Under the pieces are notes generated by a model, which saw only the letters and a list, made by a program, of their open reading frames with translations, had not been told where the DNA came from and searched no databases. Made by a program: the position numbers and the translations under genes. A DNA stretch of 64,000 nucleotides. It comes from Candidatus Hadarchaeota archaeon (GTDB lineage Archaea > Hadarchaeota > Hadarchaeia > Hadarchaeales > Hadarchaeaceae). Numbering within the stretch: position 1 is the first letter of the stretch; every line of letters begins with the position of its first letter. This document shows positions 1-64,000 of the stretch, piece after piece. The stretch covers positions 49,683 to 113,682 of the forward strand of contig CAYFIY010000001.1 of the NCBI GenBank assembly GCA_964343275.1, in the 5' to 3' direction.

Positions 1-291
1 AAGCTGTCGGACACTCCCCTAGCGAAGATGAAAATTATCGCGCCCAGACTAAGGAACAGCTGAGGCATCAGGAAAACAGCGACGACACTGATGGCAAAAT
101 AAACAATTGGATTCCACAGCTAAATATGAAAAGGAAATGAGACGCTAATGACTTGGCCGAGGTTCGAGAAAAAACAGACGTATCCTCTCCTCCTATTTAC
201 CAAAGGCGACACCGAGCACTCAACTGCCCACTACAATGAGCTAGAATACAGGGTACCAGTATTCCCCGCGCATCGTCCCGCCGGGCAGCTG

Positions 292-546
292 CTAACGGTA
301 CTTTCGCTCGTAATCGCGCTTAGCCACGCTTATAGTGCGGCCGAGATATCCGCGTTTAACGGAAGTATTCGGCTCGGTGATCTTAGGGTGATGGTTCGGA
401 CGTTTAAATGATAAATTTTGCTCCAGTGTGCTGATTCTCCTCTCTAAATCCAAGACGCGGGCCTTGAGCAATTTCAACTGTTCGTCTACTGACAAAGATT
501 GATAATCCCTTTTTTCCATATGCATCACAACAAATTTTCTTTTCAC
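292..546 (-). CDS. hypothetical small coiled-coil protein (84 aa); weak call, overlaps a + strand ORF at 148-411
   Basis: ORF with a heptad-like LKLLKARVLDLERRISTLEQNL segment; no recognisable family. Confidence 0.2.
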   Translation of the reverse strand: MKRKFVVMHMEKRDYQSLSVDEQLKLLKARVLDLERRISTLEQNLSFKRPNHHPKITEPNTSVKRGYLGRTISVAKRDYERKYR

Positions 547-616
547 GCTATAAATATTTGCAGCTTTTCCCAGGTTGCATAACAGTTTTTTGGCATTAGG
601 GTCAAACCCTAACTGG

Positions 617-704
617 GCCGCCGTAGCTCAGTGGTGGAGCGATCGCTTCGTAACTACGGCGAAATAGCGATATGTCGTGGGTTCAATCCCCACCGGCGGC
701 TCCA
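617..704 (+). tRNA. tRNA-Thr(CGU) with a 13-nt canonical intron (653-665) between positions 37 and 38; CCA encoded
   Basis: Hand fold: acceptor GCCGCCG/CGGCGGC, D-stem GCTC/GAGC, anticodon stem ATCGC/GCGAT, loop TTCGTA|intron ACTACGGCGAAAT|A, T-arm GTGGG-TTCAATC-CCCAC, discriminator T then CCA. The anticodon CGT pairs with intron ACG, as in a bulge-helix-bulge (BHB) splice motif. Confidence 0.8.
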
Positions 705-721
705 TCCCCATATTTTGTTAA

Positions 722-1531
722 TCAGAAAGCCGTTTCGCAATTTACTCCAAGCTCTCTACAGAGGGATTTAATTTTGGAATCCGTATTTTGCCAAAACTTA
801 CCTTCCCGGATGATACCCGGTAACCGATCCACCAAGCTTGGTTTTTCCTTTTCCAGCTCCGGTTTTAGTCGTTCCATCACATACTCTTTTAAGTTGAGCT
901 TATCGTAGATAACTTTGCTCTTGGTTGAGGCAGCGACTCTGATGATTCGTTTCAAACTATCTTCATCATCGTTGATTTCTGGGATGATTGGCCCTAAGAA
1001 TACCCATGTTTCAACTCCCCGCCCAGAAAATTCTTCCAGAACTTGGGCGCGGGCATCTGGCGGCGGCGCATTGGGCTCAAGCCTACTCGATAATCTAGGG
1101 TCCATTGTGGTTATTGTCACTCCGAGGTCGAATTTTTTAGGCACAATCAAATCAGCATCGCGGGCAACCAAACTTGATTTAGTTTGAATCGACACCAGAA
1201 AATAACTTTTTGATAAGACCTCAAGACACCTTCTAGTAAGTTCCATCTTGGCTTCCAGTGGTTGATATGGGTCGGTCACTGTGCTCACTCCCACTATACC
1301 CTTTGGTTTGCGTTTTATTTCCTGGGCCAGAACCTCGGCGATGTTATGCTTAGCGCGTACGAATTTACCCCAGTCCAGCGCGAGCTGGGGGTTGTGAAGA
1401 ATGGAAGGTGAATAACAATAGCCGCAACTGTGCTGGCAACCGATGTATGGGTTTAGCGAATATTTTAATCCAGGCAGTCTGCTTGGGGAGAGTGCAGTTT
1501 TGCAGGTTACGGATGAATATTTCGCGGTCAT
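722..1531 (-). CDS. radical SAM protein, spore-photoproduct-lyase-like (SplB/COG1533 family)
   Basis: N-terminal NPYIGCQHSCGYCY, which is the CX3CX2C radical SAM motif in the SPL-family context; 4-bp start/stop overlap with the upstream NreA-like gene. Confidence 0.65.
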   Translation of the reverse strand: MTAKYSSVTCKTALSPSRLPGLKYSLNPYIGCQHSCGYCYSPSILHNPQLALDWGKFVRAKHNIAEVLAQEIKRKPKGIVGVSTVTDPYQPLEAKMELTRRCLEVLSKSYFLVSIQTKSSLVARDADLIVPKKFDLGVTITTMDPRLSSRLEPNAPPPDARAQVLEEFSGRGVETWVFLGPIIPEINDDEDSLKRIIRVAASTKSKVIYDKLNLKEYVMERLKPELEKEKPSLVDRLPGIIREGKFWQNTDSKIKSLCRELGVNCETAF

Positions 1532-2853
1532 TTGGTGAACTCCGTTATCTTTCGCTGGAAGAGGGCTTGTTTTAGCAGCTCACTTCTCCCGATCCAGTGT
1601 TTGATCGGGATAGTGAGTTTTTTCATGGCGTGTAAAAATGCGGCCTGGAAATTGTCGAATTTATGTGACTCAATTTTTAACATGTTGCGAATACTTTCTC
1701 TCACGTTCCATACTCCTACAGGTAAGATATAACCTGGATGGATTTCGCGCAGGACTAGCGCGGACGCCTGTCTATCCTGTTGGTTCAATTTCTCCGCAAC
1801 CGCTAGCCTGCATGAATAGTAGCACCCACCCACATCAGGGTAGGTATTTCTACCCCAGTATGTCTCGAAGTCTCCCATCATCGCCGGTCTGACAGCTCTT
1901 TCATCCGGATTCCAGGTGGTTCCCGGAAACCACGCCTCTATCCACTCGAAACTCCAGCGCTCTGGCATCAAGATTGCGACGTAATAGTTGTCTAGGTATC
2001 CAAAGGAGTGGACACGGTATTCATCAATGGTCTCTTTCTGTTTTATCCGATTGATAAGATTTTGCGATAGAATCGTATCTATAGCGGTTATGCTCCACCG
2101 AGTTGGCACTAATCTTCTTTTCTTGGAAATGCCGAACATACCCAGGCTGAACGCCCGCTGTATCCTACTAACTAAAGCTCCTCCGTCGTAGAGGTTCACA
2201 ACTGCGTTAGATGCCTTTAAATCACGGTCATAAAAGGCGTTCTCTATCTTGTGGTCGACAGATATGTCCGACGCTTTAAATGACCTAAGTTGAGCGGAAG
2301 GGCCAAACGGACTGATGTCGCCTCCCAAAGTTAGAGTTCCTCGAGGTACTTTGGACAGGGTTATTTCTGCATCCACGGGACGCTTGCCGAGAGCCAATTC
2401 TTGAAGAGATTCTAGTAGTCTAGTACCCGATTGGGCATCGTGTATGCTCGCTGGCGCTTTTCCTCGAATTAGTGAAAACCTATAGTCGACTATTTCTTTA
2501 ATTTCCTTTCCCATCCAGAGCTCGGGGGTGTCGAGAATTCCAGTTTTTCCGCTGAAGGGCGGGACCATGGGGCCGATGGATACTTTTGGATATCCTCTTC
2601 GACCCACAAAAACTCCTGGCGGGGTTGAGCCAGAAATATGTGGAGACGTTATGCGCATATTAGTTCGAGCGAGCGACTGAGCCTTGACTATTAGTGGACA
2701 GCTCATCTTCCCGCAAAGCATCCGTCCTCCTTTACAGAGAAGGCAGATTGAGCCGGAAGGGGCTTTGTCTTGTATTTCCCTGTATCTAGAAAGTTCGCTA
2801 GCTTGTCCAGGCGTAATTACCTCGCTTAACCACCTAATACGCGGAGATAGCAT
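1528..2853 (-). CDS. NreA-like archaeal DNA repair protein (Nre_N/Nre_C, DUF650/DUF651 family), tentative
   Basis: 441 aa; N-terminal Cys cluster CLLCKGGRMLCGKMSCP typical of Nre N-terminal domains; family assignment from memory of motif only. Confidence 0.45.
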   Translation of the reverse strand: MLSPRIRWLSEVITPGQASELSRYREIQDKAPSGSICLLCKGGRMLCGKMSCPLIVKAQSLARTNMRITSPHISGSTPPGVFVGRRGYPKVSIGPMVPPFSGKTGILDTPELWMGKEIKEIVDYRFSLIRGKAPASIHDAQSGTRLLESLQELALGKRPVDAEITLSKVPRGTLTLGGDISPFGPSAQLRSFKASDISVDHKIENAFYDRDLKASNAVVNLYDGGALVSRIQRAFSLGMFGISKKRRLVPTRWSITAIDTILSQNLINRIKQKETIDEYRVHSFGYLDNYYVAILMPERWSFEWIEAWFPGTTWNPDERAVRPAMMGDFETYWGRNTYPDVGGCYYSCRLAVAEKLNQQDRQASALVLREIHPGYILPVGVWNVRESIRNMLKIESHKFDNFQAAFLHAMKKLTIPIKHWIGRSELLKQALFQRKITEFTK

Positions 2854-2983
2854 GGTTGTCGGACCAATTATTATTTAATATCTCAACATATGAAAAATTT
2901 GTTTTCCTGCAGATAGTTATCCCTCCTTTTGTCCCCCCATAGAATATTTTATATGGAATAAATTAAGATTTACTAAATAGTAT

Positions 2984-3463
2984 TTGAGAGTTGGAATAGC
3001 TAACAATGGAGGTTTTAACATCCCAAAAATCGTCGTAATTTATGACAGCATATCTGGCAACACGGAGAAATTATCTCAGGCAATAGCAGAGGGCGCACGC
3101 GAAGTTCCAGGAATGGAAGCAGACCTGATTAATGCGGAGGAAATAAAACCTGAGGAAATAGCTGAAGCCGATGCGTTCGCCTTTGGTTCGCCATCTCATT
3201 TCAGCATCATGTCTGGAAAAATATTGACCATGTTCACGAATCTCTATCCCCTTAGGCATAAAATAGCCGAAAAACCTGCCTGCGTTGTCACCGCGGGTTG
3301 TGGTGGTCAGGTTACCGTTTTGGATAACATTGATAAAGTCCTGGGTTTGTTCAATCCAAGATTCGTAAAACCCGGGGTAGTGGTTGAGGGCACTCCAAAG
3401 GAATTTGATATAGAACAGGCTAAGAAATTAGGGAAGAAGCTAGCCGAGGCCATTGAAAAATAA
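2984..3463 (+). CDS. flavodoxin-like FMN-binding protein (NAD(P)H-dependent FMN reductase / WrbA-like)
   Basis: KIVVIYDSISGNTEKLSQAIAEGA flavodoxin phosphate-binding loop; about 160 aa. Confidence 0.7.
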   Translation: MRVGIANNGGFNIPKIVVIYDSISGNTEKLSQAIAEGAREVPGMEADLINAEEIKPEEIAEADAFAFGSPSHFSIMSGKILTMFTNLYPLRHKIAEKPACVVTAGCGGQVTVLDNIDKVLGLFNPRFVKPGVVVEGTPKEFDIEQAKKLGKKLAEAIEK

Positions 3464-3547
3464 ATTCATTTTGGTTATAATCCTCAGGACTTTTTTTAAA
3501 AGAAGAGAAGAAAATTTTTAATGTAAAAATGTTTTTCGGCGTTCAAC

Positions 3548-4549
3548 ATGTATGATTTTGAAGAGCCTGTGGTTAGTGATTTTCTGGAGAAAACAATGGC
3601 GAAGCGAGCTGCGATACAACTTCCGGCAGGACTTCGCAGATATTTGGTGGAGATTGAGTCTGTGTTCAAAGAGGTCGGCGTAGAAACAATCGTTTTAGCG
3701 GATAACTGCTATGGGGCATGCGACTTGGCGGATGGGGTGGCCAAAGAATTGGGCTGTGATGTCCTCATACATTACGGTCATGCTGATTTGGGATTGAAAC
3801 CAAGCTTACCCACATTATTCGTTGAGGCGCGTATTGGAAAAAGTCCAATCACCGCAATAGGTCTTAACCTACTCATGGTGAACTTCAAGCGCGTAGGTCT
3901 GGTCACCACGGTTCAGTATATCGGGCATCTCAGAGAGATATCGGAATTCCTCAGCTCTCGTGGGATTAAATCGATTGTTGGTAAACCTGGAAAACGAGCT
4001 AAATATCCAGGGCAAGTTCTCGGTTGCGATGTAAATTGCGCGAGGTCTATCGCCTCAGACGTAGATGGATTCATTTACGTCGGGACAGGAGAGTTCCATC
4101 CCCTAGGAGTGGCGATGGTTACTGGAAAGAAGGTATTGATTGTAAACCCACTATCTGAAGATTTTAGAATTATTGACCCAGATAATAGAAAGTTCTTGGG
4201 CAAGAGGAAGGCTGTGTTGGCAAAAGCAGCACTAGCTAAAAAATTTGGCGTAGTGGTCAGCACCAAGGCAGGTCAAGCGCGGTTCAGCGTGGCAAAAAAG
4301 TTGGTTGAAATGCTGAGGCAAAAGGGGATGGTGGCTTACCTTTTAGCCATGGATGAAATAACTCCTGATAAGATTGAAGACTTTGGGTTAGAAGCGTTCG
4401 TTTGTGTCGCATGTCCCCGCATCCCCATAGACGATTCTGAACGTTTTGAAAAACCATTGATGACTCCATTTGAAGTTATGGCCATGTTGGGGGAAGTACC
4501 ATTTGAGCCTTACAGGGTAGATGAGCTTGCCCCGAGGGAGTTAAGATAA
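3548..4549 (+). CDS. dph2: 2-(3-amino-3-carboxypropyl)histidine synthase Dph2 (diphthamide biosynthesis)
   Basis: Collinear similarity to archaeal Dph2 (GACD...LIHYGHADLG...PGQVLGCDV...GEFHPLG...VCVACPRIPIDD); three-Cys radical-SAM-like enzyme, 333 aa. Confidence 0.88.
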   Translation: MYDFEEPVVSDFLEKTMAKRAAIQLPAGLRRYLVEIESVFKEVGVETIVLADNCYGACDLADGVAKELGCDVLIHYGHADLGLKPSLPTLFVEARIGKSPITAIGLNLLMVNFKRVGLVTTVQYIGHLREISEFLSSRGIKSIVGKPGKRAKYPGQVLGCDVNCARSIASDVDGFIYVGTGEFHPLGVAMVTGKKVLIVNPLSEDFRIIDPDNRKFLGKRKAVLAKAALAKKFGVVVSTKAGQARFSVAKKLVEMLRQKGMVAYLLAMDEITPDKIEDFGLEAFVCVACPRIPIDDSERFEKPLMTPFEVMAMLGEVPFEPYRVDELAPRELR

Positions 4550-4572
4550 ATTGTTTAAATCAAGAGATATAT

Positions 4573-5166
4573 TTGGTGTGGGATAAAATGGCAGAAGTAA
4601 ACACAGGAGATTTTGTTGTGCCCGGGGATTTCCTAGCAACGGCAGAGGAGTTCGTGCCTGGCGACGGAGCTTATGAGGAGGATGGGAAAGTATACGTTGC
4701 AAATATGGGCGTTGTTTTGGTGGACGCCAGGACCAAGCATATTTCGGTGTTCTCCCGTACCCTCGGCGTACCAGTGTTGAAACGTGGTGATATCATAATA
4801 GGTAGAGTCGAGGATGTGAGAGAGCAGACTGCTAACGTATCTGTAGGAGCACTAAAGGGCAGGGAAGATCGTGAGCTACCTCCACCGAACAGGGGAACGA
4901 TACACATATCTCAGACCAGCAACAATTACGTGAAAGACTTAAGTGGGGAGTTTAGGGTAGGAGATATCGTTCGTGCAAAGGTTCTAAACGCCAACAGAGA
5001 ACCTGTTCAGCTGACCACAGCTGGGGATGATCTCGGAGTAATAGTGGCCTCTTGCTCGATGTGTAGGTCCCCACTGATTTGGCAGGATAATAAACTTGCT
5101 TGTCAAGAGTGTGGGAATGTGGAGTTCAGGAAAATGGCCAATGATTATCGAAAGGGAGTGCTCTGA
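4573..5166 (+). CDS. csl4: exosome complex RNA-binding protein Csl4 (S1 domain plus C-terminal Zn ribbon)
   Basis: N-terminal domain, S1 core (GDIIIGRVEDV), C-terminal CSMCRSPL...CQECG zinc ribbon; about 190 aa. Confidence 0.85.
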   Translation: MVWDKMAEVNTGDFVVPGDFLATAEEFVPGDGAYEEDGKVYVANMGVVLVDARTKHISVFSRTLGVPVLKRGDIIIGRVEDVREQTANVSVGALKGREDRELPPPNRGTIHISQTSNNYVKDLSGEFRVGDIVRAKVLNANREPVQLTTAGDDLGVIVASCSMCRSPLIWQDNKLACQECGNVEFRKMANDYRKGVL

Positions 5167-5216
5167 CGGCCAAGGCTAAGCGGGTTATCAATGTTCATGT
5201 AGGAGACTCTAAGAAA

Positions 5217-5366
5217 ATGTTGGATTTCATGAAGAAACTCGGGACTTTGAAAGCTGATTTGGAGGCTCAATCTAGACCAGGATCGGTCAGGATAGTCTTG
5301 CACGGGTCGGGTATGGAAGTTCAAGCCCTTGAGCTCAAAGTTAAAGAATTAATAAAAGCTAAATGA
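5217..5366 (+). CDS. unannotated small ORF (49 aa) between csl4 and rpoL; hypothetical
   Basis: ATG 5217, TGA 5364-5366; MLDFMKKLGTLKADLEAQSRPGSVRIVLHGSGMEVQALELKVKELIKAK; stop abuts the rpoL start; not in the supplied ORF track (under 60 aa). Confidence 0.3.
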   Translation: MLDFMKKLGTLKADLEAQSRPGSVRIVLHGSGMEVQALELKVKELIKAK

Positions 5367-5669
5367 GTGATATTATCCTCTGGTGTTGATATGGAGCTAG
5401 AGTTGGTAGAGAAAGGTGAGGACAGCATTTTAGTAAAAATAGATGGTGAAGATCACACATTTAGTAACCTTCTACGCGGGGAACTGAGCAAGGACGACAA
5501 CGTTGCCTCCGCGATATATACAATAGGACACCCAATAACCGAACCCGTAAAAATTTATGTGAAGGTTAAGAACAAGTCTCCAGAACGCGCTATAATCGAC
5601 GCCGCTGGACGGGTAGCGAAACAGTTGGAAGATCTCCAAAAGCAGCTACGGAAAGAGCTTAAAAAATAG
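5367..5669 (+). CDS. rpoL: DNA-directed RNA polymerase subunit L (Rpo11)
   Basis: EDHTFSNLLRGEL motif (EDHTLGNLL signature of RpoL/Rpb11); about 95 aa; true start probably the internal MELEL. Confidence 0.85.
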   Translation: MILSSGVDMELELVEKGEDSILVKIDGEDHTFSNLLRGELSKDDNVASAIYTIGHPITEPVKIYVKVKNKSPERAIIDAAGRVAKQLEDLQKQLRKELKK

Positions 5670-5694
5670 TAGCGATGTTTGCTTAGGGCTTCAG

Positions 5695-6300
5695 TTGCGA
5701 AGTGTTAGATTTTGGCAAATAAAGCCGGAAATTAGGATTCTAGGCTTGGACGATGGACCGTTCGAGGATGGGTTCGGCGTCAGGGTACCTTTGGTGGGCG
5801 CGGTATTCAGGGGGGGTCGGTGGCTTGATGGTGTATTGACTAGTTCCCTAGAAAAAGACGGTACTGATGTAACTGAGCGTGTAATCGAGATGGTGAGCAT
5901 GAGTCGTCATCGGGGACAGCTTAGGATATTGATGATGGACGGTGTAACTTTCGGCGGCTTTAACGTTTTGGATGTTAGGGAAGTATTCAAAAGGACAGGC
6001 TTACCAGCAATTGTTATTTCTCGGGAAATACCTAATATGGCCAAAATTAGGGAAGCCTTGAAAAATCTACCTGCTTGGCGAGATAGGTTGAAAATTATCT
6101 CGAGGACGGGCAAGATTTATCCCGTAAAAACGAAGGCTTTGGAAAGGCCAGTCTATATGCAATTGATAGGGGTAAAGCGAACGGATGCTGAAAGTGTGGT
6201 AAAATTAAGTTCGACTCAGAGCCTTGTTCCTGAGCCCTTAAGGGTCGCTCACTTGATCGCCACTGCGATTGTTAGAGGTGAGAGTTACGGTAGGGTCTAG
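5695..6300 (+). CDS. UPF0215/DUF99 family protein (endonuclease-V-like fold, COG1628)
   Basis: IRILGLDDGPF N-terminal motif characteristic of DUF99; about 190 aa archaeal protein. Confidence 0.55.
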   Translation: MRSVRFWQIKPEIRILGLDDGPFEDGFGVRVPLVGAVFRGGRWLDGVLTSSLEKDGTDVTERVIEMVSMSRHRGQLRILMMDGVTFGGFNVLDVREVFKRTGLPAIVISREIPNMAKIREALKNLPAWRDRLKIISRTGKIYPVKTKALERPVYMQLIGVKRTDAESVVKLSSTQSLVPEPLRVAHLIATAIVRGESYGRV

Positions 6301-6850
6301 GTCCAGAAAATTTAAACTGCGTGTGCAGTCTAGGAGGAAAATTGTCAAGGTTTTTAGGCACGATCGTGTACTGGATCCCTTAGAATTTATCTTGACGTTG
6401 GGAATCATCTACTTCTTTTTTAGCGGCGTAATGACGGCGGTTTTGGGAACGGATTCTTACTGGATGGCGGTGGTTTCACAAAGTATGAAACATGACGGCG
6501 ATGGGTGGCGAAGCTACTTCGTAAACAATGGTGTGAATTCTTCCAATTTTCCCGTTCAGGGTGGATTTGAACGCGGTGATTTACTAGTCGTTCAGGGTGT
6601 TGCCAAGTTTTCGGAGCTGAACATCGGTGATGTCGTGGTACTAGATCAGGGCGGTGACGTCATCCCACTTGTTCATCGTATCGTTGCATTTTGGGAAGAA
6701 TCAGGGTTGGCTCGCTTTATAACCAAGGGCGATGCTAACAGTTCTCCGCTTTTGATTGAGAGATCAAATATACCCGAACAAATCATCGGAAAGGTGGTCT
6801 TCGCAGTCCCAAAGATAGGTTACATTGGTCTGTGGTTTCAAGGGCAGTGA
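6269..6850 (+). CDS. signal peptidase I (archaeal Sec11-type)
   Basis: TM anchor [21 protein letters not shown] followed by [10 protein letters not shown] (Ser-Met catalytic box) and GDLLVV; exact start uncertain, since the track ORF overlaps the DUF99 3' end. Confidence 0.7.
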
Positions 6851-7244
6851 GGAGATGAAGAAACCCGATCTTGTCGTCGATGTAGTTGTCAAGGTCTTAG
6901 GAGGAGTCGTTTTAGTTAGAAGGAGAAATGACCCTTACTGTGGAAAATGGGCTTTACCAGGCGGATTTGTCAATTATGGGGAAAGGGTGGAAGCCGCGGC
7001 CGTAAGAGAAGCCAGAGAGGAGACGGGGATCAAGGTAAAATTATGTGAGCTGTTGGGGGTTTATTCGGGCCCAAATCGCGATCCCAGAGGACATGTCATC
7101 AGCGTGTGTTTTTTGGGAAAGAGACTGGGGGGAAGGCCAAAAGCTGCCAGCGATGCCAAGGAGATAAAAATATTCAAGGAGATTCCATGGAAGGAGATGG
7201 CGTTTGACCACGCGAAGATTTTAAAAGATGCAGGATTCCAGTGA
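6825..7244 (+). CDS. NUDIX hydrolase
   Basis: Nudix box [24 protein letters not shown]; likely start at MKKPDLVV (6855). Confidence 0.85.
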
Positions 7245-7572
7245 GCTTATGCAATTTTGTCCAAAGTGTGGGAGACTAATGCTCCCAAAGAAAAGCGAGA
7301 AGGAGGTAATTTTGAAATGTAGCTCATGCGGCCATACAGTAAAAAATGAAAAAATGGATGGATATAAAGTGGTCAAGAAGGCGAAGCGCGATGAGGAAAT
7401 AACGCTTTTGGAAGATAATATATCGACTTTACCCACCACTCGGGTCCGCTGCCCGAGTTGCGAAAATGACAAAGCATACTGGTGGTTAAGGCAGACCCGC
7501 TCAGCGGATGAACCAACGACACGCTTTTACCGTTGCGTGAAGTGTGGAAAGGTATGGAGGGAGTACGCCTAG
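7228..7572 (+). CDS. tfs: transcription factor S (TFS; RNA polymerase subunit M-like, TFIIS-type Zn ribbon)
   Basis: N-terminal CPKCG...CSSCG ribbon and C-terminal [39 protein letters not shown] zinc ribbon. Confidence 0.88.
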
Positions 7573-7582
7573 GTGATCTGAA

Positions 7583-7927
7583 GTGGAAGAAATTCAACAT
7601 CGAAGAGCGCCAGCCCGACCGCGAATAATTTCGGAAATAAAAATAGGCGATGAGCGGGTGAAGATTGTGGGCTTGGTGGTGGACAAGAGAGATACCGAGT
7701 TTACCCTAGATGATGGTTCTGGGCGTCTAATTGTGGTTTTTGATGACCCTGCCCTCGCCGAAACTGTCGATATGGGCGCCAAAGTGAGAGTTATTGGGAC
7801 TCCTTTAAGCGTGGCGGGTACTAACGAATTGTATGCCGAAATATCTCAGAGAGTTGATGGATTGGATTTAAATCTGTACAGTGAAGTTAGGCGCGAGGCT
7901 GAGAAACTGGAGCATGAACTCAGGTGA
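7583..7927 (+). CDS. small OB-fold nucleic-acid-binding protein (RPA-like single OB domain)
   Basis: ISEIKIGDERVKIVGLVVDK...GSGRLIVVFDD pattern of an anticodon-binding/RPA-type OB fold; 114 aa. Confidence 0.5.
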   Translation: MEEIQHRRAPARPRIISEIKIGDERVKIVGLVVDKRDTEFTLDDGSGRLIVVFDDPALAETVDMGAKVRVIGTPLSVAGTNELYAEISQRVDGLDLNLYSEVRREAEKLEHELR

Positions 7928-7933
7928 TGAACT

Positions 7934-8689
7934 ATGGTAAGCGCTAAGATGGCGGATTCAAAGGTATGGAAGACATGTATTGGGACGATGGTAAATCTCA
8001 TCGAAGAAGGGGCATTCAAGTTCACCTCAGACGGTGTGAGGATGAAGGCGATGGACCCTTCGCATGTCGCACTAGTTGACTTCGAGCTCCCAGCAGCAGC
8101 GTTCACGGAGTATAACTTCAAACAACCAGTGACGCTGGGGCTTAATCTGGCCGAAATGAACAAGGTAGTTTACCGGGCAAAGGCTGAGGATGAACTGATC
8201 CTTGAACTCGATGAAAATATTCATCGGCTTGCTATTATGTTCAAGGGCACTTCCACAAGAAGATTGAGCTTACCACTCATCGATGTTCGTGAGGCCGAAT
8301 TACCGGAGCCAAAGATTCAGTTTACAGCCACAGCTGATATTTTGGCTGGTGTTATCCAAGATGGGCTTAGAGATGCCGAACTGATAAGTGATAATGTCAG
8401 GTTTGAACTCAATGAGAATGGATTTTACGTCTCGGCCGTAGGGGACAAGGGAACTACCGAGCTTAAACTCGATAAAGGAGATAAGGGTCTTGTAAATCTC
8501 AGTGTTAAGGATCCAGCTCAAGCCATGTTTAACCTTAACTATTTGACGGATATGACGAAGGCTGCAACCTCTGCCGATGTGATAAAAATAAACTTGGGCA
8601 CCAACCTCCCCATCCAACTAGACTTTCCCATCGCCGAGGGAAAGGGGAAACTTCTATTCCTGCTGGCACCGCGGATTGAGTCTGAATAG
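7934..8689 (+). CDS. pcn: DNA polymerase sliding clamp PCNA
   Basis: About 245 aa, two-domain PCNA profile (VDPSHVALVDFELP..., interdomain linker, C-terminal LAPRIE). Confidence 0.88.
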   Translation: MVSAKMADSKVWKTCIGTMVNLIEEGAFKFTSDGVRMKAMDPSHVALVDFELPAAAFTEYNFKQPVTLGLNLAEMNKVVYRAKAEDELILELDENIHRLAIMFKGTSTRRLSLPLIDVREAELPEPKIQFTATADILAGVIQDGLRDAELISDNVRFELNENGFYVSAVGDKGTTELKLDKGDKGLVNLSVKDPAQAMFNLNYLTDMTKAATSADVIKINLGTNLPIQLDFPIAEGKGKLLFLLAPRIESE

Positions 8690-8758
8690 GCTCTAACTAG
8701 AAATAGTTAAATCAGAAGCCGCCAAATAGATCTATATAATTAGTTTGGTGGGCTGAAC

Positions 8759-10021
8759 TTGCTCGCTCCTGAATATTTAGCAGTGCTGGACCCTTTTGCG
8801 GTCGAGGCTAAAAATATAGTTGGATCTTCGCAGCCTGTCGAAACCATGCCTCGAGAGATTATCGAGCGAGCCGTAAAAAGACTGAAGTGGTCGACTAGGG
8901 AGATGTTAGTTGAGCCAATTTTAGAAAATATTCGCGAAGAGGTGCTTTCATTTTACCTGATGTGTCAGGCTATCGCGTCGGTTTCATTTCCGGGCTCGCA
9001 TGAGGTACGCATTATCAGCAACGCCACTAGGGATACTGTAAGATACAGGATGTTTGATATCTTCAAGAGAGGTCAAGGAGAGCTGTGCATGGAGGCAGTC
9101 AAACGTTCAATGAGGATTCAGGAATTTCAAAATGTTGAAGGTATTAAGATAGGTGGGTTTGAAATTCCAAAGGGTGATTTTTACAAGTTACGAGATCAGA
9201 AGCTTGCTGAGGATGATATAGACACTGTGGACGATCGAATTCTTCCCCAGTATCTGCCTAAATACACGGTGTTTTGGACAGATTTGGCTCCATTGCTGAA
9301 ACACAGGCGCAAGGAACTGACCAGGCTGTATCTGGTCGGCGGCTGGGCCGTGATCACGCCGCGAGATCTTTGGGATCTCTATGCAAATTTCATCGCCGTT
9401 AGAACTGAGGAATATATTCAGTTAGTCTACGAGCGAATGTTGGAGTCTGGAGCTCAACCTTCGGGAGTACTTGCTGAGGTCGGCGAGAGAATTTCGTCCA
9501 TTTTACCTAAAGATGTAGGGTTTCGGGATAGTTTCGCTTGGGCTCAAGCTGGGAAGCTGCTCCCTGAATTTTTCCCTCCGTGTATCAAACTAGCCTTAAA
9601 CGGTGTCGGCGCGGGTTTAAGGAATTATGCCGTAATGATGTTGTTGACACCGTTTCTTTCATATGCTCGAGTTGCTCCGTCCGGAAAGATCGCCAATCGG
9701 ATGGCGGACTTCATCAAGGATATCTCGATTGTGCGTGGTGAGATTGCCCCACAGATTGTTGAGGCGGCAGAGAGGTGCAATCCCCCTTTGTTTAAAGATC
9801 AGCCTCAAGAAAAAGCTGGTATTTTTTACCACATGGGTTTCGGAATGACTGCCGAGCCGTTACTCTCCGATTCTGGGAGGTCCAAATGGTACCGAATGCC
9901 TAACTGTAACAAAATTCAGATGTCGGCACCACCTCTCTGTAAACCTGATGAGTTCTGTCGGAAGATAAAGAATCCATTGACCTACTACTTTAGAAAACGG
10001 TCTGAAGCGAGGGCCGGGTGA
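8759..10021 (+). CDS. priL: DNA primase large (regulatory) subunit PriL
   Basis: 420 aa; C-terminal Fe-S domain cysteines (PPCIKLA, ERCNPP, MPNCNK, PPLCKPDEFC); directly upstream of priS. Confidence 0.7.
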   Translation: MLAPEYLAVLDPFAVEAKNIVGSSQPVETMPREIIERAVKRLKWSTREMLVEPILENIREEVLSFYLMCQAIASVSFPGSHEVRIISNATRDTVRYRMFDIFKRGQGELCMEAVKRSMRIQEFQNVEGIKIGGFEIPKGDFYKLRDQKLAEDDIDTVDDRILPQYLPKYTVFWTDLAPLLKHRRKELTRLYLVGGWAVITPRDLWDLYANFIAVRTEEYIQLVYERMLESGAQPSGVLAEVGERISSILPKDVGFRDSFAWAQAGKLLPEFFPPCIKLALNGVGAGLRNYAVMMLLTPFLSYARVAPSGKIANRMADFIKDISIVRGEIAPQIVEAAERCNPPLFKDQPQEKAGIFYHMGFGMTAEPLLSDSGRSKWYRMPNCNKIQMSAPPLCKPDEFCRKIKNPLTYYFRKRSEARAG

Positions 10022-10031
10022 GGTAATTCGG

Positions 10032-10991
10032 ATGGAGATGCGTGAGGCGACGCCAGAGGAACGGAAGAGATTTTACGCGGAAGAATGGAACAAACGTGAA
10101 ATCCCAGACTTTATCTCACATACGCTTTCGCTCAGGGAATTCGGGTTCGATTTGGACGGCAGCGGCCCCAGCCATCGGTACAACCAATTCCTGACGGCTG
10201 ATAACTTGGGCAACTTCTTGCAGAACAGGGCACCTTATTCAGTTTTTGCCAGCGTGGCGTTGTACGAAAGACCATCGGCACGGGAAGGATGGTTAAAATC
10301 GGAACTGGCTCTAGACATAGACGCCAAGGATCTTCCGTTCAAGTATTGCAGGTGCTCGCTTGGGAAAGTCTGTGAGAATTGTATTGGTCTAGCCCGCGAA
10401 GTAGTAAAACAGTTCGCCGAGGTTCTTGTTGGAGATTTGGGGTTACGCAAGATAGATTTTGTCTATTCCGGTCGAGGATTTCACATTAGAGTTAATGACG
10501 ATGCGGTTACGACGCTAGAGGGTAACGAGAGGGCCCAGATTGTCGACTACTTGACGGGCGGTATGATTCCGGCCGATGTCACAATAGCTCAGGGATACCC
10601 CAAGGTCTTTCGCGAAAGAGTTGCAAGGACTTTTGAGGCAATGAACGAGGAAAAATTCCTCGAGGTGAAGGGAATACGGAAGCCGTTAGCCGATAAATTG
10701 TTGAAGGAAAAGACGCGGGCGCTCGAATTAATACGCGGAGGAAAGTTGGAGAATCTTTCCGGCTTGGTGGGGATGGGACCCAAAACATTCAGGCAGTTAT
10801 TGGAATTTATGACAAGGACAAATTTAGGGTTTACAGATGGCAAGGTGACTATTGATACCAAGCGCATCCTTCGTTTGCCTTCAAGTTTACACTCCGGGGT
10901 AAGTATGAAGTGCATGGTGATTCGAGATATTGATAGATTTAGATTGGAGGACGCAGTGCCAAATTTTGTGCATGAGGGGGGAATACCATAA
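10032..10991 (+). CDS. priS: DNA primase small (catalytic) subunit PriS
   Basis: ELALDIDAKDL catalytic DxD motif, CxxC..CxxC zinc knuckle, RLPSSLHSG motif; 319 aa. Confidence 0.85.
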   Translation: MEMREATPEERKRFYAEEWNKREIPDFISHTLSLREFGFDLDGSGPSHRYNQFLTADNLGNFLQNRAPYSVFASVALYERPSAREGWLKSELALDIDAKDLPFKYCRCSLGKVCENCIGLAREVVKQFAEVLVGDLGLRKIDFVYSGRGFHIRVNDDAVTTLEGNERAQIVDYLTGGMIPADVTIAQGYPKVFRERVARTFEAMNEEKFLEVKGIRKPLADKLLKEKTRALELIRGGKLENLSGLVGMGPKTFRQLLEFMTRTNLGFTDGKVTIDTKRILRLPSSLHSGVSMKCMVIRDIDRFRLEDAVPNFVHEGGIP

Positions 10992-11542
10992 TGGGTTTCT
11001 CGCTTGAGGGGTTAGTCAGAATTTACAAGGAAGAAAAAATATCCATGGAACTGGTCGAAATTTCAGATGATTTACATCAGATGGTTGCCAAACACGTGTC
11101 CCAGTTGACACACGAGTTAAAGCACGCAGACTCGTTTAGGAAGGAGTTATTGCAGGAAGAGCTAAGAAATGTGGTATTCATGGTTCAGGAGATTCACTTC
11201 GCGCGGGTCTCGAAGACGTTGAGTATAACAACTCAAAGTCGCCTCCCGGACCAGCTGATTGAACGCGAACGTTGTGCGTTCAGAGAAATAAGGCAGATTT
11301 TGGAAGAACTTCAGGCCGATCTTGTCCGTCCGGCAGTATCGGGAAAGGCCGAGGTTTCCGCTCCTCCCAACATAACTAACGTCCTTCTGTTGGTTTTAAC
11401 CGATGTCCCGGAAAAAATAATCGGTATAGATATGAGAAGTTATGGCCCCTTTACTGAGGGTGAGGTGGTGAACATACCGGAGCCGAATGCGGAAATGATG
11501 GCAAGGCATGGTCTGGCAAGAAAAATAACCGTTAAAGTCTAA
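10991..11542 (+). CDS. GINS subunit Gins15 (Gins51-like), tentative
   Basis: N-terminal helical A-domain pattern (LVRIYKEEKISMELVEISDDLHQMV...ELLQEELRNV) plus a C-terminal B domain; TAATG overlap with the priS stop; gins15-priS linkage is common in archaea. Confidence 0.55.
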   Translation: MGFSLEGLVRIYKEEKISMELVEISDDLHQMVAKHVSQLTHELKHADSFRKELLQEELRNVVFMVQEIHFARVSKTLSITTQSRLPDQLIERERCAFREIRQILEELQADLVRPAVSGKAEVSAPPNITNVLLLVLTDVPEKIIGIDMRSYGPFTEGEVVNIPEPNAEMMARHGLARKITVKV

Positions 11543-11594
11543 GGAGCGATACCTTTTTTTCGTGAAAAAACGCTCAAATTTGTGAGGAAGGGGA

Positions 11595-11873
11595 ATGATA
11601 ATACCTAAAAAAATTAGAACGTATTGTCCATCTTGCAGGAAGCATAGCGAGCACAACGTTACTCAGTTGAAGAAGAGATCAGCTCGTCCCCTCAGTTGGG
11701 GCCAGCGCCAGTTTGCGAGAGTCACCGCAGGCTACGGCAGCCAGCCAAGATCAGAACAGAAGAAGTTCTCCAAGGCATCTAAAAAAATAGTCTTAATGCT
11801 GAAATGCAAAGTATGTAAGAAATCTCATCCTCGCAAGGGTTTCAGGAGCAAAGGCGTGAAGTTCGGGGAATGA
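11595..11873 (+). CDS. rpl44e: 50S ribosomal protein L44e
   Basis: MIIPKKIRTYCPSCRKHSEH...LKCKVCKKS zinc-ribbon L44e signature. Confidence 0.9.
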   Translation: MIIPKKIRTYCPSCRKHSEHNVTQLKKRSARPLSWGQRQFARVTAGYGSQPRSEQKKFSKASKKIVLMLKCKVCKKSHPRKGFRSKGVKFGE

Positions 11874-11877
11874 TGAC

Positions 11878-12057
11878 ATGACTGATAAGCGTCGGTCGAG
11901 GTTTTTGCTCGTGAAGTGCACTGAATGTGAAAATGAACAGCTGGTGTTCAGTTGCGCGAGCACCGTTGTTAAATGTCAGGTATGCAGCGAGACGCTCTCG
12001 GTTCCCCGTGGGGGCAAAGCCGAGGTGAGGGCAACGTTGTTGGGGGCGGTGGAGTAG
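11878..12057 (+). CDS. rps27e: 30S ribosomal protein S27e (59 aa; not in supplied ORF track)
   Basis: MTDKRRSRFLLVKCTECENEQLVFSCASTVVKCQVCSETLSVPRGGKAEV: the C4 zinc-finger S27e signature; ATG 11878, TAG 12055-12057. Confidence 0.88.
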   Translation: MTDKRRSRFLLVKCTECENEQLVFSCASTVVKCQVCSETLSVPRGGKAEVRATLLGAVE

Positions 12058-12065
12058 GGAAGGGT

Positions 12066-12854
12066 ATGGTAAGATACAAATCTGAGTGGCCGCCGATAGA
12101 AGATCTCGTGATGTGCACGGTAAAGAAGGTGTTCGCTCAGGGGGCTTTTCTTGCCCTAGACGAGTACGGCGGAAAAGAAGGCATGGTCCATCTGTCGGAA
12201 ATCGCCTCAGGCTGGATCAAGAATATCAGGGATCATGTTCGTGAGAATCAAAAAGTTGTAGGTAAAGTCCTTGCAGTTGACCCAAAGAGAAAACATGTGG
12301 ACCTTTCCATCAGGCGGGTGAAAGATGGAGAACGTAGGTGGAAGGCCCAGCGGGTGAAACTTAATCAGAGGGCGGAGAAGCTATTGGAAATGGCGGCCAA
12401 CAAGCTCGGGAAGAATTTAGATCAAGCATACGAGGAGATAGGTTACGTGCTGCAGGAAAAGTTCGGCGACTTACATTCTGCCATGGAGGATGCCGTTAAA
12501 GACATCGGTAACATCGCTGGCATTGCAGGTGAGGATTGGACAAACGCCATCATCGATATTGCAGGTTCGGCGATACAATCCCCTTCGTACAAAGTTTCGG
12601 GTTATATGACCCTTAGCTCTCTCGCCCCCGATGGAGTGGATATTATAAAGTCGGTTATGATAAACGCCCGAGATTCAATAAATGATAGCGATACCAACAT
12701 TGAACTTTACTATTTAGGGGCCCCCAAGTACAGGGTCGAAGTTACAGCTAGTTCTTACAAAGTAGCTGAAAACGTTATGCAACGGGCGGCTAAAATGATG
12801 GTTGAATCCTTGACGAAGGTAGGCGGAAAGGGTGAATTCATGAGGGCGGGTTGA
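12066..12854 (+). CDS. eif2a: translation initiation factor 2 alpha subunit (aIF2-alpha)
   Basis: S1 domain [35 protein letters not shown] followed by helical and alpha-beta domains; the track ORF starts earlier (11973) but the ATG at 12066 ([10 protein letters not shown]) matches the family start. Confidence 0.88.
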
Positions 12855-12861
12855 AGTGAAG

Positions 12862-13017
12862 ATGAAAAAATGTAAGCCGTGCGGAACTTATGTTTTTAAG
12901 GATATTTGCCCCAACTGCGGTGGACCGACGATCTCACCTCATCCGGCTAGGTTTTCACCTAAAGATCCATACGGGAAATATAGGAGGATCTTGAAAAAAC
13001 AGGCGTTGATAAAGTGA
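12862..13017 (+). CDS. nop10: H/ACA ribonucleoprotein subunit Nop10 (51 aa; not in supplied ORF track)
   Basis: [21 protein letters not shown] zinc ribbon plus [15 protein letters not shown] Nop10 signature; GTGA overlap with the next gene. Confidence 0.88.
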
Positions 13018-13775
13018 AGAAAACTATGATTGAAGAGCTCGCCAAGCCAAAATTGAAGAGTCCGATTTTGATCGCTGGACTCCCAGGGATGGGTTACGTG
13101 GGAAAGCTTGCTGCCGAGCATTTGGCGACAAAACTTCACGCGAAAAAGTTTGCCGAGCTATTCTCTCCGCACTTCCCCCATCACGTGGTGGTCGAGGGCA
13201 AGGGGATTATCAGGCTGCCGCGAAATGAGTTTTATTGGGCACAAACGGACGGCAAAAGCGTGGTGATATTGTCTGGGGATGTGCAGTCGATAACACCGGA
13301 TGGCCATTACGATGTCGTTGAAAATGTACTGGATTTCGTGGATGTGATGCAAATCAGTCAGCTTTTTACTTTGGGTGGTTATGCGACAGGAAAATTCTCG
13401 AAAGCGACGCCAAAGGTGGTCGGAATCGGCGATCGTGAATTGCTTAAGATCACCAAGAATTATGGTGCAACTGTCGAAAGTAGTGGAGGTCCCATAATTG
13501 GAGCTGCGGGACTCTTGGTTGGTCTGGGAAAATTTCGAAAGATACCTGGCGTTTGTCTGTTGGGGGAGACACACGGAATGCTCGTGGATCACCGTGCAGC
13601 CAAGGCGGTTCTTCAGGTTTTGGTAAATATGTTGGGCCTGAAAGTAAATATGAAGAACTTGGAACAGCGGGCGAAGACAACGGAGCAAATGATCGATAAA
13701 GTTCACAGAGAGATAATTACCCAGGAGGATAAGGTTAGAAAGCGCGAACGAGACGAGTCTTGGTACATAGGTTGA
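13014..13775 (+). CDS. PAC2-family proteasome assembly chaperone (COG1938)
   Basis: [21 protein letters not shown] glycine-rich N-terminal motif of PAC2/PbaB family; conserved position downstream of nop10. Confidence 0.7.
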
Positions 13776-13789
13776 CCTCCACCCCCTGT

Positions 13790-13815
13790 TGTTTATTGAA
13801 AATGCTTTTTCTCGT
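13790..13815 (+). terminator. T-rich tract downstream of the PAC2 gene (candidate archaeal terminator)
   Basis: GTTTATTGAAAATGCTTTTTCTCG immediately after the stop. Confidence 0.3.
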
Positions 13816-13862
13816 ATGCGCTGGTAATATAGTAAATAGCAGTAGGGATACTGGGTGGGAAT

Positions 13863-15101
13863 TTGGCTGAGCTTCGAACTTTTTCATCCGACTTGCACAT
13901 CCACTCGAAATACTCTGGGGCGACTTCAAGGAAAATGGATATCGGCACCATAGCGCAACAAGCTAGGCTCAAAGGACTCACTTTTGTGGGGACAGGAGAT
14001 GTTTTTCATCCCATGTGGCTGAGCAGTTTGAAGGACGAGTTGACTGAAGTTGCGGATGGAACTTTTGAGCACCCTCGCCATACAGTGAGATTCCTCTTGA
14101 CGGTGGAAGTTGAGGACAACAGTCGTGTCCACCACTTGATAATCCTTCCTTCCATATCCGCGGTGGAATGCGTTCGCGAAAAACTTGCCAAACATTCCGA
14201 TGATATGGATGTGGATGGAAGGGCACGCGTTGATATGAGTGCTCTAGAGGTAGCGGAAATTGTCACCTCGAACGACGGGTTGATCGGCCCGTCACATGCT
14301 TTCACTCCCTGGACCAGTATCTACAAGGAGTTCAACAGCATCGGGGATTGTTACAAAGATCAGCTAAATAAGGTAAGTTTTATGGAGCTTGGACTGAGCG
14401 CGGACACCGACATGGCCGACCGAATTGTTGAGCTGGCCGGCTTGACTTTTCTGTCCAATAGCGACGCCCATTCCCCATGGCCCAACAAGTTGGGTAGGGA
14501 ATTCAATCGCATGAGTCTGGCCGAGCCAACACATGCGGAAGTAGTCATGGCGATTAAGCGCGAGAATGGCAGGCGGATTCATTTGAACGTGGGCTTCGAC
14601 CCCCGATTGGGCAAATACTACATCACGGCATGTTCTCGCTGTTTTAAACAGTTCTTGATGGAAGAAGCCGATAAGATGCGGTGGCGGTGTGACAAATGTA
14701 ACGGCTGGATAAAAAAAGGAGTGTGGGATAGGATAAGCGATCTCGCGAGCTATCCCGATCCGAAACATGCCCCACACCGGCCAGATTACTTGAGGATTGC
14801 TCCACTTGCTGAAGTTATAGGGCTGGCCATGGGAAAAGACCCTCATTCGCCTAACGTCCAATCGGAGTGGAGCCAGCTCGTCACTCGATTTGGCGATGAG
14901 ATATCAGTTTTGCTAGATACATCCCAAGAGTCACTTTCCGCCGTCACTAATCCGCATGTAGTGGGAATTATAAAGGCATTTAGGTTAGGTACATTAAAGG
15001 TAATCGCAGGCGGAGGCGGGCGCTATGGGCACCTCGAAATACCAGCGGAAATGGCCAAAGTGTTGCCATCTAAACCACAGAGAAAACTAACGGAGTTTTA
15101 G
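13863..15101 (+). CDS. PHP-family phosphoesterase with C-terminal Zn ribbon (COG1379-like)
   Basis: DLHIHSKYSGAT PHP metal-binding motif at the N-terminus; C-terminal CSRCFKQF...CDKCNGW ribbon. Confidence 0.7.
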   Translation: MAELRTFSSDLHIHSKYSGATSRKMDIGTIAQQARLKGLTFVGTGDVFHPMWLSSLKDELTEVADGTFEHPRHTVRFLLTVEVEDNSRVHHLIILPSISAVECVREKLAKHSDDMDVDGRARVDMSALEVAEIVTSNDGLIGPSHAFTPWTSIYKEFNSIGDCYKDQLNKVSFMELGLSADTDMADRIVELAGLTFLSNSDAHSPWPNKLGREFNRMSLAEPTHAEVVMAIKRENGRRIHLNVGFDPRLGKYYITACSRCFKQFLMEEADKMRWRCDKCNGWIKKGVWDRISDLASYPDPKHAPHRPDYLRIAPLAEVIGLAMGKDPHSPNVQSEWSQLVTRFGDEISVLLDTSQESLSAVTNPHVVGIIKAFRLGTLKVIAGGGGRYGHLEIPAEMAKVLPSKPQRKLTEF

Positions 15102-15103
15102 CC

Positions 15104-15277
15104 ATGGAAGTGGAACTAGATCATTGCATTAGATGTGGCGCCTGTGTTAGTGTGTGTCCCTTCGACGCGATAGAGGCCACCGACGGCTACGTACGGCCTA
15201 ACTCCAGGTGCACGGATTGTGGCTTATGCGTTAGAATTTGTCCTTTTGGGGCGATAATCATTGAGAAAAAAATATGA
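15104..15277 (+). CDS. 2x[4Fe-4S] ferredoxin (57 aa; not in supplied ORF track)
   Basis: MEVELDHCIRCGACVSVCPFDAI...CTDCGLCVRICPFGAI: two CxxCxxCxxxCP motifs; 3' end overlaps the GGR start. Confidence 0.8.
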   Translation: MEVELDHCIRCGACVSVCPFDAIEATDGYVRPNSRCTDCGLCVRICPFGAIIIEKKI

Positions 15278-16448
15278 TGTCTTGGTAGTGGGGGCCGGTC
15301 CCTCCGGATCGATGGCGGCCTGTTCTGCCGCCAAAAGCGGGGCGAGCGTTCTGATGCTGGACCGCCGCAGGGAGCTTGGGATTCCGGTCCAATGTGGCGA
15401 GGCGTTAGCGGAGGACGTGCTTAAGGAGCTGAAAATCAAACCAGATCCTGCTTGGGCGCCTGGGCGTACTAAATCGGTCAAAATAGTCTCCCCCTCGGGT
15501 ACTGAGATTCACATTTCGGAGCCGAAGGTGACCGGAAAAGTTGGCTACGTCATCAATAGAAAAATTTTCGATAAATTCCTCGCAACCATGGCGGCGAAGG
15601 CTGGAGCTACCGTGATGGTGGCAACATATGTTGACGGATTGATCTCGAAAGACGGTAAAATAAAAGGAGTCAGAGCTAAAAATCTTGGCGGCATACTTGA
15701 AGTTAACGCTGACGTGGTTGTAGGAGCCGATGGAGTGGGCTCTCGCGTGGCTCGCTGGGCAGGACTAAACACCACTCTCAAGCTTAACGATATTGAAACC
15801 TGCGCCCAGTTCCAAATGGTCGGGGTGGATTTCGAATCGCCTGAAATGTTGGAGTTTTATATCAGCAATAGGATATCGCCAGGCGGCTATGCTTGGGTTT
15901 TTCCAAAGGGCGATGATTTAGCCAACGTGGGTCTTGGTGTTCTCGGTAGCAGGACCCAGCGAAAGCCCATCGAATTTCTAAGGGATTTTGTTGCCAGCAC
16001 TCCGGGACTAGCGAAGGGGAAGGTGGTGGAGATAAACGGCGGCGGTGTTCCAGTAAGTGGCCCAGCCAAAAAAACCGTGAAGGATAACCTGATTTTAGTC
16101 GGGGATGCAGCGCACCAGGTGAATGCTCTTACTGGAGGGGGGATAGATTCTGCCATGCGCGCGGGGCACATTGCTGGCGAGGTGGCGGCAAATGCCGTCG
16201 CTGAGAGAGATACCTCGGAGAAGAGGCTCGAGGAGTACGAGAGGTTATGGCGGAAACAGATGGGGAAGAAGCTCCAAAAATACTTGAAAGCCAAGAACGT
16301 GCTGCTCAATTTAAATGACGAAGAGCTTGATGCTCTCGCCCGTACCCTAAGCAAGGTCAGGTTTGACAGGATAAGCCTGATGGATATACTAAAAACGCTC
16401 ATCAGGTCTCATCCCAAACTTCTCTGGAAGCTCAAGGGACTGATGTAG
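15261..16448 (+). CDS. geranylgeranyl reductase family (digeranylgeranylglycerophospholipid reductase-like)
   Basis: FAD fold VLVVGAGPSGSMAACSAAKSG, GGR family length; TTG start in the track; paired with ferredoxin. Confidence 0.8.
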   Translation: MRKKYDVLVVGAGPSGSMAACSAAKSGASVLMLDRRRELGIPVQCGEALAEDVLKELKIKPDPAWAPGRTKSVKIVSPSGTEIHISEPKVTGKVGYVINRKIFDKFLATMAAKAGATVMVATYVDGLISKDGKIKGVRAKNLGGILEVNADVVVGADGVGSRVARWAGLNTTLKLNDIETCAQFQMVGVDFESPEMLEFYISNRISPGGYAWVFPKGDDLANVGLGVLGSRTQRKPIEFLRDFVASTPGLAKGKVVEINGGGVPVSGPAKKTVKDNLILVGDAAHQVNALTGGGIDSAMRAGHIAGEVAANAVAERDTSEKRLEEYERLWRKQMGKKLQKYLKAKNVLLNLNDEELDALARTLSKVRFDRISLMDILKTLIRSHPKLLWKLKGLM

Positions 16449-16539
16449 GATTGCATTCCTGCTTAAAATTATTGTCACGAGTTTTTTGCACCAGTCGAAC
16501 GATACCCTAGATGATAGTACGTTTGTGATTTAATAATCT

Positions 16540-16560
16540 CTTAGGCAATGGCTACCTAAG
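16540..16560. promoter_or_regulatory. 6-bp-stem inverted repeat CTTAGG-N9-CCTAAG upstream of tpiA
   Basis: Perfect palindromic arms seen directly; TATA-like AAATATATT at about 16603 lies 30 bp before the tpiA start. Confidence 0.3.
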
Positions 16561-16636
16561 AATTGCAATCTTCGCATTCACATAGGTCGACGATTTTCGC
16601 TAAATATATTAGCCATCAACCTGATGTTCACGGTGT

Positions 16637-17323
16637 GTGAGAATGTTGAAAACTCCAATCGTTATAGTAAACTTCAAGACTTATCCTGAGTCGACTGGAG
16701 AAGAAGCGGTCAAGCTTGCCGAGTTGATTTCAGAAGAGAGTGAGTCTCGAGGCGTCTCGATAGCGGTGGCCCCCCAGGTAGCTGATATCTCCAAGATTAC
16801 AGAGAGGGTTAGGATTCCAGTCTTGGCACAACACATAGATCTAATTAAGCCCGGCAGAAATACCGGATGGATTACTCCGGAATCAGTCAAGGCTGCGGGA
16901 GCCGTGGGAACACTGGTGAATCACTCTGAACATAAACTTCCTCATGACCAGGTTGGAGAAATTATAGCAAGGGCAAATGAAGTTGGATTGTCGACAGTGG
17001 TCTGTACGGAGGATATCGATGAAAGCCGGAAGATAGCGGTTATAGGGCCGGAGGTGATTGCCGTTGAGCCTCCGGAGCTCATCGGAACCGGTGTATCTGT
17101 TTCAAAATCAAAGCCCGAAGTGGTTGTAAACTCGGTGAAGATCGTTAAGGATGTGAATCTGAAGATAAAGGTTCTATGTGGGGCAGGTATAACCTTAGGT
17201 GAGGACGTCGCTAAGGTCTTGGAACTTGGAGCCGAGGGTGTCTTAATAGCTTCAGGGGTGGTGCGCGCGAAGGATAAGCGAGCGGCCATCAAGGATATCA
17301 TCCAGGGAATGCTAAAGCGGTAA
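16637..17323 (+). CDS. tpiA: triosephosphate isomerase (archaeal short form)
   Basis: IVNFKTYPESTG N-terminal TIM signature, about 225 aa. Confidence 0.88.
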   Translation: MRMLKTPIVIVNFKTYPESTGEEAVKLAELISEESESRGVSIAVAPQVADISKITERVRIPVLAQHIDLIKPGRNTGWITPESVKAAGAVGTLVNHSEHKLPHDQVGEIIARANEVGLSTVVCTEDIDESRKIAVIGPEVIAVEPPELIGTGVSVSKSKPEVVVNSVKIVKDVNLKIKVLCGAGITLGEDVAKVLELGAEGVLIASGVVRAKDKRAAIKDIIQGMLKR

Positions 17324-17402
17324 ACTTACCTATTTTTATGCACGAGTTCCTTTGTTGGATGTCAGTAACGTATTTTTCTCTTAAGAACTTACGGATTGTA
17401 GG

Positions 17403-17477
17403 GCCGCCGTGGCTCAGTGGTAGAGCGATGGTTTTGTAAACCATAGGTCGTGAGTCCAATCCTCACCGGCGGCTCCA
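17403..17477 (+). tRNA. tRNA-Thr(UGU), intron-less, CCA encoded
   Basis: Fold: GCCGCCG-TG-GCTC-AGTGGTA-GAGC-G-ATGGT-TTTGTAA-ACCAT-AGGTC-GTGAG-TCCAATC-CTCAC-CGGCGGC-T-CCA. Confidence 0.85.
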
Positions 17478-17498
17478 CGTTTAAGCATCTAAATTCAG

Positions 17499-18287
17499 AT
17501 GACAATTGGTGGTGATATGGCAACGGGATTTGTAGGTCAGATATTTAACTCGATACAGGGGGAGGGGTTATACGCTGGGAGGAGGCAGGTTTTTGTTCGT
17601 TTTGCCGGATGCTCGCTTGATTGCGTATATTGTGATACAGATGGTTTCCGCCAGTTCAAGTTGCCAAAATGCGAGATTGAAACAAGCCCAAGTTCTGGTA
17701 AACTCAATACTGAGTTAAACCCCATGACTCACGCCGCAGTTATCGGCCACTTACGGCGTTTGGTGACCCCTGATATCCACAGCGTATCCCTGACTGGTGG
17801 AGAACCATTGCAGGCAGGGGACTTTTTGTTGGATATCGCCAGAGACTGCAAGCGAGAAGGTTTAGCAACTTATCTCGAGACCAACGGTTCAAACAGCAAT
17901 GCGATGAGGAAAATAGTTCAATATACAGATTTCGCGGCCATCGATATCAAGCTTCCTGAACACCATGCTGTCCCTGCTCATACCTGGCCCAGTTTGCTCC
18001 GGGAAGAATTGTCGTGTGTGAAACTATCGCTCGAAAATGAGGTGGATACTTTTGTTAAGGTTGTGGTGCTTCCTAGAACTAGCGAGAAAATAGTAGCTGG
18101 AGTTTGTAAAAAATTGGTAAAAATTGGGAAGGTTCCTCTGGTGCTTCAACCAGTGTACCCTGCTAGGATGATCAAAAGGTTCCCATCGATGACACACGTT
18201 TATCATATCGCCCAATCTGCGGCCAAGGCGGGCATAAATGAGATAGCAATAATACCTCAAATTAACAAACTTATAGGGGTATTCTGA
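17499..18287 (+). CDS. queE: 7-carboxy-7-deazaguanine synthase QueE (radical SAM)
   Basis: FNSIQGEG...VFVRFAGCSLDCVYCDT radical SAM/QueE signature. Confidence 0.85.
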   Translation: MTIGGDMATGFVGQIFNSIQGEGLYAGRRQVFVRFAGCSLDCVYCDTDGFRQFKLPKCEIETSPSSGKLNTELNPMTHAAVIGHLRRLVTPDIHSVSLTGGEPLQAGDFLLDIARDCKREGLATYLETNGSNSNAMRKIVQYTDFAAIDIKLPEHHAVPAHTWPSLLREELSCVKLSLENEVDTFVKVVVLPRTSEKIVAGVCKKLVKIGKVPLVLQPVYPARMIKRFPSMTHVYHIAQSAAKAGINEIAIIPQINKLIGVF

Positions 18288-18775
18288 TGCGGATCGAGTT
18301 GTCTGAAGGAAGCGGGTTTTCAGCTGCTCACTTCATCTTCGGACACCAGAAGTGCGAGCACTTGCATGGGCACAACTGGCGCCTGAGCGTGACGGTCGAA
18401 GGCGAGCAGAACGAACTAGGCTTGGTTGTCGACTTCCTCGAACTAAAAAGCATCGTAGGTAAAATTTGCGATACCTACGACCATCGTCTTATACTCCCGT
18501 CAAAAAATCAGACCGTAAATGTTCTGTCAAAGGGGAAAAATATCTGCATCTCAGTGGGCGATCGCGAGTTCGAGTTTCCCTGCAAAGATGTCGTCTGGCT
18601 ACCCGCCATCAACACCACGGTTGAGGAGTTTGCGCGAGTGTTCGCCGACGAGATAGTCAAAAGTATGTCAGGTCGTCCGAATGTGGAAAAGATAACAGTT
18701 ACCGTGGAAGAATCGCCTGGATCGAGTGCTAAGGAAGATCGCCGAGTCAAAACCGATCGAAGTTGCAGGTGCTAA
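18287..18775 (+). CDS. queD: 6-carboxy-5,6,7,8-tetrahydropterin synthase QueD (PTPS family)
   Basis: CEHLHGHNW (CxxHGH zinc motif of PTPS); start overlaps the queE stop. Confidence 0.85.
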   Translation: MRIELSEGSGFSAAHFIFGHQKCEHLHGHNWRLSVTVEGEQNELGLVVDFLELKSIVGKICDTYDHRLILPSKNQTVNVLSKGKNICISVGDREFEFPCKDVVWLPAINTTVEEFARVFADEIVKSMSGRPNVEKITVTVEESPGSSAKEDRRVKTDRSCRC

Positions 18776-19203
18776 CTTTGGATGGGGGAACCTATGCCCT
18801 ATTGGTACACGTGCCTTATGAGCTGGCTCTGAAAGTGGGGCAGCTCGGTACGGTCGAATTCAAAAGGGGGTACTACGTGTACGTTGGTTCCGCTCTGGGT
18901 GGACTTTCTGCTCGAGTGCGACGCCATCTGCGCGATAGGAAGAAAATACATTGGCATATAGACCACCTGTTGCTCCACACCCGTGCAATGGATGTGGTGG
19001 CAGCGCGTGGGAAACGTAGAAAGGAGTGTGCGGTGGCTGCTGAGATAGGGAAGCACTTATCGAGCGTCTCTGGGTTCGGATCGAGCGACTGTGACTGTAC
19101 GAGTCATCTTTTTTACTGTCCTGACTTAGACGAACTCCGGAGAATCGTATTTGCAAGTTTCAAGGAATGTGGGGCAAAGTTGGTGAAATCGATAGGACCT
19201 TGA
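18763..19203 (+). CDS. DUF123-like GIY-YIG-fold protein (predicted Uri-superfamily nuclease), tentative
   Basis: GTYALLVHV ... GYYVYVGSA beta-hairpin pair, RRHLRDRK, HWHIDHL motif; 146 aa; overlaps the queD 3' end. Confidence 0.4.
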   Translation: MQVLTLDGGTYALLVHVPYELALKVGQLGTVEFKRGYYVYVGSALGGLSARVRRHLRDRKKIHWHIDHLLLHTRAMDVVAARGKRRKECAVAAEIGKHLSSVSGFGSSDCDCTSHLFYCPDLDELRRIVFASFKECGAKLVKSIGP

Positions 19204-19253
19204 GCAAATCATAGATGTCCAGAAGACTAAAATAACTAGTTGTACAACCTTAG

Positions 19254-19811
19254 ATGATTTTAATGGATCTTGAAGAAGTTGTACGATCGCGTAAAAGCGT
19301 GCGAAAGTTCCAAGACAGATCAGTGGAGGCGGAAAAAATCTCGAAATGTCTTGATGCCGCTCGTCTCGCTCCATCGTGGAAGAATAGGCAGTGCTGGCAC
19401 TTCATAGTCGTGCGGGACAAGGAGACGATCGCCAAGCTAGCCACCAATGTTGCTTGGTCTTGGGCTAAATCTGTGCCGGTGATGATAGCGGCCTGCGGAA
19501 ACCCAGAGTTAAGTGGGAATACCAACGGGCAGATGTATTACTTGGTAGACGTGACAATCGCGATGGAACATTTGGTGCTGGAGGCTGTAAACTTGGGTCT
19601 GGGCACATGCTGGCTCGGGACGTTCGATGAGAGACGAGTTAAGGAGCTATTGAAAATTCCCGAGGAGATTCGCGTGGTTGCACTTACGCCGCTGGGTTAT
19701 CCTCTTCAGAGCAGCGGCGATGAGAGCGAAGGTAGACCACGTAAAAATCTGGTCGAGATTGTGTATGGCGATGAATGGGGAAATCACTTTGACAGGCTTT
19801 CAAGGGAATAA
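19254..19811 (+). CDS. nitroreductase family protein
   Basis: RSRKSVRKF...APSWKNRQCWHFIVV nitroreductase N-terminal signature. Confidence 0.8.
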   Translation: MILMDLEEVVRSRKSVRKFQDRSVEAEKISKCLDAARLAPSWKNRQCWHFIVVRDKETIAKLATNVAWSWAKSVPVMIAACGNPELSGNTNGQMYYLVDVTIAMEHLVLEAVNLGLGTCWLGTFDERRVKELLKIPEEIRVVALTPLGYPLQSSGDESEGRPRKNLVEIVYGDEWGNHFDRLSRE

Positions 19812-19825
19812 TAAATCCCAGAACA

Positions 19826-20452
19826 TTGGGAGTAGCTTTCTTGGGTAAGCGGCGACGTCGAGAACAGAAGCGAGAATATTTCTATCGTGAGGCCAAGAGT
19901 AAAGGATATAGAAGTCGCGCATATTTTAAACTTAAGCAGCTAAGCGAGCGCTATGGTCTCCTTAGGTGCGGGGATGTGATCGTGGACCTCGGCGCAGCTC
20001 CTGGAGGCTGGCTTCAGGCGGCGAGGGAGAAAGTCGGCGACAATGGCTTCGTGTTAGGCGTTGATTTACAGCCGATTGACAAGTTACCTTTTAATAACGT
20101 GGCGACCATGGTTGCAGACGTCACAAATCCACAAACCCGAGGATCAATTAAGGTTAAACTACCGCGCATTGCCGACGCAGTGATCTCAGATGCTTCCCCT
20201 TCCATTTCAGGTGTCTGGGACATCGACCATGTAAGATCGATTGAACTCGCCAGAGCTGCCCTCGGAACAGCAGTTGATATTTTGTCTTTTGGTGGGAAAT
20301 TTTTAGTCAAGGTTTTTCATGGGGAAATGTTCAATGATTTTTTGAGCGAAGTCAAGAAGGTGTTTGATTTTACTAAAGTTTCGAAGCCAGTTGCGTCGCG
20401 CAAGGGGAGCGCAGAAGTTTATGTTATTGGAAAATGGTTCAAGCGCCCCTGA
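19826..20452 (+). CDS. rlmE: rRNA 2'-O-methyltransferase RlmE/FtsJ
   Basis: RSRAYFKLKQL...DLGAAPGGW SAM-binding motifs of FtsJ. Confidence 0.85.
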   Translation: MGVAFLGKRRRREQKREYFYREAKSKGYRSRAYFKLKQLSERYGLLRCGDVIVDLGAAPGGWLQAAREKVGDNGFVLGVDLQPIDKLPFNNVATMVADVTNPQTRGSIKVKLPRIADAVISDASPSISGVWDIDHVRSIELARAALGTAVDILSFGGKFLVKVFHGEMFNDFLSEVKKVFDFTKVSKPVASRKGSAEVYVIGKWFKRP

Positions 20453-21614
20453 AATTTTTAATTATTTCTTCCATGGGCGCGTCTGTTCGAAAACCAGTAT
20501 CTGAGAAATGGGTGCGAGAAGCAAAATAACCGCCATTCCTAATTTTTGATAAAAAAGTAATAATTTTTAATGGATGAATTTTTATGTGGCTTGCCAAGTG
20601 GTTTACTTCAAAATATGCTGGTGGTCCTTCTGCTTCTTCAAGGCAGCGGTTTAAAAGCTGGAGCTCTTGGTGTTTTAACTTGAATTCCATTCTTGATAGA
20701 TCTTCCGTGACTTCCCGAGTGAATTCTCGATCGATTAACTCTCCAAGCCATAATGGGCCGGCATGAAATAATTTATCACCGCATTTGCAGGTTCTTGGTA
20801 GCTCTGCCACCAATCCAAAAGTTAAAGCCCTTCGCATACACGTTTTGCAATGCGAGATGAATCCTATTTTTTTCATGATATTATCAGCGCGCTTGGCACC
20901 CTTCCGCCCTAGCATATAAACTCTGAAGTAGTGCTGCGTGGCATGCGAAAGGACTGGCGTTAAGGCTATTTCATGCATGGCCCCTATGCGTTGCGCAAAA
21001 CCAATGAGTATCCTTATCCCTAGTTCGTGACAGTACTCTGTCTTCAAAGGCATGGCTGCGTACCTACGCAGGCATGCACGGGCGTGAGTACCTGAAAGTG
21101 GTGCGGTGTCGGTGGCGGTTAGTGCGAGCATCCCTCGCCTAGCTAGTGCGCCGCAGGCGGCATCTACGAAAGGGGCAGGTGAGCCGAAGGGGTCTATGTC
21201 CACGAAATTGCACCTACCTAAGTTTTCCCAGAGAACTACGGTGGCATCGGCTGACCGGGCATCGATTAGGTGATTTACCTCGTTCAGTTTAATATTTCGC
21301 TTAATCATTTCAAAAGCTTCTTCAGATCGGTCGTTTACCACAACCCTTGCCACTTTTTCCATTTCCTTGGCATAGCGAATCCCTCTAACTCCGACACCCG
21401 CAAGTGGGTCGCAAGCACAAATCATCTTTAATCTCTTAGCTAGTACTCGCCCCACCGAAACTGAGATGTCTCGGCAGAACTCCATTTTCGGATTATAGAA
21501 CACGCTAGTTAACGACGGCGCGTAGTCCCCGGATTTCGTCTGGAAAAACTTAGGGTCTGGCACATCGATTTTGATCTGCCCTTCGTTGACAAATTTTGTT
21601 TGCATGATTTCCAA
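20439..21614 (-). CDS. trm1: tRNA (guanine26-N2)-dimethyltransferase Trm1
   Basis: EGQIKI...FYNPKMEFCRDISV Trm1 N-terminus and C-terminal Zn cluster (HCKTC...CKCG). Confidence 0.85.
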   Translation of the reverse strand: MEIMQTKFVNEGQIKIDVPDPKFFQTKSGDYAPSLTSVFYNPKMEFCRDISVSVGRVLAKRLKMICACDPLAGVGVRGIRYAKEMEKVARVVVNDRSEEAFEMIKRNIKLNEVNHLIDARSADATVVLWENLGRCNFVDIDPFGSPAPFVDAACGALARRGMLALTATDTAPLSGTHARACLRRYAAMPLKTEYCHELGIRILIGFAQRIGAMHEIALTPVLSHATQHYFRVYMLGRKGAKRADNIMKKIGFISHCKTCMRRALTFGLVAELPRTCKCGDKLFHAGPLWLGELIDREFTREVTEDLSRMEFKLKHQELQLLNRCLEEAEGPPAYFEVNHLASHIKIHPLKIITFLSKIRNGGYFASRTHFSDTGFRTDAPMEEIIKNFRGA

Positions 21615-21724
21615 TAAATAATTGTTATAACTTCATAAAAATATCATTTCTAATATAGTTATAGGAAAAGCTATAACTATGGGGTTATAAACATACCAAA
21701 TGCTATATCCCTTATGATTTAGTA

Positions 21725-22624
21725 TCAAACTCGCTTACCCTTTTTTGAGGACTTTTTAGACGATTTTGATGGTTTGGATAACATCTTACCGAACTCCTTG
21801 CCCGCTACCAGATATCTCCTCGGGTAGGGTATTTCGATTCCATTGGCATCAAACTTCTTTTTGATCTGCAACATAAGATCTCGGGCCATCATGAAAGCAG
21901 TCGGCTGATCATTCGCCCTAGAAAGCAATCTTAGATTTATACCAGAATCTGCAAATTCCATAACTACCGCATTTGGTAAGTCACCTATAGGTAAGCAATT
22001 TGGATGTCTTTTCGCGACATCCACCATAATCTTCATTGCCTTATCTAAGTCGGATTCATAGCTGACCTGTACAAGTACTGGGGCCAGCATGGTTGAATCC
22101 ACGGATGTATAATTCGTCACCACTTCAGTTTGGAATATTCCGTTCGGGACAACTAACCGTCGGTTATCCCAAGTTCGGATTTGCGTGTGCAAGAGTTGTA
22201 TGTCCTCGATAAACCCAAATTCATTTTTAAACACAACAGCATCGCCCAGCCTAAATGGCTGTGAAAGGGCTATCATAACTCCTGACATTAAATTGGATAG
22301 CGTGGACTGCGCTGCGAGACCTACAACTATCGAAGCGAATCCAGCTGCAACGAAAAGAGAGGCTGTAATTCCTCTCGCTTCTGGAAACGCTGCAAAGGTT
22401 ACAGAAATAACTCCGATAAGTATTATAATAACTCCCAACAACTTTCTAACGAAGGCATAAGTAGTGGATAATTTTGGCTGTTTAGCTAATAATTTTTGCA
22501 TTCTTCTAAAAATAATTATGCTGATTAACTTGTGGATCACAAGCACTATAGCTAGTCCTACGACGAACAGAAGGATTTGCCACAAAGTTGGCCATTGGGC
22601 GAAGAGTTCAGGTATTGTTGCCAT
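21725..22624 (-). CDS. small-conductance mechanosensitive channel (MscS family)
   Basis: Three TM helices then ALSQPFRLGDAV...IRTWDNRRLVVPNG MscS core. Confidence 0.85.
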   Translation of the reverse strand: MATIPELFAQWPTLWQILLFVVGLAIVLVIHKLISIIIFRRMQKLLAKQPKLSTTYAFVRKLLGVIIILIGVISVTFAAFPEARGITASLFVAAGFASIVVGLAAQSTLSNLMSGVMIALSQPFRLGDAVVFKNEFGFIEDIQLLHTQIRTWDNRRLVVPNGIFQTEVVTNYTSVDSTMLAPVLVQVSYESDLDKAMKIMVDVAKRHPNCLPIGDLPNAVVMEFADSGINLRLLSRANDQPTAFMMARDLMLQIKKKFDANGIEIPYPRRYLVAGKEFGKMLSKPSKSSKKSSKKGKRV

Positions 22625-22780
22625 GTAATCAATTTTAATAGTAAACGCTTAATTCTTAAGTTTTTCAGCCTTCTCGAAAATTCGGTTAAATCATTTGTCC
22701 AAGAAATTATGGCTGGTTTTACTTGACACGAAATCTGACGATGGACAAGTTAATCAGAAAGTGTTCAATGATTCTGAAAA

Positions 22781-24151
22781 TTATTTTTTCCCGAATCTTT
22801 TCATAGCCTCGTTGAAAATTTCTGTGGTTCTCTTGATTCCTTCATCTAAAGAGAGTAATTTAACCATCTCGTTCCCTCTCTCACCCATTACGATAGCTCC
22901 TTCCGGGTCCCTCAGTAATAACCTTAATTTTTCAGCTAGCTCTTTCGAGTTACCAATTTCAAAATTATAGCCATTGGTCCCATCCATGACTATCTCGGAA
23001 GCACCAGCACCTTTGCTCACCACGACTGGTTTCTTGTAGATCCAAGCCTCGCCAACAACCAACCCGAAGCCTTCCTTTACTGAGGGGAGGATGAGAATCT
23101 CCGATCGCTTGTAGGCAGCTCTAAGAAATTCTTCTGCCAGGTATCCAGTGAATACCACATTTTTCTCCAGCTTGAGCTCCTCAACCAGTTTTTGTAAATG
23201 ACCGCGCCAAACCATGGATTTTGGGTGGGATAACCCTCCCACGGAACTTCCAGAAAAACTCCCATTGCCCACCACGACCAATTTTAGATCTGAAAATTCG
23301 TTTTTGAGGTGGGACAGAGCTTTTATCACTACATCCTGACCCTTTATCCTGTCCATCCTACCAACAACCAGAATCATCCTATCATCTGCCCCGATTCCGA
23401 CGCTCGAGCAAAAAGTATCGATATCCGAACTCGTAGGTTCGCAACATCTATTTTCGTCCACCTCAGGGTAGACTTGATAAGCCCTTCCATGGTACCCAGA
23501 CCTGATGAGACCTTCAAGATCCCTTTTGCAGCTGACCACCACCGCGTCAAAGGTTTCCATACACCTGACGATGAAATTTCTCATGTAGCGGTCTGTACCT
23601 GAAAGGTCAAAAGGGATGTGCCACCTGAAAACGGTAGGTGCAGCCAGCCCGATCATGTTTCCTATCTGGAGCTGCTGGAAGTCGTGGATGTAGAATACAT
23701 CGATGGGTAAGAGTTCAAACATCTTCGCGGCGCAGAGCCAGTTGTACTTGGAATAGGCCGCGAACTCAGCGGGTCCGATAGTATGGCGTTCTAAGTCGTG
23801 GACCTCCTCCCATATTCTCTCTTTCATACGGGCGTATGCTGGCGTATCTTGAACACCGAGAGTTATGTTGTGGATGTGAACTTTCCCTGCTACTACACGT
23901 CTGGCCCCTATAGGGGACAAGGAGACCCAATTCGCTTGTTCAACCAAATCATTCTGGATCATCTTATTCATCATTGGATACACGATCTTTGGTACGCCTC
24001 CCGGGGTCCATTCGTAGTCTTCCCCATCGATGAGCATCTCCAAAGGTAGTGGGTCAGGCAGATCCCCATATTTTTCGAGTAACTCGGGATAATGGAGTTT
24101 AAACCTGACGAGAGGAGTCTGAGAATTTATGCATAGTTTGAGCCCAGTCAT
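22781..24151 (-). CDS. glycosyltransferase family 4 (GT-B; sucrose-synthase-like N-terminal domain)
   Basis: C-terminal GT4 motif SVKEGFGLVVGEAW...G..G; 456 aa; substrate unknown. Confidence 0.6.
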   Translation of the reverse strand: MTGLKLCINSQTPLVRFKLHYPELLEKYGDLPDPLPLEMLIDGEDYEWTPGGVPKIVYPMMNKMIQNDLVEQANWVSLSPIGARRVVAGKVHIHNITLGVQDTPAYARMKERIWEEVHDLERHTIGPAEFAAYSKYNWLCAAKMFELLPIDVFYIHDFQQLQIGNMIGLAAPTVFRWHIPFDLSGTDRYMRNFIVRCMETFDAVVVSCKRDLEGLIRSGYHGRAYQVYPEVDENRCCEPTSSDIDTFCSSVGIGADDRMILVVGRMDRIKGQDVVIKALSHLKNEFSDLKLVVVGNGSFSGSSVGGLSHPKSMVWRGHLQKLVEELKLEKNVVFTGYLAEEFLRAAYKRSEILILPSVKEGFGLVVGEAWIYKKPVVVSKGAGASEIVMDGTNGYNFEIGNSKELAEKLRLLLRDPEGAIVMGERGNEMVKLLSLDEGIKRTTEIFNEAMKRFGKK

Positions 24152-24212
24152 AATTTTATTTCTGTTTTACATTTGATAAAAGTGAATCGATTGGCATCTA
24201 GATTTCAGAAGA

Positions 24213-26306
24213 TTATTTTGCCGATTCAGCCTTTTCTGCGGAGTTTTTCCCCCAGTTGGATTTGCTCGAACAATCAGGATCGATGCACATTCGATATGGT
24301 CTCACTCTTATACGGTTTACCTGAATCATGGGGGCTCCGCACTGTTCACAGATCTTACCCGGTGAGATAATCATTCCGGATTGGGGCAGTGGGAAGGAGT
24401 TGGTGCACTGCGGGTAGTTAGAGCACCCCGCGAAGCGCTTGCGAGTGGCCCGCGAGACGACTAATTTTAGATCACCGCCGCACTTCGTACACTTACCCAT
24501 GATGCGCTGTTTCTGTCGGGTGACGCGATAGGCCTTGCCCAGCTGCTTGCCTATCTCGAGCTGGTGCGCCCTGAACTTCTCCAGGATTTTATCGAGTTCC
24601 TTTCTCGCTTTTTCGATGACTTCTTCTTTGTCGCGTTTTCCACCCTGAATCGCCTCCATCTCGCGCTCGAACTGCGCTGTAAGCTCCTCACCCACTATCT
24701 CAGGGCAGTGTTTGAGGAGGGAGTCGATGACTTCGATTCCCAAATCGGTGACGGTTATCTGGTTGCCGAAAATGTATCCACGCATGTAAATGTTTTGTAG
24801 GAGATTGGCACGCGTGGCCTTGGTTCCTAAATTTCTCGATTCCATCTCCTTCACGATTGAGGAGGGATTGTAGCGGGATGGTGGTTGGGTCTCCTTTTTC
24901 ACTAACCTCACTTCATTCGTCTCGAGTTCTTGCCCCTTGCTCAGCTGCGGCAGGATTATCTCCTCCGTGGCTCCGTATCTGTCGTAGTAGTCGAGCCATC
25001 CCTCCTCAAGAACGCGCCTCCCTCTCAGGAGGAAAGGTTCTCCCCCAACGTCGATCTCGACCCGCACGCTCTCCACAAGCGCCGACTTCCCGAAGACCGA
25101 AAAGAAACGCCGGACGATCAGATCATAAAGCTTATTCTGTGGGCTCACGAGCTTCTTTGGTTTTTCGCCAGTTGGAAAAATAGCGGGGTGTGCAGGGTCA
25201 ATTTTCTTGCCCTCATTTGGTCGCAGCTTAGGCATGGCGAGCAGTTCATCAGCTATTATTTTATATTGATTCGAGAGGCCACCAAGTTGCCCGATGATCT
25301 TGGCGTAGTTTATCGTTGGAGGTAGTTTCTGGCTGCTGGTTCGGGGATAACTGATGAGGGCCGCCTGGTAAAGAAGCTGCGCTATCTGCTGAGTCCGCAT
25401 CGGGGTGTAGCCAAAGCAGCGATACGCCGCGGATTGTAAAAGTCCGAGGTTGAACGGTATTGGTGGAGGGCGACGGTACCGGCTGGTTTGAATCGTCGAG
25501 ACTTTTACGGGTTTGTTCTTAGCTGCGGCGAGCGCCTGCTCGGCTTTTGAATTATCGAGAAAACGTGACGTGACGTGTTCGGCAACAACTTCCATGCCAT
25601 CGAGTTTGAGGGGTAAACTCAAAACCCAAAATGGTTCTGGCTTGAAAGCTTTGATCTCACGTTCGCGTTCGACTAGTATTTTTAAGGTTGGGGTCTGTAC
25701 CCGTCCCGCGGAGAGCTTCGCGAAACGTTTCTGTGTTTCCTCGACGGCCGCGCTCATCGCCTTTGAAATATTCATGCCCCAGTACCAGTCGAGCACATGG
25801 CGGGCGACGCCAGCATCGATGAGCTCGAAATCGAGGCGTGGCATCAGCTGCTCGTAGGCCCGCTGGAGGTCATGCGCGGTGAGTGTGGAGAACTTCATTC
25901 GTCGAGCTCGCTTCACCGATTCCCGGCCGCAGAGGTAGCGCAGCACATTAAATGCGATGACCGATCCTTCGACATCATAATCGCAGGCGCTGATGTAGCT
26001 GCTCGCGTCCTTAGCCAGCTCGCGGATGGCCTCGACGAAAACACGGGTGCGCTTAGCCTTTCTGTTGGCCTTGTACGACGGAACCCAGCCGACATCGTAA
26101 ACGGGGTAATCGCGCATGGGCTTTAGGTTTTTCAAGGTGAAGAGGTGCCCCAGCGCCGGGACGACTACTATCCGCCCGCCGTCGCGCTCGAACCCATAGT
26201 AAGGGACGCCTTTGAACTTACCCCTTTTCAGCCGCTTCGTCGCGAGGGCTTCGGCTATTTTTACAGCGGAAGTCGGCTTTTCGCAAATTATAAGTGTCTT
26301 GGGCAT
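24213..26306 (-). CDS. topA: DNA topoisomerase, type IA (Topo I/III) with C-terminal zinc ribbons
   Basis: TOPRIM start LIICEKPTSAVKIAEAL, toprim acidic loop, C-terminal CTKCGG...CSNYPQC and CEQCG ribbons; 697 aa. Confidence 0.8.
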   Translation of the reverse strand: MPKTLIICEKPTSAVKIAEALATKRLKRGKFKGVPYYGFERDGGRIVVVPALGHLFTLKNLKPMRDYPVYDVGWVPSYKANRKAKRTRVFVEAIRELAKDASSYISACDYDVEGSVIAFNVLRYLCGRESVKRARRMKFSTLTAHDLQRAYEQLMPRLDFELIDAGVARHVLDWYWGMNISKAMSAAVEETQKRFAKLSAGRVQTPTLKILVEREREIKAFKPEPFWVLSLPLKLDGMEVVAEHVTSRFLDNSKAEQALAAAKNKPVKVSTIQTSRYRRPPPIPFNLGLLQSAAYRCFGYTPMRTQQIAQLLYQAALISYPRTSSQKLPPTINYAKIIGQLGGLSNQYKIIADELLAMPKLRPNEGKKIDPAHPAIFPTGEKPKKLVSPQNKLYDLIVRRFFSVFGKSALVESVRVEIDVGGEPFLLRGRRVLEEGWLDYYDRYGATEEIILPQLSKGQELETNEVRLVKKETQPPSRYNPSSIVKEMESRNLGTKATRANLLQNIYMRGYIFGNQITVTDLGIEVIDSLLKHCPEIVGEELTAQFEREMEAIQGGKRDKEEVIEKARKELDKILEKFRAHQLEIGKQLGKAYRVTRQKQRIMGKCTKCGGDLKLVVSRATRKRFAGCSNYPQCTNSFPLPQSGMIISPGKICEQCGAPMIQVNRIRVRPYRMCIDPDCSSKSNWGKNSAEKAESAK

Positions 26307-26389
26307 CCTGACCTAGTTAATTTTGTTTACTGCTAAATAGAAGTTGATGCCCATAAAGATTTCAAACTTTTATCCTTTCACGGATAGAA

Positions 26390-26700
26390 TTAGTTCGCAA
26401 TGAAGGGACAAACCCGTGGTAATCGAGAGCTGACGTGATCAGTGAGCGTCGGTGCATCGCTGCGGTAACACTCGAGCAGGTTCACCGATAAACACGCCAA
26501 AATTGGGTCCTTCGGGGAGTTATTGGCGGGATCGTCTAATACAATGACCATGAAGCCAACCCTGGTGTGACACAGGTGGGCATGGCCTCCGAGGAAACCC
26601 GCCATCGAGGGTTAGTGAGCGAAGTACGTCGAAAGACAGTCGATGATGCTCGCTGGTTAGTTGTGTCGGGGACATCGGGGGCCTAACTTTTTCACCGAGC
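26390..26700. ncRNA. candidate structured non-coding RNA, class unresolved
   Basis: About 55% GC island in an AT-rich divergent intergenic spacer; no credible ORF; multiple local hairpins and an enclosing helix (UCGAG...CUCGA). Confidence 0.4.
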
Positions 26701-26781
26701 TGGAAGTGATTACGTTTAAAATATTTTAATTGCGATAGTTAATTGTAAAAGCCTTGAAAGATATTTTGGATGGTCGTGTAA

Positions 26782-27333
26782 TTGGGGAAAGATTCTAGGT
26801 TTAAAATTGAAAAGGAAAGACCACTGGTTTATCTCTACACCGGTGAGGGCGGAGGAAAAACAACCAACGCCTTTGGCTTTGCGCTTAGGGCGATCGGACA
26901 TGGATATAAGGTCATCATAGTGCAGTTCATGAAAGGCAGGGATGACATAGGAGAAGTTAAAGCCTGTAGACGGCTTGCGCCGGAGTGCGAGGTGCATCAG
27001 TTTGGCCGCAAAGATTTCGTGGACCCTACGAACCCAAACACTGGGGATAGGAAGCTGGCCCATGATGCAATGAAATTTGCACGAAGGGCGCTCAAAAAAA
27101 ATCCAGAGCTTCTTATACTGGACGAGGTAAACTTGGCCACTGCTTTTGGTTTGGTCGAGGTGGGAGAGGTGCTCGATCTTTTGAACGAGGCTCCTATGTC
27201 TACAGTGGTTATGCTCACGGGGCGGAGGGCTCCAAGGGCCCTCATCGAAAGAGCGGACTTCGTCTCCGTGATAGACGATATCAAGCATCCGGACAGAGAA
27301 GGCATCCCTGCGACAAAAGGCATTGAATATTAG
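26782..27333 (+). CDS. cobO: cob(I)yrinic acid a,c-diamide adenosyltransferase (CobO/CobA/BtuR type)
   Basis: LVYLYTGEGGGKTTNAFGFALRAIGHGYKVIIVQFMKG P-loop signature of CobA family. Confidence 0.85.
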   Translation: MGKDSRFKIEKERPLVYLYTGEGGGKTTNAFGFALRAIGHGYKVIIVQFMKGRDDIGEVKACRRLAPECEVHQFGRKDFVDPTNPNTGDRKLAHDAMKFARRALKKNPELLILDEVNLATAFGLVEVGEVLDLLNEAPMSTVVMLTGRRAPRALIERADFVSVIDDIKHPDREGIPATKGIEY

Positions 27334-27980
27334 TCAATTTTTCTTTGTTTTGTTCGGCCCTCTATTCTCCGTGCTGTTGCCCATGATTTTCTGGCGAAAT
27401 CAGGCAACTTCCCATGTTCTTGTACCCATGAGTTGAGAAAAGTTATCGTGCGAGGGTCAGCGGGATATCCCGAGCCGAAATCTCCATATCGCCCGTGCAG
27501 TTTGGCCACGCAATGGTCGCGGTACACCTTGGCAACTATTGAGGCGGCAGCCACCAAAGGATAGTTGCGATCGGCAAAGTTCTCGACTACAAGTTTGGGC
27601 CTGACTTTCAAGTACTTTCGTATCCTCTTTTCGAAAAGTTCCGGGTTGGGATCGGGGGAGTCCATATATACTAATTTCGGGTTTAGCTTTTCGATGAGCT
27701 GGGCGAATTTCATCGCCTCTAACTCGTTGAGGTTGACATTTTTGACAAGTCTGGATTCATCTATCTCCACGTTAGAAATTTCGATTATCTCGACCTTGGA
27801 TGCTTTTTTTCTTATGAGTTCCGCAAGTTTCTCGCGTCTTTTTGGCGAGAGTATTTTCGAGTCCCTTATCCCATCGGACTTTAACTCTTCTTGCACTCGC
27901 TCGTCAGAGAGCACGACGCCCAAAACCATCGGACCCAAAATTGGTCCTCTCCCAGCCTCGTCAGCACCAGCGATCATCAT
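27330..27980 (-). CDS. rnhB: ribonuclease HII
   Basis: IAGADEAGRGPILGPMV catalytic N-terminus; 216 aa. Confidence 0.88.
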   Translation of the reverse strand: MMIAGADEAGRGPILGPMVLGVVLSDERVQEELKSDGIRDSKILSPKRREKLAELIRKKASKVEIIEISNVEIDESRLVKNVNLNELEAMKFAQLIEKLNPKLVYMDSPDPNPELFEKRIRKYLKVRPKLVVENFADRNYPLVAAASIVAKVYRDHCVAKLHGRYGDFGSGYPADPRTITFLNSWVQEHGKLPDFARKSWATARRIEGRTKQRKID

Positions 27981-29025
27981 TGCCCCTCAATTCAGAAAGT
28001 ACTGGCATTTGCTTAAACGCATCGCTCGGCAGCGTCTTCCGAATTATCCGTGTGGGGTTTTAAGTTAGGAAAAGCAGGTACACTTCTTGTCGCAAGATCC
28101 CTCAAAACCCACTCACGTATCGATTGTTTGTCCAACTGAAACCCATATTTTAAATATGCCATATCCACATCTAATTTTGGATTTGTGGTTGGAATAGCGA
28201 GAAACAGAAACGCCAGACTAATAATCGGCGCGGCGGTCGTGTTCATTACCGACGGTATACTAGCGAATATGATAATGGGTTGAGAGATACTGCTATGATT
28301 ATAGGGCATAGTGCAATGGTGCAGTTTTTCTTCACTGTCTACCCTTCATGAGTAATTCGAGGTACAAGCTGAACAAGATGTGGGACGGTGCGGCTGGTAA
28401 ACGCAGCACTTTTCAAGTCACAATCCGGATGTATCGCTACAGATAGATAATTTGAGAATGGGTAATTCAGTATGACCTTGGCGGGTCCAAATCCTAAAAC
28501 TCTGCTCATATTTTATTATATATCCTGCCATTCATTTATCGGCTTAAGGGACTTTGCATCAAAACACTCTTGAAAAAATTTTTCCTTTGGGTGGTCTCAT
28601 TAATTTATTCTCATACTTTGGAATTATTGAATTTATAATGTCATTCGCTTCGTTTCATCCCAATGCTGGCTTTCAACATTTAAGCAGCGAATCTTTGTTT
28701 CAGAGATGGGGCGTGGTTAAGGTACCTACCTCTGGCAGGTCTGTTGCCAGATTATCAAGCGCACCCAGACACAGTATCTTCAATAGACCCAACTGCCATT
28801 TAATTTAAAATCTCTGGTGCATGGTCCAGCGACTTGGATAGCGATCACAGAAACTATCAAATCAGTATCCCTGCTCTGTGCCTGATGGTTTATGCTACTT
28901 GTCCATATCTCTTCCCGACCACAGTTGTCAGTATATCTTAGGTCAATGACCCCCACCTACTCGGAAGGGTGCACTGGTGAACTAAAATTTGTAAGATACT
29001 ACTCGAATGATTCTGAGCTAAATGG

Positions 29026-30228
29026 TTAATGAATCATCTCAGACCATAGATCGACCCAGTTTTCAATCTGCCGGGTAATAAGGAAGTTGTCCCTTACTTG
29101 CTGCTTCCCTCTTACGCCCATTCTCTCCTTCATATTTTTGTCGCAAAGGATATCTAACACCTTCTTTGCCGCTCCGTTATAATCGTGAGGCTTCACAATG
29201 TAGCCATTTGCGCCATCAATTACCTGTTCCTTTATGCCTCCAACGTTTGAGGCAACAACAGGGGTCTGCTTCCAGAGTGCCTCAGAGACGGTGAGACCGA
29301 AACCTTCCTTTATGGACTTTTGCAGGACGACATCAGAGGCCCTCTGGATGGCGTTAATCATGATATCGTGCGCGCCCATTATAATCCGAATGTCTTTTCT
29401 GCCTTTCACCTTGCCCTGAATCTGATCGTATATCATTTGACATTCGGGGTCGTCAAGTGCGATATTTCCCACCAAGAGTAGCTGACAGTCCATCTCGTCC
29501 CTTATCTTGTCAAAAACCTTCAGGACACCCGGTTGATCCTTCCACTTGTCAAAGCGGGAAATCTGGGAGATAATCGGTTTTTTTGTGTCAACGCCTATTT
29601 TTTTCATGTATTTCTTGACGGCGCTATTTTTTAAAGACATATTTTTCATGGAAAGTGGGTCAATCGCTGGTTTTATTATTCGGTGTTCGTTTGGAACCCC
29701 CTTGGCTGCGAATTCTTTCATTTGGTATACAACCAAATCATACTGTAATGTAAAACCCTTGAGATAATTCCATAACTTTCGATTGGGACTCGACAGGTCT
29801 ATATGGCACCTCCATACCCAAGGTTGTCTCTTCCGGTAAAATTTTATCATGGGCAATGGCTGTGGGTCGTGAACCACAACCAAGTCATGATTGATGTAGG
29901 TGAATTTTGAGAATATCTCGTTGGTCTCCTCATACAGGTTTATCTTCTTTTGGGTCAGGGCAATGGCATCGCTCTGCAGGGAATTATGGAATTTTTTTGT
30001 AACGTGAAAGAAATCTGGAGTTCCAATCAGTGTTCGCCACCCAACATACAGCCCCATGCTGTTCATAATCGGGACGATATTCCGTAGTATCTCAGCTACT
30101 CCCCCACCATAAGGAGTCGAGCTTATGTTGAGCATGGTTTTTTTATAGAGCCCCCTGCTCTTCCTGAAAATTTCTGCTATCTTATCATCGCCCACGATCT
30201 CTCTGTAATCGGTCAACCTTCTCAACAT
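29026..30228 (-). CDS. treT: trehalose glycosyltransferring synthase TreT (GT4)
   Basis: Collinear TreT motifs: ISSTPYGGGVAEIL, HDPQP, WRCHIDLSSPN, IDPLSMKN, QISRFDKWK, LLLVGN..DDPE, QRASDVVLQKSIKEGFGLTVSEALWK. Confidence 0.8.
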   Translation of the reverse strand: MLRRLTDYREIVGDDKIAEIFRKSRGLYKKTMLNISSTPYGGGVAEILRNIVPIMNSMGLYVGWRTLIGTPDFFHVTKKFHNSLQSDAIALTQKKINLYEETNEIFSKFTYINHDLVVVHDPQPLPMIKFYRKRQPWVWRCHIDLSSPNRKLWNYLKGFTLQYDLVVYQMKEFAAKGVPNEHRIIKPAIDPLSMKNMSLKNSAVKKYMKKIGVDTKKPIISQISRFDKWKDQPGVLKVFDKIRDEMDCQLLLVGNIALDDPECQMIYDQIQGKVKGRKDIRIIMGAHDIMINAIQRASDVVLQKSIKEGFGLTVSEALWKQTPVVASNVGGIKEQVIDGANGYIVKPHDYNGAAKKVLDILCDKNMKERMGVRGKQQVRDNFLITRQIENWVDLWSEMIH

Positions 30229-30336
30229 TCAACCAAATTGAAATTCGGCTCCATCAATTTAACTACTGCGCCGAGCTGGTTGTTATCAAAAAATATCCAC
30301 CTGAAAATCTCGTTAAGTTTTAGTTTGCAGATGTAA

Positions 30337-31134
30337 ATGGCTACTAGGATCCGGATGAGAAACCTTCTCGACCAGCTTGGAAAATTGGAGAAACGTTTGC
30401 GCTCTGGTGTCATGCTGCTTATGGACTACGATGGTACCCTCACCCCGATAGTCAAAAGACCCGAGCTTGCGGTTCTCTCTTCAGATATGAAAGTTTTGCT
30501 CAAGTCCATGGTTGAACATTTCAAAATAGCGATAATAACCGGCAGGTCTCTGGAAGAGGTTAAAAAAATGGTGGGGTTGAAGGGGATTTATCACGCTGGA
30601 AATCACGGCCTTGAAATAGAAGGTCCCGGCGTGAGTTATCTTAGACCCGAGGCGGAGCATTTTCGTCACATAATCTCCGAGATTTGCAGGATGTTACAAA
30701 TGAGGCTAGAAAAAATAGAAGGGTCGATTGTGGAAAATAAGGGACTTACAGGGAGCGTCCACTACCGGCTTGTCATGAGAGGACATGTGGGCACCATGAA
30801 AGAAATTTTCAGAGAAGTGGTCAAGCCTTACTTAACTTCTGGAGAAGTCAGAGTCACACGCGGCAAGAAAGTTTTGGAAATAAGGCCGAGTGTTGATTGG
30901 GACAAAGGAAAGGCAGTCCTCTGGATATTGGACGTTGTCGATCCTAGAAGGAAACTAATCCCCATTTACCTGGGAGATGATCGGACTGATGAGGATGCTT
31001 TCTTGGTATTAAAGGGGAAAGGATTAGGTGTTCTGGTTTCTGAGAGAGAGAAAAAAACTCAGGCAAAGTTCTTCTTGAGAGATGTGGACGAGGTTAAATC
31101 CTTCTTGGAGAAACTGAAGGTCATAATAAAATAA
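30337..31134 (+). CDS. otsB: trehalose-6-phosphate phosphatase (OtsB, HAD superfamily)
   Basis: DYDGTLTPIV (HAD motif I), RPSVDWDKG, IYLGDDRTDEDAF. Confidence 0.8.
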   Translation: MATRIRMRNLLDQLGKLEKRLRSGVMLLMDYDGTLTPIVKRPELAVLSSDMKVLLKSMVEHFKIAIITGRSLEEVKKMVGLKGIYHAGNHGLEIEGPGVSYLRPEAEHFRHIISEICRMLQMRLEKIEGSIVENKGLTGSVHYRLVMRGHVGTMKEIFREVVKPYLTSGEVRVTRGKKVLEIRPSVDWDKGKAVLWILDVVDPRRKLIPIYLGDDRTDEDAFLVLKGKGLGVLVSEREKKTQAKFFLRDVDEVKSFLEKLKVIIK

Positions 31135-32100
31135 CTATAATTTAGACCCCACTAAGCCAAAGTGAGCCAACATCGCTTCAAGCTGGATCCGTTCGTTTGC
31201 GCCTTCTGTTAGTCTGAAGGATATCTCCCCAACCTTATCTAAGATTCCGACTTTTGTGAACTCAGGTAGCTTAAGGTTGAATATCTCGCGGTGAACTTGT
31301 TCCAGGATATCTTCCCCTGTCAGACCTCTGTCAATGAGCAGGGCTTGGAGTCTACTTCGGGCATCCTCGAATTTTCCGGAAAGGGCTAGGTCCAACATTT
31401 GTTTGACCTCCTCAGGCTTTGCGGATGCGCTAACATCGTATATCGTCTTCTCGGTTACCTTCTTCCCAAAGGTGGCTGCCGCCTGAAGCACGTTGATAGC
31501 TTTTCTCAGGTCGCCCTCGCTGACGTAGAACATCGCTTTGACGGCCTCCGCAGTAAGGGTAATTTTCTCTTCCTGGGCTATTCTCTTGAACATCTGCTCT
31601 ACGTCTTTTCCCGTCAGTCTTCTAAACCTGAATATCGCACAGCGAGATTGAATGGGCTCTATTATACGACTTGAATAGTTGCAGTCGAGTATGAACCGTG
31701 TGCTGTGGGTGAACATCTCCATGGTACGTCTCAGGGCATTCTGGGCATCGGAAGTCAAGGCATCGCTTTCGTCTAAGAGGATTATCTTGTACGGCACATC
31801 TCCAAAGGGCATGGTTCTAGCGTAGTTCTTGACCTTGGTCCTAACGGTGTCGATTCCCCGCTCGTCAGACGCGTTTAATTCCAGCAAATTCCGTCTCCAG
31901 CTTTCCCCGAACAATTCGCGCGCCATACACAGGGCGGCTGAAGTTTTCCCCGTGCCGGCTGGTCCGGCAAATAGCAGGTGTGGCAGTGATTTCTTATCCA
32001 CGAAGCTCTGGAGCCTATTCAGTATCTCCTGTTGGCCGACCATTTCGTTGAGCTTTCTCGGCCTATATTTCTCAATCCAAAGTTCTTCCGCTTCAGTCAT
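31135..32100 (-). CDS. rfcS: replication factor C small subunit
   Basis: WIEKYRPRKL, GPAGTGKTS Walker A, DESD (DEAD-like), SRC motif. Confidence 0.9.
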   Translation of the reverse strand: MTEAEELWIEKYRPRKLNEMVGQQEILNRLQSFVDKKSLPHLLFAGPAGTGKTSAALCMARELFGESWRRNLLELNASDERGIDTVRTKVKNYARTMPFGDVPYKIILLDESDALTSDAQNALRRTMEMFTHSTRFILDCNYSSRIIEPIQSRCAIFRFRRLTGKDVEQMFKRIAQEEKITLTAEAVKAMFYVSEGDLRKAINVLQAAATFGKKVTEKTIYDVSASAKPEEVKQMLDLALSGKFEDARSRLQALLIDRGLTGEDILEQVHREIFNLKLPEFTKVGILDKVGEISFRLTEGANERIQLEAMLAHFGLVGSKL

Positions 32101-32101
32101 C

Positions 32102-32494
32102 TTATCTCCGTTTGATCTTCTCCTTTATTATCTTCTGGGCAGTTCTTCCATAGGATTTGAGCAAACTGTCCAAAACTTTATCGATGATACATTTTTCAAA
32201 CTTTCTCCGAGATATCTTGATCTTGTAAATGTATTTCAACCCGCCCTTTCCCTTGGTGATGCTGGATGAGAGTAGGCCTCGCTCACAAAGAGATTTCATG
32301 GCGGCATTAACCGTGGCCCGCTTTAGGTTTTTCTTGTTGCTCAACAGGATTTTCACTGTTCTGACCGTGGCCCGTTTTCGCCGCCACATGATCAAAATTA
32401 TCTCTGATTCAATGGGGCTCAGAACTGTTTCAATACCCTCTCTTTGGGGCCTGTAGTCGGTCCAGCTAAACAGGTTCACCATCCAAAAATCCAT
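32102..32494 (-). CDS. winged-helix transcriptional regulator (BlaI/CopY-like)
   Basis: LSPIESEIILIMWRRKRATVRTV wHTH pattern; 2 bp upstream of rfcS on the same strand. Confidence 0.5.
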   Translation of the reverse strand: MDFWMVNLFSWTDYRPQREGIETVLSPIESEIILIMWRRKRATVRTVKILLSNKKNLKRATVNAAMKSLCERGLLSSSITKGKGGLKYIYKIKISRRKFEKCIIDKVLDSLLKSYGRTAQKIIKEKIKRR

Positions 32495-32544
32495 AGTTGT
32501 TTATCATACGTGAATAAAAATCTTAGCCAACGATATTTTTAGGA

Positions 32545-35500
32545 TTGAGTCACAATTGGATTCGGGTTAAGCCAATGATTCAGCCTGCGGCAAAAATTTA
32601 CGAAGCTCAAAAAGTTGAACGGGAAGTCCAGGAGTGGTGGTCATCGAGTGGTATTTATGAAAAGGTGAAAAAGGTGCACGTAAGCGGAGAGCCATGGTAT
32701 TTCTTAGACGGGCCACCCTACGCTAGCGGATCGGTTCACTTGGGAACGGCATGGAACAAGATAATAAAGGATACCGTCCTAAAATACAAGGCCATGTGCG
32801 GTTTCAATGTTATGCGCCAGCCGGGGTGGGACTGCCACGGTCTTCCAATCGAGGTCAAAGTAGAGGAGCTATTGGGAATTCAGACAAAGAAGGATATAGA
32901 GCAAAAGGTGAGTGTGGAAGAGTTCGTCAATCAGTGCAGGAAGTGGGCGACCGACCACGTGGCGCTCATGACTGAACAGTTCAAGCGGCTTGGTATTTGG
33001 ATGGAATGGGATGATCCATACATCACGTTCAAAAATAATTACATAGCATCCGCCTGGTGGACTCTCAAGCGGTCTTACGAACGCGGCCTCATGAAAAAGG
33101 ACATGCGGGTGATCCATTGGTGTCCACGTTGCGAGACTGCCTTGGCTGAGCATGAGGTTCGAGGCGAGTACCATGACGTTCGCGACCCGTCGTTATTTGC
33201 GCGCTTCAAGCTTCGAGATCGTCAAAATGAATACATACTGATATGGACGACGACTCCTTGGACACTACCATCGGATTTGGCCGTATGCCTTAATCCAGAC
33301 TACGATTACTCAGAGGTGGCTGTCGGCGGACATGTCTACTTACTGGCCACAGCTCTGGTGGAAAGTGTGATGCAAGAGTTGGGCATCGTCGATTACAAAG
33401 TGATGAATTCTGTGAAAGGAGATTCTCTTGCGGGTCTAAAGTATGAACACCCCTTGCTCGACGAAGTTCCAAAGCAGGTGGAATTCACGGATCATCACGG
33501 GGTCATTCTCGGCAGACACGTCACCTTGGATGAGGGGACCGGTTGTGTTCATACGGCCCCGGGACATGGTGAAGAGGACTTCGTGGTCGGGTCAAAATAT
33601 GGTTTGCCTGTTTTCAGTCCAGTTGGAACGGATGGGAAGTTCACAGATGATGCTGGAAAATATTCAGGCATGTTAGTTAAGGATGCCGATCTAGTTATCC
33701 TGGAGGATCTGAAGAAAAAGGATATACTCCTCAAGCATGGAACGATTACTCACCAGTATCCACACTGCTGGCGATGTCAATCGCCACTATTGTTCAGAGC
33801 CACCGAGCAATGGTTCCTAAAGGTGGGGGATATCAAACCCACTATTCTACAGAAGAACACTGAAAAGGTTCAGTGGGTTCCAGGATGGGCCGGAACCCGC
33901 TATGCGAACGGAGTAGAATCTGTTGGCGATTGGTGTATATCTCGACAGAGATATTGGGGGATCCCACTTCCCATCTGGATTTGCGAGCAATGTAAAAATG
34001 TTGCGATCGTCGAGAGTCCCGAGGAGTTGGCGAGACTGTCCATTCATCCGATTGCTGACATTGATTTGCATCGACCCCATGTGGATCGCGTGGAAGTAAG
34101 ATGCACGAAGTGCAATGGAGTTTCTAGACGTGTTCAGGACGTCTTGGATGTCTGGTTCGATTCGGGAATAGCATCTTGGGCGAGCCTGGGATATCCAAAG
34201 ATTGAAGGTCCATTCCAAAAGCTGTGGCCGAGCGAATTCGTGACAGAAGGCGAGGACCAGGTGACCAAGTGGTTCTACAGTCAACAGGTAGTTTCAATTA
34301 TTGCTTTCGGCGATGTCCCATATAAAAAGGTGCTCATGCACGGTTTTGCCTTGGATGAACATGGAAGAAAGATGTCGAAATCACTGGGGAATGTTGTAAG
34401 TCCAGAAGATATCGTCGGAAAATATGGAGTGGATGTCCTCCGCCTTTACATCCTGGGGGCAAACTCCCCATGGGAAGATCTAAAGTTTGGCTGGAAGGGC
34501 TTGGAAGTTGTAAAAAGGATGATGGGCGTCTTGTGGAATGTACACGTCTTCGCCACAACTTATATGTCTCTGGACGAGTTCGACCCAAATAAAATCGATC
34601 TGGATAAGATAACCGCAAATTTCTCTCTCGAAGATCTTTGGATGATCTCCAGGATTCATAGCGTCGTTAAGGATTCCACGAGATCCATGGATGATTTGGA
34701 CCTACACAGCGCCGTCCGCGCCGTTTCAAAGTTCGTCTTGGAGGACATCAGCAGGTGGTATGTTAAGCTGGTAAGGGAGAGAGTCTGGATAGAGAAAGAT
34801 GACCCAAAGAAGCTTGCGGCTTACGTGGTTCTTTATCAGGTCATGCATGTCTTAACGAGGTTGCTGTCCCCCTTTGCCCCTCACATGAGTGAAATTATCT
34901 ATCGAGATCTGGTAAGGTCGATCAATCCAACAGTGCCGGAGAGTGTGCACATGTTACCCTGGCCTTCGGTGGACGATGAAGCAATAAAATGTAATTTGGA
35001 GGATGGCATGAATATCGTCCGGGGCGTTGTGGAGGCAGGGGCTGCGGCGAGACAACAGGCAAAACTGAAGCTTAGATGGCCGGTGCAAACTGTGGCCGTG
35101 AAGGCATTCAAGCCCGAGACTGTTGATGCAATGTCTGGTTTGGAAGATCTTTTAAAGAACCAGTTAAACTGCAAAGAGTTTGTGATCATCGACCCTGGAG
35201 AGGGATTCGAGGGCTCACGCATAAATATCAAAATAGACGAACAGCGGTTCAAAAATAGCTTCGGTACCCTGTCACATGATGTGATGCAGATGTTGGGGGC
35301 GATGGATGCCACACGAGTAGATGAAGAACTCAATGTTCATGGGGTTGTCCGTTTAAACATAAATGGGCGTGAGCTGAGCATCGATCGGGATTTGATAAGT
35401 GTTGAGGAAGAGGTGTCTGAGGGTTTCTCTCTCGTGCAGACTGAGTTTGGCAAAATATTTGTGGATACTAAGATAACTCCGGAACTGAAGACAGAGTCCA

Positions 35501-35772
35501 TGGCGCGCGAGTTGATAAGAAGGTTGCAGACCATGCGCAAGGAAATGGATCTTTCAATGGTTGAAATAGTTGACGTCCAAATTGGTGTCAAACAGGATAA
35601 TTTTGGATCCCTGAGCATGCATCAAAACTACATTTCGCGAGAAGTCCGCGCTGGGAATCTTCGCATATGTAGCGTCGATGATGTATCAGGCGATGGATAC
35701 CTAAAAGATTGGAATATTGGCGGCAGTGATTTTAGACTTCTCATCAAACGCGTTTCCGAGTCTTCTGTTTAG
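32545..35772 (+). CDS. ileS: isoleucyl-tRNA synthetase
   Basis: HLGTAWNKIIKD (HIGH-like), KMSKSLGNVV, editing domain, Zn motifs; 1075 aa. Confidence 0.92.
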   Translation: MSHNWIRVKPMIQPAAKIYEAQKVEREVQEWWSSSGIYEKVKKVHVSGEPWYFLDGPPYASGSVHLGTAWNKIIKDTVLKYKAMCGFNVMRQPGWDCHGLPIEVKVEELLGIQTKKDIEQKVSVEEFVNQCRKWATDHVALMTEQFKRLGIWMEWDDPYITFKNNYIASAWWTLKRSYERGLMKKDMRVIHWCPRCETALAEHEVRGEYHDVRDPSLFARFKLRDRQNEYILIWTTTPWTLPSDLAVCLNPDYDYSEVAVGGHVYLLATALVESVMQELGIVDYKVMNSVKGDSLAGLKYEHPLLDEVPKQVEFTDHHGVILGRHVTLDEGTGCVHTAPGHGEEDFVVGSKYGLPVFSPVGTDGKFTDDAGKYSGMLVKDADLVILEDLKKKDILLKHGTITHQYPHCWRCQSPLLFRATEQWFLKVGDIKPTILQKNTEKVQWVPGWAGTRYANGVESVGDWCISRQRYWGIPLPIWICEQCKNVAIVESPEELARLSIHPIADIDLHRPHVDRVEVRCTKCNGVSRRVQDVLDVWFDSGIASWASLGYPKIEGPFQKLWPSEFVTEGEDQVTKWFYSQQVVSIIAFGDVPYKKVLMHGFALDEHGRKMSKSLGNVVSPEDIVGKYGVDVLRLYILGANSPWEDLKFGWKGLEVVKRMMGVLWNVHVFATTYMSLDEFDPNKIDLDKITANFSLEDLWMISRIHSVVKDSTRSMDDLDLHSAVRAVSKFVLEDISRWYVKLVRERVWIEKDDPKKLAAYVVLYQVMHVLTRLLSPFAPHMSEIIYRDLVRSINPTVPESVHMLPWPSVDDEAIKCNLEDGMNIVRGVVEAGAAARQQAKLKLRWPVQTVAVKAFKPETVDAMSGLEDLLKNQLNCKEFVIIDPGEGFEGSRINIKIDEQRFKNSFGTLSHDVMQMLGAMDATRVDEELNVHGVVRLNINGRELSIDRDLISVEEEVSEGFSLVQTEFGKIFVDTKITPELKTESMARELIRRLQTMRKEMDLSMVEIVDVQIGVKQDNFGSLSMHQNYISREVRAGNLRICSVDDVSGDGYLKDWNIGGSDFRLLIKRVSESSV

Positions 35773-36201
35773 TCCGCCGACTAGCTCGATTATACCATTT
35801 CCCAGACTCGCTTGATAACAGATATTTCGTATTCTATTATTAGATTACTTCGTACTTGTTCGAGATGCTTTATCCGTACAGATAACTTTCAACCAAAAAT
35901 GGCTGTTATGGCCATAGGTGCGGCGGAGGCTAGCATGAGAAGGGGAACCCATATAGAATAGGTCATCGTCAAGAGACTGAGATCAATAATCATGATCGTG
36001 GGAAAGAATGATGATACCTAGAATATCCAAGTACCGGACCAGAACCACAGCATATGTTTCAGGTACATTCGTTGCACCTTTAACAGGTGGTGTAGTTCCT
36101 TATCATTTGTTCTCAGTTGTTGCTTTACTCCCTTCTCCTTTGCCGATTTTTTTTATCATATCCATCGAGCGAGTCTCAACATATTTAAAGATTTAAGATA
36201 G

Positions 36202-37497
36202 TTGTTCCAAACTTTAAAATGTGCAAATATGACAAAATCATCGGAGGTCTCTGGTTTCTACAAGATGAGTCCGGAGGATAGGCTTAAGTTTGTACGGGGG
36301 TTCGCAGGGCTGTCAGATGATGAGGTAGAGCTTCTACACAAACCTGATGCTCTTAGTCTTGGTCAGGCAAACAGAATGATTGAAAATGTGATAGGAACCA
36401 CCTGGCTTCCAATAGGGATGGCCACAAATTTTCTCATCAACGGCAGGGACTATCTGGTTCCTATGGTTACCGAGGAACCCTCTGTAGTTGCAGCCGCATC
36501 GAATGCCGCCAAGATTGCCAGAGCAAAAGGCGGGTTTCATACTGAGAGCACATTACCGGTGATGATAGGCCAAATTCAGCTAGTCGATGTTGAGAACCCA
36601 ATGGCCGCGAAGGAGAAAATCATTAGGGAATCGGGGAAAATTTTGGCAAAGGCGAATGAACAGGACCAAGTCTTGGTGAAGCTAGGCGGTGGAGCTATCG
36701 GGCTCGACGTCAGGCCGATCGATTCGACCATTGGCCCAATGATAATAATACACCTACTCGTTGACGTGCGAGACGCCATGGGTGCCAACGTCATCAATAC
36801 CATGTGTGAGTCTATCGCTCCAATGATAGAGGAACTGATCGGGGGAAAGGTATTTTTGAGGATAGTCTCCAATCTGGCGGTTCATCGTTTGGCACGAGCT
36901 AAGGCGGTTTTTTTGGCAGAGGCGCTGGGGGGGGCGGAGGTCGTCGATGGTATTCTGAAGGCATATGCATTTGCCGAGGCCGATCCCTTCCGCTGTGCCA
37001 CCCACAATAAAGGTGCCATGAACGGGGTCATCGCAGTAGCTTCGGCAACCGCAAATGATACTCGGGCGCTGGAGGCTGGTGCACATACATACGCCTCGAT
37101 GGATGGTGTTTACAAGCCACTAAGTCACTGGTCGCGGACTGTGGATGGAGATCTAATGGGAGATATTGAATTGCCGGTAGCGGTGGGAATAATCGGGGGA
37201 GCAACCGCCGTACACCCTATAGCTAAAATCTGCCGAAAGATATTGCGAGTACAATCTGCCCGTGAACTAGGAGAAGTAATGGCTGCGGTGGGGCTAGCGA
37301 ATAATCTGGCGGCGATGCGGGCACTGGCGACGGAGGGTATCCAGAGGGGCCATCTAAAGTTACACGCGAGAAATGTTGCTGTGACGGCTGGTGCCGCTGG
37401 GGAACTAATCGATGTCGTGGCAAGGCGCATGATTGAAAGGGGAAAAATTAATTTTGACCGAGCCCATGCGATATTGGAAGAGCTCGAGAAAAAATAG
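36202..37497 (+). CDS. hmgA: 3-hydroxy-3-methylglutaryl-CoA reductase (class I, archaeal)
   Basis: ENVIGTTWLPIGMATNFLINGRDYLVPMVTEEPSVVAAASNAAK signature; 431 aa. Confidence 0.88.
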   Translation: MFQTLKCANMTKSSEVSGFYKMSPEDRLKFVRGFAGLSDDEVELLHKPDALSLGQANRMIENVIGTTWLPIGMATNFLINGRDYLVPMVTEEPSVVAAASNAAKIARAKGGFHTESTLPVMIGQIQLVDVENPMAAKEKIIRESGKILAKANEQDQVLVKLGGGAIGLDVRPIDSTIGPMIIIHLLVDVRDAMGANVINTMCESIAPMIEELIGGKVFLRIVSNLAVHRLARAKAVFLAEALGGAEVVDGILKAYAFAEADPFRCATHNKGAMNGVIAVASATANDTRALEAGAHTYASMDGVYKPLSHWSRTVDGDLMGDIELPVAVGIIGGATAVHPIAKICRKILRVQSARELGEVMAAVGLANNLAAMRALATEGIQRGHLKLHARNVAVTAGAAGELIDVVARRMIERGKINFDRAHAILEELEKK

Positions 37498-37602
37498 TAT
37501 GAACGAAAGTTTTTTCGCTAATAGTGTCTTTTCTTAAAAAAATATATAGCATCCTTTAAAATATCTTTAAGCCTTAGGTAAACAACTATTATTGGGCTGG
37601 AC

Positions 37603-39660
37603 GTGGACATGGTTTTTGAACAGATGGTGCAGAAGATCTTAGATTCTTCTAAACTGAGCCGCGACGAGCTGTTATCTCGAATTCACAACAAGCAAGAGGA
37701 ACTGGGCGGTTTTGTGACCTTGGAGGGAGCTGCGAACATTATCGCCCGTGAGCTTGGGATAATCTTCGAGCACAAAGAGCCAGAGGTCCGGGACTTTCGT
37801 ATAGATGATTTGATCCCTGGAATGTCCAAAGTTGAAATCTTGGCCAGGGTTATTCGAATCCGCGAACCAAGAGAGTTTCAAAGGTCCGGTGGAAAGTCTG
37901 GTCAAGTTGGGAGCCTGATTCTCCGGGATAATACTGGCGAGATAAGGCTCACTCTTTGGGATGATAAGGCATCGATTATCCAACAAGGAGGGCTAAAGAA
38001 GGGAGACGCGGTCAGGGTTAAGAATGCGTATGTTCGGCAAGGTATTGATAAAAAACCTGAACTCAGCTTAGGTGCGCGGGGTTTAGTCACTTTGAGCCTT
38101 GACGATCCTCTGGCCAAGGAGCTACCACCGATAGATGAGGCTAGGGTTGATGTCGCTGGTTTAACCCCAGACATGATTGAAATTGACATAGAGGGTAGGG
38201 TGGTGACGATTAGCGATGTGAAAGTTTTCGACCGCCAAGATGGAACCACGGGAAAAGTTTCTACTCTCATTCTTAAGGATCAAACCGGGCAGGTCAGGGT
38301 ATCTTTATGGGAAGAGTGGGCAGAACTATCCAAAGACCTGAAACGAAGGGACGCTGTGAGATTGGAGAACGCCGTCGTCAAGACTGGACTCGGAGGGCGT
38401 GCGGAGTTAAGTCTGGGTTCTCGCGGTAGATTGGTTAAGAACCCACCAGATGTCCCGGAATTTCTTGACCTAGCAGACCGCCCGCTCAAATTAGCAGAGG
38501 TGGAACCAGAAATGCGTTCCCTGGATTTGTCCGCGAAGGTCAAGCGTAAACTCCCGGTGCATGAATTCAAGCGTGGCGATGGTTCTACAGGTAGGGTGGC
38601 AACCGTTATTTTGGCGGATGATTCTGGTACGCTAAGGGCATCCTTCTGGGACTCCGCAGCTGATCTTTTACAAGGAGTGGGTGCAAACGATGTAGTCATG
38701 CTGCAAAATGCTTACACGCGAACAGGCCTCTGGGGGAGAACCGAGATACAAACGGGTGGGGCGACTCTAGTCGAGATAAACCCAACTGGCGTCGAGGTCG
38801 GGGAGCCAAAACCGAAGTTGCTGAAAATTGGAGAGCTGGAACCCAACATCGATTCAGTGGAGTTGTCTGGTAGGGTGATCGAGGTTATCGATTCAAGAGA
38901 GTTCACCCGGGTGGATGGCACATCTGGAAAGGTTGCATCTTTAATCATAGGGGACGAGTCTGGAACGACCCGCGTATCCCTGTGGCAGGAACATGCCGGT
39001 AGAGTCGGAGGCATAAAAGTCGGTGATGCCGTGAAATTGATCGATGGCTACACCATACTGGGACTCCACGGACATCCTGAACTACATTTGGGCAAATACG
39101 GGCAACTTGTGCTTAATCCGGAGGTGGATCTTCCACCAGTCGAAGCGATTAAGCCCGTTTCAATACCTAAGGTTCGGCAAGAGGTATCCGATTTAGAGAA
39201 AGATGGCATGCGCGTGCAGGTGAGGGGGACGGTAGTAAAGGTGTTTCATCGCCGCCCGATATTTTATGCCTGTCCCAGCTGCGGTCGAAGCTTGGGGAGT
39301 GTCGATACTAGTTTAGTCTGCGAGGAGTGCGGGAAAGTAGTGTCGCCAGAACATCGTGTGGTTATCAGTTTGCTATTGGACGACGGCACCGGCAACATTC
39401 GCGTTACGTTGTTCGGAGATCTAGCCGAACGCTTTTTGGGGATGAATGCCGGGCAGGTTTTCGATCATTTCAGGAGCAAAACAGATATCTCTGAACTTTA
39501 CCGCGATTTGGGGGTAGTAGGGAGAGAGTTAATCATTTCCGGAAAAACTAGATATGACAAATACTTCGACCAAATAGAACTCAGGGGAAATGAGTTCGAA
39601 GTTCCGGATCCGGTACAAGAAGCTAGGGGAATGCTTAAAGACCTAAAAGAAATGGTGTGA
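37603..39660 (+). CDS. rpa: replication protein A (multi-OB-fold ssDNA-binding protein with C-terminal Zn finger)
   Basis: Four tandem OB repeats (recurring ...TGKVSTLILKD.TGQVRVSLW... units) plus CPSCG...CEECG zinc ribbon; 685 aa. Confidence 0.85.
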   Translation: MDMVFEQMVQKILDSSKLSRDELLSRIHNKQEELGGFVTLEGAANIIARELGIIFEHKEPEVRDFRIDDLIPGMSKVEILARVIRIREPREFQRSGGKSGQVGSLILRDNTGEIRLTLWDDKASIIQQGGLKKGDAVRVKNAYVRQGIDKKPELSLGARGLVTLSLDDPLAKELPPIDEARVDVAGLTPDMIEIDIEGRVVTISDVKVFDRQDGTTGKVSTLILKDQTGQVRVSLWEEWAELSKDLKRRDAVRLENAVVKTGLGGRAELSLGSRGRLVKNPPDVPEFLDLADRPLKLAEVEPEMRSLDLSAKVKRKLPVHEFKRGDGSTGRVATVILADDSGTLRASFWDSAADLLQGVGANDVVMLQNAYTRTGLWGRTEIQTGGATLVEINPTGVEVGEPKPKLLKIGELEPNIDSVELSGRVIEVIDSREFTRVDGTSGKVASLIIGDESGTTRVSLWQEHAGRVGGIKVGDAVKLIDGYTILGLHGHPELHLGKYGQLVLNPEVDLPPVEAIKPVSIPKVRQEVSDLEKDGMRVQVRGTVVKVFHRRPIFYACPSCGRSLGSVDTSLVCEECGKVVSPEHRVVISLLLDDGTGNIRVTLFGDLAERFLGMNAGQVFDHFRSKTDISELYRDLGVVGRELIISGKTRYDKYFDQIELRGNEFEVPDPVQEARGMLKDLKEMV

Positions 39661-39666
39661 AATACA

Positions 39667-40629
39667 TTGGAGAAGAGATTGGTGGAGAAAGCAAAAAAGT
39701 CGATTGAGAACCTACTGGGAATTGGCGAGGCAACTGCCGAGAAACTTCGTGAGGCCGGCTTTCGCACGATCGAATCTATTGCAGCAGCTACTGTTGCTGG
39801 ATTGCGCGAACCGGCAGAACTCAGTGAGACCCAAGCTAAGAAGATCATCTCCGCAGCTAGAGAAGTCACCGATTTTTGTAATTTTGTCACCGCGGACAAG
39901 GTTTTGGAACAGCGGGAGAAGATCGGCCTAATCACGACTGGCAGCGAATCCCTAGACGGCCTCTTGGGAGGTGGGGTGGAGACCCAGGCAGTCACGGAGT
40001 CTTTTGGAGAGTTTGGATCTGGAAAGACTCAATTGGCACATCAGCTTTGCGTGAACGTACAGTTGCCCAAGGAACAGAAGGGCTTGGATGCCAAGGCCAT
40101 TTACATAGATACCGAGAACACCTTCAGGCCGGAGAGGATTAGCGACATGTCTATCGGCGTTGGAATAGACCCTGTCAAAACACTGGAGAACATTTACTAT
40201 GTGAGGTCTTACAATACCGACCAACAGATCTTGATAGCCGAGAAGGCGGAGGAGATTGTGGAATCTGGAAATGTGCACCTTATCGTGGTGGACTCGCTCA
40301 CCTCTCAATTCAGGGCTGAGTTCACCGGAAGGGAAACACTGGCTCCACGACAGCAGAAGTTAAATCGTCATCTGATGACCCTGCACAGGATTGCTGACAT
40401 ACATGATCTCGCAATCTTTGTGACCAATCAAGTCCAAGCCCGCCCCGATGTTTTCTTTGGGGACCCCACTAGGCCCATCGGGGGGCACATACTCGCCCAC
40501 TCCGCTACCACGAGAATCTATCTCCGGAAATCAAAAGAGCAGAGGAGGATCGCGCGGATGTTCGATAGCCCCAACTTACCCGAGCGTGAGGCTGTTTTCA
40601 GGATAACTGAGCAAGGGATAAAGGACTAA
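39667..40629 (+). CDS. radA: DNA repair and recombination protein RadA
   Basis: N-terminal Hh[15 protein letters not shown] Walker A, VVDSLTS Walker B. Confidence 0.92.
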
Positions 40630-40632
40630 TCG

Positions 40633-41352
40633 GTGGCTTTTTTGATCAGGTTATTAGCTATCGATATCGACGGCACGTTGACCTTCAAAGACAGAAAGCT
40701 GGACGTGCTGGGGTTGCAGGCCGTTCGGAAGGCGGAGAGTTCTGGGATCTCGGTGGTTCTTGCGACCGGAAATATCTTCAGATACGCCGAGGCAACGTCC
40801 AACCTAATCGGTACTTCCGGACCATGGGTAGCAGAAGACGGAGGGGTCGTTTATGATCCGGTTGGGGGGCAGCTGTACTTGCTTGGCGACAGAGCGGATG
40901 TGGATCGGGGGCTCGCAGCACTGAAAACTGTGTTCGGAGAGCTTAAACATACAAGAAGCTCATCTGATCGCCTTACTGGGGCCACCATCGAGAAGAACAT
41001 CAGTTTGAAGGAAGTTAGGAAAATCATTCAACAGGAGGGTCTGCCCATAGTGGCCGTGGACTCTGGTTATGCCATTCACCTGCGGAGTCCTGAGGTGAAC
41101 AAGGGCAATGCTCTCAAAAAAGTCTCCAAATTAACAAAAGTGCCGCTGAGCGATATTGCTGCGATTGGCGATGGTTTAAACGACGTCGAAATGTTGCAGA
41201 TAGTCGGGGCTAGCTTTGCCGTAGCAAATTCTGTCGAAGATGCGAAGCAGGTGTCTAGATTTGTAACGAATTCGCCATTTGGAAGGGGCGTTGCCGAAGC
41301 AGTGGAAAAAATAATCAACTATTCTTATCGCGACTTGCAATTATCGCCGTAG
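40633..41352 (+). CDS. HAD-superfamily phosphatase (Cof-like / archaeal phosphoglycolate phosphatase)
   Basis: IDIDGTLT motif I, GDGLNDVEM motif IV. Confidence 0.75.
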   Translation: MAFLIRLLAIDIDGTLTFKDRKLDVLGLQAVRKAESSGISVVLATGNIFRYAEATSNLIGTSGPWVAEDGGVVYDPVGGQLYLLGDRADVDRGLAALKTVFGELKHTRSSSDRLTGATIEKNISLKEVRKIIQQEGLPIVAVDSGYAIHLRSPEVNKGNALKKVSKLTKVPLSDIAAIGDGLNDVEMLQIVGASFAVANSVEDAKQVSRFVTNSPFGRGVAEAVEKIINYSYRDLQLSP

Positions 41353-42045
41353 CTAGTCTTCTGTACTCCATTGATGCCGCAGATTTAGGACTTTGGATTA
41401 AAACCTATCCCCTGAGAGCAATCGAGCGTTGAACGGATTCATCTTCAGGGATCGCCACCAGCACAGATAGCTCGAGCGCAGAAGCAATCTCATCTCTAGA
41501 GATTTACAGTTCGTTGCCCCCAGTTCTGGTGATTACCGCTCTCACGGGCTTGACTCCGAGACAGTCCGTTATGAACTTTAATTTCATGGCATTGGAAAGG
41601 CAGGTCAAGTCTGGAGAAATTACGATAATTAATTCTGGGGCAACTCTCAGAGCCGTTATGGCATTGCGGTCCAATACAGAAAGAGTTTCTATAAGCAATA
41701 TGTCTAATATCTTGGCCAGACTTTGCTACTTTTTTTTAGGTTGTCGAGCTTCGCCAGCTGGATATCGTTTAGGGGGATCCCTGACGTGATAATTTTAAAA
41801 CTTCTAGGTCCAAGGTAGATGGCATTTGAAACTGGCGCTTGATCGACGAGCACTTCATGTAGGTTTGTCTTGCGTTTCTCGATACCAGTAATAAGTTCTA
41901 GGTTCGTCATTGTGATATCAGCGTCAACAACGACTACTTTTATGTTCAAGCTTGGCGAGAGCTAAGCCGATGTTTGCAACCGCGACTGTTTACCGGTTCC
42001 GCCTTTGTTTGATGCAAAAGTGATTATCCTTGCTATAGTAATCTT
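41315..42045 (-). pseudogene. MinD/ParA-family P-loop ATPase pseudogene (at least four frameshifts, lost start)
   Basis: Pieces in different frames: KITIARIITFASNKGGTGK | TVAVANIGLALAKLEH | KVVVVDADITMTNLELITG... (ORF 41704-41949) | ...PELIIVISPDLTCLSNAMKL... (ORF 41504-41698) | ISRDEIASALELSVLVAIPEDESVQRSIALRG | ...NPKS | AASMEYRRLATAIIAS; the C-terminal remnant overlaps the PGP-like gene 3' end on the other strand. Confidence 0.7.
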
Positions 42046-42219
42046 CGTTCACTTGGTTGAGCCAGGTGGCCTGTCTGCATACGGTCCGTAAAAAGGTTAA
42101 CTTTCAGCTTTACAAACTGCTTTTAAGGACAATTTTATCCATATATTTTAAAACAATATAATAAAATTTAACTCTCCATAAGTTTACAGCGAATAGACCA
42201 GGTTAATTGGGGGCATAAG

Positions 42220-42906
42220 ATGAAAATTGGGCTGGTATCTGACATTCACTCAAACCTATCCGCGTTCAAGGCAGTTTTGAAAGACATGCCCAGTGTCGAT
42301 ACGATCATTTGCATGGGGGATATGGTGGGTTATGGTGCTCAGCCGAACCATGTCTTGCGACTAGCGAGGTCTAAGAAGGTGAGGTCCACAATGGGAAATC
42401 ATGATTACGCGGCCTTGACACAGGATGTCCGAGGTTTTAACGACCGTGCTGCAAATGTCGCGATCTGGACTTCTGAAAATCTGACTACAGAGAATTCAGA
42501 ATACCTCGCCGTCCTGCCCACTAGCATAAACCTGAAAATCGGGGACAAAAAAATATTCGTGGTCCATGGTAGTCCGCGCGACCCACTCAACGAATACGTG
42601 TTTCCCAACATTTCCAACCGGGATCTTGTGGAGGTTATTAAGGGTGTGGATGCAGATATTATTCTCTTGGGCCATACTCATATCCCCATGAAGCGCTTGA
42701 TAATGGGGAAGATTGTTGTCAATCCCGGAGGAGTGGGACAGCCTCGCGATCGCGACCCCAGGGCCAGCTATGTGGTGCTGTCGGGAGGCAAAGAAATTGG
42801 GATTAGTTTCAGACGAGTTGAATACAATATCGACGCCTCGGTCGCAAAGATAAAAGCTGCAGGCCTGCCGGAAGAGCTTGCGACTAGGCTGTTCTTTGGA
42901 TGGTAG
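42220..42906 (+). CDS. metallophosphoesterase (calcineurin-like, MJ0936/YfcE family)
   Basis: KIGLVSDIHSN, GDMVGYG, GNHD, GHTH motifs. Confidence 0.85.
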   Translation: MKIGLVSDIHSNLSAFKAVLKDMPSVDTIICMGDMVGYGAQPNHVLRLARSKKVRSTMGNHDYAALTQDVRGFNDRAANVAIWTSENLTTENSEYLAVLPTSINLKIGDKKIFVVHGSPRDPLNEYVFPNISNRDLVEVIKGVDADIILLGHTHIPMKRLIMGKIVVNPGGVGQPRDRDPRASYVVLSGGKEIGISFRRVEYNIDASVAKIKAAGLPEELATRLFFGW

Positions 42907-42909
42907 TGA

Positions 42910-43197
42910 TCAAAACGATGATTTTGGTTGAGCCTTTAATCGTTGAATAGCCAAGACCCTCTCGTTCACGACCACGAAATCCCGTACCGACATCACGGCG
43001 TTAAAAGGTATCAGCGCGTTCCCGCTGGAGTCGCGGGGAACGCTCACGATGACTTGCTTGGAGATAGGTTTGACCACGAGGGAGATTATCTTTCCGTCAC
43101 TCTCGTCGAAAGTTATGCCGCTAATTCTACCTACCTGGAGACCTCTATCTGAAATTATCTTCATTGAGCGTAACTTGCTGGCGAGAATTTGCGGCAA
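42910..43197 (-). CDS. PRC-barrel domain protein
   Basis: About 95 aa; SMKIISDRGLQVGRISGITFDESDGKIISLVV pattern of archaeal PRC-barrel proteins. Confidence 0.55.
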   Translation of the reverse strand: MPQILASKLRSMKIISDRGLQVGRISGITFDESDGKIISLVVKPISKQVIVSVPRDSSGNALIPFNAVMSVRDFVVVNERVLAIQRLKAQPKSSF

Positions 43198-43243
43198 AGT
43201 CCATCACCCGCCATAAGTTTGATTCAGACCTTAAAAAGGTTAA

Positions 43244-45493
43244 TCAATAGTGCATCCCTGTTGCTTCTCCCGCGACTCTCTTGGGAATTCTTTCCTCGAA
43301 CGATTGATAGACCTCTTGAATTTCAGGTCCAAGCGAAGGCTTAAACCTCTTCATGGCCTCTTGGAATTGCTCCATCTTTACCTCTTTTGCTTTGATGTCT
43401 TCCCTTAGTGCCAACATCGCCGCCTCGCGACACAAGGAGGCCAAATCAGATCCAGAATAACCATCGGCTTCCTTTGCGATGTGTCCGAGATCCACATCCT
43501 TGGTTAGGGGCATATTTTTAGTGTGGATCTTAAGTATTTCAAGACGGGCTTTTTTATTTGGGGCAGAGATCAGCACCAACCTGTCGATGCGGCCTGGCCG
43601 GAGAAGGGCAGGGTCGACTAGATCGGGGCGATTGGTGGCGCCGATGACTACGACCTTTTCTAGTTTTTCTAGTCCGTCCACCTCCGTGAGCAGTTGGCTG
43701 ATTACGCGTTCAGTGACATTTGTGTCTCCATAACCCGAGCCGCGCGTCGGAACGAGGGCATCAATTTCGTCGAAGAAGATAATCGTCGGTGCTGCCATCT
43801 TTGCTTTGCGGAAAGTTTCCCTCACTCCACGTTCGGATTCACCGATCCACTTCGAGAGCAGTTCTGGTCCCTTGACGGAGATAAAGTTCGCCTCGCTCTC
43901 GGTAGCCACTGCACGCGCAAGTAAAGTCTTCCCAGTGCCAGGTGGACCATATAACAAGATCCCTCGAGGTGGTTCGATACCTATGCGGCTGAAGGAATCC
44001 GGGTATTTGAGTGGCCATTCTACTGCCTCGCGCAGACCCTGTTTTGCCTCATCTAACCCACCTATATCATCCCAGTGCACGTCCGGTAGCTCGATCAGTA
44101 CTTCGCGCATGGCTGAAGGTTCTACTATCTTCAAGGCGTTGATGAAATCGTCCTTGGTTACTTGAAGCTTTTCCAAAATTTCAGGTGAGATTACCTTTTC
44201 GTCCAGCTTAATCAGGGGCAAAATTTTTCTCAGGGCGCTCATTGCCGCTTCCTTACAAAGGGATTCCAAGTCTGCCCCCACGAATCCATGTGTGATGTGG
44301 GAATAGTGATCTAGTTCTACATCCTTGGACAATGGCATGCCTCGTGTGTGTATTTGGAGAACTTCTTTTCGCCCATCGCGGTCAGGAATTCCTATCTCGA
44401 TCTCACGGTCGAACCTTCCCGGACGGCGGATGGCTGGGTCCAGCGCGTTTGGACGGTTTGTGGCACCTATCACTATCACCCTGCCACGGGACTTCAAACC
44501 ATCGAGAGCGGTATTCAAAGTTGCCACCACTCTCCTTTCTACATCTCCCGTTACTTCCTCGCGTTTTGGAGCTATCGCGTCGAGTTCATCGATGAATACA
44601 ATTGATGGGGCGTCCTTCTCCGCTTGCTCAAATAGCTGTCGCAAACGGGCCTCTGATTCACCATACCATTTAGACATAATTTCGGGGCCATTTATCGAGA
44701 CGAAGTTTGCTCCCGACTCGTTTGCCACAGCCTTGGCTATCAGTGTCTTACCTGTTCCCGGCGGGCCCCGGAGTAAAACACCCTTTGGAGGGTCAATGCC
44801 CAAACGGTCGAACAGCTCAGGGTGTTTCAGTGGTAGTTCTATCATCTCCCGAACTCTCTGTAACTCTCCCTTCAGTCCACCAATATCCTCATAGGTCACG
44901 GCCGGTAGCTTGAGTTCATTGATTTCAACGGCTTGCTGCAGCACATTTGCATTCGTCATGTCGGTCACAAGAACTATTCCGGAAGGACTCGTGTTTGTGA
45001 CCACGAATTTTACTTCTCCAAAACCGAACGGCAAGGCCATGCTGCCGAAGATACCGCCGAAGAAATCTCCAAGCAGGTCCTCCTCAGGGGGCGTAGGTGC
45101 GATAAGGTCTCCTTTCGCTAAAGGTCTTCCCAGTAGGTTGCGCTTGATAACCTCTCCGGAGACCATGAACTTTACATTGGGGTTGGTTGGGGCTATCGTT
45201 ATGGATTTGGCTTCACTTATCGAGGCCTTTTTGGCGACGACTTTCTCACCAATCGATGTGCCAGCGTTGTGTCGGATCAGGCCATCGATTCTTAGGATTT
45301 CAAGTCCTTTGTCATCTGCGGCTCCTTTTATCGCTATCGCCCCGGTTGAGCGAGAGCCAGTTATCTCGACGTAATCTCCCTGTTTTATACCGATGCGTTT
45401 CATCAAACTTTCATCGATCAAGGCAAAGCCGCGGTTCACGTAGTTCTGGTAACGATTCTCCGCCACTACTAACTTCATTTCCTCGTCAGTCAT
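43244..45493 (-). CDS. cdc48: AAA+ ATPase Cdc48/VCP (VAT-like), two AAA domains
   Basis: N-domain plus two GPPGTGKT Walker A / DELD Walker B modules; 749 aa. Confidence 0.92.
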
Positions 45494-45497
45494 TTCA

Positions 45498-45770
45498 TTA
45501 CCTCTTCACTTCCACCAAAAACTTGCGCCATTCAAGGTGTTCTGTGAATTCTCTAAAAATCTTTTCTACCATCTTTGCGTATTCTTCCTCGATCAGCAGG
45601 GTGCTGCGTGTCGTGAACTCCCAGCCGTCTTCGGGGAGCTCGTCTAGTATCCCTGGAGTGTGGTTCCGCCCGCTCTTGGTGGGATAGTCGTACCCGCTAA
45701 GTGCCCTGTAAAATAGGGTGGCAGGCGATCCTCGCGATTTGACGTCCCATACAAGAAGTATTTTCCGCAT
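45498..45770 (-). CDS. hypothetical protein (90 aa)
   Basis: ORF only; 5-bp from the cdc48 start on the same strand; no family recognised. Confidence 0.3.
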
Positions 45771-45946
45771 GATATCACTTGTTGTATTTATAACAAATAA
45801 CCCTATTTAAATATTTTGTTATATTGATAACAATTATTTTTTCCAAGATATTTTTCTAGATATTTTTAATTTTTGTGTGCAGTTGAATAATAACAAAGGA
45901 GAAGACGAACCTAATATTAACTCGCCGAGATACTATTTTTGATGCC

Positions 45947-47143
45947 ATGGGAATAACATTCATCGATCCCAGCTTTTCTGGTGTATCTGGCGATATGTTG
46001 ACAGCGGCTCTTATCGATGCCGGCGCTTCAGCGGACAAAGTTCGACGAATGATGTTGTACGCTAGCAGACCATTTGGAAAAGTTGCGATTAAGATCGGAA
46101 AGATCAAGGTTAACGAGATCATGGCGACGCGACTGGAGTGCAAAACTGAGGATTCTAGCGGAAGGACGTATTCCGAGATAGTGAACGGTCTCAAAGAATT
46201 GCGTTTGCAACCGGAGGTGAAGGGCGCAGCCTTGAATGTCGTATGGATTCTCGGAAAGGCGGAGGCCAAGCTTCACGGAAAAAGTCTTGAGAGGCTGAGG
46301 CTTCACGATGTCGGTGCTGCTGATGCTATCGCAGACATCGTCGGTTGTTGTACGGCAGCTTACCAGTTGGGATTATTTAAAAATGAGGTTGTCGGGGGCG
46401 AAGTTGCGGTAGGTAAAGGTTCTGTGGGGTTTTTCCACAGGAGATTGCCTCTTCCAGCACCGGCAACGGTTGAGATCTTGCGAGGTGTGCCGGTTGTCGG
46501 TAGACCTATAGAAGCAGAGCTTACCACACCCACTGGAGCCGCGCTCTTGGTGACCTTAGTGGACAGATTTTCTCGGGCCTTACCCTCGATGGATATAAAG
46601 TCGGTGGGTTACGGTACGGGAACTCACCGGCTCCCAATTCCCAATTTGTTGCGCGTTTGTCTGGGTGAGGAAAGCGAACTACAGTTAGAGAAAATATCCG
46701 TGCTCGAAACAAATGTGGACAATGTACCGGGTCAGGTCATCGGATACACAATTGAAAAATTGCTGGCCGAAGGTGCGCTGGACGCCAGCGCAGTTCCTAT
46801 TGTGATGAAAAAGGGAAGACCAGGCTTTCTAATTAAGGTGTTGGTAAAAACCAAAGATTCCGAGAGACTCTCCCGCTTACTTGCGCTCGAGACAGGAACA
46901 TTGGGAGTACGAGTTATGCCTTCGATACATAGGCATATTTTGAAAAGAGAACTGATGCGAGTTGACCTCAAGCTTGCTGGGTGCAGGTTCAGCCCCCGAG
47001 TTAAGATTGTGCGGGTCGGGAAGAAGGTCATCGGCTGGAGCGCGGAGTACGAGGATGCCAAGTCCATTGCCAAACGAACTGGCAAAACGCTTCGAGAAGT
47101 AATCAGACTCATTGAGGATTCCGCTCAAAAGGGAATAAAGTAG
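45947..47143 (+). CDS. larC: LarC-family nickel insertion protein (DUF111; pyridinium-3,5-bisthiocarboxylate mononucleotide nickel chelatase)
   Basis: IDPSFSGVSGDMLTAALIDAGA N-terminal LarC signature; 398 aa. Confidence 0.8.
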   Translation: MGITFIDPSFSGVSGDMLTAALIDAGASADKVRRMMLYASRPFGKVAIKIGKIKVNEIMATRLECKTEDSSGRTYSEIVNGLKELRLQPEVKGAALNVVWILGKAEAKLHGKSLERLRLHDVGAADAIADIVGCCTAAYQLGLFKNEVVGGEVAVGKGSVGFFHRRLPLPAPATVEILRGVPVVGRPIEAELTTPTGAALLVTLVDRFSRALPSMDIKSVGYGTGTHRLPIPNLLRVCLGEESELQLEKISVLETNVDNVPGQVIGYTIEKLLAEGALDASAVPIVMKKGRPGFLIKVLVKTKDSERLSRLLALETGTLGVRVMPSIHRHILKRELMRVDLKLAGCRFSPRVKIVRVGKKVIGWSAEYEDAKSIAKRTGKTLREVIRLIEDSAQKGIK

Positions 47144-47323
47144 GGCCTTTCCTTACTTTTAAACTTTCATAGTTCAAGCCTTGGAAGGGGTTGGTGGGGC
47201 GTTTATATCATACTTTCAGCGTGCATCTCGGCGGCTTTTATATTAGCTATTATACTTAATTTACATTTTTTTTTCTCGATCCAGCAATCACAAACTCTGT
47301 CTCCCATTGATAGAATCGCGCAG

Positions 47324-47665
47324 GTGTCGTACATCGTGGACGGTGACACAATATTCCATGAAGGGAAGGAAAAGGTGAGCTGGTCAGCGTCAATACTCCC
47401 AAGATGGATTCGATCGACACTAGTGAGAAGATGCTCGCGGAAATGGCGATGGGATTCGAAGAACCTTTGCCCACCTGACACTGAGATTGGGCTGAACGTA
47501 AACGATCTCGAGTCGGCGGACCGATATGGTCGAATATTGGCTGTCGTCTATTTGAAAATCGATGACAACTGGACTAATCTGAACAGACTACTCATCCGAT
47601 CTAGTTTCGAGGATATTTTATACATGCATACGTCGGAATCCAACCCTTATGAATGGTTGGATTGA
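47324..47665 (+). pseudogene. staphylococcal-nuclease (SNase/thermonuclease)-like gene with two internal frameshifts
   Basis: Frame A: YIVDGDTIFHEGKEK; frame B (from about 47380): VSVNTPKMDSIDTSEKMLAEMAMGFEEP; frame A again: DRYGRILAVVYLKIDDNWTNLNRLLIRSSFEDILY (SNase DKYGR...YIY motif). Confidence 0.55.
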
Positions 47666-48550
47666 TTAAAGCAGTTTGGCGAGCACGCCCACCAGGAAAG
47701 CGACCAGACCAAACCCTATTCCTATTTTACACGTGAGAGATGCATGTCCGGCTGTCGCGGGTCTATGTCTCCACCCAATCATCACGGCAGCTGTAGCAAA
47801 TGCGGCGATGGAAAGGGTAACTATCGCAAGGTAATACCATTCGAAAATCCCCATTAGATAAGGCAACGGGGAAAGGGATACGGATATTCCTATGAAGCTT
47901 ATTGCTAAAACTGCGGCTTTTCCAGCGCCAAACATCAACGGAAAAGTTATGAACCCGAGCTGGCGGTCTCCCTGCATGTCCTGGATCGCTTTGATCAGCT
48001 CTCTGCCCACTGTGGAGAAAGTTGCCATTAGCACTAGGACCGATAGTCCACCGGGAATAAGCGATCCAAGCTTTACGTGGCTTATCGCTAGTCCTCCGAA
48101 TAAAAAAGTTGAGCCCGCTAGGTATCCTACGGCAATGTTCCCGACAAATCCCTTACGCTTAAGCTTCCATGCATAGAGCGCCAGTATTATTGAGTTCAGC
48201 GCCGCCAGTAAAATGTTGTAGATGTTCAAGAAAATGGTGAGCGATATTCCAATTGCAAAAAACAACCACGCTGCTGTCAGGGCCTTCTTGGCTGTAGTTC
48301 TGCCCGAAGGTATGGGGCGCTCCGGGCGATTGATCTCGTCTATCTCTTGGTCGAAGTAGTCGTTTATTGAGTTGCCCCCAGCCGCTATCAGAGCTGCAGC
48401 TACAGATGCAATAAGGGGAAAGATCCACTGCATGTTTAGTTGCTCAAAAGTTACTACGGATCCTATAATCACGGCCACTCCCGTGAAAAAACAGTTAACG
48501 GGTCTTGCCAGCTCGAGCACAGGATATGAACGGATAATTTCGCCCTCCAT
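47666..48550 (-). CDS. digeranylgeranylglyceryl phosphate synthase (UbiA prenyltransferase family)
   Basis: NDYFDQEIDEINRPERPIPSG first Asp-rich motif, 8-9 TM helices. Confidence 0.8.
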   Translation of the reverse strand: MEGEIIRSYPVLELARPVNCFFTGVAVIIGSVVTFEQLNMQWIFPLIASVAAALIAAGGNSINDYFDQEIDEINRPERPIPSGRTTAKKALTAAWLFFAIGISLTIFLNIYNILLAALNSIILALYAWKLKRKGFVGNIAVGYLAGSTFLFGGLAISHVKLGSLIPGGLSVLVLMATFSTVGRELIKAIQDMQGDRQLGFITFPLMFGAGKAAVLAISFIGISVSLSPLPYLMGIFEWYYLAIVTLSIAAFATAAVMIGWRHRPATAGHASLTCKIGIGFGLVAFLVGVLAKLL

Positions 48551-48644
48551 TTTATTATATTACTTTAGAGTTACTTACCTTTTTTTCTATGCAAAGGTTA
48601 AAATCGTTTAGTATGGAATTTAAATAAAAATCATAGGTGGTAAG

Positions 48645-49544
48645 TTGAACAAATGGGTTGCCTATCTAAACGGGGAATTTATTCCAGAAGATGAAACAAA
48701 GATTTCTATTTTTGATCGTGGTTGGCTTTATGGCGACGGCTGTTTTGAAACTCTCCGTGTTTTTAAAAGAAAGGTGTGTGAACTCGGTGAGCATATTGAC
48801 AGGTTGTTTAAGTCTCTCAACGCGCTCAAGTTCCATACATTTCAAATGACAAAAGAAGAGGTGGAAAAAGCAGTTTTGGAGACCTGCAGACGGAATAAGG
48901 TCAAGGATGCATTTTTAAGGATCAATGTTTCGAGGGGGATTAGCAAATATCCTTTATTAGATGTCAGAGTGGCAGAAACACCAACGATAGCAATATTCCT
49001 TCGGGAAGTAGAGCCACCGCCCAAGATGAAAAGGACATATAGATCTGAAAAAGGTGTGGGACTCAGAGTGATTACTTCACGGATGAGGAAGATACCATCG
49101 ATCAGTATTGATGCTAGGATCAAATCATTGAACTATCTAAATTCTGTTCTAGCTATACAAGAGGCTCTCGAAATGAACAAGGACGACGCCATCATGGTGT
49201 CTATCGATGGTTATGTTACTGAGATGACGGGATCTAATATATTGATGGTTAAAAATAATAATATATACACACCACCTCCTGCAAACATGTTGATAGGAAT
49301 TACTCGTCAAATCATTATTGAACTAGCCAAGGTGGACGGATATAAAGCAGAGGAGAAACGTCTAACCCCTTATGATTTCCACACAGCTGATGAAGTCTTC
49401 GTTACTAGTAGTGGATCTGGTCTGCGGCCAGTAATCGAAATTGATAATGTAATAATCGGTACAGGTGAACCGGGTCCAATTACATTAAAACTTCAAGGAC
49501 TGTTCGTAAACTATCGCGAGAAAACTGGAACACCCTACGAATAA
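48645..49544 (+). CDS. ilvE: branched-chain amino acid aminotransferase (fold type IV)
   Basis: FDRGWLYGDGCFETLRV N-terminus; about 300 aa class IV aminotransferase. Confidence 0.85.
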   Translation: MNKWVAYLNGEFIPEDETKISIFDRGWLYGDGCFETLRVFKRKVCELGEHIDRLFKSLNALKFHTFQMTKEEVEKAVLETCRRNKVKDAFLRINVSRGISKYPLLDVRVAETPTIAIFLREVEPPPKMKRTYRSEKGVGLRVITSRMRKIPSISIDARIKSLNYLNSVLAIQEALEMNKDDAIMVSIDGYVTEMTGSNILMVKNNNIYTPPPANMLIGITRQIIIELAKVDGYKAEEKRLTPYDFHTADEVFVTSSGSGLRPVIEIDNVIIGTGEPGPITLKLQGLFVNYREKTGTPYE

Positions 49545-49616
49545 ACTAATTAGATAAATAATTATTTTGCTCCGAGATAATATTTTCTGATTTCGATTGT
49601 TTATTTGAAATTAATT

Positions 49617-50321
49617 TTATTGTTGTAAGGTTTTGGCTAGTTGTTCTTTTAGTACTTGCACCCTGTGCTCAAGTGAGAATATGAAGCCCGAGTTGTCATA
49701 GTGCTCTAGCTTCCCACTACATTTGATGCACTTAAAATCATTTTCAGCGGCAACGTCGAAAGCCACTTTTGGGCATCTGCTATTGCAGATGAAGAACATC
49801 GAGTCTTTTTCCCTTTCTAGCTGCTCTTCGAGCTTTTGTAGCAGAAGTCGGCGGTTTGCATTGACATTATCGAATGCGCGATTTGGTTCCACCTTCCAAT
49901 AGTAAATATACCATCCGCTGCTCTCGTCGCGGACTCTACGGTAACTGACTACTCGGTTATCATAGAGGTCGTATAGTATCCTTCGTACAAGGTTAAGCCG
50001 CATATCGGTTTTCTTCGCGATTTCATCGTCCGTCAGTTCTTCGTTTAAAATCGTCTTGGCAACTGTATATCCGTGCTCACCAGCAGTTTGTTTTAAACAT
50101 TCGACGACGGTGGGATTATCGAGGGGAATCGGAGTTGGTTTGGGCGCTTCAATAACTTTCTTTCTTTGTGGTTTTTTTCTCACGCTTTTGGTCACTTTTT
50201 TAGCCACTCTTTTGGTCACTTTTTTAGCCACTCTTTTGGTCACTTTTTTAGCCACTTGCTCAACTGTTTTTTTCTTGATAGATTTTTTAGTGGACATTAA
50301 AATCATCGGCAAATTACTCAA
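49617..50321 (-). CDS. tfe: transcription factor E (TFE-alpha; TFIIE-alpha homolog) with repeat-containing lysine-rich N-terminal extension
   Basis: Winged helix (IAKKTDMRLNLVRRILYDLYDNRVV) plus Zn ribbon FICNSRCPKVAFDVAAENDFKCIKCSG; N-terminus carries VAKKVTKR x3. Confidence 0.8.
   Translation of the reverse strand: MSNLPMILMSTKKSIKKKTVEQVAKKVTKRVAKKVTKRVAKKVTKSVRKKPQRKKVIEAPKPTPIPLDNPTVVECLKQTAGEHGYTVAKTILNEELTDDEIAKKTDMRLNLVRRILYDLYDNRVVSYRRVRDESSGWYIYYWKVEPNRAFDNVNANRRLLLQKLEEQLEREKDSMFFICNSRCPKVAFDVAAENDFKCIKCSGKLEHYDNSGFIFSLEHRVQVLKEQLAKTLQQ
50185..50256. repeat. perfect tandem repeat, 3 x 24 bp (CTTTTGGTCACTTTTTTAGCCACT), inside the tfe 5' coding region
   Basis: Identical units seen directly in the sequence; encodes (VAKKVTKR)3 on the minus strand. 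Confidence 0.9.
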
Positions 50322-50373
50322 GTTATTAGTTTATTTTTTCCTTGTAAATAAAATTATCGTGTCATGAAAATTA

Positions 50374-50976
50374 TTAGGGAAGTTTATCAAGGTCTTTTTC
50401 TACTTTTTTCCATTTTTTCGTAGGTATCACCTTTAATTTTCCGTTTTTGAACTCCTTTTTCAATTCAGAACCCTGAAAAGCTCTATCAAAGAAAACTGCA
50501 AGTGCAGCTACTTCTGAATGTGGTTGGTTCCCCACTGAGACATTTAAATCAGCGGTTTCAAAAATCTCTATCGGCATCTTTTTCGCTCCAACGACTATGA
50601 GGAGGTCTCTATCATCCAACTCTTTTAGCGCGTCGTCTAGGGGCAGGCCGTACATTGTCAGGTGGACTATCAAGCCTCCTTTTGCCCTCCATCTCGATAT
50701 CGTTTCTCTCCAAGGCTTGCCTGACGTGACAAAAAATTGACCTCCCCAAAGATCGACAATCTTCTGAATACCATCCTCAATTCCTTTGTCCTTCAAATCT
50801 GCTAAGAACATCCCGTCCGCACCGAAGGCCCTAGCTACTAGCCCCACATGTGTGGTCACACGTTTATCTCGAAATAGCCTGTGGCCCATGCGCAAGACAG
50901 CTATTTTTGGCATTTGATCAGTCAATATTGTGATGAATCCGCATAGCTTAAAAATTAACCATTCACTTAAACGCAA
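50374..50976 (-). CDS. trm56: tRNA (cytidine56-2'-O)-methyltransferase aTrm56 (SPOUT)
   Basis: KIAVLRMGHRLFRDKRVTTHVGLVARAFGADGM signature; likely start at MPKIAV. Confidence 0.8.
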   Translation of the reverse strand: MRLSEWLIFKLCGFITILTDQMPKIAVLRMGHRLFRDKRVTTHVGLVARAFGADGMFLADLKDKGIEDGIQKIVDLWGGQFFVTSGKPWRETISRWRAKGGLIVHLTMYGLPLDDALKELDDRDLLIVVGAKKMPIEIFETADLNVSVGNQPHSEVAALAVFFDRAFQGSELKKEFKNGKLKVIPTKKWKKVEKDLDKLP

Positions 50977-51063
50977 CTTCTCACAAGTAGAAACTCATAA
51001 TGAAAATAGTTCCCTTTTTTCACGAATTTAGTATCTTAAAATGGATTGAAGCTAAAAAAGGAC

Positions 51064-52110
51064 CTAAGTGTTTGTTCGTATTACTTCTAGGAGTGCATTT
51101 AAATTCTCCCCCCTTGCCGCGGAAATTGGAACCACCGTGGAAGTTAGATTGTGAATTACTTCCTCTTTTTGTTCCAATTCTTCTTTTGTTATCAAGTCCA
51201 CCTTGTTGAGCGCAGTGATCACTTTTACAGGGTACCTCGCAAGTACTTTTATAGAGGTTCTAAGCTTGCGGATTAGCTCGGGAACTTCGTCCGAGGCATC
51301 AACCACCAGCAATACTAAATCTGCTAGGTATATTTCCTCAAGTGTTGCCTTAAATGCCTCGATCATCCATGGGGGCAGATCATCGATGAACCCGACTGTG
51401 TCGGTCAAGAGGATTTTTCTACTTGCTCGTATGCTGCGGGTTCTAGGGGTCAAGGTTGTGAAATACATATCGTCTATCTCAGCGGTCGCAGCCGTTAGGG
51501 AGTTAAGCAGGGTGGTTTTTCCCGAATTCGTGTAGCCAGCCAATGCAATTAGTTTGAATCCTCGCCTGCGCCTGAGCTTTCGACGTTGTTCTCTGCTCTT
51601 TTCCACTGACCTTAACTTACGCCGGAGAGTTGCCATTTTGCGCTTAACCATATCAAAGCGGACGTTGACCTCATACTCACCGCCACCCATTAATCCTGGT
51701 TGTTCGACGGAAAGGAGATTTCGGATATGTGCTCGAATTCTTGGTAGCTCGTAATTTAACCTCGCGTACTCTATTTGGAGTTTAGCCTCGGGTGAACCAG
51801 CGCGCATGGCAAAGATTTCAAGCACGATTTGGAACTTGTCCACAACTTCTACGCCGACCATATGTGAGAGCTTGAAAGCTTGGGAAGGTGTCAAGTGGTT
51901 GCCGAATATTACTCTCTCCGCGTTAGTGGATTTCACCAGCTCGGCCAATTCCTGGGCTTTGCCTCTACCTATCTGGTATGCCGGATCCTGGTATCGGAAC
52001 TGCTGAAGGGTTGCAGCCACCTCAAAGTTTAGAGTCCGCGCTAGGGCAGCCATTTCTTTTAGACCGGATTGCTCACTAGGAGATCGTCGTTCTACGAGTA
52101 CTACACGCAT
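51064..52110 (-). CDS. hflX: GTPase HflX
   Basis: HflX N-domain then GYTNSGKTTLLN (G1), DTVGF (G3), NKVD (G4). Confidence 0.85.
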   Translation of the reverse strand: MRVVLVERRSPSEQSGLKEMAALARTLNFEVAATLQQFRYQDPAYQIGRGKAQELAELVKSTNAERVIFGNHLTPSQAFKLSHMVGVEVVDKFQIVLEIFAMRAGSPEAKLQIEYARLNYELPRIRAHIRNLLSVEQPGLMGGGEYEVNVRFDMVKRKMATLRRKLRSVEKSREQRRKLRRRRGFKLIALAGYTNSGKTTLLNSLTAATAEIDDMYFTTLTPRTRSIRASRKILLTDTVGFIDDLPPWMIEAFKATLEEIYLADLVLLVVDASDEVPELIRKLRTSIKVLARYPVKVITALNKVDLITKEELEQKEEVIHNLTSTVVPISAARGENLNALLEVIRTNT

Positions 52111-52866
52111 ATTAACTAATTAAATTGTGATTTTAGAATCAAAAAAATAGTAGGTAGTCTAAATTGATGGCATCTATATTTAAGGAGGCCGACTTGTCGC
52201 CTATTTGAAGTCCAGATGTTCCCAATCATTGAAAAGACCACCCTTGGAGTCATCGAAAAAATCACCCTCCCCTCAAAGAAGGTGGCATCGTAGTTCATCA
52301 CGCTCCTGTATCTATCAAATGTGTATTTTTTTAGAGTCGATTCCGTAGAAAATGAGATTGTCTAATCCGAGCGAGTGTCAGAGATCATGCATGAAAGCAG
52401 AACCCAAAGAGGGTCATGAGGGTCAATTTTCTGACACTGAAAGAATTACTGTAATCAAAGCCACTAACTTCTTCTTCCTATTCCACGTATGTAGCAGTAC
52501 CGGGTATCAAGCACCAATACAAAAATACCTATCTAGAATCCGTGGAATACTTGTTCTTGAAATCAAAAAAGTCACCCAAGGGTCCATTTCTGTTGTCGTA
52601 GATTGTATCTAAACTTTCTTAGGTTCTCTATCCACTGTAGAGCTCACTCTGGTCGATGTGTAAAGCCACGCGATGTTTGGTGGGAGTATGGTTAAATTTT
52701 TTTTAGCGTATCTCCTAAAGGTTTTCGTACTATGCGTTAGATCTACCTCAACAAAGACGTCTTTTACTAACGGGTTTGATCCGATCTAATTATTCTTGAT
52801 CCGAAATCATTTTTTCTAAATGAAAGTTTATTAGGCCACTTCCCGAGAATATTAACGGGGTATATA

Positions 52867-54084
52867 ATGACGGGGTCTACTAAACCAAAAGAGGGCTCTT
52901 ATAACGAGTCTTACGTTGCAGAGTATATACAAGGTCTAGAACGTCGTGTTCGTGATCTAGAACACGAAAAGAGGACTGCAGAAGGTCAATACCTCAAAAT
53001 AGACAGAGAGCTACAGAGCTTGCGCGCAGAATTAGACCGCATGAAATCCCCCCCCCTCGTCGCCGCTACTTTGATAAACTTGCTCGATGATGGCCGGGCT
53101 ATAGTCCGCAGTAGCGCCGGGCCACACTTCGTAGTTACGGTTTCACAGTTCATCAAACCCGATGATTTTAAGCCGGGCGTAAGGGTAGCTCTTAATCAGC
53201 GTAATCTTAACATCATGGAAATTCTACCATCCAAGCGAGATCCATTAGTTCTTGGTATGGAGATCGATGAAGCTCCTAATGTCAGTTATTCCTTCGTTGG
53301 TGGGCTTCTGGAGCAGATTAGGGAGATCCGCGAGACGGTAGAGTTACCATTGACTAGGAAAGGTCTCTTCGTTAAGGTTGGAATAGACCCGCCCAAGGGA
53401 GTCTTGCTTTACGGTCCGTCTGGAACCGGTAAGACCTTGTTGGCTAGGGCCGTGGCCCATGAGACAAAAGCGGTATTCATTAGGGTGGTGGGTTCAGAAC
53501 TCGTTCATAAATATATAGGCGAAGGAGCTCGGGTTGTCAGGGAACTGTTCGATTTGGCCCGAGAGAAGTCCCCATCGATTGTTTTCATAGATGAGCTCGA
53601 TGGTATTGGTGCCCGCCGGATGGATACTTCAACCAGCGGGGACAGGGAGGTTCACCGCACCCTGATGCAGCTTTTGGCCCAGATAGATGGATTTGACTCC
53701 CGGGGTGATGTAAGGATCATAGGAGCCACCAACCGTCCGGACATACTCGACCCAGCCCTACTTCGTCCAGGCCGATTTGACAGATTGATATACTTCTCTC
53801 TACCGAACCAGTCTGCCAGAAATTCGATATTCAAGATTCACACGGCTAAGATGAACCTATCAAAACATGTTGAACTTCAGTCCCTGTCTAGATTGGCAGA
53901 AAAAGCGACTGGGGCAGATATAAAAGCGATTTGTACTGAGGCGGGGATGTTTGCGATAAGAGAAGGACGTAATCAGGTGATGCAATCAGATTTCAACGCG
54001 GCGGTGGCGAAGGTTTTGCCGCCGAGCAGAATGCCAGAGGTTGCCGAGTTTTCAACAAAGCCAGAGAAGATGTACGGATACTAA
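52867..54084 (+). CDS. pan: proteasome-activating nucleotidase PAN
   Basis: N-terminal coiled coil, OB domain, GPSGTGKT Walker A, AAA second region of homology; 405 aa. Confidence 0.9.
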   Translation: MTGSTKPKEGSYNESYVAEYIQGLERRVRDLEHEKRTAEGQYLKIDRELQSLRAELDRMKSPPLVAATLINLLDDGRAIVRSSAGPHFVVTVSQFIKPDDFKPGVRVALNQRNLNIMEILPSKRDPLVLGMEIDEAPNVSYSFVGGLLEQIREIRETVELPLTRKGLFVKVGIDPPKGVLLYGPSGTGKTLLARAVAHETKAVFIRVVGSELVHKYIGEGARVVRELFDLAREKSPSIVFIDELDGIGARRMDTSTSGDREVHRTLMQLLAQIDGFDSRGDVRIIGATNRPDILDPALLRPGRFDRLIYFSLPNQSARNSIFKIHTAKMNLSKHVELQSLSRLAEKATGADIKAICTEAGMFAIREGRNQVMQSDFNAAVAKVLPPSRMPEVAEFSTKPEKMYGY

Positions 54085-55475
54085 TGTTTTTGTCTTCTAC
54101 CTTTTTCCCCTAATTTGATTTTTGCCAATAGTAGTTTGGTGACAGCCCTTGGATTTGCTCGTCCCTTTGTGATCCTGATGACCTTTCCGGTCAAGTAATT
54201 CATGGCTTCCTTTCTCCCGTGGTTATAGTCCTCAACTGCCTTGGGGTTGTCTTTAATTACCTTGGTTATAGCCGCTCTTAGTTCTGATTGATTGAGAGGG
54301 CTGATCCCGATTTTTAGCAAAATTTCCTCTGGCTCGGATGGCTCTTTTGCGAGCTCACGGAGCAAGATTTCTCCCTGTTCAGGAGTCACCCGTTTTTTCT
54401 TGACCATGCGGAGCAGTCCAGACAGCTGGGCCGGAGTGAACTTGATATCCGCAGCACGTAGCTTCATGTAATTCATAACTTTCTTCAACTTGGTTCTAAA
54501 CCATGTGGCGGTTAGATCAGGGTCGACTTCTTCTGCCACCGCTTCGAATAGATCGGCTAGCTCCCGCTCGCTGACAATGACTTCAGCGGAAGCACGGGAT
54601 ATCCGGTACTTTTCGATTAGACGCTGTTCTCTCAAGTGTGGTGGTTCAGCCATTTTGGATAGTGCAGTTTCTACTCTTCCCTTGTCCAAGGTTAGTGGAA
54701 AAATATCCGGGTCGGGAATGTATCGGTAATCCTCCTCAATCTCCTTGGTCCTCATGGGAACTGTGATCATCTGGCTTTCAAGAAACGCACGAGTTTCCCT
54801 AGCTACCGTCTCGCCACGCTTCATCTTCTCCTTCTGGCGGATTATTTCGTACTTCAGCGCCCGGTAGGCACCTTTTACCGAGTTTACGTTTTTAACCTCA
54901 ACTCTACCTCCTCCCTCAATTGAGACATTAACGTCGGCTCGCATCGCACCTCCCGCCTCGGGTCTAACTTTTCCCGTGTATTCCAAAACCATGGTGAGCA
55001 TACGAAGGAAATTTCTAGCCTCCTCTGGAGACTTCATATCCGGCTCGGTCACGATCTCGACTAAGGGCACGCCGGATCGGTTGTAGTCCACCGTACCTGC
55101 TACTGGGTCGTATTGTCCTGGGTCCTCCTCTAGGTGTAGCTCCCGTATCTTAACTCCCAGCAGCATCCCGTCTCGCGCGATGGGTAAGCTCGTTCTCTGA
55201 TACCCTGAAGGAAGATCCGGATAGTCATAATGTTTACGCTGGATATAGATTGTCTGGTCGGTGATGATTTTGCAACCGAGCATGAGTGCCATTTCGACCG
55301 CTGCCTCAACAGCTCGTTCATTCGGGGGGAGCGGCTTCGCCCCTGGAATCCCTGTGCAAATTGGACAGACATTGGTGTTGGGAGGAACATCTTGGTAGTT
55401 GGTCGAAGAATTGCAGTACATCTTGCGTTCGGTAGCTATTTGCTGATGAATCTCGAACCCTATTTTGATGTTCAT
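54081..55475 (-). CDS. gatB: aspartyl/glutamyl-tRNA(Asn/Gln) amidotransferase subunit B
   Basis: IGFEIHQQI..., CPICTGIPG motif, C-terminal YqeY-like domain. Confidence 0.88.
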   Translation of the reverse strand: MNIKIGFEIHQQIATERKMYCNSSTNYQDVPPNTNVCPICTGIPGAKPLPPNERAVEAAVEMALMLGCKIITDQTIYIQRKHYDYPDLPSGYQRTSLPIARDGMLLGVKIRELHLEEDPGQYDPVAGTVDYNRSGVPLVEIVTEPDMKSPEEARNFLRMLTMVLEYTGKVRPEAGGAMRADVNVSIEGGGRVEVKNVNSVKGAYRALKYEIIRQKEKMKRGETVARETRAFLESQMITVPMRTKEIEEDYRYIPDPDIFPLTLDKGRVETALSKMAEPPHLREQRLIEKYRISRASAEVIVSERELADLFEAVAEEVDPDLTATWFRTKLKKVMNYMKLRAADIKFTPAQLSGLLRMVKKKRVTPEQGEILLRELAKEPSEPEEILLKIGISPLNQSELRAAITKVIKDNPKAVEDYNHGRKEAMNYLTGKVIRITKGRANPRAVTKLLLAKIKLGEKGRRQKH

Positions 55476-56845
55476 CTGGTGGTCTCCAAAGCGTGCATCA
55501 CACGGAGTATTTCAAGTTCCCCAATAATCTTTCCTTGGACTTGAAGTCCTACTGGGATGCCATTGACTTCGCCCGCCTTTATCACCCCTGCACAGGTGCC
55601 AGCCAAGTTGGATGGTATGGTGAGGTAGTCATAAGCATACATTTCCATAGGTGTGAGTTTGGTTCTAATCTTGTGAGGCAGTTTTGGGACGGTTGGACCG
55701 ACTATGGCGTCAACGTGTTCCAGCGCCGTCATCAGCTCTTTGCGTATAAGTGTCCTGACTTGTAGGGCTTTTTGGTAAAATTTTCCCCAGTACTCCTTCT
55801 GGCTGATGTATCGCCCCCTTAGAATTCTTCGTAGTACCTCTTTACCGCAAGCGTCTTCGATGCGCTTTCCATACTTACGCCCGTCGAACTTTCTGGTCCC
55901 TGAGAAGAACTCAACGGAAACGATGAGATAGTATGCAAATAAACCGCGCTCGAGATTAGGAAGGCCTACTTCAACAACTTCGACTCCCAGATCCTTTAGT
56001 TTTTCAATTTCCTTGTCGATTACTTGCATTACCGACGAGTCTGTAAGTTCCACGAACTTGGGACTGACCCCGACTCTCATGCCTTTAAGCTCGCTACCAT
56101 CTAATTTCTCGGAGTAGTTTACCTTGGCAACATCAAGCATCACACACTCGTTCTGAGTTTTGCCTGCAATGGTTTCTAGCAAGAGGGCAGCTCCGACAAC
56201 ATCGGGCGCAAGTGGCCCTACTTGGTCCAAGCTCATCCCTAAATCGATTAACCCTTGCCTTGGTACTAACCCATAGGTAGGCTTGAGACCCACAACGCCA
56301 CAGTGGCTTGCTGGGTTTCTAATCGAGCCTCCCGTATCGCTTCCCAAACACATGTCGCATAACCCCGCCGCGACCGCTGCTCCGGACCCGCTACTTGATC
56401 CCCCAGGGATGCGGCCAGAGGCCGCAGGATTATCCGTGGGTCCGAAGGCGCTGGTCTCGCCACTCGAACCACACGCGAATTCGTCCATGTTATTCATCCC
56501 TATGATAATCCCCCCCTCCGCACGAACCCGCCTTACTACATCTGCGTCATATGTGGACACGTAATCATCCAAGGTGCGGGAGGCGCAGGTGGCCCTGAGT
56601 CCTTTGACGTTGATATTCGATTTTATCCCGATTACGAGCCCAGCCAGCTTCCCGACGGGTTCACCCCTTTTAATCTTAACATCTATATCTTCGGCATCGA
56701 CCATGGCGTTGGGGTTGAGTTCGATAAATGATTTGATCTTCTTATCTCGCTTTCCGATAAGCGCAAGAGAAGCCTCTACGTTTTCGGAGGCAGAGAGCTC
56801 TCCACTCCTAATCGCTGCTAGTTTGTCTACCGTTCTCTGAACCAT
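55472..56845 (-). CDS. gatA: aspartyl/glutamyl-tRNA(Asn/Gln) amidotransferase subunit A (amidase signature family)
   Basis: GGSSSGSGAAVAAGL amidase signature; overlaps gatB and gatC. Confidence 0.88.
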   Translation of the reverse strand: MVQRTVDKLAAIRSGELSASENVEASLALIGKRDKKIKSFIELNPNAMVDAEDIDVKIKRGEPVGKLAGLVIGIKSNINVKGLRATCASRTLDDYVSTYDADVVRRVRAEGGIIIGMNNMDEFACGSSGETSAFGPTDNPAASGRIPGGSSSGSGAAVAAGLCDMCLGSDTGGSIRNPASHCGVVGLKPTYGLVPRQGLIDLGMSLDQVGPLAPDVVGAALLLETIAGKTQNECVMLDVAKVNYSEKLDGSELKGMRVGVSPKFVELTDSSVMQVIDKEIEKLKDLGVEVVEVGLPNLERGLFAYYLIVSVEFFSGTRKFDGRKYGKRIEDACGKEVLRRILRGRYISQKEYWGKFYQKALQVRTLIRKELMTALEHVDAIVGPTVPKLPHKIRTKLTPMEMYAYDYLTIPSNLAGTCAGVIKAGEVNGIPVGLQVQGKIIGELEILRVMHALETTR

Positions 56846-57087
56846 TTGGCTACCTCCACCTTGAGGCTGCCCTTTTCGTCGGAGCTGGGCATGTTGGAGA
56901 TGAACCTCTCCCTGAATTCTAACTGCTTTGTTTCAGAAGTTGGTGCACCATCTGAGCGGACGATATTGTAGGCTTCTTGGCTGTAGTATGCTTCTTTTTG
57001 TTCGGGGAGGTTTTCCACTGATTTTATGAAGGATTTCACAATTTCCTCCGCGCTCCGCTCAATATCCTCAACTTTTTCGACCATCAC
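56827..57087 (-). CDS. gatC: aspartyl/glutamyl-tRNA amidotransferase subunit C (tentative)
   Basis: 86-aa acidic protein immediately upstream of and overlapping gatA (gatCAB order). Confidence 0.5.
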   Translation of the reverse strand: MMVEKVEDIERSAEEIVKSFIKSVENLPEQKEAYYSQEAYNIVRSDGAPTSETKQLEFRERFISNMPSSDEKGSLKVEVAKWFRER

Positions 57088-57214
57088 ACCCCACTTGATA
57101 TCTCCACCGTTATATGAAAAGGTTAGTAATCAAATTTGGGCAACCCAGAAGAGCTTTGTAATATGTATTGAATGTGTTTAAGGTCAAAAAGAAAATTATA
57201 ATTAATGATGAGGC

Positions 57215-58243
57215 ATGAAAAAGATCGCTAAATTTTGGGAGAAGCTGCCGAACGGGAGAGTCCAATGCTTCCTTTGTCCATGGAAGTGCGTGATAGCTTC
57301 AGGCAGATTGGGCGTGTGTAGGTCTAGAAAGAACGAAGACGGAAAGCTTCAAACTTTGGTCTACGGATCGATTGTTTCCATGGCTACCGACCCGATTGAA
57401 AAAAAGCCACTCTACCACTTCTGGCCTGGCACCGATGCCTTTTCTATAGCCGCCCCTGGATGTAACCTCAAATGTTTGCACTGTCAAAATTGGGCTATAT
57501 CTCAAGTGAACGTTGAGGAGATTCCACACGAGAACGTTGCACCAGAGCGAATAATTGAGCTTGCCAAGCGCTATAATTGCCAAGGAATCGCCCACACATA
57601 CAGTGAACCTACTATTTGGACGGAATATATGATGGACGTGGGAAAACTTGCCCATCAGGAAGGATTGTATAACGTTTACGTGACCAACGGTTACACTAGT
57701 TTACGGGCTCTGGAGGAAATTGGACCTTATCTTAACGCTTCAAATGTAGACGTCAAGGCCTTTACCGACAGCTTCTACCAGAAGATATGCGGCGTGCGTA
57801 GCATTCGTCCAACTCTTGAAACCTGCGAATGGTTGGTTGAGCATGGTAAGCATCTAGAGGTGACCTACCTGATTATCCCTAGAAAGAACGACTCAAGCGA
57901 TGAGATAAGGAACTTCACTCGCTGGGTTGTTAATGAGCTAAACACAGAAGTTCCGGTTCACTTCAGCCGGTTTTACCCGCAATATAAAATGGGAGATAGA
58001 GGAGCTACACCTGTGGAGACTCTAGAGCGTGCTGTGGGAATCGCGAAGGGGGAGGGAGTTCGCTATGTGTACATCGGAAATGCCACAGGACACAAAGGGG
58101 ACAGTACATACTGCCATAGCTGCGGGGAATTACTAATCGAGCGTTACGGGTTTGAAATTAGTCAATATACTCTCAAAGATAATAAGTGTCCTAAATGTGC
58201 TACAAAAATTAATATAGTTGGAAAATATGTCTCGAAGAAATAG
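57215..58243 (+). CDS. AmmeMemoRadiSam-system radical SAM enzyme (PflA-like activase family)
   Basis: CFLCPWKCVIASGRLGVCRSRKNEDGKL N-terminal motif, CNLKCLHCQN radical SAM CX3CX2C, C-terminal Cys cluster. Confidence 0.75.
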   Translation: MKKIAKFWEKLPNGRVQCFLCPWKCVIASGRLGVCRSRKNEDGKLQTLVYGSIVSMATDPIEKKPLYHFWPGTDAFSIAAPGCNLKCLHCQNWAISQVNVEEIPHENVAPERIIELAKRYNCQGIAHTYSEPTIWTEYMMDVGKLAHQEGLYNVYVTNGYTSLRALEEIGPYLNASNVDVKAFTDSFYQKICGVRSIRPTLETCEWLVEHGKHLEVTYLIIPRKNDSSDEIRNFTRWVVNELNTEVPVHFSRFYPQYKMGDRGATPVETLERAVGIAKGEGVRYVYIGNATGHKGDSTYCHSCGELLIERYGFEISQYTLKDNKCPKCATKINIVGKYVSKK

Positions 58244-58244
58244 T

Positions 58245-59594
58245 TTACTTGAACTTCCTTACGGCTGCCCTCAGCTCTTTCATACCTAGCTTTCCAAGCT
58301 CTTTTGCCCGCTCCTCTGAAACAGCTTCAGCGAAGCATCGGAATATCGGTTCAGTTCCGGAAGGTCTCAGCAAGAGCCAGCCATCATCGAAATTCACCCT
58401 TAGGCCGTCTGTCCGGTCCAATCTGTAATCTGAGAATTTTTGGCCGATGTTTTTTAGTATCTTCTTTTTGAGCTCGTTTGGGCACTTAATCCTCAGTTTT
58501 ATTTGAGAGTAGGTAGGAAGGGTCAGGTTCAATTCAGAAGTTTTCATGTTAGCTCGATCAAGTGCCTCAATGAACTGCGCAGCTGTCATAATCCCGTCCC
58601 TGCAGAGTAGCCAATCTGGGAATATCACACCGCCGTTTTCCTCCCCCCCTATATGGCCACCACCATTGCGAAATTCCTCTATTAGCTCTGGTTCGCCAAC
58701 CCGTGTTCGTACGACTTTGCCTTTCAGCTTCGAAGCCACGTCGTCGAGCACGGAACTTGTTGCAACCGTAGTTAATATCATGGGGTGGCGTCTTCCATGG
58801 AGATAATGAAGCGCCACAAGGGCAAAGACTCTGTCCCCGCTTAAGATTCCGCCCCGTTCATCAACGATGATAGTCCTGTCCGCGTCACCATCATGTGCTA
58901 TCCCCAAATCGGCTCTGGAGTTTACCACTGTTTTCGCGAGTTCTCCAAGATTCTCGGGAACTGTTTCGAGCTTTCTCCCAGGGAAGGTGCCGTCAAGCTG
59001 GCTGTTCATCGATATTACATCACAACCGAGTTCCCCGAGTAGGTGCGGGGTCACTAGGTTGCCGACTGCATTTGCGCAGTCCACCACCACCCTGGGTCTC
59101 CGTCTGAACTTGGGTACCCTTTTCCGGAGAGCTTCGGTGTAAGGAACTATTGTCTCAGACTCCTTAACGCGTCCTATGTCGCGCCAGTTAGTCATATTTG
59201 ATATTTTGGAGACGATGCGCTCTATTTCAGTTTCCTGTCTCCGTTGAAAACCTGCTCCTTCGCTGTCCCAGAACTTGATTCCATTGTACTCAGGGGGATT
59301 GTGCGAGGCTGTGATCATGACGCCTGCATCGCAGGAGAAGTGTTTGGTGGCAAACGAGAGGACGGGCGTAGGGATTAGGCCCAGTTTCAGGGCTTGACAA
59401 CCGCCAGCTGTCAGGCCAGCTATTAACGCGTGTTCGATCATCATGCCGGAGGTTCGGTTATCCCTACCTACAGCTATTCTCCCGCTGCCCCTCAGATGGA
59501 CAGCTAGTGCCAGTCCGAGCTCAAGCGCTAGTTGTGGAGTTAGATCTTCGTTCGCGACGCCTCGAATCCCAAATGTGCCGAAAAGCTTTGGCAT
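58245..59594 (-). CDS. glmM: phosphoglucosamine mutase / phosphohexomutase (GlmM/ManB family)
   Basis: LFGTFGIRGV..., TASHNPPEYNGIKF active-site serine loop, GDGDADR metal loop. Confidence 0.85.
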   Translation of the reverse strand: MPKLFGTFGIRGVANEDLTPQLALELGLALAVHLRGSGRIAVGRDNRTSGMMIEHALIAGLTAGGCQALKLGLIPTPVLSFATKHFSCDAGVMITASHNPPEYNGIKFWDSEGAGFQRRQETEIERIVSKISNMTNWRDIGRVKESETIVPYTEALRKRVPKFRRRPRVVVDCANAVGNLVTPHLLGELGCDVISMNSQLDGTFPGRKLETVPENLGELAKTVVNSRADLGIAHDGDADRTIIVDERGGILSGDRVFALVALHYLHGRRHPMILTTVATSSVLDDVASKLKGKVVRTRVGEPELIEEFRNGGGHIGGEENGGVIFPDWLLCRDGIMTAAQFIEALDRANMKTSELNLTLPTYSQIKLRIKCPNELKKKILKNIGQKFSDYRLDRTDGLRVNFDDGWLLLRPSGTEPIFRCFAEAVSEERAKELGKLGMKELRAAVRKFK

Positions 59595-59620
59595 GATTCA
59601 CTAGCTTCTAATTGTCGCAC

Positions 59621-59632
59621 ACGATATTAAAT
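59621..59632 (+). promoter_or_regulatory. TATA-box-like element (GATATTAAATCG) about 25-30 bp upstream of the tRNA at 59653
   Basis: AT-rich TATA-like hexamer spacing typical of archaeal tRNA promoters. Confidence 0.35.
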
Positions 59633-59652
59633 CGTGGCGTATTAATTAACTC

Positions 59653-59757
59653 GGGCCCGTGGCCAAACCAGGATAAGGCGGCAAGTGGAAACACCCGCAA
59701 GCCTTCTATCCAATCGAGGATAGCTGCAGATCGTGGGTTCGAATCCCACCGGGCCCG
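59653..59757 (+). tRNA. intron-containing tRNA gene (105-nt precursor, intron about 30 nt); isotype unresolved, intron position apparently non-canonical
   Basis: Perfect acceptor GGGCCCG/CGGGCCC plus discriminator G; D-arm GCC-AAACCAGGATAA-GGC; T-arm GTGGG-TTCGAAT-CCCAC with variable AGATC; the 47-nt middle region contains hairpin CTATCC-AATCGA-GGATAG; no CCA encoded. Confidence 0.6.
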
Positions 59758-59868
59758 TTACTCTGGATCTTGTAGTTTATCTTTATGCTTTAGTCTACCA
59801 TATTTTAAGGCTCGGAGAATATTGTAGGGGATAAAACGGCAAAAATAAGCATTATAGGCAGCGGTGTC

Positions 59869-60720
59869 GTGGGTACAATAACTGGCAGGGGTCTCAAGAA
59901 GTTAGGCAACAAATTGGTATTTTTTGATATTAGTGAAAAAAAGGCAAAGGCGCTCAGTAGATTAGGACTCCACGTCGTTGTCGATATTTCTGAAGCGGTG
60001 GAAAACTCCGAAATATCTCTAATAACTGTGCCCACCCCTACCAACGGTGGAAAAATTGACCTGAGTTACATCAAGGCAGCTATCCAAGGATTAGGTAATA
60101 GTCTGAGGCGCAAGGACAGTTACCATTTAGTGGTGGTAAAAAGTACGGTTGTTCCAACCACTACTGAAAAGGTTGTCATCCCCTTGTTGGAGAGGAGTTC
60201 CGGTAAAAAGGTCGGGAAGGCTATTGGTGTTTGTGTGAACCCAGAGTTTCTCACTGAGATTCAAAAATCTTGGACCGATGACAAGGAATTCACGAGAGAC
60301 TTCTTTAGCGAGGAGAGAATCATAATTGGTGAGGTCGACAAGAAATCTGGCGATATCATTCAGAAATTGTACAAGCCATTGAAAGTCCCCATTTTTCGAA
60401 CTAGTTTGAGGACGGCCGAGATGATAAAGTATGCCAGTAATTGCGCTTTGGCTAGTCGTATCTCCTACTGGAACGAAATCTTTTACATATGCAAAAAGAT
60501 TGGTGTGGATTCTAATTCCGTGGCTCAGTTAGTTGGTCTCGACCAACGGATAGGAAAATACGGAACAATCCACGGTAAGGCTTTCGGGGGGAAATGCCTT
60601 CCAAAGGACTTGGATGCATTTATAGCCTTTTCGAACGAAATCGGATATAAACCAAAACTCCTACAAGCTGTTGCCAAAATAAATAAGAAAATCAGGAAAG
60701 ATATAGGGGTTAGGGACTAG
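59869..60720 (+). pseudogene. UDP-glucose/GDP-mannose 6-dehydrogenase family gene, apparently degraded: no canonical start before the Rossmann motif and no C-terminal UDP-binding domain
   Basis: In-frame upstream codons (from 59809) encode KISIIGSGVVG (GxGxxG) but contain no ATG/GTG/TTG after the stop at 59806; catalytic GGKCLPKD present; ORF ends about 40 aa later (283 aa versus the usual 420-440). Confidence 0.45.
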
Positions 60721-60728
60721 GTGGCTGC

Positions 60729-61580
60729 ATGAAAGTAATCATCCCTGCTGCCGGTATGGGGACAAGACTCCTTCCCGCGACCAAGGAGCAACCGAAGGAG
60801 ATGTTGCCTCTTTTTGCCAAAACAAAGGGAGGACAACATAGCTTGAAGCCCCTGCTGCAGCTCGTCTTCGAGCAGCTCTACAGCGTGGGGTTTCGCGAGT
60901 TTTACTTCATCATAGGGAGAGAAAAGCGGGCCATAGAGGATCATTTCACACCTGAGTATGAATATGTGGAAATGCTCGAGCGCAAGAGGAAAAATGAACT
61001 GGCTGGCGAGTTGCGGAACTTCTACGATAAGATAGAAGGTTCTAAGATAGTCTGGGTCAACCAGCCGGAGCCAAGAGGATTCGGCGATGCCGTGTTAAGG
61101 GCGGCACATTTCGTTCGCGATGAGCCCGTGTTCGTTCACGCAGGCGACACCTTTGTTGTATCCGAACGAGATCGACATCTTCGGGAGTTAATCAAAACTC
61201 ATAAAAATCTAGACGCTTCTATGACTTGTCTTTTACGTGAAGTTGGGGATCCGAGGCAGTTTGGCGTGGCGGAGGTTGAAAGGATCAAGGGGGATGTCTT
61301 TAAGCTAAATAGATTAGTTGAAAAACCAACAAAACCGAAGACCAATCTAGCCATAATGCCTATTTACATCTTTGCTCCCGTCATTTTCAAGGCGCTGAAC
61401 GAGGTACGTCCAGGAAAGGGCAACGAGATTCAATTGACAGATGGCATGCAAAAGCTCATTAAAATGGGTCTAGGCACATATGCTCTCAAGATGCGTTCTA
61501 ATGATATTTGGTTAGACATCGGCACCATCGAAACATATTGGGATGCCTTAAAAGCTTCTTTTGACCACTTTGTTAGGTGA
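60729..61580 (+). CDS. galU: UTP-glucose-1-phosphate uridylyltransferase (GalU-like sugar nucleotidyltransferase)
   Basis: KVIIPAAGMGTRLLPATKEQPKEMLP signature. Confidence 0.8.
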   Translation: MKVIIPAAGMGTRLLPATKEQPKEMLPLFAKTKGGQHSLKPLLQLVFEQLYSVGFREFYFIIGREKRAIEDHFTPEYEYVEMLERKRKNELAGELRNFYDKIEGSKIVWVNQPEPRGFGDAVLRAAHFVRDEPVFVHAGDTFVVSERDRHLRELIKTHKNLDASMTCLLREVGDPRQFGVAEVERIKGDVFKLNRLVEKPTKPKTNLAIMPIYIFAPVIFKALNEVRPGKGNEIQLTDGMQKLIKMGLGTYALKMRSNDIWLDIGTIETYWDALKASFDHFVR

Positions 61581-62529
61581 GAAATTGAAATTAAATAAAT
61601 TAGCCTTGGTCACAGGTGGGGCGGGTTTTGTAGGATCATGGCTATGCGATCGACTTCTTGAGATGGGTTTACATGTAATATGTGTGGACAACCTTGCTTC
61701 GGGAAACAGGCGAAATATAGCCAACCTCTTTACAAACAAAAAGTTCAAGTTCGTGGAGTACGATGTAACAAAACCGATGAATATACGGGGCGCTGTAAAC
61801 TACGTTTTTAATCTGGCGTCTCGAGCCTCACCGGTAGACTTTAAGAAATATGCGATTGATATTTTGCTGGCTAATTCTACTGGGACTCGAAATGCGCTGG
61901 AATTAGCTAGGCAAAAGAAGGCAAGACTTCTGTTGGCTTCTTCTTCCGAGGTGTATGGGGATCCTCTCGAACATCCTCAAAAGGAGGAGTATAGAGGGAA
62001 CGTCAGTACCACTGGTCCAAGATCACCCTACGATGAAGCAAAGCGGTTTGGAGAGGCGCTTGCATCCGCTTATCATAAGACTCATGGGATGGACATCAGA
62101 ATCGCCCGTATCTTTAACACCTATGGGCCTAGGATGAGAAATGATGATGGACGGGTAATCCCAAATTTTATCACACAAGCTCTGAAAGGACGACCAATTA
62201 CCGTTTACGGGGATGGCTCCCAGACTAGGTCTTTTTGCTATATCGATGATCTGATTGATGGAATTTCGAAACTAATGTTTGTGGATGGATTGGGTGGCGA
62301 AGTGGTTAACTTGGGAAATCCAGATGAAATCAACGTCTTAGAGGTAGCAAAACTTGTAAAAAAATTAACTGGTTCAACGTCAAAAATAGTTTTTAAACAT
62401 TTACCCCAGGATGATCCCATTCGTAGAAGGCCAGAGCTATCTAGGGCCAAGAGACTTTTTGGTTGGAAACCTGCTGTATCGTTAGTGGAGGGGCTTGGAA
62501 AAACTATAGAGTACTCTCAAATGAAGTGA
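61561..62529 (+). CDS. uxs: UDP-glucuronate decarboxylase (UDP-xylose synthase; short-chain dehydrogenase/reductase (SDR) family)
   Basis: VTGGAGFVGS, SSSEVYGDP, YDEAKR (YxxxK), RIARIFNTYGPRM, TVYGDGSQTRSFCYIDDL: all UXS hallmarks. Confidence 0.85.
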   Translation: MTTLLGEKLKLNKLALVTGGAGFVGSWLCDRLLEMGLHVICVDNLASGNRRNIANLFTNKKFKFVEYDVTKPMNIRGAVNYVFNLASRASPVDFKKYAIDILLANSTGTRNALELARQKKARLLLASSSEVYGDPLEHPQKEEYRGNVSTTGPRSPYDEAKRFGEALASAYHKTHGMDIRIARIFNTYGPRMRNDDGRVIPNFITQALKGRPITVYGDGSQTRSFCYIDDLIDGISKLMFVDGLGGEVVNLGNPDEINVLEVAKLVKKLTGSTSKIVFKHLPQDDPIRRRPELSRAKRLFGWKPAVSLVEGLGKTIEYSQMK

Positions 62530-62536
62530 AATTACT

Positions 62537-63196
62537 TCAACGTTTGCTCCCCTTGAAAATAACAGCCAAACCGTTATTATTGAAATATTTGTATGGGTGG
62601 AGGTCCTGCCTGTTCTTGTTGTAGTCGTTTATAGCCCCCATAACCCCAGGCCAAGTGATAATATCGTGCAGAGTTATTAGTCCCCCAATTCTAACATATG
62701 GTTCGTATTTTTTCAGCTCATCAATCGCATGTTGGTATGTGTGAATCGTGTCGATGAAAAGGTGGTCTATGGGCTTGTCCCATTTCAATTTTAAGCTGTT
62801 TTCTCGGATAAATGTCCAGTGTTTCTCGAGATTGTAGGCTTTTATTTTTGTGTGGGCTTCCTCACATTGATCGATATCTATGCTGTATACTTTTCCGTTT
62901 ATTTTCTTAGCTGCGTCGAGAAAGGCTATAGTCGTCTCGCCAGTTCCAGTTCCAAGCTCAAGCACGGTCTTTAATCCGAGTTCGATGGTGAGCATGTTCA
63001 GCGTAGCGAGATGCTCATGTATGTCTGTCGGTTTTACCATGTGTGCTTCAAGAGGGATCGCCGGCCTGATATTGTGTTCCATTTTTTCAGCTTGAAGAAG
63101 ATAATATCTCTGCTTTCCGTGTAAAAGGTAATCCAGCGCCCTCTTGGGGTGACGCAAACCCGACTTCAATTTTTGGCTCTTAGTCATTCGCCGCAC
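62537..63196 (-). CDS. class I SAM-dependent methyltransferase (O-methyltransferase/CmcI-like)
   Basis: VLELGTGTGETT SAM motif I; 219 aa. Confidence 0.65.
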   Translation of the reverse strand: MRRMTKSQKLKSGLRHPKRALDYLLHGKQRYYLLQAEKMEHNIRPAIPLEAHMVKPTDIHEHLATLNMLTIELGLKTVLELGTGTGETTIAFLDAAKKINGKVYSIDIDQCEEAHTKIKAYNLEKHWTFIRENSLKLKWDKPIDHLFIDTIHTYQHAIDELKKYEPYVRIGGLITLHDIITWPGVMGAINDYNKNRQDLHPYKYFNNNGLAVIFKGSKR

Positions 63197-63346
63197 CGCA
63201 AATTAAAGATGATTTCGTGCGCTGGGATAAATAATCTTACTAGTACCGTTCAAATACCTAGTGTTTAAAGATTTGATAGTGAGTCAGATATCCCAGAGCC
63301 CGAGATGGACGCTGAATTCAACTTTTATGTTGAGGCTAAAAATTAA

Positions 63347-64000
63347 TCATGCTTTACCTTTTCTCCAATAATTGAGAGTATTTTCAAGTGTTCTTTCCAG
63401 AGGAATATTTGGCTTCCAACCACAATCCCGTTTTATTTTAGTGTTATCCCCTACGATTATTGTCTCGTCTGTAGGACGCAGTTTTTTTGGGTCTATCTTA
63501 ATTTTTACTTTAATTCCTGATATCTCCAACAACTTGGGTAAAATCTCCCCTATTTTTATGGGGTTTGATGAGCAGACGTTGTACACACTACCAACTTCCC
63601 CTTTTTCTAGTACGGCCCAAAACGCGTCCAGGGCGTCTTGGATGTCTATTAAGTCCCGGATAACCTCCAAACTACCGACATGTATGACGGAGTCAGCTTT
63701 ACCTCGCTCGATTCTGACTATCTGCCTAGAAAAATCTGAACAAGCATCCCCAGTTTTTTTTGGGCCCGTAGCGCCAAAAATTCTGAGTCTAAATGTCCTG
63801 ATTTGGTAATTCCTAAAGTACTGGTAAGCGAGTAGATCCTGGGCTACTTTGCTCACTCCATAAGGGCTGACGGGAAGCAGCCGATGATTTTCTTTGATGG
63901 GCGGTTCGTACTTTTGGATAAATCCATATTCTGCGCTTGAGCCCGGGACGAGTATTTTCGGGTTCAATTTAAGCTTTCTTACGGTTTCAAAAAGGTATAC
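63347..64000 (-). CDS. NAD-dependent sugar epimerase/dehydratase (SDR), 5'-partial at window edge
   Basis: C-terminal two-thirds of a GDP-mannose/dTDP-glucose 4,6-dehydratase-like protein (SPYGVSK YxxxK, IFGATGP); the ORF continues past position 64000. Confidence 0.7.
   Translation of the reverse strand, partial: VYLFETVRKLKLNPKILVPGSSAEYGFIQKYEPPIKENHRLLPVSPYGVSKVAQDLLAYQYFRNYQIRTFRLRIFGATGPKKTGDACSDFSRQIVRIERGKADSVIHVGSLEVIRDLIDIQDALDAFWAVLEKGEVGSVYNVCSSNPIKIGEILPKLLEISGIKVKIKIDPKKLRPTDETIIVGDNTKIKRDCGWKPNIPLERTLENTLNYWRKGKA

Follow-up and report, generated by a model that had tools for sequence, protein, structure and literature searches.

To our knowledge, Nre is one of the few near-universal archaeal PCNA partners without a known activity, and the SPL-like (COG1533) radical-SAM proteins, which are widespread and damage-associated, have no known substrate outside spores. 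Adjacency of genes for Nre and SplB-like proteins, in some cases with overlap, was published by Giroux and MacNeill (2016, Mol Microbiol) and reviewed by MacNeill (2016, PMC4929162). In that review the paralogue encoded next to SplB is named NreB, its PCNA-interacting PIP motif is described as 'less clear-cut', and the distribution of Nre is given as archaea only. A. fulgidus NreA binds PCNA in the yeast two-hybrid assay, and binding by Haloferax volcanii NreA was inferred genetically (PMC4929162); the latter protein is required in the UvrABC pathway for PIP-dependent repair of DNA damaged by mitomycin C, and its role is epistatic with uvrABC (PMC4929162; PMC7776575). Among bacteria, splB-like genes of COG1533 are LexA/SOS-regulated in many phyla (PMC4951493; PMC8565304) and show linkage to the ImuB-C repair operons (PMC3765255). 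The PCNA dependence and repair role of Nre, and the damage-response context of the COG1533 enzymes, are taken here from this literature. Neither the Nre proteins nor the SPL-like enzymes of non-sporulating organisms have a known biochemical activity (PMC4929162). An earlier note on this DNA called the joint function little characterised biochemically, and a search of the available literature for biochemical or structural studies of Nre or archaeal SplB-like proteins after 2016 found none.

The locus described here lies in a window of 64,000 nucleotides, meaning the whole stretch of DNA that was analysed, from the chromosome of an uncultured Hadarchaeota archaeon, and adds a Hadarchaeota example of this known pairing; knowledge is unchanged in kind, as the gene association has been known since 2016 and is not new here. 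The 2016 survey by Giroux and MacNeill is said possibly to have lacked Hadarchaeota. The two genes show the same adjacency and overlap as the archaeal Nre/SplB-like pair of PMC4929162, and the Nre proteins of both have an N-terminal Cys4 and a C-terminal PIP-type motif. What is added is a quantified linkage, evidence that this linkage extends beyond PIP-poor Nre paralogues, and a first fold hint for Nre. The features are collected in Table 1. The present analysis itself established which families the proteins belong to, their motifs, the gene overlap, the conservation of the adjacency and the SPL-like fold.

Table 1 Features of the locus, with positions counted from the first letter of the window
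Feature	Position	Strand	Basis or remark
SPL-like (COG1533 family) radical-SAM protein gene, 269 aa	722..1531	-	ORF
Radical-SAM cluster motif NPYIGC32QHSC36GYC39Y	1412..1453	-	SPL-type GCx3CxYCY form
nre, 441-aa Nre family DNA-repair protein gene	1528..2853	-	ORF, Pfam match
ATGA stop/start overlap, nre / radical-SAM gene	1528-1531	-	4 shared bases
PIP-like QRKITEF, residues 433-439 of Nre	1537..1557	-	Translation, extreme C-terminus
GGAG, 8 nt upstream of radical-SAM start	1540-1543	-	Sequence
Cys4 motif C37-x2-C40-x6-C47-x4-C52 (CLLCKGGRMLCGKMSC)	2698..2745	-	Translation, Nre N-terminus
Divergent intergenic region, 130 bp	2854..2983	.	Sequence
A/T-rich TATA-like element ATATTAAATAATAAT	2867-2881	-	13 nt upstream of nre ATG
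PCNA gene (context, outside operon)	7934..8689	+	Pfam PCNA_N + PCNA_C

The Nre protein

Matches to the two Nre domains extended over the full length of both profiles. In the Pfam scan both exceeded the gathering score: Nre_N, at residues 46-315, reached 323.5 bits (cutoff 25) over all 270 profile positions, and Nre_C, at residues 330-439, reached 131.8 bits (cutoff 27) over all 110. Orthologues in Hadarchaeota MAGs bear the name 'Nre family DNA repair protein'. The protein had earlier been described tentatively as NreA-like. Membership of the Nre family was borne out, but the NreA label is unproven because the literature gives the SplB-adjacent paralogue the name NreB (PMC4929162). The NCBIfam model NreA_Halo (NF041387) matched residues 65-428 with an E value of 2e-72, and the score of 244.5 bits lay far below the cutoff of 700 for this haloarchaeal NreA equivalog. 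With its 4-bp overlap the gene has one trait of NreB in the sense of Giroux and MacNeill, that of adjoining or overlapping a SplB-like gene; NreB in that sense is also a second paralogue, found beside NreA in one genome and clustering with A. fulgidus NreB. No second Nre paralogue was found within the 64-kb window. A search with a divergent Nre labelled 'Hadarchaeota' (L032) returned mostly nameless proteins together with Hydrothermarchaeales and Methanoperedens, and showed no second Hadarchaeota paralogue. H. volcanii NreA (HVO_0734) belongs to the same family and likewise ends in a PIP motif, but haloarchaeal NreA is without the Cys4 motif that is present here (PMC4929162), and no SplB-like partner is mentioned for the H. 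volcanii protein in PMC4929162, whereas the present Nre is paired.

The N-terminal cluster, which had been reported as CxxCKG...C..C, was found in the form CxxCKGx4Cx4C and reads in full C37-LL-C40-KGGRML-C47-GKMS-C52. All four cysteines are invariant in 54 homologues (63-78% identity), as are W8 and L9, and Cys4 was present in 78 of 81 Nre family members from different species. Invariance of these six residues marks the start of the 441-aa ORF as the true one; one public gene call of 397 aa (start M45) splits the Cys4 motif in half. Following PMC4929162, the four cysteines are presumed to form a Zn or Fe-S site. The distance from the TATA-like element to the ATG fits a leaderless transcript, and by archaeal TATA spacing a leaderless nre promoter is presumed at this element.

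The PIP motif that was sought in the C-terminus on the suggestion of the earlier note proved to be present and conserved. Q433 is invariant in the 54 homologues, and at least 90% of them retain I436 and F439. Among the 74 loci whose linkage status is known, 71 have the pattern Qxx[ILMV]xx[FYWH] within the last 22 aa of Nre; it is equally common with a radical-SAM neighbour (40/43) and without one (31/31). Compared with the reference pattern Qxx[ILM]xx[FY][FY], position 8 is a non-aromatic Thr, and the motif is therefore a relaxed PIP. Based upon the A. fulgidus and H. volcanii NreA data (PMC4929162), QRKITEF is predicted to be the PCNA-binding peptide of Nre. In this respect the linked Nre described here, with its well-conserved QxxIxxF, differs from the NreB of PMC4929162 and its 'less clear-cut PIP'.

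Structural prediction gave only a rough outline of the fold, a ribosomal-S5-domain-2-like domain together with what may be an OB domain; confidence was low for the model's N-terminal half, including the Cys4 region. Comparison of the model with the PDB by Foldseek gave no significant match (best E 0.03, TM at most 0.17), and a direct sequence search against solved structures gave no match. No viral relatives of Nre were found in IMG/VR. All but one of 80 Nre loci were archaeal, and the lone 'bacterial' sequence, a 2.3-kb contig, clusters with Methanomethylophilaceae.

The radical-SAM partner

The 269-aa protein contains a CxxxCxxC motif and matches PF04055 above the gathering score, which places it in the radical SAM superfamily. 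Its cluster motif reads NPYIGCQHSCGYCY, and the segment C32QHSC36GY38C39Y40 aligns with tGCmghChYCY of SPL 4fhc; the motif, including Y38 and Y40, is at least 95% conserved among 43 Nre-linked radical-SAM proteins and the window protein. The nearest sequence families in NCBIfam, matched over residues 8-255, were PA0069 (E 5.9e-43; 147.2 bits against a cutoff of 360) and Rv2578c (E 6.3e-35; 120.7 bits against a cutoff of 430). These matches are well below the family cutoffs, and their significance places the protein within the wider COG1533 family. Judged by these profiles, the protein belongs to a separate archaeal subfamily of COG1533. The PA0069 and Rv2578c proteins of bacteria have repeatedly been tied to the DNA-damage response and have no known substrate; they are longer (profiles of 317-348 positions) and partner with LexA or ImuB-C systems, not with Nre and PCNA.

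The SPL-like designation given earlier stood as far as the CxYCY motif and the structural comparison are concerned, and did not extend to SPL proper. In the predicted model, SPL is clearly the closest solved fold, and its alignment is the longest, at 236 residues against 202. No SPL equivalog was among the NCBIfam matches (E ≤ 0.1), a phmmer search of the PDB gave no match, and the profile of the radical-SAM protein matched SPL 4fhc without significance (E = 3 over 33 residues only). Identity to SplB of Geobacillus thermodenitrificans (PDB 4fhc) is 14%; SPL chains, at 340-368 aa, exceed the protein in length by about 70-100 residues. C102 is conserved in 36 of 44 partners and lies in a predicted helix, at a spacing from the cluster unlike that of the SPL H-donor Cys (B. 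subtilis C141). The present hosts are anaerobic archaea that form no spores, and spore photoproduct would not be expected in them (PMC4929162). By its sequence, then, the protein is not a bona fide SplB.

A radical-SAM protein encoded beside Nre might act on Nre itself, introducing a radical or some post-translational modification as an activase or maturase in the manner of PFL-activating enzyme. Glycyl-radical activase HMMs did match the 269-aa protein, but over 35 residues only (E 5.5e-4 and 0.034), and the SPL-type CxYCY and the longer SPL alignment point elsewhere. No glycyl-radical domain was among the Pfam matches of Nre, and many Nre proteins with identical conserved residues have no radical-SAM neighbour. 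An activase role is thus quite improbable. The reading of either protein as part of a defence system was dropped, as neither matches PADLOC models.

A conceptual analogue of the present pair is the bacterial radical-SAM/DUF4130/UDG-like cassette (COG4277-COG1573), in which a radical-SAM enzyme occurs with an uncharacterised DNA-metabolism protein in damage-inducible operons (PMC3765255; PMC8565304). Both the radical-SAM family and the partner differ from those described here, and DUF4130 was not matched in Nre (Pfam scan, E ≤ 0.1).

Conserved gene pairing

Both open reading frames and their 4-bp overlap were found as the earlier note had described them. The ATGA overlap, together with the GGAG placed 8 nt before the second start, makes translational coupling of the two genes likely, and an identical 4-bp overlap was observed at four Hadesarchaea loci (L001, L002, L004 and L007). 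Linkage of the gene pair was surveyed in the 80 closest Nre loci, each from a different archaeal species, of which 73 were informative. A radical-SAM gene of the same subfamily adjoins Nre at 42 of these (~58% of close relatives), directly downstream in 39 cases, 34 of which lie no more than about 90 nt from the stop of Nre, and divergent in three, with 84-119 bp between the genes. About eight lineages are represented, and linkage was seen in Hadarchaeota, Nitrososphaeria, Bathyarchaeia, Methanomassiliicoccales, Thermoplasmata, Methanoperedens, Micrarchaeia, Aenigmatarchaeota and Methanomethylicia; one locus labelled Methanosarcinales (L051) has the pair. The pairing is far above chance. It is also clade-structured, with gains and losses. 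At the remaining 31 informative loci, which include most Bathyarchaeia and the ammonia-oxidising Thaumarchaeota, the radical-SAM gene is absent within 6 kb of Nre, so a nearby partner is not strictly needed by Nre. No Nre-radical-SAM fusion protein was among the matches listed, and all-against-all clustering of neighbouring ORFs yielded no third conserved operon member.

The breadth of this adjacency bears on the suggestion that the radical-SAM enzyme has RNA or a small molecule as its substrate and that its place after nre is an accident of genome organisation spanning several lineages. Recurrence in about eight archaeal lineages cannot be chance, the nearest families are DNA-damage-associated COG1533 groups, and the tRNA neighbour is not part of what is conserved; we consider this explanation very unlikely.

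Proposed function

No better clue to the functions of Nre and the SPL-like proteins is available than this conserved pairing, with its probable translational coupling. In the reading that we favour and hold to be fairly probable, the operon of nre followed by the SPL-like radical-SAM gene encodes two co-translated proteins that work as a functional pair in the processing of DNA damage; the ATGA overlap and the conserved adjacency lend support to the joint DNA-repair function that had been proposed from the tight coupling. Nre would be the DNA- and clamp-binding component, with its C-terminal QxxIxxF docking on PCNA and its body (the Cys4 knuckle, the possible OB-like barrel and the ribosomal-S5-domain-2-like domain) touching nucleic acid. 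The 269-aa partner would bind a [4Fe-4S] cluster through C32, C36 and C39 and cleave SAM to a 5'-deoxyadenosyl radical, which would take a hydrogen atom from a damaged nucleotide so that the lesion is reversed or opened, as in spore photoproduct lyase. Nre would in this way deliver the chemistry of the radical-SAM enzyme to DNA loaded with PCNA. We infer that the two proteins cooperate physically and that DNA is the radical-SAM substrate. These archaea inhabit dark, anoxic places, and the lesion is therefore probably a crosslink or a saturated-base adduct that does not arise from UV.

The shared transcript could instead reflect co-regulation of two proteins that both serve genome maintenance but work separately: Nre would belong to a PCNA/NER-type pathway, and the radical-SAM protein would be a stand-alone direct-reversal enzyme like the SOS-regulated SplB-like proteins of bacteria. 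Bacterial COG1533 enzymes do occur and are regulated without Nre, since Nre is confined to archaea (PMC4929162; PMC4951493; PMC8565304); the 31 of 73 loci that have no such neighbour and the clade-structured linkage fit independent action as well. Against this, the 4-bp overlap and very short spacers are kept across distant phyla, adjacency survives inversion to the divergent order in three lineages, and such a pattern is more typical of physically interacting partners. Co-regulation alone is therefore judged unlikely.

A bolder form of the functional-pair reading, offered tentatively and rather doubtful at this stage, is that Nre and the SPL-like protein are the two subunits of a radical-SAM DNA-repair machine docked on PCNA. 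Nre would hold the lesion at a clamp-loaded DNA end while the partner uses hydrogen abstraction by the 5'-deoxyadenosyl radical to reverse a non-photochemical lesion, for example an intrastrand crosslink or a saturated or alkylated base. If true, the pathway would be the first of the radical-SAM repair type to be coupled to the replisome, and a biochemical function would be gained for Nre as well as for the SPL-like enzymes of non-sporulating organisms.

Genomic neighbourhood

The window also encodes PCNA, to which the PIP motif of Nre is predicted to bind. The PCNA gene lies about 5 kb from nre, and this proximity was rejected as a functional clue, as the synteny is kept only in Hadesarchaea loci (L001-L004). 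The divergent flavodoxin-like gene was rejected as a dedicated reductant, being unconserved even in other Hadesarchaea loci. A tRNA neighbour of the pair lies outside the conserved neighbourhood. The radical-SAM gene is the sole widely conserved neighbour of Nre, and the others are lineage-specific, among them an Mre11/SbcD-like gene in AOA and a Nudix gene in a few loci.

Gene pair and translation start

ORF analysis recovered two minus-strand genes at exactly the coordinates claimed in the earlier note (722-2853), encoding the Nre protein and its radical-SAM partner. The claimed 4-bp overlap is the ATGA at 1528-1531, common to the Nre stop and the radical-SAM start, and sequence inspection placed a GGAG 8 nt 5' of the radical-SAM ATG. 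Translation gave the proposed N-terminal cysteine cluster of Nre (C37-LL-C40-KGGRML-C47-GKMS-C52, hereafter the Cys4 motif), the radical-SAM motif NPYIGCQHSCGYCY in the 269-aa protein, and QRKITEFTK as the C-terminal end of Nre.

Public gene calls for the start of nre (2698-2853, minus strand) differ, at 397 or 441 amino acids. The shorter call begins at M45, right after a GGAGG that the conserved Lys41-Gly42-Gly43 codons form, and breaks the invariant Cys4 motif in two. The longer start is supported because 54 homologues (63-78% identity) share W8, L9 and the four cysteines without exception, and because the TATA-like ATATTAAATAATAAT, 13 nt 5' of the nre ATG, has the spacing expected for a leaderless archaeal mRNA. 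Conservation of residues 1-44 favors the 441-aa form.

Coordinates of the gene pair and of other features (in the window unless a compared Nre locus, L-number, is named)
Feature	Position	Strand	Remarks
Nre ORF	1528..2853	minus	441 aa
Radical-SAM ORF	722..1531	minus	269 aa
tRNA-Tyr(GTA)	617-704	plus	88 nt; convergent with radical-SAM gene, ends 17 nt from its stop
Flavodoxin-like gene (Flavodoxin_1/FMN_red)	2984-3463	plus	divergent from nre promoter region
Replication/repair island	5695-11542	plus	3-9 kb from nre: endonuclease dU, Nudix, TFS, small OB-fold protein, PCNA, primase PriL and PriS, Gins51
Second, unrelated radical-SAM gene with Fer4_12 domain	17499-19203 (cluster)	plus	taken as QueE-like
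RNase HII	27330-27980	minus	C-terminus ...TKQRKID, then stop
Third tRNA-like region	59653-59757	plus	105 nt; Rfam 42.9 bits, missed by ARAGORN
L032 Nre	1538-2827		5-kb contig labelled Hadarchaeota; divergent sequence, 47% identity to window Nre
L014, L015, L017, L020 Mre11/SbcD-like gene	about 4640-5960	minus	divergent, immediately beside nre
L049 Nudix gene	4949-5317		between nre and radical-SAM gene
L079 Nudix gene	7220-7669		between nre and radical-SAM gene

Conservation of the pairing

In a one-genome-per-species scan, Nre was encoded at no fewer than 597 loci, the best 80 of which (44-76% identity to the query) were analyzed. A radical-SAM homologue lay directly downstream on the same strand at 39 loci and divergently, 84-119 bp upstream, at three; 31 loci with at least 1.5 kb of downstream sequence had none on the fetched locus, and seven were uninformative, their flanking sequence being too short. 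The radical-SAM gene therefore adjoins nre in 42 of 73 informative loci among these best 80, and the pair is conserved beyond the window. Most downstream radical-SAM genes (34/39) begin no more than about 90 nt from the Nre stop, with an overlap in several cases. Clustering of all neighboring ORFs left the radical-SAM gene as the sole widely conserved nre neighbor.

On a neighbor-joining tree linkage was clade-structured yet interleaved. All Hadesarchaea, all Methanomassiliicoccales/Thermoplasmata and most Methanoperedens loci were linked, as were some Nitrososphaeria and some Bathyarchaeia; the divergent arrangement occurred in Micrarchaeia, Aenigmatarchaeota and one Methanomethylicia locus, and most Bathyarchaeia and the ammonia-oxidizing Thaumarchaeota were unlinked. 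Four of these Thaumarchaeota, without an adjacent radical-SAM gene, carry an Mre11/SbcD-like phosphoesterase gene beside nre, a lineage-specific DNA-repair neighbor. A Nudix hydrolase gene intervenes within the pair at two Thermoplasmata/Methanobacteriota loci, and in Hadesarchaea one is located some 4 kb from nre; this may be a weak recurrent association. One pair, on a 2.3-kb contig binned as 'Anaerovoracaceae bacterium' (L052, CAVFUJ010000143.1), clusters with Methanomethylophilaceae (L076); it almost certainly reflects a bacterial bin contaminated with archaeal DNA rather than a true bacterial Nre.

Nre family assignment and predicted structure

The 441-aa protein matched the whole Pfam profiles Nre_N (E = 1.9e-96) and Nre_C (E = 1.2e-38), and its score against the haloarchaeal NreA equivalog (E = 2e-72, 244 bits) fell under the cutoff of 700. 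It therefore belongs to the Nre family without being a haloarchaeal-type NreA, and the earlier label 'NreA-like' stays tentative. Among 1.84 billion proteins the family has 1139 representatives at 50% identity, a modest number, and no relatives were found in viral contigs.

The suggested search for a PCNA-interacting (PIP) motif found QRKITEF at the C-terminus, and a PIP-like motif is conserved among relatives, in 40/43 linked and 31/31 unlinked Nre sequences. Of 81 Nre sequences, 78 have the Cys4 motif, linked and unlinked alike, and linked proteins form no clade separate from unlinked ones on the neighbor-joining tree. The SplB-adjacent paralogue named NreB was described as PIP-poor (Giroux & MacNeill 2016, as reviewed in PMC4929162), whereas the linked proteins here carry conserved PIP-like motifs. 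No second Nre gene was found within the 64-kb window. The L032 Nre carries a canonical PIP (QKRIDEFF) and clusters with a Thermococci locus, with Hydrothermarchaeales and Methanoperedens as named relatives; over 2.2 kb of downstream sequence no radical-SAM gene was found. This Nre may be either a second (NreA-type) Hadarchaeota paralogue or from a mis-binned contig.

The AlphaFold model of Nre (pLDDT 70.9, pTM 0.74) was confident in the C-terminal half (residues about 255-435); over the Cys4 region and a large part of the N-terminal half, confidence was low. In model and alignment, the family-wide GGCYY (residues 342-346) opens a helix of the S5-like domain. Folds listed for comparison were GHMP kinases, MutL/GyrB transducer domains, Lon protease domain, EF-G domain IV, ribosomal proteins S5 and S9, RNase P protein, RNase PH, LpxC, IGPD and Fae. 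The model suggests, as a lead rather than a demonstrated homology, that Nre may be composed of nucleic-acid- or phosphate-binding modules.

The radical-SAM partner and proposed function

The partner scored above the Pfam Radical_SAM gathering score. Its nearest curated families were PA0069 (E = 5.9e-43), Rv2578c (E = 6.3e-35) and 'radical SAM mobile pair protein B', all under family cutoffs, and its orthologues are labelled 'DNA repair photolyase' or 'SPL family radical SAM protein' by sources. Against the solved spore photoproduct lyase (SPL, SplB; 4fhc) phmmer found nothing, and a profile comparison gave a non-significant E = 3 over 33 residues, pairing vGCehgClYCY with tGCmghChYCY of SPL. 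The claimed SPL likeness stands at the fold and motif level; that the protein is an SplB is unsupported, because there is no equivalog match, the chain is 70-100 residues shorter than SPL and the H-donor Cys is not placeable. Nre-linked radical-SAM proteins form a coherent subfamily sharing NPYxGCxHxCxYCY, DPYQxxE, TKS, RD, EP and GP.

Conserved linkage and family matches support the joint DNA-repair interpretation proposed earlier, with function itself taken from analogy and literature. The best-supported reading is that the two genes probably form a functional pair, translated together, that processes DNA damage. In this reading Nre would bind DNA and be tethered to PCNA by QxxIxxF, and by SPL analogy the [4Fe-4S]/SAM-derived 5'-deoxyadenosyl radical of the partner would act on a DNA lesion; action of the radical-SAM protein on Nre itself seems improbable. 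Main weaknesses of the functional pair include the 31 unlinked loci and the absence of an Nre-radical-SAM fusion among the matches listed, and co-regulation of the two proteins without cooperation is an unlikely though more credible alternative. If these Hadarchaeota are anaerobes of the subsurface or of deep water, they seem unlikely to be exposed to light. In non-sporulating archaea, spore photoproduct would not be expected (PMC4929162). Bacterial COG1533 splB-like genes are LexA-regulated in many phyla (PMC4951493, PMC8565304) and tied to ImuB-C operons (PMC3765255), which independently supports a DNA-damage role for the radical-SAM family; a non-DNA substrate is very improbable.

The Nre/SplB-like pairing was published in 2016, and the idea in the earlier note is therefore correct and not new. 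MacNeill's 2016 review of Giroux & MacNeill 2016 (PMC4929162) describes Nre proteins as archaea-specific and of about 400 aa, reports mitomycin C sensitivity of H. volcanii ΔnreA that is PIP-dependent and epistatic with uvrABC, and states that biochemistry was attempted without success and that the function of both proteins is unknown. No mechanism was found in the later literature consulted. The window pair is a Hadarchaeota addition to a gene pair already described; by itself the locus does not make the question of mechanism more testable, and it will not surprise a specialist. Future biochemistry can still draw on the linkage statistics, on the comparison of PIP and Cys4 motifs and on the fold hint.

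Genomic setting

Identical proteins are found on marine-metagenome contigs as long as 133 kb, and the nearest named relatives are Hadesarchaea/Candidatus Hadarchaeum MAGs. The setting is core chromosome rather than a mobile element, and PADLOC matched neither protein to any defence system. Synteny of PCNA and Nudix with nre was confined to the Hadesarchaea loci (L001-L004); further out in the window lie type IA topoisomerase, RNase HII, RFC small subunit, RPA and RadA. The flavodoxin-like product is a plausible one-electron donor candidate for the radical-SAM enzyme, and its position next to nre is not conserved in the other Hadesarchaea loci (L001-L004). At its C-terminus RNase HII has just half a PIP box, the initial QxxI, lacking the aromatics, and its QRKI equals the first four residues of the Nre motif. 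The tRNA-Tyr probably contains an intron, as, probably, does the third tRNA-like region, since ARAGORN misses what Rfam finds. After the QueE-like gene come genes for a 6-pyruvoyl-tetrahydropterin synthase (QueD-like) and a DUF123 protein, with tRNA-Thr adjoining, and this looks like a 7-deazaguanine precursor cluster.

Follow-up and report, generated by a model that had tools for sequence, protein, structure and literature searches.

The 64-kb stretch of DNA analysed here (the window) belongs to a marine Hadarchaeota MAG. A tRNA-Thr (UGU) gene (17403..17477, plus strand), called by ARAGORN and scoring 69.4 bits with the Rfam tRNA model, lies on the same strand as queE and 39 nt before its probable start; it was the sole structured RNA found by the Rfam scan around the cluster, and a tRNA-Thr (UGU) stands 5' of queE at two related loci, L081 and L084, as well. 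It is followed on the plus strand by a queE-like radical-SAM gene (17517..18287, 256 aa), by queD, encoding a 6-carboxy-5,6,7,8-tetrahydropterin synthase of the PTPS family (18287..18775, 162 aa), and by the gene for a putative GIY-YIG-type nuclease of the family DUF123/COG1833 (18778..19203, 141 aa). The three open reading frames of the preliminary description (17499-18287, 18287-18775 and 18763-19203) are all present on this strand, and their products match Radical_SAM/Fer4_12, PTPS and DUF123 in Pfam. Farther downstream, a nitroreductase-family gene (19254..19811, plus strand; PF00881, E 8.7e-32) separates DUF123 from an ftsJ/rlmE-type ribose 2'-O-methyltransferase gene (19826..20452, plus strand; PF01728, E 3e-50), the start of which is placed at 19841 in the database call. 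The gene trm1, for tRNA N2,N2-dimethylguanosine-26 methyltransferase (20439..21614, minus strand; PF02005, E 2e-113), is convergent with ftsJ and overlaps its end by 14 nt.

The maximal frame of queE begins at ATG 17499 and would encode 262 aa; the start is probably ATG 17517, which gives the 256 aa found in all relatives. The product is a probable 7-carboxy-7-deazaguanine synthase. It matches Radical_SAM/Fer4_12 in Pfam (E 7.7e-10), contains both a CX3CX2C cluster and, in its N-terminal part, the motif SIQGEG, and has E. coli QueE (6nhl, E 6e-7) as its closest PDB sequence match. Four of its five best NCBIfam matches are QueE equivalogs, all of them under the cut-off (best 58.8 vs 260.1 bits), and the PFL and NrdG activase models score barely below them. 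The assignment is further supported by the one-base overlap with queD: the two frames share a base in TGATG (18285-18289), a junction that recurs in the relatives. The identity of queD is seen from its match to PF01242 (E 7.4e-26), from its PDB matches, which are PTPS/QueD structures, and from the QueD signature CxxxHGH of the COG0720 literature, present as KCEHLHGHNW; its score with TIGR03367 (QueD) is 77.1 bits, just under the cut-off of 89.25.

QueD produces CPH4 from H2NTP, and QueE turns this CPH4 into CDG, two of the preQ0 steps on the way to tRNA archaeosine, and the QueD, QueE and QueC steps of preQ0 synthesis require no nuclease. With adjoining queE and queD, their one-base overlap and the motifs CxxxHGH, CX3CX2C and SIQGEG, the locus resembles the canonical queCDE/archaeosine precursor clusters. 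It differs from them in that queC, folE and arcTGT are found neither in the cluster nor in the window, in that both QueE and QueD fall under the NCBIfam equivalog cut-offs, and in that deep-branching Hadarchaeota have queD alone at the DUF123 locus. The earlier statement that QueC is not in the window agrees with a test by motif only, in which no ORF of the window showed the PP-loop SGGxDS; QueC, ArcTGT and the remaining steps would be encoded elsewhere in the genome.

It had also been proposed that each start in the queE-queD-DUF123 series overlaps the preceding stop. This holds for queE and queD; for queD and DUF123, alignment of the junction with three relatives (L081, L082 and L084) indicates TTG 18778 as the conserved start, 2 nt past the queD stop (18773-18775). 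A Shine-Dalgarno-like AGGTG within the 3' end of queD (18767-18771, plus strand) precedes this codon by 6 nt and aligns with GGAGG in the same three loci. The alternative upstream starts, GTG 18769 (144 aa, database call P0001) and TTG 18763 (146 aa), both overlap queD. The two genes are thus tightly packed, and their overlap hinges on the start codon picked; it is not demonstrated, because the homology-backed start falls after the queD stop.

The DUF123 product matches PF01986, equivalent to COG1833, over profile positions 1-95 of 95 (E 1.5e-28; 99.5 bits vs a cut-off of 25), as do all 21 relatives aligned with it. There are 605 homologues with a typical length of 141 aa, and at least 585 matches occur among GTDB species genomes. 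The initial recognition of a DUF123-like, GIY-YIG-like protein was therefore correct: the family assignment is confident, and the family has been placed in the GIY-YIG superfamily, where it was described as uncharacterised, with a His/Cys-rich C-terminal extension, a fusion to Endonuclease III in Methanococcales and a predicted role in BER or NER (PMC1564403). COG1833 was still among the uncharacterised families in 2025 (PMC11893778), and our literature search for DUF123, COG1833, PF01986 and MJ0613 returned neither functional work nor a biochemical account of any COG1833 member; the 'DUF123' of PMC2936402, which refers to a serine-hydrolase structure (3BDV), seems to have no connection with the family. 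Like other members of this 'Uri superfamily endonuclease' family, the window protein is a stand-alone, full-length match of about 141 aa with the pattern GTY...YVGSA...RxxRH...HWHID...E and a C-terminal FGSSDCxCxSHLFY His/Cys cluster. The protein itself is no different from the rest of the family; only its gene context, with queD 5' and ftsJ 3', is peculiar to Hadarchaeota.

In the numbering of the 144-aa form, the product contains the HWHIDHL motif and the GTY and YVYVGSA strands. Residues Y36, Y38, G40, S41, A42, R49, R52, H53 and W62, together with H63, D65, E86, C87, D107, C108, C110 and H113, are invariant over 21 diverse members, and GTY (7-9), YVG (38-40), R49 and H53 show little or no variation in these sequences. 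In hhalign, residues 37-65 (VYVGSA..R..RH..H) paired with positions 16-44 of I-TevI, a catalytic segment (E 3.6e-4), and PF01541 (GIY-YIG) was matched weakly by 5 of the 21 members (best E 7.8e-4). E86 stands, like the metal-binding Glu that opens the second core helix of GIY-YIG nucleases, at the N-terminus of a predicted helix (86-94; AF2 model, pLDDT 88.9), and we infer that it is the equivalent of I-TevI Glu75. The canonical C-terminal Asn of GIY-YIG enzymes (motif E) is missing, with D107 and the Cys-His cluster in its place; replacement of this Asn by a His/Cys cluster is already known for the whole of COG1833 (PMC1564403). Structural searches with the product gave no GIY-YIG nucleases above background. 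From these features the protein may be considered a metal-dependent phosphodiesterase of the GIY-YIG type and a putative nuclease, in which the active site would comprise the Tyr of the GTY strand, the Tyr of the YVG strand, Arg49, His53, His61/63 and Glu86, while the invariant Cys87/Cys108/Cys110/His113 cluster would form a metal site, probably for zinc.

The linkage is not confined to this genome, as eight other Hadarchaeota loci share it. The order queE-queD-DUF123-ftsJ occurs at four related Hadarchaeota loci besides the window and the order queD-DUF123-ftsJ in four deep-branching Hadarchaeota, so that queD adjoins DUF123 in 9 of the 16 loci of the phylum. The constant partner of DUF123 is, however, ftsJ/rlmE and not queD: the pairing with ftsJ is present in all 16 loci, ftsJ is directly 3' of DUF123 in 15/15 loci besides the window, and a nested clade has kept DUF123-ftsJ while losing the queD adjacency. 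In most loci trm1 adjoins ftsJ. The core [queD]-DUF123-ftsJ is found in at least five upstream contexts (TIM-tRNA-queE, thermosome, FBP aldolase/phosphatase, TFB and HAD hydrolase), and despite these rearranged flanks DUF123 and ftsJ overlap by 8-17 nt in most loci. In the window's own clade the gap between them has widened to 63-126 nt; the nitroreductase insertion is species-specific, being present in four assemblies of the window's species and absent from 15/15 other Hadarchaeota loci. In the DUF123 tree the queD-linked proteins branch off at the base, so this arrangement is old within the phylum.

Outside Hadarchaeota the picture is quite different. A census with phmmer and family HMMs covered 80 species-representative loci, the best 80 of at least 585 genomes with DUF123, and in none of the 74 that came from other archaeal and bacterial lineages was PTPS/QueD encoded within 8 kb of DUF123. 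Conservation of DUF123 with queCDE across archaea is thus not supported by these loci, and one Hadarchaeota clade has itself lost the queD adjacency. The sole true QueE near DUF123 in those 74 loci lies 4.5 kb off, in an ANME-1 genome (L040); the other QueE-like neighbours, in Thermoplasmatota and others, are NrdG or glycyl-radical enzyme activases. Pfam analysis of 100 immediate same-strand neighbours gave FtsJ 15, His_Phos 9, PTPS 8, DUF4342 7, CutA 6 and Mrp/ParA 5, and this tally, together with clustering of the ORFs within 3.5 kb, revealed lineage-specific partners only and no universal operon partner. In six Dehalococcoidia loci polA lies downstream of DUF123 on the same strand, and ThiI-like and methyltransferase genes are close to it in some other non-Hadarchaeota lineages. 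Neither FtsJ nor PTPS was found adjoining DUF123 in the loci sampled outside Hadarchaeota.

We consider it fairly probable that the locus is a Hadarchaeota-specific housekeeping operon, of the form (tRNA-Thr)-queE-queD-DUF123-(nitroreductase)-ftsJ and convergent with trm1, which includes an uncharacterised nuclease, probably directed at DNA and uninvolved in 7-deazaguanine chemistry. The nuclease would be co-transcribed and co-expressed with its neighbours without taking part in their chemistry, and its adjacency to queD would represent gene order inherited within one phylum. Because this order is kept in one phylum only, it points to a lineage-specific operon, and it is not evidence for the nuclease working in the deazaguanine pathway. 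The substrate would most likely be DNA in a repair-type role, as was earlier predicted from the Endonuclease III fusion. The window protein shares the GIY-YIG/His-Cys module of those fusion proteins of Methanococcales, MJ0613 and MMP0538 (PMC1564403). Unlike them it lacks an HhH-GPD domain and is not flanked by an endonuclease III gene, and the window locus does not directly support a BER partnership. A second fusion with a nuclease domain, SfsA-DUF123, is found in four bacterial loci.

Since the core survives in varied contexts, with frames that are often overlapping or near-abutting, the data suggest selection for co-expression with RNA-modification genes and not pure inertia, which counts against a merely inherited arrangement. 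The Hadarchaeota COG1833 protein could instead be a nuclease acting on tRNA or rRNA, with a part in the maturation, turnover or quality control of modified RNA, and co-regulated with QueD/QueE, FtsJ/RlmE and Trm1. The four neighbours that can be recognised all serve RNA modification, the cluster opens with a tRNA gene, and both the age of the queD-linked arrangement and the persistence of the DUF123-ftsJ pair in its mostly overlapping form agree with such a role, as do the ThiI-like and methyltransferase neighbours in some other lineages. Bacterial Slx1-like GIY-YIG proteins are likewise fused or paired with RNA or DNA methyltransferases (TrmH, COG4123), and the fusion with a TrmH-type tRNA 2'-O-methyltransferase has been read as a hint of an RNA role (PMC1564403). 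The likeness extends to a ribose 2'-O-methyltransferase-type partner; the window family is, however, COG1833 and not Slx1, FtsJ is a Rossmann and not a SPOUT enzyme, and the association is an operon adjacency in one phylum with no fusion. Moreover, FtsJ and PTPS are both non-adjacent to DUF123 outside Hadarchaeota, the known fusions of DUF123 are to DNA-acting or DNA-binding domains (EndoIII and SfsA), and the widened gap and nitroreductase insertion in the window's clade argue against tight coupling. Archaeal operons, in addition, frequently combine unrelated housekeeping genes. On this balance an RNA-linked nuclease appears possible but rather unlikely. We are more doubtful about the broader proposition that COG1833, in Hadarchaeota and possibly more widely, is RNA-directed and not a DNA-repair family, and that it cooperates with the modification of tRNA and rRNA (archaeosine, ribose 2'-O-methylation, m2,2G), for instance by processing modified tRNA or keeping watch over it.

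The preliminary description had further suggested a link to deazapurine modification of tRNA or DNA. In the DNA variant of this idea, the nuclease would be modification-dependent or modification-protected and would belong to a Dpd-like or restriction-like system using the preQ0 made with QueD and QueE. Restriction and modification-dependent systems do include GIY-YIG nucleases, and one PDB match, 9u75, is a 5hmC-specific GIY-YIG enzyme; at the locus itself, the queE-queD adjacency in the window's clade is the only evidence. The cluster contains no DpdA/TGT-like or QueC gene, the PADLOC defence search gave no match, a viral-contig scan (pattern matches only) gave no DUF123 relative, and literature searches found neither a link between GIY-YIG enzymes and 7-deazaguanine nor a reported connection of DUF123 with archaeosine in Hadarchaeota. 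What surrounds the locus is a set of conserved core genes (TIM, TFB, thermosome, Trm1) rather than a variable island, and DUF123 is a widespread single-copy gene of the housekeeping type, with its many GTDB matches. We therefore regard this link as highly improbable. Another way to account for the His/Cys cluster in place of the canonical Asn, for the background-level structural matches to GIY-YIG nucleases and for the lack of any reported activity in the literature searched is that DUF123 is not a nuclease at all, and that a GIY-YIG-like scaffold serves to bind nucleic acid or metal, for instance in a regulatory or binding protein that depends on Zn and whose function is unrelated to the neighbours. 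The Tyr, Arg, His and Glu residues that are catalytic in I-TevI are nevertheless invariant in archaeal and bacterial DUF123, which would be hard to explain without catalysis and makes this option quite unlikely.

From the point of view of the archaeosine pathway these results change nothing, as no additional enzyme is required and the linkage is limited to Hadarchaeota. COG1833/DUF123, in turn, has been recognised as a GIY-YIG family since 1999-2006 without a demonstrated activity or substrate. If it were indeed RNA-directed, this would account for the phylum-wide queD-DUF123-ftsJ/trm1 cluster and would provide the family with its first function. That DUF123 shares an operon with RNA-modification genes throughout the phylum offers a modest new hint in this respect, and it could point substrate tests to tRNA and rRNA besides damaged DNA.

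Three co-directional open reading frames lie on the + strand at 17499-18287, 18287-18775 and 18763-19203, as the preliminary description had it. The first product matches Pfam Radical_SAM and Fer4_12, and carries a CX3CX2C cluster and the N-terminal pattern SIQGEG...GC..DC.YCDT. Its top NCBIfam matches are the QueE equivalogs, far under their cut-offs (58.8 bits vs 260), with the PFL and NrdG activase models scoring slightly lower, and among PDB sequences the protein comes closest to E. coli QueE (6nhl, E 6e-7). Translation most likely starts at ATG 17517, since the resulting 256 aa would match the calls in every relative. The second product is a PTPS protein (Pfam, E 7.4e-26) with the CxxxHGH motif present as KCEHLHGHNW, and it scores 77 bits on the NCBIfam QueD equivalog model, slightly below the cut-off of 89. 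Among solved structures it is nearest to the PTPS of Plasmodium (1y13 and 2a0s, E about 2e-18); bacterial QueD 4ntm is a far weaker match (E 5e-5) despite the QueD-type motif. A motif test found no PP-loop SGGxDS among the ORFs of the 64-kb window, so that QueC is apparently absent from it, in agreement with the first reading.

That reading also held that each start overlaps the preceding stop. This is true of queE and queD, which have one base in common (TGATG), as in close relatives, but doubtful for queD and DUF123. In an alignment of this junction with three relatives, the latter have GGAGG downstream of the queD stop, and next a start codon that is either GTG or TTG; the corresponding window positions are AGGTG (18767-18771) and TTG 18778, with the queD stop (18773-18775) between them. 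The aligned start would thus leave a gap of 2 nt, with the SD inside queD, and would make no overlap. The 141-aa product from TTG 18778 has the usual family length and opens MDGGTYALL (compare MDPGIYALL in the relative P0009).

The assignment of the third protein to DUF123 was confirmed by an end-to-end match to PF01986 (E 1.5e-28, 99.5 bits vs a cut-off of 25). The family (COG1833; about 150 aa, mainly archaeal with scattered bacterial members) was put in the GIY-YIG nuclease superfamily by Aravind and colleagues and then by Dunin-Horkawicz, Feder and Bujnicki; no function of it had been characterised, and a part in BER or NER was proposed (PMC1564403). A 2025 paper still gives it only by name, as a family (PMC11893778), and we found no biochemical study of it in the literature. 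Across 21 aligned members, down to 42% identity, Y36, Y38, G40, S41, A42, R49, R52, H53, W62, H63, D65, E86, C87, F103, G104, S106, D107, C108, C110 and H113 are invariant (numbering of the 144-aa form from GTG 18769), and PF01541 gives weak matches in 5 of the 21. In a profile comparison VYVGSA..R..RH..H aligns with I-TevI residues 16-44, which contain Tyr17, Arg27, His31 and His40; the alignment counts as a lead rather than as proof. The AlphaFold model, a confident one (pLDDT 88.9), runs strand, hairpin insert, strand, helix, helix, strand, helix. In structural searches GIY-YIG nucleases did not rise above background (best Foldseek E vs PDB 0.28), and superfamily membership therefore rests on the motifs and the published profile analyses. 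C87, C108, C110 and H113 of the gene product (18778-19203) are fixed across archaeal and bacterial DUF123 proteins and look like a Cys3-His metal site beside the predicted catalytic Glu86; the 2006 paper termed the Cys/His residues 'semi-conserved' (PMC1564403).

Sixteen Hadarchaeota loci, the window included, were compared. The window clade (window and loci L081-L084; 70-76% DUF123 identity in the relatives) has the order tRNA, queE, queD, DUF123, ftsJ, trm1. In deep-branching L005, L006, L088 and L089 (47-53% identity to the window) queE is missing, and queD, DUF123 and ftsJ come after either a thermosome gene or one for FBP aldolase/phosphatase. DUF123, ftsJ and trm1 without queD are found in a nested clade (L001-L004, L085, L086; 60-67%), with TFB upstream wherever inspected, and in L087 (57%), with a HAD hydrolase gene upstream. 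The queD linkage thus recurs and is not unique to this genome. In a neighbour-joining tree, of low resolution because the protein is short, queD-linked members are basal and in the window clade; queD-DUF123-ftsJ looks ancestral in Hadarchaeota and lost once or twice, with queE apparently gained in the window clade. The ftsJ gene lies 3' of DUF123 in 16/16 loci, the frames overlapping by 8-17 nt or nearly abutting in most; in the window clade 63-126 nt separate the two, a widened gap that in the window species houses a nitroreductase gene.

This nitroreductase-family gene (19254-19811; top NCBIfam match BluB-like, far under cut-off) is followed by the FtsJ/RlmE-type methyltransferase gene (19826-20452) and the convergent trm1 (20439-21614); the last two overlap tail to tail by 14 nt (20439-20452), as in most Hadarchaeota relatives. 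The identical gene order, nitroreductase included, recurs in four assemblies of the window species, and the gene is absent from this position in the 15 other loci. P0001, at 99% identity the nearest database DUF123, derives from assemblies of marine metagenomes, TARA among them, and the next-nearest relatives from MAGs annotated as Hadarchaeota, Hadesarchaea or Hadarchaeaceae. A same-strand tRNA-Thr(UGU) (17403-17477) stands immediately upstream of queE, at 39-60 nt in the window (17403-17517), L081 (4603-4738) and L084 (4628-4761). The gap offers scant space for an archaeal promoter, so that tRNA and operon may share one transcript, later split by processing. An 88-nt tRNA-Tyr call at 617-704, whose length suggests an intron, adjoins a radical-SAM gene (722-1531) on the opposite strand. 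At the site where the relatives of L082 carry tRNA-Thr, L082 itself gives a comparable 'tRNA-Tyr' call of 89 nt.

Conservation of the queD/queE linkage across archaea was not borne out. Among the best 80 of at least 585 species genomes matching DUF123, single-sequence and family HMM searches found no PTPS gene within 8 kb at any of 74 non-Hadarchaeota loci, which include Methanobacteria, Methanocellales, ANME-1, Archaeoglobi, Thermoplasmatota, Halobacteria, DPANN, Heimdallarchaeota, Crenarchaeota, Dehalococcoidia, Spirochaetes and others. NCBIfam resolved the QueE-like matches near DUF123 in Thermoplasmatota and elsewhere as NrdG or as activases of glycyl-radical enzymes; the single true orthologue lies 4.5 kb off in an ANME-1 genome (L040). 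Partners among 100 immediate same-strand neighbours (Pfam) are lineage-specific only: FtsJ (15) and PTPS (8), all in Hadarchaeota, and, by ORF clustering, His_Phos_1 (9) and DUF4342 (7) at Dehalococcoidia-type and CutA1 (6) and Mrp/ParA (5) at Thermoplasmatota-type loci. The sole recurring DNA-metabolism neighbourhood observed is a one-strand string of DUF4342, DUF123, histidine phosphatase and polA in Dehalococcoidia and other Chloroflexi (L008, L011, L016, L021, L047, L062).

A tie of COG1833 to deazaguanine-modified DNA, raised in the preliminary description, has no support: a defence-system search gave no match, and a pattern-match scan of viral contigs found no relatives. The position of COG1833 beside queD is best read as no pointer to a 7-deazaguanine role, since to our knowledge that chemistry requires no nuclease and no such association was seen at the 74 loci from other lineages. 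The main rival is an RNA-linked role: the queD-DUF123-ftsJ(-trm1) core survives at least five different flanking contexts, every identifiable partner in it modifies RNA, and a fusion of GIY-YIG with TrmH in bacteria offers a loose precedent. This context, however, was not found outside Hadarchaeota, the DUF123-ftsJ junction is loosened in the window's own clade, and the DUF123 fusions are of DNA type. One joins COG1833 to Endonuclease III in Methanococcales (MJ0613, MMP0538) and was the only fusion reported in the 2006 survey (PMC1564403). By its domain assignments SfsA-DUF123 is the second such case in which the partner domain is nucleic-acid-directed; it combines a PD-(D/E)XK 'RE domain', an OB domain and DUF123, hence two nuclease-type domains per chain, at four bacterial loci (L035 2139-3335; L048 7329-8432; L075 7263-8414; L066 7650-8411) in Deltaproteobacteria, Caldatribacterium and Spirochaetes.

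The gene observation thus stands with its start codons corrected, and its interpretation only in part. We found no prior report of the Hadarchaeota queD-DUF123-ftsJ order in the literature. The locus holds a further member of a known, uncharacterised family in a gene order limited to Hadarchaeota, and is best explained as an inherited housekeeping operon specific to this phylum, in which QueD and QueE would produce the archaeosine precursor, while the COG1833 protein would act independently as a predicted metal-dependent, probably DNA-directed nuclease with a structural Cys3-His site.

Follow-up and report, generated by a model that had tools for sequence, protein, structure and literature searches.

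The conserved GC-rich element that separates a topoisomerase gene from an adenosyltransferase gene in this Hadarchaeota genome is very probably a trans-acting, three-hairpin box H/ACA guide sRNA of ~295 nt and, to judge from its sequence, the Hadarchaeota orthologue of Pab40/Pf7/Pho40/Afu4. In kind it is ordinary, being a diverged copy of a guide RNA known from Pyrococcus and Archaeoglobus. What we observe in its support is conservation among relatives, a covarying structure, box and K-turn motifs at characteristic spacing, a weak and repeated similarity to the HgcG family, and guide strands whose complementarity to three ribosomal sites is the best in the rRNA searched; from these we infer expression, protein binding and pseudouridine formation.

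The window (the whole 64-kb stretch of DNA analysed here) carries the element at 26396-26692 on the plus strand, where a GC-rich, non-coding and strongly structured segment holds up. G+C content is 53-57% over 26400-26700, compared with 32-40% in the spacers on either side, in line with the initial annotation of a GC-rich segment amid AT-rich spacers. Gene calls and domain matches also agree with its flanks of divergent topA and cobO. On one side, divergent from the element, lies a type IA topoisomerase gene (topA, 24213-26306, minus strand) whose 697-aa product has Toprim, Topoisom_bac and zinc ribbon domains in Pfam; on the other lies a CobA/CobO/BtuR adenosyltransferase gene (cobO, 26782-27333, plus strand). 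Identical copies of the window's topA protein occur on TARA and other marine metagenome contigs, and its closest named relatives belong to Candidatus Hodarchaeaceae, Hadarchaeum and Hadarchaeales. Some Hadarchaeota-like topA homologues (P0023, P0025, P0029 and P0110) are 1030-1215 aa long and contain intein/homing-endonuclease domains (PF14528, PF14890). The plus strand of the element folds with z = -2.5 relative to dinucleotide shuffles and the minus strand with z = -0.15; together with the covariation in nine homologues described below, this bears out a structured non-coding RNA. The features to which we refer, all on the plus strand, are as follows.

26363..26374, plus strand: putative promoter, a BRE/TATA-like block (CAAACTTTTATC) ~25 nt upstream of the RNA's conserved 5' end
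26395..26407, plus strand: 5' leader (UCGC-AAUGAA-GGG), the 5' strand of outer helix O1 and a candidate for the bulged strand in a C/D-like K-turn
26414..26470, plus strand: hairpin 1, with lower stem 26414-26419/26460-26465 (CCGUGG/CUGCGG)
26420-26428, 26454-26459 and 26468-26470, plus strand: hairpin 1 5' guide (UAAUCGAGA), 3' guide (GCAUCG) and ACA
26429-26435/26447-26453 and 26436-26446, plus strand: hairpin 1 upper stem and K-loop (UGA-UCAG-UGA-G)
26471..26479, plus strand: O1 3' strand (CUC-GA-GCAG), beginning directly after ACA 1
26480..26486, plus strand: O2 5' strand (GUUCACC), in a helix with compensatory changes in three of its seven pairs
26493..26574, plus strand: hairpin 2, with lower stem 26493-26498/26564-26569 (CACGCC/GGUGUG)
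26499-26509, 26556-26563 and 26572-26574, plus strand: hairpin 2 5' guide (AAAAUUGGGUC), 3' guide (CCAACCCU) and ACA
26510-26516/26548-26555, plus strand: hairpin 2 upper stem, with one bulged A
26517-26518, 26543-26547 and 26519-26542, plus strand: hairpin 2 K-turn (GA and AAU-GA) and apical stem-loop
26575..26581, plus strand: O2 3' strand (GGUGGGC), beginning directly after ACA 2
26584..26592, plus strand: O3 5' strand (GGCCUCCGA), in a 9-bp helix
26598..26674, plus strand: hairpin 3, with lower stem 26598-26601/26667-26670 (CCCG/CGGG)
26602-26613, 26655-26666 and 26672-26674, plus strand: hairpin 3 5' guide (CCAUCGAGGGUU), 3' guide (GGUUAGUUGUGU) and ACA
26614-26620/26648-26654, plus strand: hairpin 3 upper stem
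26621-26647, plus strand: hairpin 3 K-turn-like apex (GA ... GAUGA-U with a GAAA-capped stem)
26675..26683, plus strand: O3 3' strand (UCGGGGGCC), beginning directly after ACA 3
26688..26692, plus strand: T5 run, likely an archaeal transcription stop

An AAnTTTTA block is kept at the same distance from the 5' end in the aligned homologues, and its geometry, by analogy with archaeal promoters, suggests that 26363..26374 would act as the promoter. At the other end, the T5 run is read directly in the window's sequence and a TTT run stands at the same place in most homologues. Since ~25 nt separate AAnTTTTA from the conserved 5' end (GCAAUGAAGGG), with a T-run closing the 3' end, the element would form a free-standing transcript of ~295 nt, reaching from the conserved promoter to the T-run (~26396-26692, plus strand).

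Homologues were sought at topA loci taken from one genome per species, where nhmmer found the element in six Hadarchaeota genomes (E = 2e-40 to 3e-61); a profile search added two further copies, L084 and L206, and the profile matches L004, L006, L009, L010, L011, L013, L084 and L206 at E = 1e-65 to 1e-92. The resulting alignment of nine homologous sequences, including that of the window, has a mean column identity of 81%, the adjacent topA proteins sharing only 61-75% identity with that of the window. Short indels (1-2 nt) recur among the nine, which rules out a conserved reading frame. Only two ORFs overlap the element, both on the minus strand (71 aa, 26390-26605; 51 aa, 26520-26675) and neither with a Pfam match, so that the initial annotation was right to see no credible ORF. 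These two ORFs, and a 90-aa ORF annotated over the L084 homologue, are what could be cited in favour of a small protein gene or the remains of a decayed coding sequence; the ORFs fall on different strands in different genomes and lack Pfam matches, the indels break the frame, and substitutions are pairwise compensatory, all of which makes a coding origin exceedingly improbable. In L084, the public annotation of the contig (GCA_038874375.1, JAVZCM010000046.1) has a hypothetical protein of 90 aa that coincides with the RNA homologue at L084:695-967; this ORF and the window's 71- and 51-aa ORFs are probably spurious. Elsewhere in the window, two other GC-rich, ORF-poor segments, 11596-11850 and 15107-15265, proved to be small protein genes and not RNAs, encoding by translation an eL42-like zinc-ribbon ribosomal protein and a 4Fe-4S ferredoxin, respectively.

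The neighbourhood of the RNA varies between genomes in a way that bears on a second reading, namely that the element is a cis-acting leader or riboswitch of cobO, for instance one that senses corrinoids. The arrangement in the window invites this idea: the RNA and cobO point the same way, with ~90 nt between the end of the one and the start of the other. However, cobO adjoins the RNA in only three of the nine genomes and is co-oriented with it in the window alone; it is convergent with the RNA in L013 (2576-3076) and L206 (3808-4317) and inverted in the window, so that the layout with the RNA upstream of cobO is lineage-specific. Among the six other genomes that have a gene 3' of the RNA, that gene is convergent in five, and it is cobO in two. 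The neighbour is RNase HII in L010, the RNA sits between a PF01877 gene and nrdD in L084, and in L009 and L011 it is 3 kb away from topA. In addition, the window's RNA is followed by a T-run before cobO, and no cobalamin riboswitch model (RF00174, RF01482, RF01689) matches the element at E <= 10, as the initial annotation had anticipated in setting a cobalamin riboswitch aside; its broader suggestion of a regulatory or leader RNA finds no support in the orientation of the downstream genes. A leader function for cobO is therefore highly improbable. Synteny with topA is itself loose, since L205 (the closest topA relative, 82% identity) and L208-L211 have no copy of the RNA beside topA. Variable neighbours and a downstream gene that is usually convergent are as expected of a free-standing RNA gene.

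Three domains were predicted with RNAalifold and then refined to a model of 69 pairs, which was counted on the alignment. In the nine sequences, 95.9% of cells form standard pairs, and 17 of the 69 pairs have changes on both sides, a number reached in none of 500 shuffles; when the 3' partners were slid by 1-3 columns as a control, pairing fell to 36-43%. The many conserved G-U pairs identify the plus strand as the RNA strand. All six hairpin stems are 90-100% paired in the nine sequences and five of them contain compensatory changes, the upper stem of hairpin 1 varying only via G-U intermediates. Covariation and conservation are thus both present in the relatives (17 compensatory pairs, 81% identity, nine sequences). 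Most of the individual helices that had been picked out by eye in the initial annotation are another matter: GGG-ACAAA-CCC, CUGA/UCAG, UCGAG/CUCGA, GUCC-UUCG-GGAC and CCUG/CAGG are either specific to the window or contradicted by changes in relatives. In L009 and L011, for example, a GGGG to GAGA change breaks the local GUCC-UUCG-GGAC hairpin and is compensated in the distant CCAUGAAG strand (pairs 140:172 and 138:175). A pairing that RNAalifold predicted between the two guide strands of hairpin 3 was set aside because there is no covariation there, and a bulge-helix-bulge processing motif at the linkers was considered and dismissed by eye.

Each of the three domains has the organisation of an archaeal H/ACA unit. 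None of the 27 ACA instances varies, and the box lies 2 nt after the lower stem (1 nt in hairpin 3). In hairpin 1, both stems pair in every cell and A-U/G-C/G-U exchange is seen at 36:83 and 53:71, while guides and ACA are invariant across the nine sequences. Hairpin 2 has compensatory changes at 117:192, 136:177, 137:176, 140:172 and 144:165. In hairpin 3 they affect two of the four lower-stem pairs and four of the seven upper-stem pairs, the upper stem being altered by compensation in almost every genome. Across the RNA, the pocket strands are the most conserved parts and the stems covary, which is the pattern expected of a guide RNA. A tandem GA...GA caps every upper stem, and these dinucleotides are invariant except for two variants in hairpin 3. 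By sequence pattern, the caps read as a K-loop in hairpin 1 (U-GA-loop-U-GA-N), a canonical K-turn in hairpin 2 (GA / C-stem / NAU-GA) and a K-turn-like apex in hairpin 3 (GA ... GAU-GA-N). The distance from the ACA to the first target-pairing nucleotide of the 3' guide is 14 nt in all three (GCAUC in hairpin 1, AACCC in hairpin 2 and UAGUUGUG in hairpin 3, the last in its U1917 register), matching the 14-15 nt between ANA box and target uridine that experiments in Pyrococcus abyssi established (Muller et al. 2008, PMC2377435). The upper stems appear somewhat longer than in Pyrococcus, insofar as the end of the pocket can be placed without the substrate: hairpin 1 has 7 bp closed by a G.U, hairpin 2 has 7 bp and one bulge, and hairpin 3 has 6-8 bp, compared with the 5-6 bp of the Pyrococcus rule for the upper stem (H2) between pocket and K-turn (PMC2377435).

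Which RNA family these units belong to is indicated by weak signals that recur between genomes. At Rfam gathering thresholds the whole window returns three tRNAs and nothing on the element. Two of the window's tRNA genes, at 617-704 and 59653-59757, contain introns; one is a tRNA-Tyr with a 15-nt insert, and the other has a 41-nt insert, an Rfam score of 42.9 bits and no ARAGORN call. With all families searched at E <= 10 and lax filters on 600 nt around the element, the sole family to match is HgcG (RF00064). Three independent sequences hit it, the window with 19.3 bits, L013 with 30.8 bits (E = 9e-5) and L084 with 22.4 bits, the last match spanning the full length; all three scores lie far below the RF00064 gathering score of 77 bits. 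RF00064 is the three-motif H/ACA sRNA known as Pab40 in P. abyssi, Pf7 in P. furiosus, Pho40, and Afu4 in A. fulgidus. The same search speaks to the idea of a highly diverged RNase P RNA or SRP RNA, which would account for the ~300-nt length, the high G+C content and the housekeeping-like conservation, and which could draw on the fact that Rfam finds neither RNA elsewhere in the 64-kb window. The window, however, is a small part of the genome. No RNase P or SRP model matches the 600 nt at E <= 10 with lax filters, and the covarying structure consists of three ACA-ended hairpins, with neither a P4 pseudoknot core nor an Alu/S-domain rod. Either identity is extremely unlikely. Of the initial annotation's proposal that the element is a divergent known RNA, then, the general part stands, in that it is a diverged member of a known family of HgcG-type H/ACA RNAs, and the particular candidates, SRP RNA and RNase P RNA, fall away.

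Covariance-model alignment places hairpin 1 on Pab40 motif 1 and hairpin 3 on motif 3, and the element and HgcG have in common the guides GGGUUAG (motif 3, 5' guide) and AACCCU (motif 2, 3' guide). The element resembles Pab40, Pf7, Pho40 and Afu4 in carrying three H/ACA motifs in the same order on one transcript of ~280-300 nt, and its three best target sites equal the published ones. It shares with Pab40 the core of the motif 1 5' guide, CGAG(G)A, with a UGA...UGA K-loop, and a motif 3 3' guide that begins UGUUA/GUUAG. In contrast to Pab40, its motif 2 has a different 5' half, with a true K-turn and an apical stem-loop, the 3' strand of hairpin 3 is 2 nt longer, and the 5' guide of hairpin 1 is one G shorter in eight of the nine sequences (AUCGAGA in eight genomes; UCGAGGA, as in Pab40, in L010). 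Helices O1-O3 are missing from the Pab40 Rfam consensus, and the element has in addition a conserved AAUGAAGGG leader. The hosts differ as well, Hadarchaeota as opposed to Thermococcales and Archaeoglobales. Other P. abyssi guides (Pab21, Pab35, Pab91, Pab105, Pab160 and Pab19) have the same unit architecture, with an ANA box, the 14-15-nt distance and a K-turn or K-loop for L7Ae, but they have their own guides and targets, contain one or two motifs, and give no Rfam match on the element. The likeness extends in chemistry and pocket logic to the eukaryotic box H/ACA snoRNAs for the equivalent 25S/28S sites, although the eukaryotic guides are two-hairpin H-box/ACA-box RNAs that lack K-turns and use Nhp2 in place of L7Ae. 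Our literature search found no paper on H/ACA RNAs in Hadarchaeota.

Targets were predicted on the complete rRNA operon of a Natrialba magadii plasmid (16S and 23S, 808 uridines), which is haloarchaeal and so heterologous to Hadarchaeota, with E. coli rrnH used for numbering. Free scans with loose pocket boundaries and G-U pairs at equal weight were dominated by noise and missed the known Pab40 sites even when the Rfam consensus supplied the guides; they were therefore replaced by a scan anchored on the ACA distance. In this final scan, the uridine ranked first of 808 for hairpin 1 is U2527 (E. coli 2496; UGC-U-AC-CUCGAU, 3+6 bp), with a 3' guide pairing that is putative on N. magadii. For hairpin 2 it is U2617 (E. 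coli U2586; GGGUU-U-A-GACC, 5+4 bp), and for hairpin 3 it is U1953, followed by U1951 (E. coli U1917 and U1915; GUAACUA-U-G-ACCCUC, 7+6 bp). The U1917 register of hairpin 3 has 8+6 possible pairs at 14 nt from the ACA, and the Pab40-like U1915 register has 4+6 pairs at 16-17 nt.

These positions can be compared with the sites already assigned to the family. Pab40 motif 1 has been assigned to P. abyssi 23S 2588 and motif 3 to 2016, and motif 2 of Afu4, Pf7 and Pho40 has been argued to target the equivalent of 2678, a position that carries pseudouridine in Haloarcula, Halobacterium, fly and mouse; in the large rRNA of eukaryotes, 2016 and 2588 are conserved as pseudouridines (Muller et al. 2008, PMC2377435). 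The Pab35 sites 2549, 2672 and 2697 are the sites of E. coli RluE, RluC and RluB (PMC2377435), from which we deduce an offset of 92 between P. abyssi and E. coli numbering, so that 2588 and 2678 would correspond to E. coli 2496 and 2586. P. abyssi 2016 is the helix 69 site. The best uridine of each hairpin is thus the site published for the matching Pab40/Pf7/Afu4 motif, and three coincidences, each at rank 1 of 808, are very unlikely to have arisen by chance (roughly 1e-8 to 1e-9). Taken on their own, the duplex scores are modest, being no higher than the best that shuffled guides reach somewhere in ~11 kb, and for this reason it is the agreement with sites assigned beforehand that carries the argument. 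Where the registers depart from Pab40, the structure accounts for the shift: the 2 nt added to the 3' strand of hairpin 3 move the 14-nt register from U1915 to U1917, and AUCGAGA in hairpin 1 leaves a U-N-N instead of a U-N gap in eight of the nine sequences. A U-N-N gap can be functional and is tolerated by Pab19 (PMC2377435).

We also looked for Hadarchaeota rRNA in the available sequence. There is no rRNA within 10 kb past either end of the window. L012:5012-5699 (JAVZGN010000026.1) holds the first ~690 nt of a Hadarchaeales 16S gene, ~2.8 kb downstream of topA, and as this contig runs to 10,982 nt it should carry the 23S gene; L084, its sister contig, ends before the rRNA. A protein search with translated 16S ORFs returned one contig with 16S only and no 23S. 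A metagenome scan with GATGCN{2,4}CTCGATGTCGG gave, among the matches listed, unrelated GC-rich bacterial coding sequences and no rRNA, and is uninformative for or against the target prediction for hairpin 1.

An arrangement that the Pab40 model lacks is the set of outer helices, which join each ACA directly to a paired strand and may or may not accommodate Cbf5, a point against the guide reading. In O1, the leader GCAAUGAAGGG is nearly invariant in the nine sequences, pairs 14:99 and 15:98 are invariant, and variation between G-C and G-U occurs within GGG/CYN. O3 is almost invariant, with 94.8% of cells paired and no compensatory change. There is some support for the view that the element is a K-turn-rich structural or chaperone RNA of H/ACA ancestry that has lost its guiding function and might instead assist rRNA folding or bind L7Ae, the outer helices locking its ACAs in internal loops: O1-O3 begin right after each ACA, O2 covaries, the duplexes that the guides form with the test rRNA are short, and the upper stems appear to exceed the Pyrococcus rule. 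Nevertheless, conservation is highest in the pocket strands, which remain complementary to exactly the three target sites of the family, and the invariant ACA and 14-nt spacing are hard to explain without a guide function. We consider such a loss of guiding unlikely, and retain the H/ACA guide reading.

The pattern of O1, with UGC|AAU|GA|A|GGG opposite CUC|GA|GCA, invites comparison with a box C/D K-turn (RUGAUGA/CUGA). The leader AAUGAAG stands opposite YNGA-GC (CUGA in L013 and L010), and as a pattern it has the canonical stem, the 3-nt bulge and the tandem G.A pairs. On the other hand, the element has no C'/D' boxes or methylation guide, and its D-like strand is one nucleotide short. O1 may form a C/D-like K-turn. 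Pab21, another H/ACA sRNA, bears an attached C/D-box motif (PMC2377435). More tentatively, and with less than even confidence, the Hadarchaeota RNA could represent a distinct multi-hairpin H/ACA architecture, in which helices clamp the ACAs, the ACAs lie in internal loops, and a fourth K-turn, of C/D-like form, is made by the leader and the first linker. In that case the scaffold would be closed, the RNP would have to be built on it or reshape it, one more L7Ae would bind, and the clamps could be a thermostabilising or assembly-controlling device that has not been described for Pab40-type RNAs.

With the guide reading, a working mechanism can be proposed. The sRNA would be transcribed from its own plus-strand promoter. 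By analogy with archaeal H/ACA RNPs, L7Ae would bind each hairpin at its K-loop or K-turn, and Cbf5-Nop10-Gar1 would bind the lower stem and the ACA box. The strands of each internal loop would then pair with 23S rRNA on both sides of a uridine 14-15 nt from the ACA, which Cbf5, acting as in known archaeal complexes, would turn into pseudouridine. Hairpin 1 is predicted to target the U at E. coli position 2496, where helix 89 meets the peptidyl-transferase loop; hairpin 2 would target U2586 in the peptidyl-transferase loop; and hairpin 3 would target U1917, and possibly also U1915, in the loop of helix 69.

If this assignment is correct, it explains what a conserved but unannotated RNA gene does in a phylum of archaea that is almost entirely uncultured; at least one public assembly mis-annotates this gene as a hypothetical protein. 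A guide for three sites, in helix 69 and the peptidyl-transferase centre, would have an earlier origin and a wider distribution than is apparent from the Thermococcales and Archaeoglobales sequences used for the Rfam model, and RF00064 would be too narrow to detect the Hadarchaeota copies. The model makes concrete predictions for Hadarchaeota 23S rRNA, namely three pseudouridines and the bases to be expected along the 3' strand of helix 89. Finally, the clamping helices and the register shifts, from U1915 to U1917 and from a UN to a UNN gap, would serve as natural experiments on the rules that govern archaeal H/ACA RNPs.

Follow-up and report, generated by a model that had tools for sequence, protein, structure and literature searches.

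Here we report that the locus at positions 59653-59757 of the window (the whole 64-kb stretch of DNA that was analysed) is very probably, at about 90%, a functional tRNA-Arg(UCU) gene of a member of the Hadarchaeota (Hadesarchaea) interrupted by two short, protein-spliced introns of the BHB type. One intron of 17 nt lies at the non-canonical position 29/30 and another of 13 nt at the canonical position 37/38, and it is because of this double interruption that the gene will not fold with a single intron. At the level of sequence, the exon–intron boundaries can be read from orthologues that naturally lack the introns, and the conservation and covariation of the BHB helices from the alignment of those that carry them. 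The chief value of the result is annotation, as it assigns to the locus a tRNA for the AGA and AGG arginine codons; since ARAGORN misses the gene and its Rfam score is modest, the genome could wrongly seem to be without tRNA-Arg(UCU).

Detection of the gene and enumeration of its introns

A cmscan search against Rfam returned a full-length RF00005 match on the forward strand (42.9 bits, E 8.8e-6), in which the acceptor, D and T arms are normal and 41 nt are inserted within a 3-bp remnant of the anticodon stem. The initial annotation had described a tRNA gene with textbook acceptor, D and T arms at this place, which the match bears out. ARAGORN made no call on the unspliced gene, either with or without its intron option; when the intron option was combined with lowered thresholds it returned nothing, or spurious Leu and Ser calls in odd registers. 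The interrupted gene is not a product of chance, as the same locus in many Hadarchaeota genomes carries the same interrupted gene.

Candidate introns were enumerated as one- and two-segment deletions in the 47 nt that separate position 26 from the variable loop, with the precursor numbered from its first base. Every single 30-nt deletion in this segment failed to give four or more stem pairs together with U33. Two deletions converge on one family of solutions, in which all 5/5 stem pairs form, U33 is in place and position 37 holds a purine, namely GCAGC-CUUCUA(A/U)-GCUGC with 17 + 13 nt removed. The clean solution takes out precursor positions 32-48 (17 nt) and 57-69 (13 nt) and leaves GCAGC-CUUCUAA-GCUGC, that is, a fully paired anticodon stem of 5 bp that closes a 7-nt loop with U33 and A37; the predicted mature junctions are GGCGGCA^GCCUUCUA^AGCUGC. 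Removal of both introns generates a 75-nt cloverleaf that ARAGORN calls tRNA-Arg(tct), with UCU at mature positions 34-36, an assignment that accords with the orthology of the locus to Arg(UCU) genes. When intron 1 alone is removed, the result of ARAGORN -i is again Arg(tct), now carrying a 13-nt intron at 37/38. The A at D-loop position 20 (precursor A21) fits the known identity element for ArgRS. Coordinates of the gene and its parts are collected in Table 1.

The enumeration agrees with the initial annotation in that no fold with one 37/38 intron exists. It also vindicates in part the proposal of a non-canonical intron: 29/30 is one of the positions that had been named, and what had been taken for one intron of about 30 nt or an unusual fold resolves into 17 nt at that site and 13 nt at 37/38. 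A standard fold with a 37/38 intron had been named as the outcome that would count against the proposal; such a fold does emerge, as Arg(tct) with the 13-nt intron, only once intron 1 has been removed, so that the objection carries half its weight.

Table 1. Features of the tRNA-Arg(UCU) locus in window coordinates
Feature	Position	Strand	Remarks
Probable archaeal TATA box GATATTAAATC	59623..59633	+	roughly -30 to -20 relative to the start of the tRNA
Complete tRNA-Arg(UCU) gene (probable)	59653..59757	+	105-nt precursor body, 3' CCA not encoded; RF00005, ARAGORN on the spliced form
Exon 1	59653..59683	+	tRNA positions 1-29: acceptor 5' strand, D-arm, position 26, anticodon-stem 27-29; enumeration, alignment with intronless orthologues
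BHB-1 central helix, exon strand GCGG	59678..59681	+	tRNA positions 24-27, half of the D-stem 3' strand borrowed; pairs with CCGC
Intron 1, 17 nt AGTGGAAACACCCGCAA	59684..59700	+	between tRNA positions 29/30, non-canonical; sole deletion restoring GCAGC/GCUGC
BHB-1 inner helix h' GUG/CAC with GAAA loop	59685..59694	+	within intron 1; G33-U34-G35 with C40-A41-C42
BHB-1 central helix, intron strand CCGC	59695..59698	+	G26-C27-G28-G29 paired with C43-C44-G45-C46
Exon 2 GCCTTCTA	59701..59708	+	tRNA positions 30-37; invariant in 21/21 aligned orthologues
BHB-2 central helix, exon strand CUUC	59703..59706	+	loop positions 32-35; pairs with GAGG, 4/4
Anticodon TCT (UCU; AGA/AGG codons)	59705..59707	+	ARAGORN on the spliced sequence
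Intron 2, 13 nt TCCAATCGAGGAT	59709..59721	+	canonical 37/38; holds the CCA that hinted at tRNA-Trp; ARAGORN -i
BHB-2 central helix, intron strand GAGG	59716..59719	+	G64-A65-G66-G67
Exon 3	59722..59757	+	tRNA positions 38-73: A38, anticodon-stem 3' strand, variable loop, T-arm, acceptor 3' strand, discriminator G73

BHB motifs at the two introns

The strict archaeal splicing motif is a 3-4-3 structure denoted hBHBh', in which a 4-bp helix stands between two 3-nt bulges, and relaxed HBh' and hBH forms exist (PMC3239211, from which our motif definitions are taken). The 3-4-3 geometry is present at both introns, each with 4/4 pairs in the central helix and with the splice site after the second bulge nucleotide. 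In the standard geometry cleavage follows this second nucleotide. At intron 1 the bulges are C30-A31|A32 and A47-A48|G49, the inner helix h' comprises 3 bp, and the outer helix h consists, in the lineage of the window, of one G25-C50 pair only. The precursor must refold locally, because bases of BHB-1 are taken from the D-stem (half of its 3' strand) and from the top end of the anticodon stem. At intron 2 the CUUC/GAGG helix is flanked by the bulges U55-A56|U57 and A68-U69|A70; the outer helix is the anticodon stem itself, of 3 bp in the precursor and 5 bp once intron 1 is gone, and h' has 0 bp and consists of the loop only, which corresponds to the relaxed hBH/BHL form (PMC3239211). The strict hBHBh' arrangement is found at neither intron, intron 1 being short of h and intron 2 being without h'; the two motifs fall into the published relaxed classes HBh' and hBH (PMC3239211), and class membership therefore holds in the relaxed sense only. 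Both BHBs would be poor substrates for the classical strict alpha4 enzyme.

The BHB conformer of the precursor has a calculated energy of -35.1 kcal/mol, compared with -44.6 kcal/mol for the MFE structure, and the central-helix pairs of BHB-1 have a pairing probability of about 3%. As the BHB conformer is not the thermodynamic optimum, an enzyme or an alternative fold must select it, and for the same reason we rely on comparative evidence and not on folding energy. The MFE fold itself (28-30/49-51, 33-36/43-46 and a hairpin 54-59/66-71) was rejected since it is broken in orthologues, with 6-9 of 15 unpaired at key pairs. A local-optimum fold that combines AAGGC/GCCUU with G29-C46 and C30-G45 was likewise discarded: its 2-bp helix fails in two orthologous loci (L030 and L007), and the splice sites do not lie in bulges. 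The AAGGC/GCCUU strands themselves reside in exons that do not vary.

Orthologous loci and the presence or absence of introns

A collection of species-representative genomes was scanned with a pattern that fixed only the acceptor stem, CTTCTA and the T-loop, and at least 119 archaeal tRNA-Arg(UCU) loci were matched, the extracted genes ranging from 73 to 114 nt. The proteins that flank the gene in the window, GatA, a radical-SAM protein and a GlmM-like phosphomutase, have counterparts of 60-78% identity in the same order beside the tRNA in Hadarchaeota/Hadesarchaea MAGs. This order of gatA - radical SAM - glmM-like - tRNA-Arg (window 55472-62529) is shared with L088, L105, L108, L063, L014, L015 and others, from subsurface and hydrothermal Hadesarchaea MAGs. 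Conserved gene order and this degree of identity together support both the placement of the window in the Hadarchaeota and the positional orthology of the tRNA loci. The window also matches the TARA Oceans scaffold TARA_SAMEA2620113_METAG-scaffold_836, an open-ocean survey being an unexpected source for Hadarchaeota.

Within the Hadarchaeota the gene occurs without introns (e.g. L018, L051, L014, L063, L011), with intron 1 only (L076, L088, L090, L110, L115, L116, L030) and with both introns (L015, L019, L038, L039, L092, L095, L105, L108 and the window). In a MAFFT alignment both insertions stand out as clean blocks at exactly the predicted boundaries; intron 1 is a clean gap in 6 intronless orthologues and intron 2 in 12 orthologues. 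The predicted spliced product of the window gene differs by 2 nt from the intronless L018/L051, and spliced L015 is identical to the intronless L014 and L063. A38, the base expected from splicing at 37/38 (CTTCTAAGC), is present in every intronless orthologue among the matches listed. The intronless orthologues may hence serve as natural controls for the exon junctions, A38 included.

On the orthologue alignment (A1) the BHB model is 99.3% paired and both central helices are 100% paired; sliding the BHB partners by 1-3 columns lowers the pairing to 32-55%. The central helix of BHB-1 is fully paired in 15/15 aligned orthologues that bear intron 1, and paired 4/4 in all 22 introns after position 29 among the matches listed. 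The variants seen are a change of CCGC to CCGU, giving a G-U pair (L092, L008, L069, L057), and a GCGU/GCGU helix in L077 (Bathyarchaeia MAG). The inner helix h' of BHB-1 has changes on both sides at 2/3 pairs across orthologues (UA/CG/AU; CG/GC/UA/UG). Because the exon strands are almost invariant, the support for the central helices consists mostly of conservation and one-sided G-U or A-U changes and not of full covariation. The motifs are thus conserved or covarying in the orthologues, and the two introns are independently present or absent.

Introns after position 29 are also found, among the matches listed, in Bathyarchaeia, Geothermarchaeota/Thermoprotei and an uncultured Thermococci MAG, with minimal 12-nt examples in Thermoprotei (L008) and Geothermarchaeota (L069) MAGs; a Woesearchaeote carries a nearby intron at 28/29 rather than 29/30. 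One tentative interpretation, which we consider possible and still somewhat doubtful, is that a single ancient intron, inherited or exchanged across several archaeal phyla, may underlie the 29/30 interruption of tRNA-Arg(UCU) and its fixed GCGG/CCGC helix, and that this intron was repeatedly and precisely lost in the Hadarchaeota, the repeated precise loss being suggested by exons that are identical with and without introns. If true, the Hadarchaeota would represent a natural system for the gain and loss of tRNA introns, and would offer a setting in which to ask whether non-canonical and relaxed BHBs are really processed by an endonuclease of the alpha4 type that carries an L3 loop.

Several other loci recovered in the scan have peculiarities of their own. 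The Arg(UCU) gene of L017 (Baldrarchaeota) harbours an 18-nt D-loop intron after about position 20, with a central helix CAGG/CCUG, in addition to a 14-nt 37/38 intron. The 114-nt gene of L111 (Thermofilales) has one upstream insertion and a second one 3' of the anticodon loop, and the simple two-site model does not resolve its layout. The Arg(UCU) genes of L027 and L031 (labelled Chloroflexi/Chloroflexota) and L074 (labelled Helicobacteraceae) do not differ in sequence from the Arg(UCU) genes found in a Candidatus Iainarchaeum MAG (L043) or in Thermococcus MAGs, which suggests that these loci lie on archaeal contigs mis-binned into bacterial MAGs.

Alternative interpretations

One rival reading, towards which the initial annotation inclined, posits only one non-canonical intron, some 30 nt long and folded into an unusual BHB, in what may be a tRNA-Trp(CCA); we regard it as scarcely credible. 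The motifs on which it was built are indeed present in the precursor: GCGGC at 26-30, AAGGC 23-27/GCCTT 49-53, CTATCC/GGATAG 54-59/66-71 and CCA at 58-60, and both the stable hairpin CUAUCC/GGAUAG and the AAGGC/GCCUU pairing appear in MFE folds. The GCGGC that had been seen to overlap the D-stem does matter, its GCGG being the exon strand of the BHB-1 central helix, and the overlap was observed because one half of the D-stem 3' strand is recruited into BHB-1 as the precursor refolds. The hairpin, offered as an alternative pairing, is not conserved, its A-U pair being kept in 1/9 orthologues (pair 57-72, 1/9; pair 58-71, 6/9). The CCA lies inside intron 2, which 12 orthologues lack, no deletion scheme with CCA as anticodon gives 5 stem pairs (the best being a 4-bp stem), and the anticodon loop of the intronless orthologues reads CUUCUAA; the supposed likeness to tRNA-Trp accordingly gives way to Arg(UCU), as called by ARAGORN on the spliced form. 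A single intron is further at odds with the failure of every 30-nt deletion to give at least four stem pairs with U33, and with two insertions that come and go independently among orthologues. Nor do we favour a decaying pseudogene whose anticodon arm has acquired insertions and from which no working tRNA is made, a very improbable reading for which the modest 42.9 bits, the failure of ARAGORN on the unspliced gene and a BHB fold about 9.5 kcal/mol above the MFE might be cited. Decay is hard to reconcile with exons that are nearly invariant, with intron loops that vary and yet keep the BHB pairing through compensatory changes, and with insertions that both have the exact 3-4-3 geometry. Conservation across Hadarchaeota also extends to the locus, to the order of its genes and to a TATA-like element ahead of the tRNA, and each orthologous locus, counting loci only, has one Arg(UCU) gene.

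The remaining alternative concerns the register of the two introns within the same gene: intron 2 might be cut one base further 3' (38/39, leaving U38 and not A38), or intron 1 might lie at 28/29. On sequence alone the boundaries are ambiguous (A|A...A|A; T...A), CUUCUAA and CUUCUAU both having 5/5 stems in the enumeration, and an alternative 4-bp helix UUCU/AGGA can be read directly from the sequence. The intronless orthologues among the matches listed nevertheless all have A38, and a cut at 38/39 would place G39 in the bulge and break the 31-39 pair. A 28/29 cut, read from the sequence with the same BHB geometry, would create a G-G mismatch in the central helix. Shifted boundaries are on these grounds most unlikely, and we retain the tRNA-Arg(UCU) gene with introns at 29/30 and 37/38.

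Proposed expression and processing

Transcription of the gene would probably be driven by a conserved TATA box about 25 nt upstream, an RTATTAAATC-like element being found some 20-30 nt upstream of the tRNA in most of the Hadarchaeota orthologues examined, the window included. A scan for sigma-70 promoters and intrinsic terminators was empty and is not relevant to archaea. We infer the cleavage and ligation steps, the enzyme responsible and the order of splicing as follows. For removal of intron 1, positions 24-27 (GCGG) would give up their places in the D-stem and at the upper end of the anticodon stem and pair instead with the CCGC close to the 3' boundary of the intron, and cleavage would occur in the bulges CA|A and AA|G that flank the 4-bp helix, with the GUG/CAC-GAAA hairpin as the inner helix. 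Intron 2 would adopt the normal arrangement, with the CUUC/GAGG helix, bulges UA|U and AU|A and the anticodon stem outside. EndA would cut at four sites, and an RNA ligase would join exons of 31 + 8 + 36 nt into the 75-nt tRNA. Intron 1 probably goes out before intron 2 or independently of it, since BHB-2 has its full outer helix of 5 bp only in a precursor from which intron 1 is gone; a similar reason underlies the iterative removal of introns in tRNAscan-SE 2.0 (PMC8450103). Since the window gene does not encode the 3' CCA, this would be added after splicing. Most Hadarchaeota orthologues encode CCA right after the discriminator; the window gene (TTA) and a few others do not, and the trait varies in the phylum.

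As to the endonuclease, Hadesarchaea are described by Kaneta et al. (2018; PMC5829648) as having an alpha4 EndA with an L3 loop, which is associated there with increased tRNA gene disruption. Such an alpha4+L3 EndA would be the expected partner for the 29/30 intron and the relaxed hBH intron. A weak search of the 64-kb window for an EndA-like ORF, with an approximate M. jannaschii query, yielded nothing significant.

Other RNAs in the window

An Rfam scan of the window for hidden tRNAs and sRNAs returned only three tRNAs and two sub-threshold matches at chance level. The gene at 617-704 (+) is called tRNA-Tyr(gta) by ARAGORN at default settings and is really a tRNA-Thr(CGU), interrupted at the canonical 37/38 site by 13 nt (ACTACGGCGAAAT), its BHB central helix UUCG/CGAA being paired 4/4; its acceptor stem and U73 are common to the tRNA-Thr(UGU) at 17403-17474, and it encodes a 3' CCA (702-704), unlike the Arg gene of the window. 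At 26361-26539 (+) a weak match to HgcG/Pab40, an archaeal H/ACA RNA (19.3 bits, E 0.33, where the gathering score is 77), is probably due to chance.

Comparison with known archaeal tRNA introns

Archaeal tRNA genes can possess up to three introns, whose detection requires iterative intron removal as implemented in tRNAscan-SE 2.0 (PMC8450103). There is ample documentation of genes with several introns, some of them non-canonically placed, for the most part from Thermoproteales and Thaumarchaeota (PMC4033280, PMC4090602, PMC8450103); the original descriptions are, as far as these papers cite them, those of Marck & Grosjean (2003) and Sugahara et al. (2007/2008). The gene in the window resembles the multi-intron tRNAs of Thermoproteota and Thaumarchaeota in the small size of its introns (12-20 nt) and in their placement, one non-canonically within the anticodon stem and the other at 37/38, in having a 3-4-3 BHB for each intron with an alternative precursor fold needed for the non-canonical motif, and in being missed by standard finders unless introns are iteratively removed. 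It differs from them in its host, as the Hadarchaeota stand within or near the Euryarchaeota and not in TACK. With the disrupted tRNAs of Hadesarchaea noted by Kaneta et al. (2018; PMC5829648) it shares the phylum, the window representing a different, marine (TARA Oceans) member.

Closer parallels can be drawn for the individual introns. Intron 2 and the intron of the tRNA-Thr(CGU) at 617-701 of the window both lie at 37/38, pair loop positions 32-35 with the intron and have 3-nt bulges; intron 2 is without h', whereas the h' of the Thr intron is small and capped by a UACG loop. Strict hBHBh' forms occur among Desulfurococcales Arg(UCU) genes, in contrast to the relaxed hBH of intron 2. The intron of euryarchaeal tRNA-Trp, the family to which the likeness seen in the initial annotation would lead, encodes a box C/D guide RNA. 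That gene and ours are both archaeal intron-bearing tRNAs, ours having the anticodon UCU and introns of 17 and 13 nt; a C/D-box guide RNA in these introns was considered and rejected, as they are too short and on direct reading contain no RUGAUGA or CUGA boxes. To our knowledge the 29/30 intron of Hadarchaeota tRNA-Arg(UCU) and the variation in its presence have not been individually described. The gene is a further case of a known archaeal type, with no new intron type, fold or mechanism; it provides a clear and comparatively well-supported example, from outside TACK, of a tRNA gene that combines a non-canonical with a canonical intron, and the precise presence or absence of the two introns from one close relative to the next is pertinent to the published idea that tRNA disruption tracks endonuclease specificity.
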